The notes below the pieces were generated by a model that saw only the letters and a list, made by a program, of their open reading frames with translations, ran no database searches and was not told the DNA's origin. From Dimargaris cristalligena (Eukaryota): a stretch of 48,356 bases of DNA. Below, one piece after another: positions 1 through 48,356 of this stretch. Both the position numbers and the translations under genes were made by a program. The stretch covers positions 62,001 through 110,356 of the forward strand of contig ML002208.1 of the NCBI GenBank assembly GCA_003614675.1, given 5' to 3'. Position 1 is the stretch's first letter, and each line of letters begins with the position of its first letter.

Positions 1-1020
1 TGCCCCCCCCTGTGGGTCACGGCGATTAAGCTGAGATATTGTTATAGCAGTTGCCAGTTTGGCCACCCGGCTGCAAAGGGTCAGGATTGGCGGAGGTGGG
101 AGTGGCATGGCCGATCGGGGTTTGGATATTAGAGTGTACTTATTTTACCGTGGCCCAGGCAGGGAATAGATTATCCATCTATGGCAGTTTTTTTTTAGCA
201 TTACCCCATTTGACTCCAGCCCCCTCCATATACGTCCATTACCTAACAGTGGGCCACCCCGTTGATTACGATAATGTTGGGGGAGGACGGGTATACCGAA
301 CATTCTTTTTCTCCCCCTCCATGAATGATCGTATGTATACGTAAATACAGATACAGAGCAGTGGCCGTGGGGTTCTCGGTCCTCGTCGGACTTGGACAGT
401 GTGGCTACCGCGAAATTAATACTTGCTGCTACTGTTGTTGGGGCCGAGGCTGGATGACCAAGGCTACAGTCCACTGAATATTCCTCCTTTTACTCCGGTC
501 TTGGGCCCCATAGTGGCATTATGTGTATTTTTTCCGACTTGGTCATAGACCGGTATCGCGAAGTGTGAATATAAATTAAAGCACTGAGCCGGCGGAGTGC
601 ATTCCAATGCACGAAACGGTAGTCGGGTATCGCTAGGTGCCGTACACCCCCGAATGGGACTTGGCAAGCAGGCGGAGTGTTCTTCACCCCTTGGAAACCC
701 TCAACTCGTCTCTGATATCAGCAATTGCTGCACTGGCTTTCTCCTCCACCTCTTCATCCCCCCATCCCCATATCCCCTCACCGCTGGCTAGGTTGCATTC
801 CATAGGGCCATGGCTGATCGCATCCGAGCTAAGGATACCCCCCCACCTCCCACTACCAAGGACATGCTAATATAACCAAGTATATACGCATCCGGGCACA
901 TAGTTGGGCCTGTTATCTATTGCCCTCTCATGTGGATTGCTCCGCCATCACACTTGATAATGTCATTGGGCTTGGTAGAGTAAATAAGAGTTTATACCCC
1001 CCTAAATAATAAGGAAATAT

Positions 1021-1042
1021 ATAATAATAATAATAATAATAA
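1021..1042. repeat. (ATA)7 microsatellite
   Basis: Directly visible tandem repeat. Confidence 0.9.
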
Positions 1043-4000
1043 TTGCAAACTCGCTGACTACAGCGGCTGGGGATGCTACTCTTTTGATGACAAATAAAAT
1101 ACATGACAATAAAAAGATACGCCATCGATCCCCCCCTAGTTTCCCAACGTAGTACGAGGCACATTTCTAGGCGCAGAGTTTTATGGCACTCGACTGGTGC
1201 TGGGTATTGTTTGGGGCAATATAGGTAGGCCATTCTATATAATATAGTGGCAATTGCAAGTGTAGAATATATTTTGGCTACTAGCCCTGGCAAACAGTTG
1301 GCCTACGTCACAGTATTGGATAGTCAGTGTTTGGCAGAGTACCATATGATTATTGTAGATCCAGCTTCATCCCTGTCAACGTGGGCGATAATCAAAGCCG
1401 GGAATTTGTAGGGCACGGACTGGGGCAAGAGTGTAGAGACGCCTTCCTATTTAGACTGCACTGCGAAAGAATCGGTGATCAACGCGAATCATGTAATTGT
1501 CGAGGGTATTGGGAGGTAATCGTATACTGGAAAATATTTCCGCCTACTGAAAGAGGGGGTCATACTGAAAACCGACTGTAGGGTATACAGTTCTCGGGAT
1601 TTTCTGGAAAGTAGTTATTGGGGATACAGTTGGGTCTAGCCTGTACACCCCTCTTCCTCCCTCATACTATCTTTTTTAGGGATAGCTAGGACTCTATATT
1701 TAGGCGTGACCCAACTCCCATGAGGTGATGCAAACATCGCAACGACTTTGAGGGAGAAACAGCTCCATTAGCTCACCGAGTGCAGCGGAAAAGAGAATGG
1801 GTGGAAGATATCGCGATTATTAGATGGCGTATAAAGAAGAAAGACGGGAGGTGCATAAATGAACCAGATTGTATAGGGTCATTGATGCTATCCTACAATT
1901 GTGGCCAGCTGCAGGTCCGAATGGGTCCGCAACGCCAGCTGACTCGTTGCACCAGCCGGTGCGCGACTGGAAGACCAGAAATGCTTAATGCAATGGTGGT
2001 GTAGTACCGGCGAGTTGATATAAATCCAAAAATAGCTCACGCAGGGTGAGTACAACCGCTTTCCTCGCTTTTCACCAACGTCCGGGACATGTGTTGCCGA
2101 TGGGCCGTTTTTCTTTTTCTTATTCGCCCAAGTCGCCGCTTAGTGAACATAGGAATGGTAATAGTAATAAGGGTGGCCCTGCTGTTCTGAACAGACCGGG
2201 TTTCCACTCATTTTACAAATGGAAGGGTCTGAAAACCCCCGGTAGGGGAGGGGAAAGGTGGCTAATGGACGGGCCATATGCCCCGACTAAACCAAATAGG
2301 TGCTGCACCCACGAAGGGCGCAGTAGGGTGATGGGCCGGCCTCGCCATGGATGTGACTCCATGATTAAGTGAAACACTCCGATGGAGCCATTAACAGGGT
2401 ACGCTTCCGTTTCCCACTGCTGGGTCCGCTGTGGAGCACCGTCAGAACGCTATGACTGGTCCACCCAAGTTGGTCAATGTACGAGGGAAAATTAACCAGC
2501 CCACTGGAAAGAGGTTAGGTTTTTGCATGAATATGTATATGTGGGTGTGTATCTGTAAAGCGGAAGTGTGTCCGAAGGTTCGTGACCCACCCCGGCCATA
2601 CGGGTGGTGACATGAGCCAGTGGGAGACGCCGTCGCCAATGGCGAGTGGGAGCCAACACGCCGCCCCCCCATCTCCCAGTTTGGGGAGGTTTACTACTCT
2701 GCCTCCCATTCTTACGCGGAATTCTTTGGACGCTTCCAGTCGCCCTGGGCCATTTCCCTCGTTTGTCCAGTCGTGTGCTCCTGACTTTCCATCTTGGGCT
2801 ACTTTATTGGTGAGGTCATTTGTCCCAGTTGGCCAGGCCTAGTTGACAACGCACTCATTCATTCCTAGAGCCCTCTGCCTCCTCCTCCTCCTCTCTCTCC
2901 CTCTTTTAACTTACCATTGCCCTGGTAAAACAGATCAATGGGAGATGGGAGGGAATGGAGGGGGGTGGGCTCTTTCATTAAATGAACTAGGAAGCTATCG
3001 CCGGTGTACGTTAATAATATCCGCTGTACACAGTCCGATGGTAAGGTAAGCGAGGGAGAAGTAAAGGAGAGATGATGAGTTATGCATGCGCCCAGGGCCA
3101 GCCAGCGGAAGTGCAGCCCGGGCGTGGACTGGCCGCTGGTTCGAATGGAAAGGGTTTAGTGAAGGAGAGAATGGCCTGTAATCCACCCTCCTCCGCACCG
3201 CCGTGGAGAGTGGTGGTCGAGATGCAGCGACTGTTTGCGAAATGAACTAGCGAGAGAGGATATCCAACCCCTCATGAGCCCATTTCTCCCCATGACCGGG
3301 TTGGTGCTACCTTGTCTTCTTTCGTATGTTCCAACGTTCTCTGGTTCAGTAAAGACATTACTTCCCTGTACCCCCCCTCCTCCCTCTTCTCTCTCTCATC
3401 TCATCTCCCCTCTCCTGGCCGGGTTGCAGCACACTCATTGCACAGCGACAAGAGAACAAGAAATTCGGGGGGGAGTGCGTCTCCGCTATACTGTTGACGA
3501 AAAACATTGGCCAAGGTTTTCAACAGTGGACTCGGCCCGGGTAACAGGGGTGAATTCGTGGTGGTGGTATGGATACGCAACCCCGTGGTTGCTGAAGTAA
3601 AACAATTCAATGACCTGACCGAGTCAATAGACCACCCCCCTCGTCATTAGTGTCGATGCTGGTTGGATTTTACTTTCTCCTCGCTGGCTTATAATACCGC
3701 AAAGATAATGAGTTTAACCCCTTTCCTCCCCCCATTCTATGGTCTTGGGGTCCGGGGTTATACACCAGCCTCCGCTGAGGAGATAGGCTTCCCCATGCGG
3801 GTAGTCGCCATCTCCGCGTTTCCTGTGGCTCTGGATGCCAACCATAAAACTCTATTGCCAGGTGGGGGGCCTATGGCCAAGTCAATCCCGTTGACCTGGA
3901 GGGTTCTTGGCTCCATCCCCAACTGCGCCAAGGGAAAAGGTTGGGCGCATTACTACGGTAATAATTGATCGAATAAGAAACTAAATGGGTAGAATGGGGA

Positions 4001-5510
4001 TGATGGAATCATAGATAACCACACTCAGTCAACTGCCGCCTCTGGTCAAACAAATAAACAAGATACTGCTAAACTTATCATCGCCTTACCCCGCGGTCAG
4101 GCCGGTGGCTGACGAGTGAAATTGGGCTAAAATTCACATTACCGAATCGTCGGCCATTGGCTGAATTGCTTAGTTAGGAGCGTGTTTTCCCAATGTAAAT
4201 AAATACGCATGTATAAATTATAATAAGCACTGAGCAGAATTGCATTATAGAATCCGTTTAGGAATGCCGCTTTATTTTTAGGACGGCGACGGCATGCCAA
4301 TTCCAAAACTTGGATGTGCATTTAGGAGGTAGGGGAAGGCGCCTTGAATGTTCAGCACATTAATTGACTAGGGCCTGGACGATGCTTTAGGCAGAACGGC
4401 TGGGCGGTACACTGTAGGCCCGGGCCCCAGTAACGGCCGTACCTTTATACGGAGGGTTTGGAAGATGCGGAAGGGTAGTAGTGGGAACCGGGACCGTACT
4501 TTGTCTTGCTGAGCCATCATTGGGAGGGCTTGACTTGTAGGTCGACGGAGTCCTTCTCCCTTATACTGCCCTAGCGGGCAAAGGTACCCGTGCTGGCTGG
4601 CCGCGGTCCTTAGGAACAGTAAACAATCATGACCAAGATGCGCCTCCTCGCCCTTAAGCTGGGAGGAATATCAAGGCCATAAAGAAGGGTATCTAAAAGA
4701 CTCATTGCAGCCTCCCATTGGGACCTTATCCTTTTCGATTCGCTTTCCTCCCTAAATACATTCTCGACCTTGATCAACGTACGGCCATGAACGGGTATGA
4801 AAGATTCGGCCGTTTAAACAGTGGGGTAGGAAGGGGAGGACAGGGGGAGAGGGCAAAGGCAACGCTCGGACCTAATCAGTAGGTCGGACTACGAAGTTCC
4901 GACTATTCAGTCTGTCATAAACTATCGCCGCGGGTCACTCTCGGAGGGTTAAAGGGGAGGGGGGGAGACAGAAGATTCGAAAGCGGGTGGTATGCCCCTC
5001 GGCGGACTTGGGCGGTGATAGTCCCAAGGGGCACGGTGAACGAACTGAATCACGCACCCCTTATTCAGTCCTTCCGCACGGCTGGACGCTTCGGCGCAGA
5101 AAAGGGTCCAGCGGTGCGGGTTCGAAGGGGTGCGGTCCGCTGGGGGGGAGGGAAAGGGGGTGGGGGTGTCTTCTAGAGTAGAAAAAAGGGGGTGGGAAGT
5201 GGGAGGTCCCCATCCCTCTCAAGGGTAAACACGCCCATTCGCAGGACATAATATACCAATAGCAGTGAGAGGGAGGGTCTTTTACCTACTGGTCTACTAT
5301 GTTAATATATGGGTCACCCCCTTTTTCCCGCTTGGGCCAGAGGCACCCCTTTCCTCTCCCTGCCCTCCCCCGTCTTGGTTTTTGGTACACGGAGAAGAGG
5401 GCCCCAGGCGAGTTAATCCCGATTAGGCAGGACTCCTGGGGATATGAAAGGGCAGGCGGCCGTGATGAATAGAAAGTAGAAATAAGAGCCGCTGTATGAC
5501 GACTTCGGAA

Positions 5511-5869
5511 TATAAATAGCGGGCCTCGTCCTGCCCTTACTTTTCACTCCATCAGTACAAGTTTCTACTTACCTCTCTCCCCCGCTCTCACACACCGGCT
5601 CCGTTGCTCTGTGGCCCTCTACACACACGCTTCTTCTCTTTCATTTCGGCTTTGCCTCTTCCTCAGGATTCCTTCTCTCCGCCTTTCCTTCGGTTAAGCT
5701 CCCGAAACCAACCCGATTACTACTATATTTCCACCTCGCCAACCTCAGAAAGTCTGAACCCCGGTCCAGGATAACTTTATTGCAGCTCCCTTTAATTAAT
5801 TTGGTGTTTGCTTAGTCACAGCCATATATACCGCCTTCGCTCCCCCCTCTACCTACACACATAGTCACC
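5511..5869 (+). promoter_or_regulatory. Putative TATA box (TATAAATA, 5511-5518) and CT-rich leader of the C2H2 TF
   Basis: Consensus TATA about 360 nt upstream of the ATG, followed by an abrupt switch from purine-rich to pyrimidine-rich sequence, typical of fungal core promoters and 5' UTRs. Confidence 0.5.
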
Positions 5870-6865
5870 ATGACCACCACTATGTCGGCCAACCCCAATA
5901 CATCAGCGGCCTACCTGTCCTATCTGATGGCCATAACCGATGCCTCGTCAAGAGCCGACCCGGCTTCTCGGTCCACCTCGCCCTACCCGCTGGCGCACCT
6001 GTCCCCGCTCGCCTCGTCCGACAGCGGGTCGACTTTTTCCTTCGGTTCCCCTATTGCTGAATCCAGCTTGCCCCCTGCTTCCTCCGCCTGCAACAACATG
6101 GGCTACTTCCCCTGCTCCTCGGCCTCTAGCCTGCGCCTGTCCCCCGAGGCCTCCACCGACCTCCTCTCCTCCGCCCTGGCCGTCTCGCTCGCCCCGTCGC
6201 ACTCCTCGACCTTTTTCCTCCAGGCCCCCAATACGCCCGCTCCCTCCGTAACGGGCCTGCCCCAGTCCTACCTGAGCCCGGGTCCCGGGTTCTCAAAGGT
6301 GGGCACTTACCCGACCGGTGGATCGTCCTCCATGGTCCATTGCCCTACTAGCTACATGTCGTCCTCGCTCCCCCCCGCGGCCACCATGTCTCCGCATACC
6401 CCCTCGTCCTCGGCCATGTCCACCCCGTCGCCGCAGTCCACGGGCTTCTATGCCGCCCCCGATATGCCCCCTCACCACCCGGCCGCCCAGTCCTACCTCA
6501 TGGCCTCGCCCTTCAATCCCTACATGACTCCCCCCACCCATATGAACGGCCTCAACTACAGCAGCCCGCTGCGCTTCAACCCCTACCACCTCGGCGCCCC
6601 CTACCGGGTCCAGTACGTGCCGTCGCGCCCGTACAAGTGCCCCACCTGCAACCAGTCCTTCAGCCGTAACCACGACCTGAAGCGTCACGTTAAGATTCAC
6701 TCGGGCGTCAAGCCCCACCAGTGCCAGCGCTGCGGTAAGCGTTTTGGCCGGTCCGATGCCCTCAAACGGCACAGCCTGGTCAAGCGGTGTCGGAACCTCC
6801 GCACAACCACCACCTCCATTGCTTCGACCCAGTCCCTCCCCGGCGGTCCCGCCGCTGCCCTATAG
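5870..6865 (+). CDS. C2H2 zinc-finger transcription factor, 331 aa, intronless; Ser/Pro-rich N-terminus and two C-terminal fingers
   Basis: Long ORF with strong C-ending codon bias. YKCPTCNQSFSRNHDLKRHVKIH-SGVKPH-QCQRCGKRFGRSDALKRHSLVKRC gives one C2H2 finger, a TGEKP-like linker and a second finger that probably closes with Cys (C2HC). Confidence 0.93.
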   Translation: MTTTMSANPNTSAAYLSYLMAITDASSRADPASRSTSPYPLAHLSPLASSDSGSTFSFGSPIAESSLPPASSACNNMGYFPCSSASSLRLSPEASTDLLSSALAVSLAPSHSSTFFLQAPNTPAPSVTGLPQSYLSPGPGFSKVGTYPTGGSSSMVHCPTSYMSSSLPPAATMSPHTPSSSAMSTPSPQSTGFYAAPDMPPHHPAAQSYLMASPFNPYMTPPTHMNGLNYSSPLRFNPYHLGAPYRVQYVPSRPYKCPTCNQSFSRNHDLKRHVKIHSGVKPHQCQRCGKRFGRSDALKRHSLVKRCRNLRTTTTSIASTQSLPGGPAAAL

Positions 6866-9800
6866 AAGGGCCCCTCTCCTCCGAGTTAGCCCTCCCCCCT
6901 CCTATCAAATAGCCTAGCTTAGTTGAATCATGCGTATAAGCCCGCTTGTTAGTACTCTATTAATTCTTATTACACTACCCCTTTCCTTCTCCTTTCCTGG
7001 CTCTGTATATTTATAATTCCTTTCAGTTAACATGTGCCATCGTACTTTCTGTTCCCACTTTAAACTCATCCAGCCCCTGGATCCCGGTCTCTTTTCCCCC
7101 CATTTTTTCTCTCTAACATCCCCCTCATCATCCCCCCCTCCTTCCCGCATCATTTTTTATATTCCGGCTTTTCTTGCATTGGGCTTTTCATGGTCTTTGA
7201 CCAATGGCCCTCCACCCCCCAGTCTGTTCCGTAGTACTCCCCCACACAATTTGTAATACCTGATACATACCCAATATTTATCTTGCTTCGTTATGTAGCC
7301 TCTACCTTTTTACACTCAGTTTCGTCCTAGACTTTCCCCCCTTATGTTCTCGACGAACCACTCGCTCGATTCGCTTCCCATTCTACCGTGGCTTTATTGC
7401 GCTGTGTCTAGTTGACTATCACCGGTGGTCTAATGTTAATTAATATGATCAATAAACTACGACAATGACCATGCCATAACCCTGTAGCTGAATTATTGGC
7501 TGGCTCAATAGCCTATTAGATGTATCGCTTCCACTAAAGGTGGTCTTTAACTGGTGGAGGGGCCCCAATAGCGATCCCGCTGACACGATCGGGTGCCATT
7601 TGTCCAGCATTGAAGGGATTGCCCTTATTTGCAGTATTAGCCCGAATCATTCAGTCCCCGCTATCTCCGAGCACGTCAGTGATACTAGCTTTTTGTTTTT
7701 TCAGCACCGTGTTCGATGCTGTTTGGACTTATTTTAGAAACAGACTGATATTTTTATATTTGGCTTCACTTCGGAACGGCAATCCGAGTGCACAAGCGTG
7801 TGCTGAACTACAAGGTGTAGCCCCGTATTGTTCAGTGACCCATCTCACGTATAGAGTATACCAATATCCCTTTAGGATGAACCAGCCTATTGTTGGATTA
7901 ATATAGCTAAATTGGACTTCCCTTTCCCGTGAGCCAGCCTGATTGTATTTCTTTCTATTTATTATTTCCCCCCGTTCCCTTGTTTCCCCGTTGGGGAGTT
8001 TTATCCAGCGGTGGTGGAAGGGGTGAGAGTGCCAGTAAATTTACCGAGTTGGCTGTGATTAGGGGGGGGGGCTGAATGGGAGGAAACACCTTGGAAGGAG
8101 AAAAGAACAGAAACACCGAAAATGGATCCATACACCACCCACTCCGGGTTCAAAGGAGGGGCCAACCCCCTCCCTCCCTTACTGTTCAAATGGGTGCGAG
8201 TAAAATAGGTTTACACACGTCGAGTGGTGGTAAAAGCTGCCCCTTAGGTAGACCAGGCCAATGTCATATCACCCAAGGTCTAGCTGAGCTGCTTCAGAGC
8301 CAAAGCCAGAGTCCCCCCGTTAGGCGCATCCTTCCCCACCTGCGATCAAACATTTGAAACTTTCTTCCACCCTATTCTAGGGCCATGGGTTTTTACCAGT
8401 CTGCTCCCTATGTTACGTGTTTCATGCTTCTCCGCTCGCTCGGGTAGGGTGGATCATGGGAATTTCGAGACTTGACCTGGTGGTCCAATTGGTAATTATT
8501 ACTCCACTGACATAATAGAATGATTCGACAACGGCCTACTCTTTCACCCGGCCGTGTTGCGGGCTCCCAAAAAGCCAAGCACTGGTTTATATTCCCCATT
8601 TTTTAAGTGTATACATGTATATCAACACAATAATAAATGTTAAGTAATAACCCTAATAAGAAACAGGGAACGCCTTTGCTTGATTCTTGTACCAGCTACT
8701 GTCAAATACCACCGGCCTATTCACTGACACCCCACCCTGGCCTGCGGAATCCTTGGGTCCTTAACCTCCCCGGCCACGTTACACCTCGCTAGCTATATTC
8801 CCAGCCGGGTGTGTGTCAGCTGGGAGCACGAAACCCACTCGCTCCACAGGACGTCAAACCTTTGGTTAGTGCCATCCAGCTCTAACACTATGCTGGCTGA
8901 ATCGCTGGGATTGAACCCCGTGGCATGCGCTGCGTGGGGAGAGGGGTCTGGCTTACAGTCGCAATCGCTGGCCTTCTCCGCATGGGCTACCGTTGCATTA
9001 TGCCCGAGTAATTTGCTGGCAGACGGCCCCAGTGAACCTCCCACTATCGCCTTTCCCGTCCCTGGGGATGAGCGTCCGGCTTATCGGTGCGGCAAGTGAC
9101 CACCCGTTTATTCTCTTCCTTTCCCTCCCGGTGACCTCCAGATATCAATTTCCACTTAGGACCTGAGCCAAGTTCACATGGGATCTGGCCTGGGACTATC
9201 TGGCTGCATCTATCGCCTTGTATTAGGCCGGCTATGGGAAAGAACGCGACTGTAGCTCAAAAGGGTTTTCGGGATTGTCCCCCTCGCCCTCTTTTCCCAA
9301 ACCTGCGGTCCCTGCTTCGTTCCCATTGCCTTAGTTTAGGGAATCACCCACTCCGATCATAGTGAATAAGTAAACTGGTATGGGAAAGCAGGGTGTTCTA
9401 TCCCCCGCCAGTGACTATGGGCTATTAATAAACCCCCTCACTCTGAGATTAATACTGGTCTGGACCTTTTTCTCTATATCATCCCAACCGGTGAGTTGCT
9501 CTTATTCAAGATATCACTAACACTATTCAAATTTTAAAACCAATGACCTATTTCTTATCACTCCATACAAATTCCTATTATTATTAGTATCATTAGTATT
9601 TCCGCCAAGGGCCATCGTTCCATCCTACCAGTCGACACCACTTTACCCGTCTCCCCTCCCGCAGATTGCTTGACGTTTTTCATATTCTTAGTTTTCCGCC
9701 CGTCCAGCCTGGGAAGGCATGATGTTCAGCACCCCTGGTTACCTGTCAGGGGGCTCCGCCAACCCGACACCGGGCTTTGCTCTCGTTTTATTGGCTGTTC

Positions 9801-12800
9801 TCCTGGGCTGGCAGAGCAACAGTGTAAAAAAATGGGTGGATGTGTGTGGTATGGTGTGTGTCTCTCACTCTCTCTGTGTGTGTGCGTATGTGCGCCCATG
9901 AATGAACAGCTAGTTTAGTGGCATTTCCCCGGCTCATAACCCCGCTTGGGTTAATTAAGCTGCTTTAAAGCCTCCCCCCTTTCACCCGCCCCCTCCCCAT
10001 CTTATCGTTCGGAAACTCCACTAATTAAGGGAGGGCCACAGCCCTTGCACCGGCTCGCTATGGCATTCGTACCCAGGACCCCGCATGGCCGTCACGGGCC
10101 CTCTGCAGGGCAGGGGTAGCAAAGATAGCCGACAGGGGTCGATGGTATAGGGCAGAGCACCCGCCGGGTGGAAACTGAGATTCCATGACTCAGGGTGTAT
10201 ATTCCGAATTTAATTCCGCATCACCCTTCCTGGCCAAAGATGGTCATTCATTAGAAGGTCTAGTTTATCTGCAAGGGATTGGGATTATCGCGGTTGCCCC
10301 ATTGTAGTCTGGGCTGCGGAACCCTTAGCGTTGTTCACCCATGAGGTTGAGCACCGCGTAAACAAGAATAGGGCGTAGTGGAGCCGACGGGTGAGAAGTC
10401 GCTTAGGATACGAAATATCCCAATTGCCTGACCCATAACTATAATAATTAGTTGAGCTTTATAGTAGTCGCTTTTCCAACTCCTTAGCTACCAGCAGTCA
10501 TTAAACCTGAGTAGAATGGTATTACACAGGGCACTGCTAGCGTCACTGCGCCACTTCGCTTACGGGGATGTCAACTTTTTTTTAAGCCCCCCTTGCCTCC
10601 CAAAGCTCTACTCCATTGCTATACTAACTGGGGTTGCTTTGTCATCTACAAGCACAGCAGCCTCTACAACCCTCCGAAAGTCCTAAAGAATCCAGGGTGG
10701 GAGGATTATTGGGCACTGACTTCACGGCAGTGTGTCGAGCCGTCACCCGCACACCAACCTGGCCACTTCACAACGGTCCGCGTGCCAAGTGTATTGGTTT
10801 ATTATCCCAAAAAGGTAAAATGAGGGGTCAGCAGGAACGGGGAGAACCAATAGCACACGGCCCTAGGGATTGTCAGTATGACCTCAACCAGGGAGGTTTT
10901 TACAAAGGAGGGGTGTGGTGTACAACGCTGACACGGCACTTAATGCCAAGAGAACGAGTGGATGATGAAACTTTTGCACTAGCTGAATTGCGCTTTTCTC
11001 TAATCTAATATGATTATACTTATATAACGTAGATACTCCGACCCGCCGCGTATAACTTCCCCTTGGGTCCGCTATTGTCCTTGCTGGCTCAATGAAATCA
11101 TAGGGTCATTTTCCTCATTGACAGGCCCTTTCACTCCTGGCCTCTTTGGGCCGGCTGCGAGCACGAGTGGGTACTGTCTATATCGGGAATAGCTTTCATC
11201 ATCACTACTATTGGAAAATGCATTAACAATTCCGTTAGTCTGACCACCATACATTTCAGTTATCCCGCTTTAGAAATCTGCGGGACAGGGATTTGATTAG
11301 CCAATTCGACGGTAATGAACGATAGTAGATCAATAACCCACACTATTTCCGACCAAGCTTTCCAATGCATGGTAACCATTATTGTACTGTTTTGTCAGGG
11401 ATGTGGGGAGGAGGGTGATGAACCGATCCAGTTGTGGTGCGGCTCACTCCACCCCAGATGTTGGGCCGCCCTTTTAAATCCAGTAAGATTTACCTCTGCC
11501 GGGCCTAGATAAAAAAACGCTAGAGCTTAGAAGGGGAGGGGAAGGCAGCTGAGAAATAAAGCAGACCCCAATTGACGGACGATTTCATACCGGGAGAACT
11601 GAGGTGCTTTCAGGCCGATGCTAGAAGCGGCCACATCCTACATCCTAGGGTAGGCGAGCGTGTCCGTCTATACCCAAACCTATTAGTTGGAAATGAAGGC
11701 CCGGCTACAAAGAAGCGGGTCGCTGATATTTAAGATTGGACCAGTTTCAGCCCACCATCCCCTCCGAGTCATGAGCTCCACTACCCCTTTGGCCAGTGGG
11801 TAGGTTACACCACAGATCCTTAACGGGGAACGGCAGCGTCATCCTTACCAGCGATAGGAATGCAGGGGGTTATTGGGCGGAAAAGTGTACACCGTAGTTG
11901 CTGGTAAACGAAGAAATGGGTTTGCCTAAGTGATGCCATCGCTCATTTTCCGTCGAAGGTTCCATTGTCATCCCTCAAGTGCCAAAAACAATGCGATATA
12001 TATAAGCGGCCGCATGAGAGGGGCCGATTGCTTCCTGATGCCACAAACATTTAATATTATCCCGCCGTCGCCTAGTCTCATTGGCGCATTATTCTTCCTA
12101 TCCGTTCGTATTAGCACCACTTACTCTTCACGTACTTTGAAACTGCAAGTTGCCTTTTTCTTTCCGCTTGGCTAGTGACCAGGTTCCCTTACACAACCGA
12201 ATGATATCTAAAAATAACTCGGTCCTGTCGGAAAAATGGGTTACCAAGTCCATGGGTATGTCAGAACAGTGAGCCTAAGGGTCCAGAAATGGTCTGAGAT
12301 CAGTCCCCCCATCCTTAACCCCGAAGCTTCCTTGTCTAATTAAAGCAACTGGTGGGTGGGGCATGGCCGCATTTGGTGTTATACACCCTATGTTTAGCAT
12401 AAACGGGAATGGTAACTGTCACCTTCTTTTATATCTATTTTTTCTCTCCCCTATTGACTCTCAATGAATATTTAGGGACCAAGCTGGCCGCAACCAACAA
12501 TACGCTAAGTTTTCGCAAAGGAATACACCCCCATTTTAGGAGTGATCTATGTATTGTTGCCTGCATGACCATCTAATCAACCACCCCTTTTCATAGTCAC
12601 CTGCTTGAACTGCCACTGGGAGGGCCATGGGAAGCTTCCAACCCTCGCCGAGATGTCTCTCACATGGCCCTACGGGCCTCGGGTATTCTACACCTGGCTC
12701 ATTAGTTGACTAGACTATGTTGAACGGCCAGCGCACGCATGATACTTGGTTTTCGTGGTTTAATATCTTGGCTAACCCAGCACCATTTCCCACCATGTCA

Positions 12801-13083
12801 CACAAACACCTCCCTTACTAACAGTCGACACGCACTGGCCATTGGTGATGTGGATTTTATTATCATATGCTACTTTTTCGTCGTCTTCTAACATGTGTAA
12901 CATGGATTCACGCGGGCTTTTACCTGTCTAATCCGGAAAATTAAGTAGGCCGCAAATGTTGTTGGATTTTAAGCGAAAATATTAAAAGTATCCTAAAAAA
13001 TGGAGGCTGGCTACGATGAGTCAAAACAACTATCACTTCAACTACAATGGCGGCGCAAGTCATCCAAAACAGTGGGTGGATCG

Positions 13084-13227
13084 ATATGGGAGAAGTTCAT
13101 TCAGGCTGTATAATGAAAAATCCATTGGATGAGGCCAGCATTACTGGTTAAAAGCTATTCTCACACATATTCGCCCATACACGTATATTGTAAAACCTTA
13201 TACAGCTGGTTTGAATTTTACTCATAT
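13084..13227 (+). mobile_element. 144-bp MITE-like element, copy 1 (intergenic)
   Basis: 130/144 identical, ungapped by manual alignment, to the reverse complement of 29704-29847. Imperfect 29-bp terminal inverted repeats (21/29 matches); ATAT at both ends; no recognisable coding capacity. Confidence 0.75.
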
Positions 13228-16200
13228 TGTTCCCGACTCCAGTATTCCCTAGGTCCATCTCCAGACCCCATACCCCCGATCCGTCCGCGACATTCCCCGC
13301 CCCGATAGTCTCCCGAGTCCTGCCCATCATTTTGGTGGCCCCTATTGTACGTATAATTTTTTTACTAATATGAATGGTCACATGCCATGCTGGGAGCAGG
13401 CCGCGCCGGTTGTTGTTTATATAAATTGTTTTGCCCGAATCATTGACTAATCGCTCTAGAAACGCCCAATTGGGTATAGCCAGGTTAATATGGCGCGGCC
13501 TGGATATCAACCACCTCGTGAACGCCGCATCACGAGCCCTCTTATTAAACGGGTTTCTTCCATTCTCCCATTGTAACCCAATACTTTTGAAACGTTTGAA
13601 CCGTATATAAATGTATATACACTTATATCTATATATAAAACCCAATTCCTAGAATTAAAGTCTGTTTCGCCGAATGGAATAAGGGCAAATACGCGTCCCC
13701 CCATCTGACCTGTTATATATTTCTTGGTTGTATCAGCTCCCTAATTTTAAGACCATGAATGAAGAAGCCAGAAAAAAATTGTACTTGGGATTTGGTTGAA
13801 GGGTGATCCCCCTCTTTGATAGTTTAATTACATCCCCTCGAAATAGTCCAACAGGGAAACCAACATATTAGCATAGTCCACATTTATCGTTGGTATCACT
13901 AAGCCGTTCAGTGGACTAGGAGTATATCAGCACAGTCGAGCCTGGGAATACTATCAGGCGGACAGTTGAGGAATGCGAAAAGGTGTAACACCGTTTTAAT
14001 AGACAGCGAAAGGAATGGGGTCATGTTGGATACACATGATAGGAAGGGACCCCTATAAAAGAAGATTCAATAACCCAAATAAATGGTCAGAAACTGGGAG
14101 GGGAGCTAGAAGTTCCCCGTTGGCCCTATTTGGATACCACCCCATTTCTGACTACCACTCGCTGGTGATTGAGTTTCAGGTTTCCTCTGGTCATTTGCTA
14201 GCAATTAAAACCAAAAAGAGGGCCCCTACTTTGCAGCGGGGGAGCCGGCTGCCGACATTATACCATCTACATGACTAAACCCAGTTGTCTATTCCCTCGA
14301 TTTATTAATAGTCAGGGTACATGTGCGTACGAGCAAATGGATTTTCCTAAACTTCCAGCGCCGGAGCGATTCGGGGCGGTCCGATGGGGGAGGTGAAGGA
14401 GATATTCAGTGTAGTGCCCAATCAGACGCGCCAGATAATTAAGCTGGGGTAGTATAGTTGGTGGTAGTCAGCTTAGCTACTGGCTGCAGGCATCACATGG
14501 GTGCTCCCTGTAAAAGGGTCTTGGGAAGGCTCCATAACACTTCAGGAGGCCCTGGCCAATCCGAGCGGTATACAGAAGGAGGCGGAGAGAAAAAGGGAAA
14601 GAATGGGGGACCACTATGCCCAAATTCCATGCTTGGTATATTATTATTCTGCCCCACCATTACGACGTGCCGCTGCTGAACCCATGCCTTCCCATTGTTG
14701 TATAAGGGCTGGTTCACCGGAGCGAAGAGTGACCGTTATCACTAATACCTCGAGTACGTATGTATCTCCATCAGGAAATAGCACGGCAGCCGGCGGTTAT
14801 TACTGCTAAGCAGGCCCGTCGGCTTTCGCGGCAATCCCACGCCCAGATACGCGGTGCCACTGACTAGGGATAAACGGTGGACTTCCAAGACCCCCATATC
14901 AGCCAGGAGCCGCACGAAGCCACTTCGGGCTGTCCTCTCCCTTCTCATTACTAGGATATTACATTGACAGGCTGGTCAGATCAGCGGGAACGCCGGAGTC
15001 AGTTGGATGGATAGACCGTTACGTGGCCCCTCGGATTCCAATCGGATTATAAGATTTTTCCCCGGTTCCATACTCTCCTCGGTAGTATCACCAACCCCTT
15101 TGCTGGAAATTCTTTTGGTTTGGGTGACTTACCAGGAAACGGGCGCAATCTCCAATTGAAAGAATCCGTTTGAGCCGGATGGACATTTCTACATTTTATA
15201 AAAATAACATCCACCCATTGGTCTCTTCCGATGCTAAGTCATAATTAGATTAATTACACGACCCCTCTGTTCCATCATTTTCGTCGAATATCTTGGCAAA
15301 AACCAATAACCCAGTAGGGGTGGCCATTGGGGATGCCAATAACATTCGTAAGGGATTGGTGCTATCATTTGATAAGTCAATTGCCCATTAGACCTTCTGG
15401 AGTTCTATTTGGCTTGAGGCAGAGTATCAGATAGCGGGATGGTCACTTCATTCTTAGCTCTCCAAATAACTGGCGATGGTGCCCACGCCATCGTAACCTG
15501 TATGAAAAAAAAACCCTGTCCCAATAATGGTCTTTTTTAGCAACCCCCTCCCCAATGGTGCGTCCCCTCGGCCCACCTACTTGAATCCCGCGGACAAGCC
15601 GGCAGGGGATGAAGGGTGGAATGGCAACGGCCGATGGCGCCGATAGTGGATCGATTAAGGCGGATTGTTTAGGAGGTGGGTGGTGCTTGTCCACTCTCCC
15701 TGGCCAACGAGGCGACCTTTACCGGCCTCAGAGTAGGACCGGTTAGAGAATTTGACAATGTACGATCGAAGGTGACACAGTGCTAGCTCAGGAATTGGTT
15801 TTTCGCTGCTCGGTTGGGGTTCGTGATGCCCTAGAAGTGGACTGTGGTCACCCCGCCCCAATTACAGGGTCCCCTAAGGCGCCCTTTACAGGACTTCAAC
15901 CTATCGGACCATCAGTGAGACAATGGGAGCATTGCTTTCCCGTTCCCGCAGTCACAAATAGGCCTTGGCGGGGATATTTAAGGCATACTATATACCTAGA
16001 GCCGCTCCTCTCGTGCCGTAAATGGACCAGTTCCATGGACTACGGTAAGTGGCCCGCCTTCCGTTAGCGAACAGTGGTCACCATAAACCAAGGGGAGCAT
16101 CCGTATGGGGTGATCGGTCGTCGGGGGACATCTCCCACCGCCCACATGGCCCCCCTATTTAACCAATTCTGACCGGTTTGACCCCAGCGGGCTACCTTTC

Positions 16201-17076
16201 CTAGCCAGGTCGGCCCATTTAATTGTAAACCGGCCATTCTTAATCCACATTACCTTGCTAGGGTCTGTATCAGAAGGCTAAAGACTGCCTACCTGGTCGA
16301 CATTGAATTGCCTTGGTTTGGCCAAATTGACCCTAGCGTGTGCAACCCAAACCCTTTGGATACTGAATCAGTGTTGTTGTTACCTGCGCTGGTCCAAGAC
16401 ACCTAATGCCAGCCTTGGCAATATATGGGTGAAATGGGCCAAGTTGATGAGAAGCCGTGTTACCTCACCTCCTCCGCTTTGGACTTTGGCTGCATCGACC
16501 TCTTCAATTTCTCACCCCCACGATGCCGCCTACTGGGGGTTCGCATCCCCACACGCTAGGCAGCTGCGAGTAAGAGCACCACCAATGGGTCATTTTGTGC
16601 AGCTTGTAATATAAAATAGAGAAAGTGGCCCAATGGCCGTTTATAAACGAAATGAATATAAATGGTGGCGTCGCTAATACAAATACACTGGCAAAAAATT
16701 TGACAGATTTCTAGTATGGCGTCAATATTATCGATGACTCCACTTTTATTAGTGAGGTAATTCAACCTTCACTGCTAGCCGCCGTCGTTCCCACGCGAAG
16801 CAGCATCACCAGCCGGATTTCTCATTGTCATTTTTAGCGATATTCAACCGTGATAATAGCTGAAGTACGGCATGGTTAGACGCAGACAATACCATCCTCG
16901 ATATAAATTTCTACAACTCCCCACCCACTGTTAGGTATGTGTTAACTGACATTTACTCATCGGAGTTCCCGCACCGCCACCCTCTAACCCTTGAATACCA
17001 CCCGAAAACTGCATGTATCAGACCCGATATGGATCGGCGTATGCAATGGTCCTAACTACTGATAATTTACCCGAAA

Positions 17077-17092
17077 GGGGGGGGGGGGGGGG
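17077..17092. repeat. G16 homopolymer, with GT-rich and (GAGAGT)3 low-complexity sequence shortly downstream
   Basis: Directly visible. Confidence 0.9.
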
Positions 17093-20062
17093 TTTGGACG
17101 AATACGATAATTATTTGGGTTGGTGGTGGGGGTGAGAGTGAGAGTGAGAGTGGTGGCCAAGAGTTTACAGTAGAAATGGTGATGACCATCGACTAGCCAT
17201 TATGGATCCCTCGCTTCCCAAGCGAAAAATAAAATCAACGGCGTACGAACGATTATCAAATGCCTTTTGAAGTAGAACAGATAATACCGAGCGCCCATCC
17301 GCCATTCTGGCTATCAAGAAATAAAGATTGGGATTTTATTGATAGACAAGGATGCGGATTTTTCTTCCCGGAACAGCTCATGTTTTGGGGAGATTGGCGC
17401 GTTGATGACTTTAGGACATGGTCGCCATTAGCCAGAGACGAGGGTAGTAGACGTAAAAAGGGATAAGTAGTAAGGCAATCAAGGGCAAAGAGATAATATT
17501 GGAGGTTTGGAGAAGGCCCTAAAATCCGCTATTTTCCCTTATCGAGGTTGCTATACTTTATTAATGTTAAGGGAAGCTCTCTTATTTGGGGTCCAAAATG
17601 ACTATTGTACGCATTGGTAATTAATACAACATCCCCTTATCAAATAGCTTAACTGTCAATCGAGCCTCTCTATAATCTACACGCTTGAGACCAACCCTGT
17701 CCTGCATCTAGGAATCCAAGTGACTAGCCATCTGGTGGCGTCCAAATATATGGTCTAATATTGGTTTAAAATATCTGGGGGTTCATAACTATAGCATGAA
17801 AAATTCCTAGTTTGATAGCGGAGTAAAATGAAGGTGCAGAAAACCGCAACCTTGATAAAATATCAGGTAATCACTTACCCTCGTCATACTATACGCATAT
17901 AATTATTATAGGCGCCGCTCATTTGAATTTCATTGTGGATAATTGTATAATCACATCGGCATACAATTTTTGTACATGTTCCTTCAAAAAAGATAGACAA
18001 GTGGAATAAGTTCGGGACCGGGGGAGGGGGGGTTAAAGGGAGAATCATCAGGTTTGTTGACAACCCGGTCTAAATATGTTGTTGAGCATCCCACCTATAT
18101 TCGTAAACTACCAATTACGCGCGAAGAAATTGCTCGAATGTAGCTTAGGAAGGTCCCAGGTTAACTTTGATTTTCCCTAATTAAAGCCGCCGATGCAGAT
18201 GAGCTCTATTGGGTCGGCAACCAGGCCATCAGTGCCTATTTAGTATATATCGGGTGCGACATCAATGTAAAGTGAACCACCGATGGCCAATGAATGCATA
18301 CCCTGCGTATAGTGGCATAATGGCCGCCAAATGGTTAGGTTTGAACCAAAGCAAAGTTACATGGAGGGTGCAGGGTTCTATGGATAAGTACGAAGGATAA
18401 ATGAATGAGGCCATGCCATTAGGGTTATATTGAAGGAGTACTAGTGGCCCTTATCCAATGGAAGCTGAGGGCATGTTCCTTCCAGGCTTAATCAGTATTG
18501 ATAAGACACATTGACATCAAAGATGTAATACGAAATGGCGATGTTGATAACGTATGGGATAATGTTTGATTGACCGGATGGAGCATCACACTGTTTATCG
18601 ATTGCAACATTGTCTAGGTGACTATTATGCCTGGGACACTGACGGGGTTGATGTTAAGCTGCCAAAATTGATGGTGCCCATGGACTGCTGCTAAGCGGAG
18701 GGCTGATCCATCGTACAGAGAGAATCCCCCCTTTAAACCTCACAGGGCATTCAATAGAACACCTGGCGGAAATGTTAAAAAAATATCGTAATTGAGTTTG
18801 TGATTTCCACGTATTCTCATTGAGGTAAAATCTTACCCATGTGAGAAAAAGGGGTAGAAAGGGTGGGGGGGGGTCATTTTACAAAATATGTTGGCTGAGT
18901 CCCTCAAAGGGGAGGAGAATCATTAGATTATTTGAAGAAATATATATGAAAATGGGGGGAGATACACCGGTTTAAACTGTTATGGAAACTGCAATGGCTC
19001 ACACCGCTGAATTGGTGTTGCCCGTTCTATCCGCTGAGGATATGCAGCGGGGTCGACTCATAGACTGCTATTGGTGCCGACTATTATTATCAATAACGTG
19101 TATTTTGTAGGCAAGTTATACTCGATGGTTAAATAATAGTCTAAACTCCGTGTTAATGTGGGGTTTTGTTTGTGATGGTCCTTAATCGACGCGGGATATG
19201 ATATGGAATAAAAATTCGGTGAAGTTGATTTTTTGAATATGGGGAACGTTGCACCCCCACTCAATATAAATGGTTTTGGGGTCAGGGAATATCGCATAAA
19301 TCCCTCGCGTAGACTAAGTGCTATTACTAAACACCCCATTTAATTATAGTTGAAGTGTGGCCCATTTTCTAATTTTGGGGGCATTCCACGTACACTGATG
19401 GATATGAAAATAATAGATTTGAGGGGGAAACGGCAGAGTGAGGTCACCACAATTGCGCCATTTAAAGCGACCGGTAATTATAGGTGAAGGCATATTATAT
19501 TAGAACAGTAAAAAATGGTACAGTTCTAGGGATTCAAACGGTACGAATGGGTGAGCCCATGGGCAGTGTAGGATGTCTAGGATAGTGATTTCGATGATAC
19601 AGAGTGACTTCGCGTCACATAATAGTGTATTGGTCGTCTTGGGAGTCCTTTGAAAAATTCTGAATTTAGAGTCAGGTCAGCTGAGTGGAAAACGTCGGTA
19701 GTCTATTTATCGTGTCGTCTACACTTGCAGAGCGGCTAACTAGGGCTGGATCGGCTTTAAATAGGAAAGGCGCTAACTAACCAACGGCCCAGCAACCAAT
19801 TGAAAAGGCCTATTTTTTACATCAGCAATTGAGTGACGATACCATGTTTATGAGCCTTCGACATGCGGGTGCAGCTTGAAATGCTGAAGCACTTGTAACC
19901 GTTTTTCCGCGACATTGTTTTACCAGTCCTTATTTAGTTATTTTTATTCCTAGTCGGACCCTTCCATTTAGCCCATCTTACGCTAAGCTGTGTAATTCGC
20001 TACATACCACTCATCTATCGGTTATTCCGCGCTACTCAAATTCCATTGCCCTACATTTTATC

Positions 20063-21554
20063 ATGCGGCTGACAGTCGATCTCATTCAACAATCGCCCAC
20101 GTTCATTAACGCTGTTAAGGATCGGGAACTCGATCTAAGAGGTAGGCCGCGACTTTCTAATAGACCATCCTGCCTCCCATTGGGGCGAAACCATAAACCT
20201 AAAACCATTGGCATGTACTACCGCTTCCCAGTGGGGCAGCGTATAAGCAACCTCCGGCTAATCCTTTTGCGCGTGTTTGTGCCATATATTCACTGGAACT
20301 AAAGGCAATAAAATCGCGACTATCGAGAACCTCGGCGCCACTAAAGTAAGTTACGTTATTTCAATACGGGGTTATATACTACAACCAACCCTGCCGCGCG
20401 TTAAAAATACGGAGACATCCACCATTATATCCGGACTGTATTTAAAGGATAGTCAAGCCGACCACCTTGCTTAGTATCCCATTTTATTATTCTTCCTAAC
20501 AACCGAGCTATAATCATTTGCGCTAAACCTCGAATCAGGACCTCAATGATACACTGAACTTTTGCGACAATGACTTGCGGAAATTGGACAATTTACCGCT
20601 TCTTATGCGGCTTCGGACGCTGCTAATTAGCAATAACAGAGTGCGGACCATTGAGCCCAATTTCGCGCAGAAAGTCCCGCAACTTGAGACCTTAGTACTG
20701 ACCAAAAATCTCATTAGCCACCTGGTTGACCTCGAGCCCCTCCGTGGCCTTCCATACCTACAATACCTTTCGTTGCTGGATAATCCGGTCACGAAGGAAA
20801 AACACTACCGGTCCTGGGTGATTTGGCGGCTTCCCTCGGTTCGTGTCCTCGACTTTCAGAGGATTAAGCAAAAGGTACGTATGGCCATGTATAGATCATC
20901 CTGTTTTCGGTTTTGAAAACCCCCTGGGCCACTGTCATTTTTACTGACTTCGAATTGCGTAGCCGACTATATAGATGTTGACTTAGACTTGAAAGGGTTT
21001 ATGTATCACACAAACCACTACGTATACTGATTGTATATATTGACTGTGCAATTTCGAAACATACTTGACCATGGCGGGTTATTGTTGAACTAGATCTAAT
21101 TATAGAATGTATTCCCTCTATTGATTTGTTGACGATCTACTTCCTTACGCATATTCCGGAGCAGGAGCGACAGGATGCTGCCAAGCTATTTAGCGTAGGT
21201 AAAGGCGAAATGACCTCCTTGGCCAAGTCAATTTTGGATATTGACACCAATACCTTTGTACCCGGTGAAGGCGTGGTCGGCAACGAAGCCGATAGCGGCG
21301 ATGCGATGGATGCCGCGCCGTCCAGTGGTTCGGCACTGGCTGAGCAACAGGCCCAGCTGCGGGATCGGATAGCGCAGAGTACTTCGTTTATCGCTGGCGT
21401 CCAGCGATTGGAGAATCTGATGGATGCCGGCCATATTGCGGGTGGACTGGCCCACCGGGCACCTGGTCAGAAGTCTACCGTCCCTAATGAGGTTGATGAA
21501 TTTTCCATGACGGTTGACCAGGCCCAAGATAAATCGGATACTGAGATGCAGTAA
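20063..21554 (+). CDS. LEA1: U2 snRNP protein A' (Lea1/SNRPA1), about 281 aa; exons 20063-20141, 20305-20345, 20539-20874, 21165-21554
   Basis: Spliced product MRLTVDLIQQSPTFINAVKDRELDLRGNKIATIENLGATKDLNDTLNFCDNDLRKLDNLPLLMRLRTLLISNNRV...LLDNPVTKEKHYRSWVIWRLPSVRVLDFQRIKQKERQDA has the U2A' LRRs and LRRcap. All three GT-AG introns keep frame. Confidence 0.96.
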
Positions 21555-22296
21555 ACTGGTCCGAGCAGTCTATAATTTTCTGAACCGGCAATTCGCCCCC
21601 ACCTGGCATACTATCCTACATTACCCAGACCTCCCTATCCTCAGTGGTCTATGTATCGAACAATAAATACACCTGTAGTGACCGCGATATTTTACCTATA
21701 CCTGGGCGCTTTAGAATATGTATTTATCGAATAATGTTAAAAGTAACGAATTTGTTAGAGTAGCGGGGAAACAAGTGTAAATTGGCAACTCTAGCGGGCA
21801 TCCGGTTTAACCGTGCTTAAATATCTGAACCACCTACGATTACTGCTCTAGTATATTATGCACATGTTCAGATAATGGATACACTACCGACAAGCCACGG
21901 CCAACCCGTACAACAAGGAGGAGTGTGGTCTGGTACAGGTATTAATGATTAACGACTGGTACAGCTAATTAATACAGTCAAGTAATGGCCCTCAGACAAA
22001 TGAGCTACGCAGGCGGCCCATTCAGTCCTGGGCACCGTGCCAACTATTGCTCAAAATCCATGGATTTCTCATTGTCTGGGAATAAAAATATTCTATTCAG
22101 AGGGGATACGCCAGACAAACTCCCCACCCACCATTTTTAACGCCCGAAGCGCTTTTTTTGCCTACTGCCTAGCCCGTTGCATCTTTGTTACCCTTTTAGG
22201 CTCCCATCGCGCTAACTGCCTTATCGAGCCGACCGCCCGACGAACCGCCAGTCCGGTATTGCGTTTGCTCAATCCACTTTTTATTCCTATTTAGTC

Positions 22297-24252
22297 ATGA
22301 ACCCAACCCCGAGCAGCTCCAATGACGTAGGTCGTAAACTTAAAAAGACCTGTGACCTCTGCTCGGCCCGCCGCTACCGGTGCAATGGCCTGAATCCCTG
22401 CAGCAGCTGTGAGCGCCGGCTGGTGGTCTGCCACTACAGTTACTACCCCCGACGCAAGGCGGTGCCTGAACCTCTGGCCCGGATTGTCGTGGTGTCCGAG
22501 CCACAACCTCCCCGAGACATTGTCGTTCCAGCCCCCCCACGACTTCTACCACCAACACCAGTGGCAGCATTAGTACCAGCACCAGCACCAGCACCACCAC
22601 CAACCCAACCCATGCTTCCTCTCATTCCGCGGGCTGAGGTAGTAGTGGTCAACTCTCGTCCACTGAACCAGGCCGAATGCGGTATCCAAAGCCGCCTTGA
22701 TATCCTCGCGGCCATGTTGCTGGGCATGCACTTGACTACGCCCCTGATGGGCCCCCCACCGACCCCGGCGGATTCCAGGTCAAAGAACTCCCCGCTGTCG
22801 CCGCTCTTTCGCTATCGCGCGTTTCTGGATAACATGGTGTGGACGGCCACCACTATGCCTACCCTCCCCCAGCTGTCCCGAATCACTCGCCGGGTGTTGA
22901 CCCTGACCGAGGCAGTCTACATCTTGCCCCGTGCCTTACCCTACGATGATCACTCCATCTACCACCTGAGCACCGTTCGGGTCCTGGTGTCCTACTTCTT
23001 TGACCATTTTGTGTACTGGGAACCCTTCCTGCAGCTGCAGCGGTTCTACATTCGACTGGCCCAGGGCAAGGTGCCCCCATCGCTATTTAATGCCATCCTG
23101 GCCTTCGCCAGCCAGCTCTATAGTGATCCCGAAACTAAGGAGAACCCCTACACCCCGTTACAGGCCGAGTACATTGCTCGAGCTGAAAGTGGGTTATTCG
23201 ATGACATGGACTGCCCTAGCCTGGACACCGTTACCACGATTACTATCCTGGCCATGATTTCGTGCAATATCGGGGAGACGGAGCGCTTAAACACCTACAT
23301 GGCCATTATCCACCGCACGTGTAGTGCACTCGGCCTCCATCTCGTCGATTCCCCTTCGGTCCAGGCCCGTACCGTTCGTCCCCTCACCCGCCACCAGCAC
23401 GTCCTGTTTGAGGTCCAGCGCCGGGCATTTTGGAGCTCGCTGTTCCTCACTTCCCTGGCGGGCCTCATTGAGAAAACCACCTCCTACTTCGACACTGAGT
23501 CCGCCCACGTCGAAGGGGCCGATGACCTAGATTTCACCGATTTCTTCCTAACGGATGACCCAGACAACCTACTGCCCACTATCGTCTGTCCCCTTTACAG
23601 CGGCCTGTCCACCACGTCCTACGCCCGCGAGCTCGTCTTCATCAACAACGAGATTGCGCGCTACATGGGCCACAGTCGCGTAGAGGGTCGCGCCAGCATA
23701 GTCGAAATCCAGCAGTTTCATGCGGCGCTAGACCATTGGTTCGCCTCCCTTCCGCCCGCCTTTGTCCTGACCCGCGCCAACGTCCGGGACGCGACGGATG
23801 CCGACTACGTACTATCCTTCCGCAATATCACCTTGATGCAATTGGCCTACTACCTGGCCGTCTTTGTAATCAACTCCGAACCACTGCTTGAGCGACTGGG
23901 GTCTGACTCCGCCTCCGAAACTTTCAAGAACCATTGTCGGGAACGGTCGTGGGCGGCCCTGGCGGATCTGGTGGAGGTCATTGTGGTCCCATCCTTCCGG
24001 CTCCCCGTCGGGGTGCGACCCCTCAACAGTTTTCTCTACGCTTGGTATGGTTTGGAGGCATGTACCGTCCATCTTAAAAACTCCCACCCTGCCCAGCGCG
24101 CGCGGTACTACGGCTCTTTAAGCGCTATTTATAATGTCACCCGCGACTACGCCCCCGTCTCCCGGTTTAGTCGTGCTTTGCGAAACATGTTTGCCACGAC
24201 CATGAATGATATTGGCTTTTCCTGGGACGCTATTGTCGCTCAGGCATACTGA
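22297..24252 (+). CDS. Zn(II)2Cys6 (GAL4-type) transcription factor with fungal-specific TF middle-homology domain, 651 aa, intronless
   Basis: CDLCSARRYRCNGLNPCSSCERRLVVC fits C-x2-C-x6-C-x5-C-x2-C-x6-C. Pro-rich linker; YFFDHF..PFL, LFNAILAFAS, LGLH and EVQRRAFW motifs match the Fungal_trans domain. Confidence 0.93.
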   Translation: MNPTPSSSNDVGRKLKKTCDLCSARRYRCNGLNPCSSCERRLVVCHYSYYPRRKAVPEPLARIVVVSEPQPPRDIVVPAPPRLLPPTPVAALVPAPAPAPPPTQPMLPLIPRAEVVVVNSRPLNQAECGIQSRLDILAAMLLGMHLTTPLMGPPPTPADSRSKNSPLSPLFRYRAFLDNMVWTATTMPTLPQLSRITRRVLTLTEAVYILPRALPYDDHSIYHLSTVRVLVSYFFDHFVYWEPFLQLQRFYIRLAQGKVPPSLFNAILAFASQLYSDPETKENPYTPLQAEYIARAESGLFDDMDCPSLDTVTTITILAMISCNIGETERLNTYMAIIHRTCSALGLHLVDSPSVQARTVRPLTRHQHVLFEVQRRAFWSSLFLTSLAGLIEKTTSYFDTESAHVEGADDLDFTDFFLTDDPDNLLPTIVCPLYSGLSTTSYARELVFINNEIARYMGHSRVEGRASIVEIQQFHAALDHWFASLPPAFVLTRANVRDATDADYVLSFRNITLMQLAYYLAVFVINSEPLLERLGSDSASETFKNHCRERSWAALADLVEVIVVPSFRLPVGVRPLNSFLYAWYGLEACTVHLKNSHPAQRARYYGSLSAIYNVTRDYAPVSRFSRALRNMFATTMNDIGFSWDAIVAQAY

Positions 24253-25231
24253 TGTAGTTCCACAACTTCTCTTATCATGACCATTACGAAATAATGTTCA
24301 GCCTCATAAATGACGCGCGTTACTTGGGTTTATTTATTTATTTATTATTATTCCCCTCTGTGATTACTATTATATACGTGGATATTTTATCATCCACTAC
24401 GACTATAGGCATTATGTTATTTTTATATCATTTCTATTTCCATTAATAAAGACCGGTGACGGGGCTGTTGGACAAGGTAGATTCTAGTAGAAAATGCAGT
24501 AAATGTGCATGGGGAAGAGTGCCGCACCACTTGAATGATACGGTAAATGTCGGGATAGAGGGTAATATTTACTGATATCTGGTTAATCCGAGCAACACCA
24601 CAAACTTAGGTCTATAAAAGTTATCCAAAGAAAGCTAGCTAGGCATGCTATAATAGGAATATACCCAATGCAATAATGCGTAGTAGAGTAGAAAATTTAT
24701 TCTCTCTAGGGTTGAGTAAACCTATGTTAGCGGTCGCGTACTGAACGTCTGAAAATAGACTATACCTGAATTGGGCAGGACGGGGATTTATTAATGACGG
24801 ACAGTATACCAATATGTGCGCCATCAATATAGCAAAAAAAACGACCGTAAAACCTCCAAGCGGGTCTCAGCTGTGGCTTGTTATGATAATCGGCCAGGCG
24901 TATGCCCATTTAACCCGTTCAACTACGAAACATACCAAACCCAAAGCAATTGTACCCCCCAATGCTTCACCTACCCCAGGCTACTCTCCCAGCCCTTTGA
25001 TACTCCGTCGGACTCTGGCGACTAACAGGGAGGCATGGCTAAAGATCTACGGCACTTGACTGGGGTATAATAATAATAATAACAATCAGTGATTTATAAA
25101 CATAAGTATCGATCAATGGATCTCCGAAAAAAAATTAAAGGCCAGAATAAATGTAAGAATTTCTATTACAAATATACCCAATACCCAAGGTGCTGCGAAA
25201 CCAGGTGATTCATACCCAGTCAGAATATTAG

Positions 25232-26152
25232 CTAGTACTGGTAAGCGGGTGGCGGCCCCTGGTGATGCTCCTGACCGTAGTCATTCGACGCGGGATTGGG
25301 ATCGGTTCGCTGGTAAGCCGGAGTAGCCCCCGGACCGTGTGGGGGGCTCTGGGACGGGAAGAACCGCACAGATAGTTCGCAGGGGCCATCAGCACCCACC
25401 GTAGGGAACAGCGGTCCACGGACATTACTAAAGGCGATGCCAAGCGGCCGCTGATTACAGAAGAACAGGACCTGGCCGGGGGACCGACAGTATTGGATGG
25501 CCACCACGTCACCCTGACCGAAGGAGGGACCGTAATCCCGACCGCCCTCGGGATCATTATAGTATTTGCGTCCGTCGTCGCTGTGGTAACCGACACTCTC
25601 CGCGTTCCATCCCGGCAGCCGGAAGGGGGGATAGGGCCGCGAAGCCAAACCCACGGCAATGACTGTCTGGGGGGCCTTGCGCACCACGGTCACTTCATAC
25701 GCATCAATCTCGAACTGATCCAGCACCGAACTAGGGAGCGGCAGATCGGTTTGGATGGACGAGTCCAGTTCGTACAGAAACCGGAACGACGTGGGCGAGG
25801 TGAACTGGACATTAACGGGTCCTTGGCCGTAGTCGTAATAAGCCGACGGGGTGCCCTTCATCCCAAACAGCGGGGGGTGGACAAACCGGTGGGACGATAG
25901 ACCCTGCTGTCGGAGGCGGTCCCAGTCCGACGGGTTGAGATGGGTCAGTTGGCGCTCGGGGGGGAACTGGCGCTGGAACGTTTCTCCCAACTCGTAATGG
26001 TCCACAGTCGCATTCTTGGTGGGCGAAAATAGGTGGCTGGACTCGGGGCAGGCGGCGGCCTGGCTGTAGCTCGGGGGCACGGCATTGGGGTCGTAGTTCC
26101 CGCTATTATTGCTACTGCCCTGCCCCGGGCGGTTGAAGTTGAAGAGCGGCAT
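25232..26152 (-). CDS. SPRY/B30.2 domain protein, Ssh4/Ear1-like, with PPxY motifs; about 306 aa from ATG 26152
   Basis: SIQTDLPLP, YEVTV, IAVGLASRPYPPFRLPGWNAESVGYHSDDGRKY and YGPSFGQGDVV are characteristic of the Ssh4-type SPRY domain. PPSY and PPAY motifs lie at the two ends. The ORF-track start at 26218 is a TTG; the first ATG is 26152. Confidence 0.88.
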   Translation of the reverse strand: MPLFNFNRPGQGSSNNSGNYDPNAVPPSYSQAAACPESSHLFSPTKNATVDHYELGETFQRQFPPERQLTHLNPSDWDRLRQQGLSSHRFVHPPLFGMKGTPSAYYDYGQGPVNVQFTSPTSFRFLYELDSSIQTDLPLPSSVLDQFEIDAYEVTVVRKAPQTVIAVGLASRPYPPFRLPGWNAESVGYHSDDGRKYYNDPEGGRDYGPSFGQGDVVAIQYCRSPGQVLFFCNQRPLGIAFSNVRGPLFPTVGADGPCELSVRFFPSQSPPHGPGATPAYQRTDPNPASNDYGQEHHQGPPPAYQY

Positions 26153-27099
26153 GTCGAGGTAAGTATGCAGGTAATGGTCAAACTGAGAAAAGAGTGGACG
26201 AAGGAGCGGGTATACCAAGAAAGTAATAGGAATATAAGAAGATAAGCCAGCTGAAGCTTGGCACCTCTCTTTCTCTATATGCTAAGTTCTCCAAGAAAAG
26301 TTGAGTAGCGTAGGTTACTAATAAACAGGGTAAATGATATATAACTACAGGTCATCCCACCGTAATTATGCTCACCTAAGTGCCCAATGCTAAACCATTG
26401 TATCTTTCCACACCAAGGGGCCACGCCCCGTTCTCTCACCCACTTACTTGCTGTGGGCTTCATAAGTATTGGCAGTCGAATCAGGTGGGTCGCACCGCCA
26501 AGACCATCACCACTGTTGCGGTGTTCGGAGGAAGGCGCAGGTAAAACCATTTCACAATACAATCAGGCAAACAAGAGAGTGTTCAGTAGTTACAGGCTAT
26601 GGTAGGCCACGCTTATGATTACATATAAAGAGGTTTATACATTGAGTTGAGGGAAATGGCCAAATGAAAACCTAAACAACAATTAGGATATCGGGGATAG
26701 AAAGCTAAGAGGGTATATGGACTAGACTTGCGATAGTAAGGATTGGGAATTGAAGACAAGCAAAATACTGAGCGAGTAACGGGGAAAAGTAGACTACACA
26801 AGAGGGTGGTAATGATGGTTGAGAGAAAGAGGGCCACACATAAGGTGTAATGCCCGCCAAAATATAAATAAATGACAATATGGCAAACGGAGAGCGCACG
26901 AGGATGGAGCGACCGTCTATGTGACTAGCCAATTAAATCCCGTAACGGAGAGACCTTGTTCGAATGGATGAGCAAGGCGCGGACTTATTCGGAACGGAAA
27001 AGAAACCCTCGTGTTGTCCGTTTATGATTGCGTGAGGGCTAGAGCCGGGTTGGGGAACAGCGGTTGAAACCAGGCCATCCGCATCTATAATCGGTCTTT

Positions 27100-28518
27100 T
27101 CACTGGGCAGGGGTGCCGCCATGGTTATTTTGGCTCGCCAGTCCAGACGCAACCTGCTGGTTCCACGACAGATACGTGTGGTCACCCAATTTGCGGGGCC
27201 GGTAGATATGGCGGGCGGTGAACAGGCAACCCAAAACCACACAAAGGACACCCACTACAATGTAGGCAATGCCCAGGAACGGATTCTTACCCCCCATGAA
27301 AGACACGGTGGAAATGACAATAGACTTGGACCCGCCGAACGATAGCACGTCGTAGTTGTTTTCAATGACCATTTCGTAGATACCGCTCCGCATGGTGGCT
27401 CCGTCGTTACGCCCGTACAGCTTACGGAACGTAGGCAAACCGGCCGTCCGCATCCAGACCTGGAACCGTTCGTCGGTGGACAGGTCCGGTGGCGGGTGCT
27501 CGCTAGTGTATACGCCGTCGGGGAACCGCTGCAGCCAGTTGGGCGGGGGCACAATCTCGTCCATGTTATAGTCCGTTTTGCCGTACTTCTGCTTATCCGA
27601 AGGCCAGGTAATACCCTGGGCCGAGAACGGGTAAACTACGCTGTCCGAGGTGGTGTTGGTCGGGTTCTGTAGAACAGGGTCGTGCATAGTGTCATTGAAC
27701 ATGGAGTTGGCGATAAGCCCGCACGGGTAGATGATTTTTTCGACCCCATTCACAGTCGTGGTGGAAAGAGGGGAGCACCCCGAGCGAGAGCTCTTGTTAA
27801 GCGTGCTTGCGGAAACGGCTTCGCCGCGCAGCTGATTGGCGTCCAAGCTCTTGACGTAGCGACGGTGGTTTTGGTAGAAGTTGGACAGTTTGTAGTAGAG
27901 GAACACGGGGGGTTTCAGGTCCGATGGCAGGGAGAACTGCACGGTGCACTGGTTGTTGTCGTATTTATACTGGGGAATCTGCTCCATTTGGCCATTGCTG
28001 GCCCCGGAGACACGGATGCTGTAGTCGGTTGACGGGACGCTGACATAGGTGGTACCGGCTTTGGAACAGCCGGTGTAGTCGATAATAATCTCATTGACGC
28101 TGTCACTGGCCCAGAGCAGCACACCGCCGAGGGGAGCGAAAATGATACCGATGATAAAAAAGGTGGGGAGGACGGTCTTGGGGGTCAACAGGGGCTGCCA
28201 GGCCTTGAGGCGTTGCTGTTTGAACGCCGTATCTATTACGTAAACAACCAGGATAGAGTGTAGAGAAGAATTGAGGGAAAGTGAGCATCGTAATTTGTAC
28301 AGGCGCCAGGCTTACGCCTGATGAAGAGTAAAGGGTCGGCCATCAAAACAAAGTAGAGAGGGGAGGGGCGAAAGGAAGGGAACCCGTGGGCCAAGGCTGT
28401 AATGGTATAACGACAAGGCCTACCAATCGGCCTAGGTTGGTAGGGAAGGGGGAATAGTAGCAATATTGAACTTACTGGCCGGCTTCTTTGATTTGGTCTC
28501 GGTAGTGCTCGGAGACAT
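27100..28518 (-). CDS. CDC50: CDC50/LEM3 family P4-ATPase flippase beta subunit, about 391 aa; exons 28518-28476, 28232-27100
   Basis: The spliced N-terminus gives the conserved KKPANTAFKQQRLKAWQPLLTP. Also YYKLSNFYQNHRRYVKS, PCGLIANSMFND, VWMRTAGLPTFRKLY, GGKNPFLGIAY and RKLGDHTYLSWN; two TM helices. Confidence 0.96.
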
Positions 28519-29376
28519 TAGAGAGTGGGATGGAGGTTTGGAATAGGAGAAAGAGGGTCTACCAAGCAGGAGGTTCCCAGTGGGGGAGATGGAGCAATGC
28601 AGAGATAGAAGCAAGCGGGCTTTATATTTTAATAAATAAAAACAGGGTGGGTATAGGAGAAGTCGAGTAAACCGGAGAGGTGAACTAATGGATGGAGCAG
28701 ATGGTAAGTAATGGTAAAATAGGAAATAACCGCTTCGGGCCAAGAAAAATGGGAAACGTAAGGGAGTAATCAACCCAGCCAAGTATACAGAATAAAAAGA
28801 GTGGAAAGGAAAGGGAATGCTAAGAAGGAGAGGAAAATATTAGTAGTAGTAGTTCAAAATAATATTCCTCTTTGTCTAGTACGCCCACAGTCTGGGCTGG
28901 CTTGACTACGAATAACACACGGCCGCGCAAACGGACTCTTCTATTCGCGTAGGAGTAGAAAAGCCAACGTCACCCTCTAATTCAACAGTGCCATATACGG
29001 CGGAGAGTGGTAAGCCAAGAAGACCCTTTTCTCTCTCAATCCCCCCCCATGTACACCTTATACATATGTATATAATATATGCCCAATGATATACACGCTT
29101 CCTATTTGTTGCGACGCGCCGCTTTGACTGTGCTTAGTCCCTCCCAACCCCCCAAAACGCACGAATCAGCCCAAAGTCTATTAACAAAGGACTCGTCAAC
29201 TCATATCTATTAATTATATAACCTGGGGGGGGCAAGGTGGGTGCCATAAAAAATACTGGGCAGTATAGGGTGAGATGCTATTTATACACATACAATACGC
29301 TAAATAATTAATCGCGGGTTATTGGTTGGATGGGGGTTAGAGGTACACGTGCTCTATAGAAATAGGCGGATTAAAA

Positions 29377-29390
29377 GGGGGGGGGGGGGG
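29377..29390. repeat. G14 homopolymer (C14 in the MIF2 3' region)
   Basis: Directly visible. Confidence 0.9.
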
Positions 29391-29431
29391 CTATCAGTGC
29401 ATCTTCGAGATACAGGCAGACTCTTCGAAGG

Positions 29432-32355
29432 CTAGTTCTCCTGCCAAGCCACGCAGGTGAAAAACAACCGGGCCTCATTTGAAGAAAGATTGGTAATTTT
29501 ATAGTTATTGCCTAGGCATGCAAATTGGGGTGTTTGTGGTGTTAAAGTAGTAATAGTTACGGGATATAAATTAGTTGGGCTCAACAGTTAGTCTGGTTGG
29601 ATAATTTCGAACATATTTTCGGTGTAACGGGTCAGATATGCGGGACATGGGTTTCTCAGATAATTAGAGGCAACCGAGTGTGTAAGTGATTCGGGAATTA
29701 TACATATGGGTGACATTCAAACCAGCTGTATAGGGTTTTACATAATACATGTATGGGTGAATATGCGGGAGAATAGCTTTTAACCAGCAATATTGGCCTC
29801 ATCCAATGGATTTTTCATTTTACAGCCTGAATGAACTTCTCCCATATTAACTTACCTTGGGGTGCCATAAATTGCCCCCCAGGACCCACATGGAAAGTGT
29901 TGAAGGCGATTGAAACTTCGCAAATTCCCGAAATGACGTAAAAGATCTGACATTAAATACGACCAAAGTATGGGGAGTAAATTCGACGTTCGAGCCGGGC
30001 ATATGGTTAGCCCTCTTATATGTTTACCCTAGTGGGTTCATTCGGGCAAATTCAATTTACAAGAACAGCTGCAAAAGACTGGTTGATTAGAACTGTATAT
30101 CAATTCAATAACCAGTGTAACTCTCTACTTACCATGGAGTTATTCGGCATCTCTTGGGTAGGCCGTTTGCCTAGGGGTGGGATCTGTAAAAATCCGGAAT
30201 GGAAAGCAGACGTCTCTTCTAGGCACTTGGTCTCTTGGACCGTAGTAGTCGGTACCAGTGGGTCTGCACTCAAGGCAAGTGCTATAGTGAATTCACAGAA
30301 ATAGTATTCCAAGCGGCAAATGAAGACTCAGCATTGTAAATAAGAGTATTCATGGATCCCATTCGATGAATGATGGATGTCTCGGGGGATGGGAAATATC
30401 CACAAACGCCCCAAACCATTCCTTCCACGGGAAATGTGAAAAACAGCAACGATGGTTGCTCCATAGTAAAAGCAGCAGAAGGTACTTACTTTTTTCGCCG
30501 ATATTTTGAGTTTGATAGTCAAGCACATAGCCCTTATTGGACGAGATGGGTAGGGGGGCGTCGGCTGAGGTACCTGGTTCGCCAGGCAATGCCGACTGAG
30601 TAGTAGTCGACAGGTATTGTGATCGAGATGGTATCAATTTTTTCGCATGAACTGGCTGACTGGCTGGGCTGTCGGGACTCGTGGTCCGCGGGCGTTTTGA
30701 TGTAATCGAAGAGGGTAAAATATCGGCAGGTTCACAGCCAGGAACAGTATTGGGGTTGGGTGGTGGTGAATCATAGGCCATGGTGGGATCGCAGCCCGAA
30801 TCGGCAGGGGACAAAGTGCCAGTCGGTGAGATGTGCGATTGTTTAGGGGGGGATAGAGAGCCGAGTATTCGTCGTATAGGTGCAGGTGTTTCCGGATACA
30901 GGTCGATTGGTTTACGTGTCGCCCCGACTAGATTAATCATTCCGTCATCACAAAATGACCCCTCGGGCGGGCTACCCAATGGGGTAGGCCGAGGCTGGCG
31001 GTGGTTGGCATTATCGGGATAGGCAGTATTATGATGGTCAGCGAAAGGCCTGGGGGGATCCGGCAGCGGATATGCTATGGCCCCCGGTGAATGTTTAGGA
31101 TCATGGTGTGTTAGTTCCTCTAAAGATGAGGATGGGGCCACCGAGCTTGGCTTAGTGGTGTTCATGGAAGGAAGCTGATCGGATTTATAATCCAGGCCAA
31201 CATTACGAAGGCGCTCTACGTGGGGGGTTTTACGTTCCCTTCCAGCTGCAGTAACACTGGTTTGTCGCCGGGACGAACCATGGGCCACCGTTGGTGGTGG
31301 ATTAGTGGAGTCCGACGTTGGCTTGATGGAATAGGCGAATTTGGCGGGGGCTATTAATATAGGCGCAGTTATAGTTAATATTCCAGGACGTAAACAGGGG
31401 GTCAGTGGTCGGAAGTGAGCGGTAATTGCAATTATTGGCTGGTAGTGGCACCCAATTGCGTCAAGGAAAATGGCACCAGAATCAGTGAAGGTGAATAGCT
31501 GTATCCGCCATTTACGCGGGGAATAAAAGTCGTGAATAATTTAAATAGTCGGAAACGGGATTTCCAAAACCTACCGATTTGCGGCTTTTTTATCCGGCCT
31601 AGTTTTAGATTCTTGGCATGTGTAAAGGTCGATAGGGTTCGCCGGCGGGAATCTTGAGCAACGGGAGGGTGTGTTGGACTGGGCTCTTTTGGCTGAGAAG
31701 GGCGGGCGGGTTTAGAGGCTGGCGAAGCAAAGGCCGTCGTAAAGTCGATGTGTTTGCGGACTGATTCGAGATCTTTAATATCCAGCATGTTAGCCGCCTG
31801 GGCCTCGGCCAGATCTTCGATAGGACTTGGGACATACTTGGCCGTCCCGACGGTGGGAGGCAGGGATGGGAGTGGGGGCGGGCATGGGGAATTGGAGGCC
31901 GACTCTGGCGATGCTGCGTCATAGCCTGTAGCGGCAGGTGAGTCGGTGTCGGAAGGAGCGGGTGGGGGTGAATCCACGGCGGCATTGAGGACATCGGGGG
32001 ACGCAAAACACGGGGAACGGACCTTGGCCGGGGACTGGTTTAAAGGACTTGCTGGGTCTGAAGAGCGGACGGGCTTCGCGGGGCTCAAGTCACGAACCAG
32101 CCTGGGTACCTGCTGGTGCGGGTTGGTCATCTGGACAGGCATGCGCGAGGCGGCACTGGGTTTAGCGGGGGGATTCTTCTTCGACTTGGGGTCGGCTGGC
32201 AAAGTAGCGTCCCGAAAGAAGGCATCGATGTTGTCCAAACCATCGTCGTCTTTGGCCACGGGCTTGCTGATGTGGATACCCGTTTTGCGGCCGCGTACGC
32301 CCACTTCGACGGGGTTATTGCTGGCCCAGACGGACGCCTTGTTTGACGGTTGCAT
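29432..32355 (-). CDS. MIF2: Inner kinetochore protein Mif2/Cnp3/CENP-C, about 653 aa; exons 32355-31575, 31350-30490, 30281-30133, 29946-29856, 29511-29432
   Basis: N-terminal VGVRGRKTGIHISKPVAKDDDGLDNIDAFF matches the Mif2/Cnp3 N motif. The spliced C-terminus FHSGFLQIPPLGKRPTQEMPNNSMIFYVISGICEVSIAFNTFHVGPGGQFMAPQGNNYKITNLSSNEARLFF is the CENP-C cupin domain. Four GT-AG introns, all phases consistent. Confidence 0.9.
29704..29847 (-). mobile_element. 144-bp MITE-like element, copy 2, inside MIF2 intron 4
   Basis: About 90% identical to 13084-13227; imperfect TIRs (21/29). Intron 4 is 344 nt, or 200 nt without the element, matching the other MIF2 introns (186-224 nt). Confidence 0.75.
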
Positions 32356-34718
32356 AGTAGGCGAGGAGAGAGGGTCAACTGCTGGAAAACGGAAGACAAG
32401 ACAGGTGCCCAATTCAAAGAAACGCGAATGTCGCACACCGGTCAATTGAAGTGTGAAGAAGGAAAGGGCTACACCAACTGGGCTAATTAGAGGGGCAAAC
32501 GGAGAGTCGGGGCTTGGCCAAGGCTATTTTTGGGAGACCACAACACTTGATTATATGCAATCCGTTTTTTTTGGTGGGGGGGATAATGTTATAGGTGGTC
32601 GTGGTTGTGGTTGCCATCCAGACGCATATAGTGGATGAATGCACAGTGGTGTACTTAGGGTTCGCCAATGAAATGGCCCATGTCTAGACCGAAAGTGGAA
32701 GAATGACCAAATGAAATGTAAACAATATTTTCCGACTAGCTAAGCCTTTCTAAAACTATAAACAGAGTGCTTTACCCGCGTCGTGATTGGCAGAGACAGT
32801 AGTATAGTTCTCTGGCTACAGGGGAGAAAAGAGGGCGGACAATAGAATAGCCAAGTCGAGCCCGAAATAGCGAAGATTGGCCGCCACCCAACCAGCGCCT
32901 CAGGTCGGAAAGTCACTTGATAAGAGAACCTTCCCGCAGCGCCCACGATGCAGAGAGGAGAGGGTTCCCCACTTTATCAGTCAGTCTGCGACTCCCTCAC
33001 TCCGCTGGAGCGACACACTATTGTTGGTGATCGGAGTCAGAAGAGTCCATACGTTCTACTGGTAACCCTCCCGAATTATACTATCCTACAGCCAGCGGCG
33101 AATAGGTGCACCAGCCAACCAACCATCCAATCCCTCGGGGCCTATAGCCCACCCGCAGAATACGCCATGACGAAACGACTCTATTCTATTGTTCTCTTAT
33201 CCCTTGGGTACTCTACTCGACAACGTCGTAAAAGGCCGGCTTCGTTGAAGACACGGCATCGGGGTATGAACTGAGCACCGCCAATGGGGCTGGTGGCGCC
33301 GAAGTCCCGGACTATCCTAGAACGCGGGGCCCCGTTCTACGCTGGGAGGAGCTATATATGCGCATAGATGCCCCATTTGGACCTTTTTTGCACTACCGTC
33401 TTGTGTCTGAGCGGTTCCACTCATCTCAACACCGCTGCGCTATTCCTTTCTGTCCTCTCCCTTTTCCTTCCCGTATCCTCTTATTTTTCTTCTCTATTCT
33501 TCCAGTTGCTAGCCGACTGTCCGCCATTTCTTAGTTATATCCCCGCTACTTCCTCTTATTATAACTTACCATCCCGTTCCTATTCTGCTCGACGCAGCCT
33601 CGTTTCCGTTTTTACGAACTACCACTACCACCACCACCACTTCGCTTATTCCCCCTTAGTCTAGTTCGTCTCCAAGGGGAGGCTGATGCTCATTGCTTGA
33701 TTTGCCCTGTCTATGTCACTTGTACCTTGGTCTATTATCCAAGTTTCCGCTCTTTCGGGTCGCCGCTTTACACCCCTGACCCCCGTCCGCTCTTTATATC
33801 CCTACCGCCCACCAGGTTCCCTCCCCCGCTGAGCCAAAGTTCTCCAGCGCTAGTCGGTAAGCAGACACCTCTCTCTATTTTATCCTCTCTCCCCCTCCTT
33901 TCCCCCGTCACTAGCGTGTCTTTGTATTTCGTATCGGACTATTTATCGCTCAGCCGCTCTTTGTGGCCTTTGTCAGCTCGAGTATTGACGTTCCCCCTAC
34001 CCCTGAGCCTGTCCCTCACTCCTTGGGTCTACCCCCTTCTCTCGCCTAAGTGTTGTGTTGGTGGTTGTTGCCCTATTTTTCTATATGCACTTCCTTCCCG
34101 TCCCCCTCCCATACCTACTTCCTTCTTCTCTGCGTAACCCGTTGCTGGTCTTTATCCCTTTTTATACTCCCCTATTATTATCCCCAGTCCAGCAAGAAGG
34201 ACTGGAATGCGCTATACTTAACCCCCCCTCCCCTGGTTAAGTCCATGCTTAATCTCTATCCCTCCAACTACTCTATCTCTCTATACTAACCTCCACCTGT
34301 ACCTACTACTCTTTTTGCGGTGTGTCTTTTTTTCACCATTTCCCCTCTACTGCTCGACGCATACTTTTTATCTACCTAGAACTGATATTTCCCCCCTTTC
34401 TCCCGACCCTCCCCCAGCGCCAATCGCGGGTCCACGAGGTATAGTGGTCCCGCCTAAGCTATCCTTTCTTTGGGTTGCCCCTCTATGCGCCGGCCCCTGT
34501 CTCCCAGCCTCCCTTTTCCCTGTGCGCTTGCCTGTTCCTCTGCCCCGTCTCCGACCCCGCCACCAAACTCCGCCGACGCAACCCCCATTTGAATAGTCAA
34601 TCGTGGTTAACCGCAACTCATCCACTTCCCCGCTATTTCGCCGACTGTCGGCTCCATCTCCTACTCCCCTCCCCATTCCTAACCCATCTACCGCCGTCGC
34701 CTAGTCCCTGTCGTCAGT

Positions 34719-36129
34719 ATGGGTGTAATTTCCCGCTGGAAGGCCTCTATAGTAAGTATACCTTAATATATTATTAAAAAATAACAAACTTTCCTCAGCG
34801 CAGCCCTGTATAGCCTTCCTAGTGCCATCTATCGGCTAAATCTGCCCCAACTCGCCGGTTCGGCTCCCCCTGGATTGCTTACCTAATGCAGTTCCCGGGC
34901 TATTCACAATTTCAGATGCATGGCCACCCGCAGCTAAGACCTCTTCATGCTAACCTAACCTGCTATACACCATCTGCTCTTCCGTATATGCTGACCAATT
35001 TTAGACGGAGGCCTATACCACTGGGGATACCAAATGGGTTCGGATATCCATCATAACTACATTTGCCCAATGTATCGCCCTATCGATTCTTGAAATCGTC
35101 CTTATCATCCTTCACGAACAGGAGCTATCAACCTTAAAGGCCACTACTCAGAGATCCAGTGCGAATCCAACCCGTCAGATCAACGCCGCCATCAAAAACG
35201 CCGACGCTATTGTGGTTTACTTTGCCCTCTATATCGCTGCCCAACTCTTTCAGGTCTATCTGTGTCTCAATGCTACTTACAACAAGAATACGATCCAGGT
35301 GATCGCCCTCGCTGTATTTAATTTCTGTCTCTTTGGTTACTCCATCGTTCAAGTGTTCCAACGTGAAAAATCCATCAGCGCTATTGTGGATCTTCTACCC
35401 GATTCGACGATTGCCGAAACCTCCAAACTGTCTCTGCCCAAGACCTTTGGCTACGTAGTCATATCCCTAGCAGCCGTATTCGCCCTCGCCCTCATTTTCC
35501 AAGCCTACCGACTCTACCAAGTCTACGGTTGGAGTGTCTACAAGAAAATTGGCGCGGATATGCGCATGCGGCGCATCTATCGCTCGTACCAGATCTTCAT
35601 TGTGTTCCTCAAGGTGGATGTATTCTTCTTTGTCGGTTTCTCGGTGCAATACATCGTGCTGGTCATCATTCCATCCGAGTCCATCGTCGATCTGGTTATC
35701 CACGTGATCGTGTCCCTCTGTATTAGCATTGTCCTACTCTCCGTCGCCTTCATATCGGTGCGTCGTGAGCATCGAGTGGGCATGGTCGTGTTCCTGCTCG
35801 GACTGCTGGGCCTGTTTATCTACTTTATCATCAAACTGTACCAGATCCATAACCCGAGCAGCTTCCTCTACAACTGTGAGCCGGTTTGTCCCAATTACGA
35901 CCTTTCCTGCCGCTCCAACTGTATCGATAAGTTCGGGAGTTCGCGCATCGTATTGTCCATGTTTTTGGTGCTGGATATCCTCTTGGACATAGTCACGGGG
36001 GCTGTTGCCTACATGACCCTTAAAAACTTTGGCAACGGCCTCAAATTCCACTTGACTAAACAGCCCTCATCCATCGGCATGGTCAATTTAGATGGGCAGG
36101 ACCCTAACAAGCGCTGGTCCATTATCTAA
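34719..36129 (+). CDS. Multi-pass membrane protein, UPF0658 (fungal Golgi membrane protein)-like, about 385 aa; exons 34719-34751, 35005-36129
   Basis: MGVISRWKASI|GTAAGT...GCTGAC...TAG|TEAYTTGDTKWVR... joins in frame. About 8 hydrophobic segments. Motifs YFALYIAAQLFQ..NTIQVIAL..FN, LYQVYGWSVYKKIGAD and LKVDVFFFVGFSVQ resemble the UPF0658 family; the family call is from recall. Confidence 0.8.
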
Positions 36130-37233
36130 TGTTCCTCGTTCGGGTCCATCTGTAGGAGGGAAGCAACTGTTGTGTCTCTACTCGAGAAATGACGCCATGA
36201 TTTGGGGTTCGGTGTTGCCTTCATGTGGGCTGGGTGGGTTGAATTGCCTGGATTTTCCATCTTCCACTTGAATCACTGGCTTTCCCGCTTTTCTATTTCT
36301 GACTCGGCCTTTCCTGCTCACTACCACCCCCATCCCCTTCAACCAGGGGCAATCTCCCCATTTCGGGTAGATTATCGTTCCCTTTCTCCCTTTGGTTGTT
36401 TTCGTGGTGTTGCCTGCGACTCTTCCCGCTTCCAGATGTGAGGCCGCTTCAGAGCCCGGAGGGACATTGTACTATGCATCTTGGGCTAATATGTCCTTAG
36501 TCGAGCTATCCCGTCTGACTGAACCCAGGCCTGTCTCGGTATTTTATCCAACACATCCTTGCCCTACTGATATAGGTCGTTTTCTTCTCAATTGCTAATA
36601 GAACTGATTGGTTTTCTGGGCCTATTCGCAAGTCCCCACAATATTGGCCCTGTCTGGCTCGCTGTATCCCGTCATCCATCCTTGAGTATACATATTTTTG
36701 CATAGTCACCCCGTGTGATCCTATCGTTATTCCGCTACTCTATTATACTTATTTTTATCTTATTCCCCCCCCCGTTCTATTCCGTTTCCGATTCTTTAAC
36801 CACTGTACAAGATAGTATCGCTTATCCCCTAATTACACCTTTTCGTTTCCCCCATTATATATACCGCATTCTACGATTTCTTCCCTAATGTACTTTCCGT
36901 CTCTTTCCGTTGCTCTCTCTCTCTATATATCTAAAAAACCTTTCCATTACACGCGGTATCTCTTTATTGGAGTGCCCCAATCATGCCTTTTTACCCTATT
37001 TATATGGTTAGCCGTTAGTTATTTTCAGGGGTATTAAAATTTGTATTACCCTGAACACCCCATCCTGTCTCTTTAGTTATAGTCTCTTAAGAAATGCATG
37101 TCGAAAAGTGTCGGAAGGATTGGCAACTAGTGCCACTCCAATACTCCGTGTTTTATACACAAAAATAAACGAGTTCTACCTAGTAACGCTATTGACTATC
37201 CAGGACCCCCGAGTGGGCCGGTATAGTATAGTA

Positions 37234-40200
37234 TCAGTGAGTGTCTAGATTTAATCTTTGCATACAGTTAGAGGAGATTGATAGCAGGCCTGAAAAGGGA
37301 AGTGCATATAAACCCTGGCTTAGCGATAATAGCTCAAACTGGTGTTTAGCGAATTATTTAATACAAAGTGATGAAACCCACGGGATTTTTCCACCAATGA
37401 GGCCATCGCCATTGATCGAATTACACCTGCTATACCACATTTTCCACGTTGACGGGTGTGTTTGGCATAAATTAAAAACACTGATCGGAGTTCACGCCCG
37501 TTATGATTCCTCAACTTAATGGTTCTTACCCTCGCCCTCATCATCTAAATCATCTTCGCTATCCACTTGACTTGCACTGGGGAAGGGCCCGCCGGGGGGT
37601 TGGTTGCCCGCCTTGGTTCGTTTTGATTTGGAATTCGCCTGCCGTTGGTGTAGCATTTCGAATCGAGAGCGCCCGACTTTCTTCTAGGGAACGAAAGTAA
37701 ATAGGCCATTTGAGCAATTGCCGTAGTGATTAAATATAAGGTCAATGAATGCGGCGGAGGGGGGTGGGGTTAGTTAGTGGAAGCGTTGTCGGGTCCAGGC
37801 GACTTTGATAAAATAGCCAGGAACAAACTCAGATACGAAATACAATCTAAAGTGAATTACAGGGTTCAAACTTACCTTAGCAAGTTGGGGGGTAGTCGTG
37901 GAGGGTGGTTGGTTGGAAACCCTTCGTTTTTTCTCGGTCGGCTTCGGTGTTTTACGGGCCAATGACCGCTTGGTAATTTTGGCAGTCGCTGGCGGTGTCG
38001 AGGTCGACTCATCGTCGTCATCATCACCATCACCATCACCATCGCCGTTGTTATCGTCGTCATCAACAGCCTCAACCTCTTCCATATCACTGTCATTATC
38101 CGCTAGGGTCTGGATTAATTGCTCGACGCTATCATCTGAAACGGCTGGGGCCCGGCCCCGACCACCGGGGGAACGACGGCTACGGGGCCCACTTCGGCCG
38201 GCCCCCGGTTCCGTCTCATCCGAACTCGAGACCGGGTCCATCCCACCCGCATCTTCGACGGGCATCTGGGACGACACTTCCTCGCCCGCCAAGTTGCGGT
38301 GTTTGAGACTTCCCAGGGAAAAGGCCCCCAAACAGTTGTTCCGTTCGAACATGGACTTGACCCGGTACAGTAACACTTCGAGCGTTTTGCGGGTCAGGGG
38401 CACCAGAGCCGTCAATTGGGAATCCCGGGTCGTTTTCGAGTGACCGCAGATGGTCTGGAGGGTCCGCGTGGCCCGCTGCAGTGGTTTAAAGATGGTCGGA
38501 ATCTGGGTGACGTGGCTGCGGAAGTGCCGTTCCATGAATGTGAGGTAGGTGTCCGTAAACGCCGTGACGAACAGTCGGCCCTGGCGGAGAGAGATACCCA
38601 TCAGTTCCTTGCCCTCATGAAGCTGGACCAGACTGATCAGATTCCGCCAAATGCTCACTACCGCATGGATATCGGCCAAAGTTTGGTCAACGACTTGGCT
38701 CGTGGCCTCCGGGGGTGGCTCAAATCCCGCCACAAGGTCGGTGAGGGCCGTCGCCACCGCTCGGTAAAAGACAGGCAGGGTCTTGGCGGTTAATAAGGGG
38801 AAGGCGGCGATTTTGGTTCCGCCCTGTTCAAAGAAGGCCCTGAATCCTTCGTTAACGTACTGAGTTATCGCTAGGAGAGGCGTAGGGGCAAACATAATTT
38901 TCCACTGTAGGATTTGGGCCAATTCGAGCGGTTTCAGCGGAGCTGAGGCGCGCCGGTTAGCTTGTTCCTGCTCGGTCGCAGGATGGGTGAGTTGACCGGC
39001 TAGTTCGGCTACCGCGTGGCCCAACTGAATCAATTGGGTATGGTTCGTCACCAAGTCTACCATTTGGTACGGTTTACGGCACTCCTTCGCCTGGAGCTGG
39101 TTGGCAAAGTCCTGGGGGTACAGGTGGTACCAGAGCAGCTCGTAAATCTGCACGGCTAATTTGAGTACTTGCACCGTCAACTGGGTGGAGCCGGGTAACC
39201 GGCGGGGGACCGCCAAAATTGTCTCAAAGGCCGTCTGGGCGTAGGCAAGTAGGGTGGGCTCGTCATTATCCACTGTGGCCATGGTCACGCCCAGTTTGGA
39301 GCCCAGATGGGCCAGGGTCATAATCAACAAGCGCCGGTGTCGGGTCTGGCGCAGACCACTCCATTGCAACAACAAGCCTACCGTAGTCAATAATTTAGTA
39401 AGGCAGTCCCAGTGGGTAGTTAAAGATGCCGGCTCAGGGCCAGGCCCCGGTTCGGCGCCCGGGATTTGCGAGTGGGCATCTGGTTCTCCACTGGTATCTT
39501 CGTCGGTGCTCGACTGCAGATAGACCGTATTTTCAAGCACAGTCTTCAGATTGGTCACCAGAACAGGTAGTAAACCCATCAGTCGCGTGTAAACCAGGAC
39601 ACTGTAGTCTTCGATAGTACCTTGGCCGGCTGAACCCCCCGCAGTTGAGAGTTGAGCTGGCCCACCCATTGCGGGTGGGGTTGGGCTCCGGTAGTCGCGA
39701 GTCACGCACCAACTACTCAATACCGGTATGAACAGGGATTTGGCTACGGTGGTCTCTAGCTTTCGAATGAGGTCATCCAGTAGGTACTCGAAGCAAGCAA
39801 TAGTGAATGTACGTTTCAAACTCGTCTTGCCCTTTGGAACAACCGGTAAAGGTTGGACCGACGCAAATGACAGGATACCGTAGGCGTCAATGGTGAGTTC
39901 CCGCATGTACATATCCACCAGTACCGACCAGTCCAGAGGGACCGACGAGCGAGGCCCACTAATGATGTCGTTCTGCCAAGCGGTAGGGGGCAAGACCAAA
40001 CTGGGGTCGTAACGGTCCACGGCAGCCACATGAACGGTGTTAAATACCCGGCGGATTTCAATCACATGGTGGAGTCGGGCCACCACGCGGTCCCGCATTT
40101 CGTCGTTGGCTTGGTCGGAGAAGGCATTCAGTAATTCCCGATACCAGTTGAGGGCCACCAGGAGACCCACCATAGCACGTTGTTTCATCGGTTCGGACCA

Positions 40201-42681
40201 CCCGGACTTGAGCGTAGTTAGATGTTGGCGATGGAACATCAAAATGCCACATCCCAGGGGCGCGTCTATGTCCATCAGCGAACCTTGGTTCACTGCCTTT
40301 TCACAGGACTGGAATAATTTAAATAGGGCCCCTAGGCATGCTAGTGGGTTGCCGTCCATATCTTTACCCGCGACTTGCAAATCGTTGATAATATCCGAGT
40401 GCTTATCAGCCTCAGCACCGGAAGTTTCTTGCAGAAACTGGTGCAGACGGAGGACCACCGGAGAATCTAGTTCGTCGATGGCGTCCCAAATGTCTTGTCC
40501 GAGGGTATCGGTGCCGAGTGCCGGCGACTTATCTTTTCGGGGGTTTACTTCGGGAGCTCCGGGTTGGGAGGCCGAAGGATCCTCGCCTGGGTAACAGGTA
40601 ATGGCATCGGCCTCACAGAAAAACAGGTCGGCGAAGGAATTGGCCACATTCTCGTAGAGCCACGTTTCCAACCGGTGGTCTAACCGACTGCCGATAACCG
40701 CCGTCGATAATTCATCGTAAGCGATCGCCAAGCAGGTCTAGGAGCGGCCGCCATGAGTAGTCGCGGGAAGGATTCAAAAAGAGTTAGCGTGCAGCGAAGT
40801 TAATAACGGGTAAAATAACGAGGGGTGGGCCTGAAACGAGTAAAATATACTCAGGAAATATTGACCCATACCATACGGGGCCCGTAATAAACCTTTTTAC
40901 CGGAAAAATAAAATAAAATTATTAGGTCGACTTACCCATGACCGCAATCGGCCGGTGTCAATGATCAAATTGAGGAGATGGAGCGAGTTGCGCAAAAGGG
41001 CCGTGCCGGCCGTGCGTTCCGTCGACTGGGTTGACGATGTACCACTACTACTGCCTGCTACTGCAGTCTCTGCTGCGGGGTTCATAGGGGCCGCTAGTCG
41101 CTGAATAACCGCTACTCCACCGATAATACCCACCACCTTATAGCGGCGACTCGGACTGGACAGCTGTTTCCGGATAAAAATGTGGATTTCATCGTAGAAG
41201 CCCGTTTCGTGGGGGGCGTCCCGGATCAAGAGGCCTAGGATACTAAAGAGGAGGCGCACCTGATCGAAGTTCAGATTGTCAATGTAATCCAGGATCCCCC
41301 GAATAAAAATAGCATAGGGTCGCATGGCCGCGGGGGAGCGTAGGGTGATGGCCTGGAGGGCGGCGAGGGACGTATCGATTTCGCAGCTGTCGCCGCTGCC
41401 AATATGGGTGACTAGGGCACCCACTACTTCCTGGCGGAAATACGCGTCAAATATGGTGAAGCAGGCCTGGTACATGTCCAGAGCTACCGTGGCGATAGTG
41501 GGGGACTGGGTGCCCAGCCGCATGAGGTTTTCCGTGAGGGACAGCAGGGTAGGGAACTGCTGCTGAAGGGCCCGCCCGTAACGCTCCAGGGCCTCCCGGA
41601 TCGGGGCAGCCGTGAGTTGCTGGGACATGAGTTTGCGACGCAATAATAGCTGGACCCGTTTGCGGGTAGAGGCTATACCGTATAGCAGACAAAGCACCAT
41701 AATATCTAGAGCGTAGTGGCTCTCCGGCGTGGCCAGGGCGGCAATCAGTTTCAGCCAACCGTCCCGGATAAATTTGTGGAACTGGAGGCCAAAGTTAATG
41801 GCGTCCAAGATCAGCGCCTCGGGCTGTGCCGTACCGCGGGGGACCGCTAGAACCACGGCTTCGTCCTCAGGGGGCCGCAGGGAGGCCAAGTCGAGGTTTT
41901 TACGGATCCGGGAAATCAGGGGGATGGCGTCCTCGCTGGTGGCCGTCTGAAACAGGAATTTAATCATTACGGGTAGGTCCTCGGTATCGGCCGACCGGAG
42001 GCGCTCGAGCACCCGCTGCCGCATAGTATCGATTAAGTCCACGGGGCATTGGAGATTCGACAGGGCATCTAAGACAGGGACGGTCAGGTTTGACTGTTCT
42101 TCGAAGAGACCCACGAGCTCCTTAGCTACCGCTGAATGCTCGGAGTCAATGACGATATCCGGGAGTGAGGCAATGACATCGCGCTGGGCGTTTCCCCCCA
42201 GAATCGAGACGATTTCCATGAGCTGGTTCGTCAGGCGCTCGGGGTCCAGGATGTAATCCAACCAGCGCAGCTGGCGCACAATCAGCGTGGGGGTACTTAT
42301 TTCCTCCGTAGTGTGGTCCTCGTCGCTTAACTCGGGGAGTTTCTGCAGGAGGTATTCAATCAGATCGGATTGGAGCCCATCGATGCCCAGCAGGAGGCGG
42401 ATAAGGGACTCGTTATTCGGGGTGGACGACTGGTCCCGGTGGTCGTGGTCCCGGGTGGAAAACATGGGTACCAGGGACATTTTGAAGCGGGCGATATTGT
42501 CCCAGTACTCCTGGAGTCGGCCCCAGAAATCGGCCGTCGCGGTGTCCCCCTGCTCGGCCAGGTGGTCACTAAGGGCCTGGCGGAATAAGGGCGCCGGGAC
42601 CAGCAGTTGCAAATGGCCGCCGGGCTTGGTGGGCCATTGTACCCCGAAGCGCTTCAGATCAGCCAGTAGCGCCTTCGACAT
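37234..42681 (-). CDS. FANCD2: Fanconi anemia group D2 protein homolog, about 1590 aa; exons 42681-40936, 40737-37876, 37683-37530, probable last exon 37244-37234
   Basis: ESLIRLLLGID..LLQKLPE, IVRQLRWLD, QEVVGALVTHIGSG, DYIDNL, DEIHIFIRKQLSS..YKVVGIIGGV, NWYRELLNAF, LQRATRTLQTICGHSK and AFSLGSLKHRNLAGEEVSSQ are FANCD2 signature blocks. The last exon is less certain; without the third intron the ORF stops at 37516. Confidence 0.93.
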
Positions 42682-43474
42682 GGTATGGGTTTGTAAGAGG
42701 GTCTCGGTTGGAGAGCTGGGTCGGTGTTGACCAACCAAATAGAAGGGTTAGAGCTTGCTACCAATCGGCGCGTGGGAGGAGAGGGGGAGTCAATACGAGT
42801 ATAATGAGAGGGACACGCTTCTGAACTTAGACGAGAGAGTGGTAAAAGGTATAAATGTACACAATTTTAGGCAATGGTCGATAAGAATAACAGCATGCCG
42901 ACAAGAAATAACGGAAGAACCTGGCTTTAGGGACTGTGGCTTAGCGAAGGCTTGAGATAGTCTATAACCTGCGTAAACCAGAGCGACTTGTTTTTTATGG
43001 GATTGAGTGAATGACAGGACTGTGTTACCGCAGCAACCGGAGAGCCACTTTTTGTATGGGTCAATGATTGAAGCATTGTTATATATATAGCCAGCCATGG
43101 GCAACTCGAAAAGATCGTAGAAACTCTCACTACCGGTCTACTAAATTAGGACCCATACTAAAGCTCTACCAGGCTGGTTGGGTGATATTCCAAAATTTAA
43201 TAAGGTCCATAAGTGGTTAGATTAGGCTACTGGAAAACATGGTGACGGGAATGGAGGAAATGAACTACACGTAATAGTAAGTCGATACATCGAAAAGTGG
43301 GTAAAGGGGGGAGGAACTATGTAATACAATGGATAGGGAAGGAATCGGTATAACGGGCAATACCAACTAGAGGTACGGCCTGGAGTGATAAACAGGTGGA
43401 TATAAAAGCAAAGGGGGCTGGCGTGTCCTGGGAAAAGAGAAAATGCGGGCTAAACAACATTAAGCTAAGGAAAT

Positions 43475-44548
43475 TTAAGAATTCTTCATAAACTGGATAT
43501 AGTTCTCTGGAATCAGGCCCACTTGGCCGTTAAGGTAGCCCACGAACCAGCCGGCACACTGCTTATACTGAATATAGAGCAAATCATCTTCTTTAAAAGA
43601 TAACTCACTCGGATTCTCGGCCGTAAAGTCGTAGAGGGCCCGGACCAGGCCAGTAAGACCGAGTTCGCCGCTTGCATTGAGCTCAGCCCATTCTAGTGGC
43701 TCGCCATCTTCATCGCCGGAACCATGACCTGCGGGCTGGGGAAATACGCCCGAAAAGCGATCGTCGGTAGCAGCATACGCGTAGTCTCTTATGACGAGAC
43801 CTGTGTCATGAATGGGTCAAGTTAAGAGAATAAGGGAGGTCATTAATACCATACAGTAAGAATTTCAGTAGATTCCGAAAGACAAAAGGGTTCACCTTGC
43901 GCGCCGGTGGTAATAACAATATAATGGATTAGTAAGGGGCCAGCATTACCTTTAGTGTTAGGCTCATTGGTATCGGACCCTTCGGAATCGCTCCAACCCT
44001 AAGGGAATGCGGGGGAATAATACAGGTAAACGAGGGTTAATTTAAGGTCAGTGATACAATGAAAGACAGTGGCGGTGGATCACTAAAACCGCTGGGGGTT
44101 ACGATGTAGTCCGTTAGGTACACCATCGAGTGTCGTATCCAAGGATGAACATAGGCGGGTATTTACCGTTTCCCCGTCGTCAATGTGTGCTTCTCCACCG
44201 TTCCAGGCTGTGGAGGTCTTGTCCGGCGAGTTCGTCGATGGGGTGTTAGAAGAACCTGTTCGTGTGAGTGAATGGGGAGGAATGGGGTAGATGAGTGGGG
44301 ATTCCTAAAGCACGGAGCGGACTTCGGGAGGGTTTGGAAATGGCCTGGGAAGAGGCTGAATCAGGTGGAGAGGAACCCTGACCATCGGCATAGAGACGGC
44401 TAGTGCGATTCCCTGAGGGAAAAATTGACCTCGTCTGAGACCCAAGAGTGAATACGTAAGTTTGACTAAAGGAGAGGTTCTTACCTTGGGTGCGGGCTGA
44501 CGTGGCCGTCGCTACGGAGACGGTGTGGGGACTTTCAGTCTGGTCCAT
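43475..44548 (-). CDS. NBP2: Nbp2/Skb5-like SH3 adaptor protein, about 175 aa; exons 44548-44485, 44255-44167, 43998-43950, 43800-43475
   Basis: Last exon, absent from the ORF track: LVIRDYAYAATDDRF...VRALYDFTAENPSELSFKEDDLLYIQYKQCAGWFVGYLNGQVGLIPENYIQF. This is an SH3 domain preceded by the I-R/K-D-F/Y-A-Y motif typical of Nbp2. Upstream exons are inferred from splice sites and phase. Confidence 0.85.
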
Positions 44549-44832
44549 GGCGGAAGACGAATGCCGGCTAGGGGGTGTTCTGGAAACAGTGCTAGTAGGC
44601 CTTGATGAGGGCTCAGATGGGAAGGGTTGGCTGAGCAGCTGGGGAGAGGAGGAAGACTCGGCAATGAACAGGGAGGCGGACCGGGCCGAGGGGCATGCAA
44701 GCGGGTGAAGATACGGGGGTATTCTATAGGGTGGTATAGTATAAGCAAGGAAGCAACGGAACGCAATAGATAGTTTAAGACGTGAAGATGGAAAAACGGC
44801 AGTCGCGACTAGACACACTACAAGCAACTCAA

Positions 44833-44856
<24 letters not shown>
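44833..44856. repeat. (AG)12 microsatellite between NBP2 and ATG101
   Basis: Directly visible; reads (CT)12 on the NBP2 sense strand. Confidence 0.9.
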
Positions 44857-44863
<7 letters not shown>

Positions 44864-45055
44864 GGTGGCTAAAGGAGGGAGGCTAGGCTGCACCACCAAG
44901 CTCCTTTAATCTCTCTCTCTTTCTTGACTCTGCTGCTTCTATTCGCTCCGGCTTTTATACGAGTGAAACGCATATATTTATATATATATACTGTTTCTAC
45001 AATTCCCTTTATTCTGCCACTTTGCCTTGCCTCCGCTGTGTTGGGCATTCCCGCC

Positions 45056-45229
45056 ATGGCCCAGTCTTCGCCCTCAATCCCGACCTTTATTCTTGAGCTG
45101 GTAAGTAACAGAGGAGAGGGTGACTCTTCTTTTGTTATTGCTCTGTTAAATTTGTCTGGCTGTTGCAGGGCCCTGAAGGCATGCCCTTCAACCAGCCACG
45201 CTTCCCTATTACACCAACAGCCAGTATAT

Positions 45230-45261
<32 letters not shown>

Positions 45262-46569
45262 ACTGCTACTGCATAGCCCTGCTCCATTCTAACCGAACTC
45301 TCGGCCAAAGTCCCTCGAACCCCGCATTATCCAAGACACGGTCAAAGGTAAGGCTTGGGTAATTTTGAGCCTCACATAGGCACGCTTACCATTTATAGCC
45401 CCGTCGGGTTACACGACCTATATAAAGATGGTCCCAATACCCTTTTACCTTACTAAAACAGTAGCGGTTCTATTTTGACCCGTGACTTTGGACCCATGCT
45501 GGCATCGGCCTGTTCCCGTGACAGCTATACTCCACGCCATCGTTTTCCACCGCATTTTCGATAATGTTCGGCCACGCGAGTTCACCACCTTAGACATCCC
45601 CTGTGTAAGTGAATGGGTCGATTTGTGATTTGCGCTAACTAGCCAGGCCCACAGAGGTGCAGATTTTGGTTTTCGCTGCATTATGTCCGCCCTGACAATG
45701 AAGGATACGCGCGGGTCGGGAGGTTTAGCCATAGCCATAGTCCTCCCGACCATTTTATATTTCCATGCGTACCCCACAGCATTGATTAATACTATACTAT
45801 ACTCACCGCTACCAATCCGGGTGCATCTGTTTAGGTGGCGGTGGATAATCCCGAGGTACATGAACACATCCAGGAGAAGGCCGAAGCCTTCAGCTCCATG
45901 TTCCAGGGTGATCCATCTCGCAGTAAGGGCGAGGTAAGTGTATTCCTGGAGTGGCCTTGTATAGACTGGGTAATTCACGACCCCCCCCTCTATTTTAAAA
46001 TAAGTATTTCAACGTCCTAACCGATCTACTGCCGGTCTCTAACCCCCTGCCTCGTGTATTTGCCCCGTAGATTACTATTTTATTCCAGGAAAAACGCCCC
46101 AAGAAGGCCTGGTTCGGCAAGCAAGAGGAGCCCAGTTGGGAAAAGTGGGTTATTGCCATCACCACCCGAACGGCAAACAGTGAGCGCGAGTTTTACCAAA
46201 TGAAACCCAGTCTAGAGGCCCAGTTGCTCGAGGCCATGTACACGGTGGTGCGGATCGCCAACGAATACAAAGAGCATATCCCCCCTATAACCGCCAATAC
46301 CCCGGCTCCGTTTCCCTTCCAGGTAATTAATTACCACGATACATTCCTGTTAATGGGGATTGAATGGGATGATGGATGACCTTCTATAGAGATGTGCCTG
46401 GCACTACTCCATTGGTTTTAATAACCGCCCATTTTCTAATTTTCTGTGTCCCTGTATGTATATCTACCCTCCCATCTTGTGGCTATATGAACCCCCCCCC
46501 CCACACACTGACTAGGTTGTGCTTCCCACCGTGGGCGACTCCTGGAGCTCCATGTTCAAACGGATATAG
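45056..46569 (+). CDS. ATG101: Autophagy protein Atg101 (HORMA domain), about 188 aa; exons 45056-45100, 45311-45347, 45525-45604, 45835-45933, 46071-46322, 46516-46569
   Basis: Spliced product contains VKAILHAIVFHRIFDNVRP, ITILFQEKRPKKAWFGKQEEPSWEKWVI (WF finger) and KEHIPPITANTPAPFPFQV. Five GT-AG introns, all phases consistent. Confidence 0.92.
45230..45259. repeat. (TAC)10 microsatellite in ATG101 intron 1
   Basis: Directly visible. Confidence 0.9.
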
Positions 46570-47888
46570 GAATCGGCGAATTGGTTTAGCAGATGCTACA
46601 CCCGATCAATATATATATATATATATGGAGAAGCGGGGGAGGGATAAGCCCCGCCATTGCTTACCCCGTGTGTACATTTTAATGGCCTGTTCTACATGCT
46701 GCCGTTTCCCAAGCCTTCTCGCAATTTAGGTACTCCTAGCTTGAAATACCAGTTTTATAGGCGTGGCCTATTTGTGAACCATTTGATTTGTAAGGGCTGT
46801 AAATCTATTATAAATTTTTGGTTGCCCAAATGAAACGACAATCTTTTAAATTCCCATCTTAACCACACCAACCTGGACACGAGTGCACAATTGGCCCAAT
46901 AGATATCGGGTGGATGTTATTAATCGGGGAGCAATTGGTAAGTTTCCCATCCATTAAATGTCGAGGAGGGGGGTTAAATATAGCGGAAGTTTACAAATGG
47001 GCCCTCCTGTGTAAAGCCCATGATGAGTGTGGTAAAGTGGACGGAGAGACCTATCCAACCACTGCTACGAATTGGACAGTGAAGGATAATACAATCCTTC
47101 CAAAGTAAGGTGGTGGGCAATATTGTTTACCCGGTCCTTTTCGGGTATTATTTTCATAATCATCGTCCGCCGCCTGCCCTGCCCTGCTGGTATGGTACAC
47201 ACACACACGGAGATGGCTCTCCCCGGCCGAGACTACTATGGATGGCGGGCGCTATTTGACGTATAGTCCAATCAAATAGAGTCGATAACACCAATACGCA
47301 ATGCATGCCAGTGGATCAGCTGGATTCGGCTGAGAAAATAGGCCGTGATAGGTTTAAAAGAGATTGCCTGTGCCATGACGACTCCCACCCATAGTAGTAG
47401 TCCTAAACCCATTTGGTGTCCGTGATGTTTTGGTGTTTTTTTCTCCAGCAAATCCCCGTCTTCCCTTCGGTTCCAAATGCTATCAGATATTATTGGCGTG
47501 GACAGAGAAATCCCGGCCGCTGGTTTAGGATGTTTCCCGATACTGGGCACTAATGATAGGGAGGAGATAACCCACGATGAAACAGTGTAGCCGTCGGTGG
47601 TGCCACATAGTCGCCGAACTAACGGAGTTAATAGGGGGGTAGTACACACGATAGATATATCCATCCTATGCAGCTGCTATAGTAGCTAGTTAGCTTTACA
47701 TGATCAGTCAGTCTCTTACCCCCCAACTCAACCGCATGGTGTGTGGTGCACGCAGGCGCAAAACGGCCACCTTTTGAGCCATTATTAGTCCCGCCGCCGT
47801 TATCAATAATGAGTGACTGCCGCCAATCCCTGGGCCTTTGTTATAGACCACCACCACCACCACTTGGGAGCGGAGGAGCTATCGGCCC

Positions 47889-48356
47889 TATAAAAGTCCA
47901 TTGGGTATCCCCCCTTGGAGCTCCTCAGACTGCTTTGCTCATCCCACCCCCTTCTCTGCCGTTGTCCAACCCAAACACTCTCCGTACGCCGTTGTCGTTG
48001 TCGTCGTCGCTGTCGATTCGGGGGCGTCTTGCTTTGGCCCTTTTTGGTTCGTCGCCAGTGTGTGCTGTGATATATATATATATATTACTAATACCATCCA
48101 CCTACTCTGCTTACTGTGCTGTGGAAGTGGTTGAGTGTTATTTTACTACTGCTGTTGCTTCTATTTCCCCCTCAATTTACTGCTGAGTACCGTATTATAA
48201 AGACCGATTGTTTTGCTCTGTTTTGGTTGCGCACGGGTGTATTTCGACCCCCTCCTCACTGCCCTTTAACCCTCCCCTTTCCTTCCCTTCTTCTCCAACC
48301 GCCTCCCTATATTTTCACATTGACACCACATTCTCATTTTTCACACAGTACCATTC
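47889..48356 (+). promoter_or_regulatory. Probable promoter and 5' leader of a + strand gene starting beyond the window
   Basis: TATAAAAG at 47889 followed by pyrimidine-rich sequence to the window end, resembling the leaders of the other genes here. Confidence 0.35.

Follow-up and report, generated by a model that had tools for sequence, protein, structure and literature searches.

Results

A CENP-C/Mif2 gene with both conserved ends

The window analysed here, a 48,356-nt stretch of DNA from the mould-parasitic fungus Dimargaris cristalligena, carries a spliced CENP-C/Mif2 gene (Table 1). All four introns of our model have GT-AG borders (224, 208, 186, and 344 nt), contain stops, and have a GC content of 0.39–0.43, as against 0.53–0.57 in exon 2, which is a single continuous open frame; no direct or inverted repeats were found within the gene. 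Ordinary eukaryotic genes surround it (CDC50, a Zn-cluster factor, SPRY, FancD2, LRR, SH3, and ATG101), and none of the 80 window ORFs scanned was a histone or another kinetochore gene. Elsewhere, some 13 kb of the window (positions 7000–19800) holds one stop-to-stop ORF of at least 150 aa and no Pfam match among the scanned ORFs of at least 78 aa; this part is gene-poor or rich in small exons.

Table 1. Features of the CENP-C/Mif2 locus and two other genes or ORFs, in window coordinates.
Feature	Position	Strand	Description or evidence
CENP-C/Mif2 gene	29432-32355	minus	5 predicted exons, 653 aa
Exon 1 (ATG; residues 1-260)	31575..32355	minus	Mif2 N-terminal motif, Pro/Ser-rich linker, onset of basic block
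Mif2/CENP-C N-terminal motif, residues 17-50	32206..32307	minus	Pfam PF15624; PDB Mif2 chains
Basic block, residues 237-310 (17 K/R, 3 D/E)	31202..31647	minus	spans intron 1
Intron 1, 224 nt, GTAGGT...TAG	31351..31574	minus	GC 0.43; stops in 3/3 frames; common to public model P0001
Exon 2 (residues 261-547)	30490..31350	minus	remnant, then long neutral Pro/Ser/Thr-rich stretch, then pre-cupin segment at end
Probable degenerate CENP-C motif remnant, V293-Y315	31187..31255	minus	best site with indels allowed
306-nt in-frame segment, intron in P0001	30928..31233	minus	GC 0.53; in-frame stops 0 vs 6 and 12 (other frames)
Exon 3, pre-cupin segment and first cupin strands	30133..30281	minus	gene model, cupin alignment
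Exon 4, cupin core	29856..29946	minus	gene model, cupin alignment
Exon 5, cupin end and TAG stop	29432..29511	minus	gene model, cupin alignment, Pfam PF11699 E 0.017 (exon alone)
FancD2 gene, two long exons	37774-42747	minus	Pfam PF14631 E 1e-120 and 2e-57
Multi-pass membrane-type ORF, 374 aa	35005-36129	plus	weak DUF7789 match, E 0.002

Exon 1 matched the Pfam Mif2_N family (E 2.9e-6; 28.4 bits, above the curated cut-off of 23.5), and residues 17–50 aligned with the Mif2 chains of two PDB entries (5t59_C of K. lactis, E 7.9e-4; 7on1_C of S. cerevisiae, E 0.014); this N-terminal motif is presumably the outer-kinetochore end of the protein, which binds Mis12/MIND. At the other end, the spliced C-terminus (exons 3–5) aligned with metagenome CENP-C cupins (best E 5e-6, 27% identity over 79 residues), and alignments over the cupin region were obtained with 12 of 22 metagenome ORFs at E values up to 0.24. 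The last exon alone gave a weak match to Pfam CENP-C_C, below the cut-off (a control cupin locus, L016, reached E 1.8e-26 with the same family), and a PDB search with that exon returned no CENP-C match. We read the C-terminal CENP-C-type cupin, from the spliced alignment, as present in full. In a protein-cluster atlas, the clusters nearest to P0001, the public model of this gene, are Mif2/CENP-C at 0.76–0.77, which is a lead only, and exon 2 alone fell nearest to unnamed clusters, also at 0.76–0.77. Judged by its sequence, the locus is a genuine CENP-C/Mif2 gene with an intact frame, splice sites, N-terminal motif, and cupin, and the first-pass annotation, which had named it on the strength of an N-terminal motif and a complete cupin, was right in this identification. 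Its layout is that of the fungal CENP-C/Mif2 proteins (S. cerevisiae Mif2, S. pombe Cnp3, and Coemansia reversa CREV001084), which likewise have an N-terminal Mif2 motif, a long low-complexity middle, and a C-terminal cupin with a segment preceding it.

The public gene model truncates the cupin

Exon 1 is 100% identical over 260 aa to P0001, a hypothetical protein of D. cristalligena that shares intron 1 with our model, excises a further 306 nt, and ends within the cupin. It terminates after exon 3, so that positions 29432–30132 are excluded and most of the cupin is missing, which is why P0001 is annotated with Mif2_N only. We considered and rejected the 306-nt segment as a true intron: both its GC content and its stop-free frame resemble the rest of exon 2, and it is more likely to be coding. 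Excising it as in P0001 would halve the motif remnant described below. A proteome survey relying on the public model, with its shortened cupin and divided remnant, would therefore misread this CENP-C gene.

Codon bias is weak in exon 2 (score 0 to -0.08, as against 0.33–0.59 in seven training ORFs), and exon 1 scores 0.39 in its first half and 0.17 in its second. The first half of exon 1 has a GC of 0.61 and a third-position GC of 0.72; both drop to about 0.5 in exon 2, where third-position GC lies below that of seven other window ORFs (0.64–0.83); fast evolution of the CENP-C middle region may be the cause of this drop.

The canonical CENP-C motif is absent

The CENP-C motif has been published as the pattern R....P..[YFW]W (PMC5710141), and the 653-aa model contains no match to it. 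Its only Trp residues are at positions 10 and 650, just as the first-pass annotation had noted when it reported no Trp between residue 10 and the last few residues. We also built a motif HMM from natural motifs, starting from 83 metagenome matches to the back-translated pattern, of which 69 had a basic residue upstream and 44 remained as unique sequences, and ran it against 2002 targets (all six-frame window segments of at least 15 aa plus three gene models). The highest score was 5.0 bits, compared with 31–57 bits for held-out motifs. The pattern used to fetch the motif set fixed eight positions (R, P, L, Y, W, R, N, and E), which makes this HMM strict and biased to the canonical form, and we therefore used a smoothed matrix as well. 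A PDB search with three candidate remnant stretches returned no CENP-C match. A stretch with PIDLY (residues 403–414) was rejected as the motif, as it has no Arg five residues before the Pro and scores -2.4 and 1.8.

A motif hidden by a wrong splice model, or lost to an amplification or assembly error, would give the same picture. The public assembly of the species was made from amplified single cells, according to PMC6784888, which also gives it as 99.34% CEGMA-complete, and a Phe-Trp pair is kept in six of the nine stop-free GT-AG arrangements around intron 1, through donors downstream of the GTAGGT site. None of those nine arrangements, however, yields the canonical pattern, and among 12,126 hypothetical single junctions across the whole gene just three do so, all three beginning outside the coding frame. 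The read-through of the intron-1 donor, RIKKPQIGRFW, has the wrong spacing for the pattern and scores -1.0 in that register, and it spans the GTAGGT donor that the public gene model uses too; we rejected it as the motif. The motif thus occurs in no frame and across no usable junction, the gene is free of direct and inverted repeats, exon 2 is continuously open, and the remnant departs from the consensus at several codons rather than by a single base or a frameshift. We regard an artefact as very unlikely.

The canonical CENP-C motif is absent, as the first-pass annotation had claimed, and no usable alternative splice restores it. As the canonical motif was not found, we class the gene as a CENP-C variant by descent and not as a canonical member of the family.

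The metagenome matches included eight loci (L003, L009, L017, L032, L037, L061, L063, and L075) with a near-perfect CENP-C-like motif in an ORF of about 260–320 aa, whose C-terminus is a conserved Cys/His-rich region and not a cupin. No Pfam family was found in the three of these eight that were tested; they could represent a further protein that binds CENP-A, or mimicry of the motif by a mobile element or a virus.

A probable remnant of the motif overlaps a basic block

When one short indel is allowed with the smoothed matrix, the best site in the protein is V293–Y315. In this stretch Arg298 and Pro303 are retained at the five-residue spacing, which occurs at just two R....P sites of the protein, and Arg-Asn and Leu-x-Tyr come after them; the stretch lacks the aromatic-Trp pair and the Glu, has no aromatic residue between Pro303 and Tyr315, and requires one inserted residue. 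A faint remnant had been noticed here in the first-pass annotation, and it is indeed present, although the extent given for it (about 31208–31253) was too short. Its score was reached by 13/1000 shuffles (2/200 and 1/200 in smaller sets), and it is the sole site at that score among 658 six-frame window ORFs (46,922 aa) with indels allowed. With five non-cupin rows dropped from the matrix, 5/1000 shuffles reached the score, and one unrelated window site outscored the remnant. Without indels the remnant is not the best site and nothing is significant, the best score being reached by 212/1000 and 86/1000 shuffles; the statistical support is modest, because the indel was allowed only after a likeness had been seen by eye. 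The distance from the remnant to the cupin landmark counts against it (274 aa vs. 139–164 aa in 13 control loci); in early-diverging fungi the motif-to-cupin distance, taken by eye from the CenpC sequences of PMC5579357, ranges from about 150 to more than 300. From its sequence, V293–Y315 is probably the old CENP-C motif, which has retained its anchor Arg but not its aromatic-Trp pair.

Solved structures show the upstream arginines of the motif bound to the H2A/H2B acidic patch, and the hydrophobic tail of CENP-A bound by the Tyr-Trp or Trp-Trp pair (PMC6776904). The remnant overlaps the end of a basic block, which its composition marks as a candidate DNA- or nucleosome-contact region. RK clusters or an AT hook beside the motif form the DNA-binding part of CENP-C (PMC5710141). 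The Dimargaris protein has RK clusters before and over the remnant and none in the 97 aa after it, where all 13 control loci have 2–4. It differs from other fungal CENP-C/Mif2 proteins: it is without R....P..[YFW]W, without an AT hook (the published pattern was not found in the 653-aa model), and without RK clusters after the motif site, and its middle is Pro/Ser/Thr-rich.

The retained positions raise the alternative that CENP-A is present and is bound directly, by a motif that has co-evolved beyond recognition to match an altered CENP-A tail. The anchor Arg, the Pro, the Arg-Asn, and the Leu-x-Tyr positions are kept with hydrophobic residues nearby, and some drift is tolerated in Allomyces, where the Pro is replaced (PMC5579357). 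Against it, the interval Pro303–Tyr315 has no aromatic residue, and specificity resides in the aromatic pair in the solved structures (PMC6776904); we consider direct binding of this kind unlikely.

Searches for a second CENP-C gene

Word-index searches (5597, 2, and 3 candidates) and phmmer on cluster representatives, with queries that included the N-terminal motif, the segment before the cupin, and P0001 in full, recovered P0001 and no other orthologue or paralogue of CENP-C, and a metagenome scan confirmed an orthologue in none of 97 stretches. These searches are insensitive and no proof that orthologues are absent, since they also missed well-known fungal Mif2 proteins. They bear on the possibility that the gene is a sub-functionalised or decaying duplicate with the motif residing in a second CENP-C gene at another genomic site. 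A non-haploid state has been proposed for Dimargaritales, two genera of which show high BUSCO duplication (PMC9866270), Allomyces has two CenpC entries, one of them motif-less, and M. verticillata has two CenpC loci (PMC5579357); the weak codon bias of exon 2 points the same way. On the other side, the frame, splice sites, and cupin are all intact, and the searches gave P0001 only, although a distant or unannotated paralogue would escape them. We think a duplicate of this kind improbable.

Motif decay is unusual among fungi

Among the CenpC sequences compiled by van Hooff et al., 2017 (PMC5579357), read by eye, the aromatic-Trp pair is present in 17/17 of the fungal species read and the exact pattern R....P..[YFW]W in 16/17, Allomyces being the one in which the Pro of the motif is replaced. 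Coemansia reversa, the nearest listed relative of Dimargaris, and Conidiobolus coronatus both have a canonical motif and a CenpA entry (PMC5579357). Dimargaris belongs to the Kickxellomycotina, the subphylum that also holds Coemansia reversa. Given that the motif is kept across this fungal set, Coemansia included, its decay in Dimargaris is unusual and later than the split from Coemansia. The gene is a real and unusual CENP-C variant whose motif has probably decayed in place.

Discussion

Loss of the motif with retention of the cupin has a precedent in dragonflies (Odonata), in which the CENP-C cupin was kept and the motif decayed after CenH3 loss (Drinnenberg et al., 2014; PMC4359364). Dimargaris CENP-C resembles dragonfly CenpC in its clear cupin and decayed motif; it differs in that CenH3 loss and holocentricity are documented for the dragonfly, and the two cases are independent, as they fall in different kingdoms. 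Among fungi, Umbelopsidales keep CENP-C with CENP-A absent, and Mucorales have lost both (Navarro-Mendoza et al., bioRxiv 10.1101/706580). Both groups belong to a subphylum other than that of Dimargaris, and whereas Mucorales are without any CENP-C, Dimargaris has retained it. The precedents on which the first-pass annotation leaned are therefore genuine, and one trait of CENP-A-deficient kinetochores, CENP-C lost or its motif decayed, is shown by the Dimargaris locus described here.

Motif loss need not entail CENP-A loss. In chicken, viability does not depend on the single CENP-C motif while CENP-A is present, and the budding-yeast motif is essential (PMC9252888, PMC7729030). The CENP-T-dominant chicken kinetochore would be one route by which the motif is freed from selection; in sequence, the chicken motif remains conserved, whereas that of Dimargaris has decayed naturally. 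The correlation between CenpA and CenpC profiles is only r=0.46. Finally, CenpA without CenpC is listed in parts of a curated set for two microsporidia, Dictyostelium, and Entamoeba (PMC5579357).

We reasoned that the gene is most readily understood as a genuine CENP-C with in-place decay of the motif, one that has ceased to read the CENP-A tail and depends on other proteins for its recruitment, and we consider this account likely. The protein would still dimerise through its cupin and remain linked at its N-terminus to the Mis12 complex, and its basic block and anchor Arg may contact nucleosomes or DNA non-specifically. CENP-A's hydrophobic C-terminal tail would no longer be recognised in the known way, and recruitment to the centromere would fall to other inner-kinetochore proteins of the CENP-N/L, CENP-H/I/K, or CENP-T type. 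Such a recruitment scheme would fit a fungus in which CENP-A is present, which we find somewhat more likely, or one in which it has been lost.

Under the second of these, CENP-A was lost in the lineage, the motif decayed for want of a partner, and CENP-C persists as it does in Umbelopsidales. We hold this sub-case possible but doubtful, a weighting judged from how rare both events are rather than computed. The motif is otherwise kept in all 17 fungal species of the curated set (PMC5579357), loss of the partner is precedented in dragonflies (PMC4359364) and Umbelopsidales (bioRxiv 10.1101/706580), and what Dimargaris lacks is the residues that read the tail and the RK clusters further downstream. 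On the contrary, Coemansia reversa, of the same subphylum, has CENP-A, and several lineages keep CENP-A without a detected CENP-C (PMC5579357); moreover, the 75-proteome survey of the Mucor study gives Mucorales and Umbelopsidales as the only fungi with CENP-A loss, and the survey may or may not include Dimargaris (bioRxiv 10.1101/706580). We found no literature on the Dimargaris kinetochore, and the species table of that study could score CENP-A there.

On this view, Dimargaris, and perhaps all Dimargaritales, might have lost CENP-A independently of Mucorales and Umbelopsidales and would then be a second CENP-A-free fungal lineage, with its CENP-C caught in mid-decay. If true, the outer-kinetochore link, the dimer domain, and a generic nucleosome anchor would have been kept while the CENP-A reader is gone, and centromeres might be set by DNA sequence or by CENP-T.

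It remains an open question what specifies a centromere when CENP-A is missing, and natural examples are few. A CENP-C that has lost just its CENP-A-reading residues flags its lineage for a CENP-A check, and for Dimargaritales this is a sharp prediction. If CENP-A proves absent, a new independent loss would stand beside Coemansia with its standard system and would allow a comparative account of the order of losses. If CENP-A is present, our preferred account would make Dimargaris a natural uncoupling of CENP-C from the CENP-A tail, and a contact that is essential in budding yeast would be shown to be bypassable in fungi.
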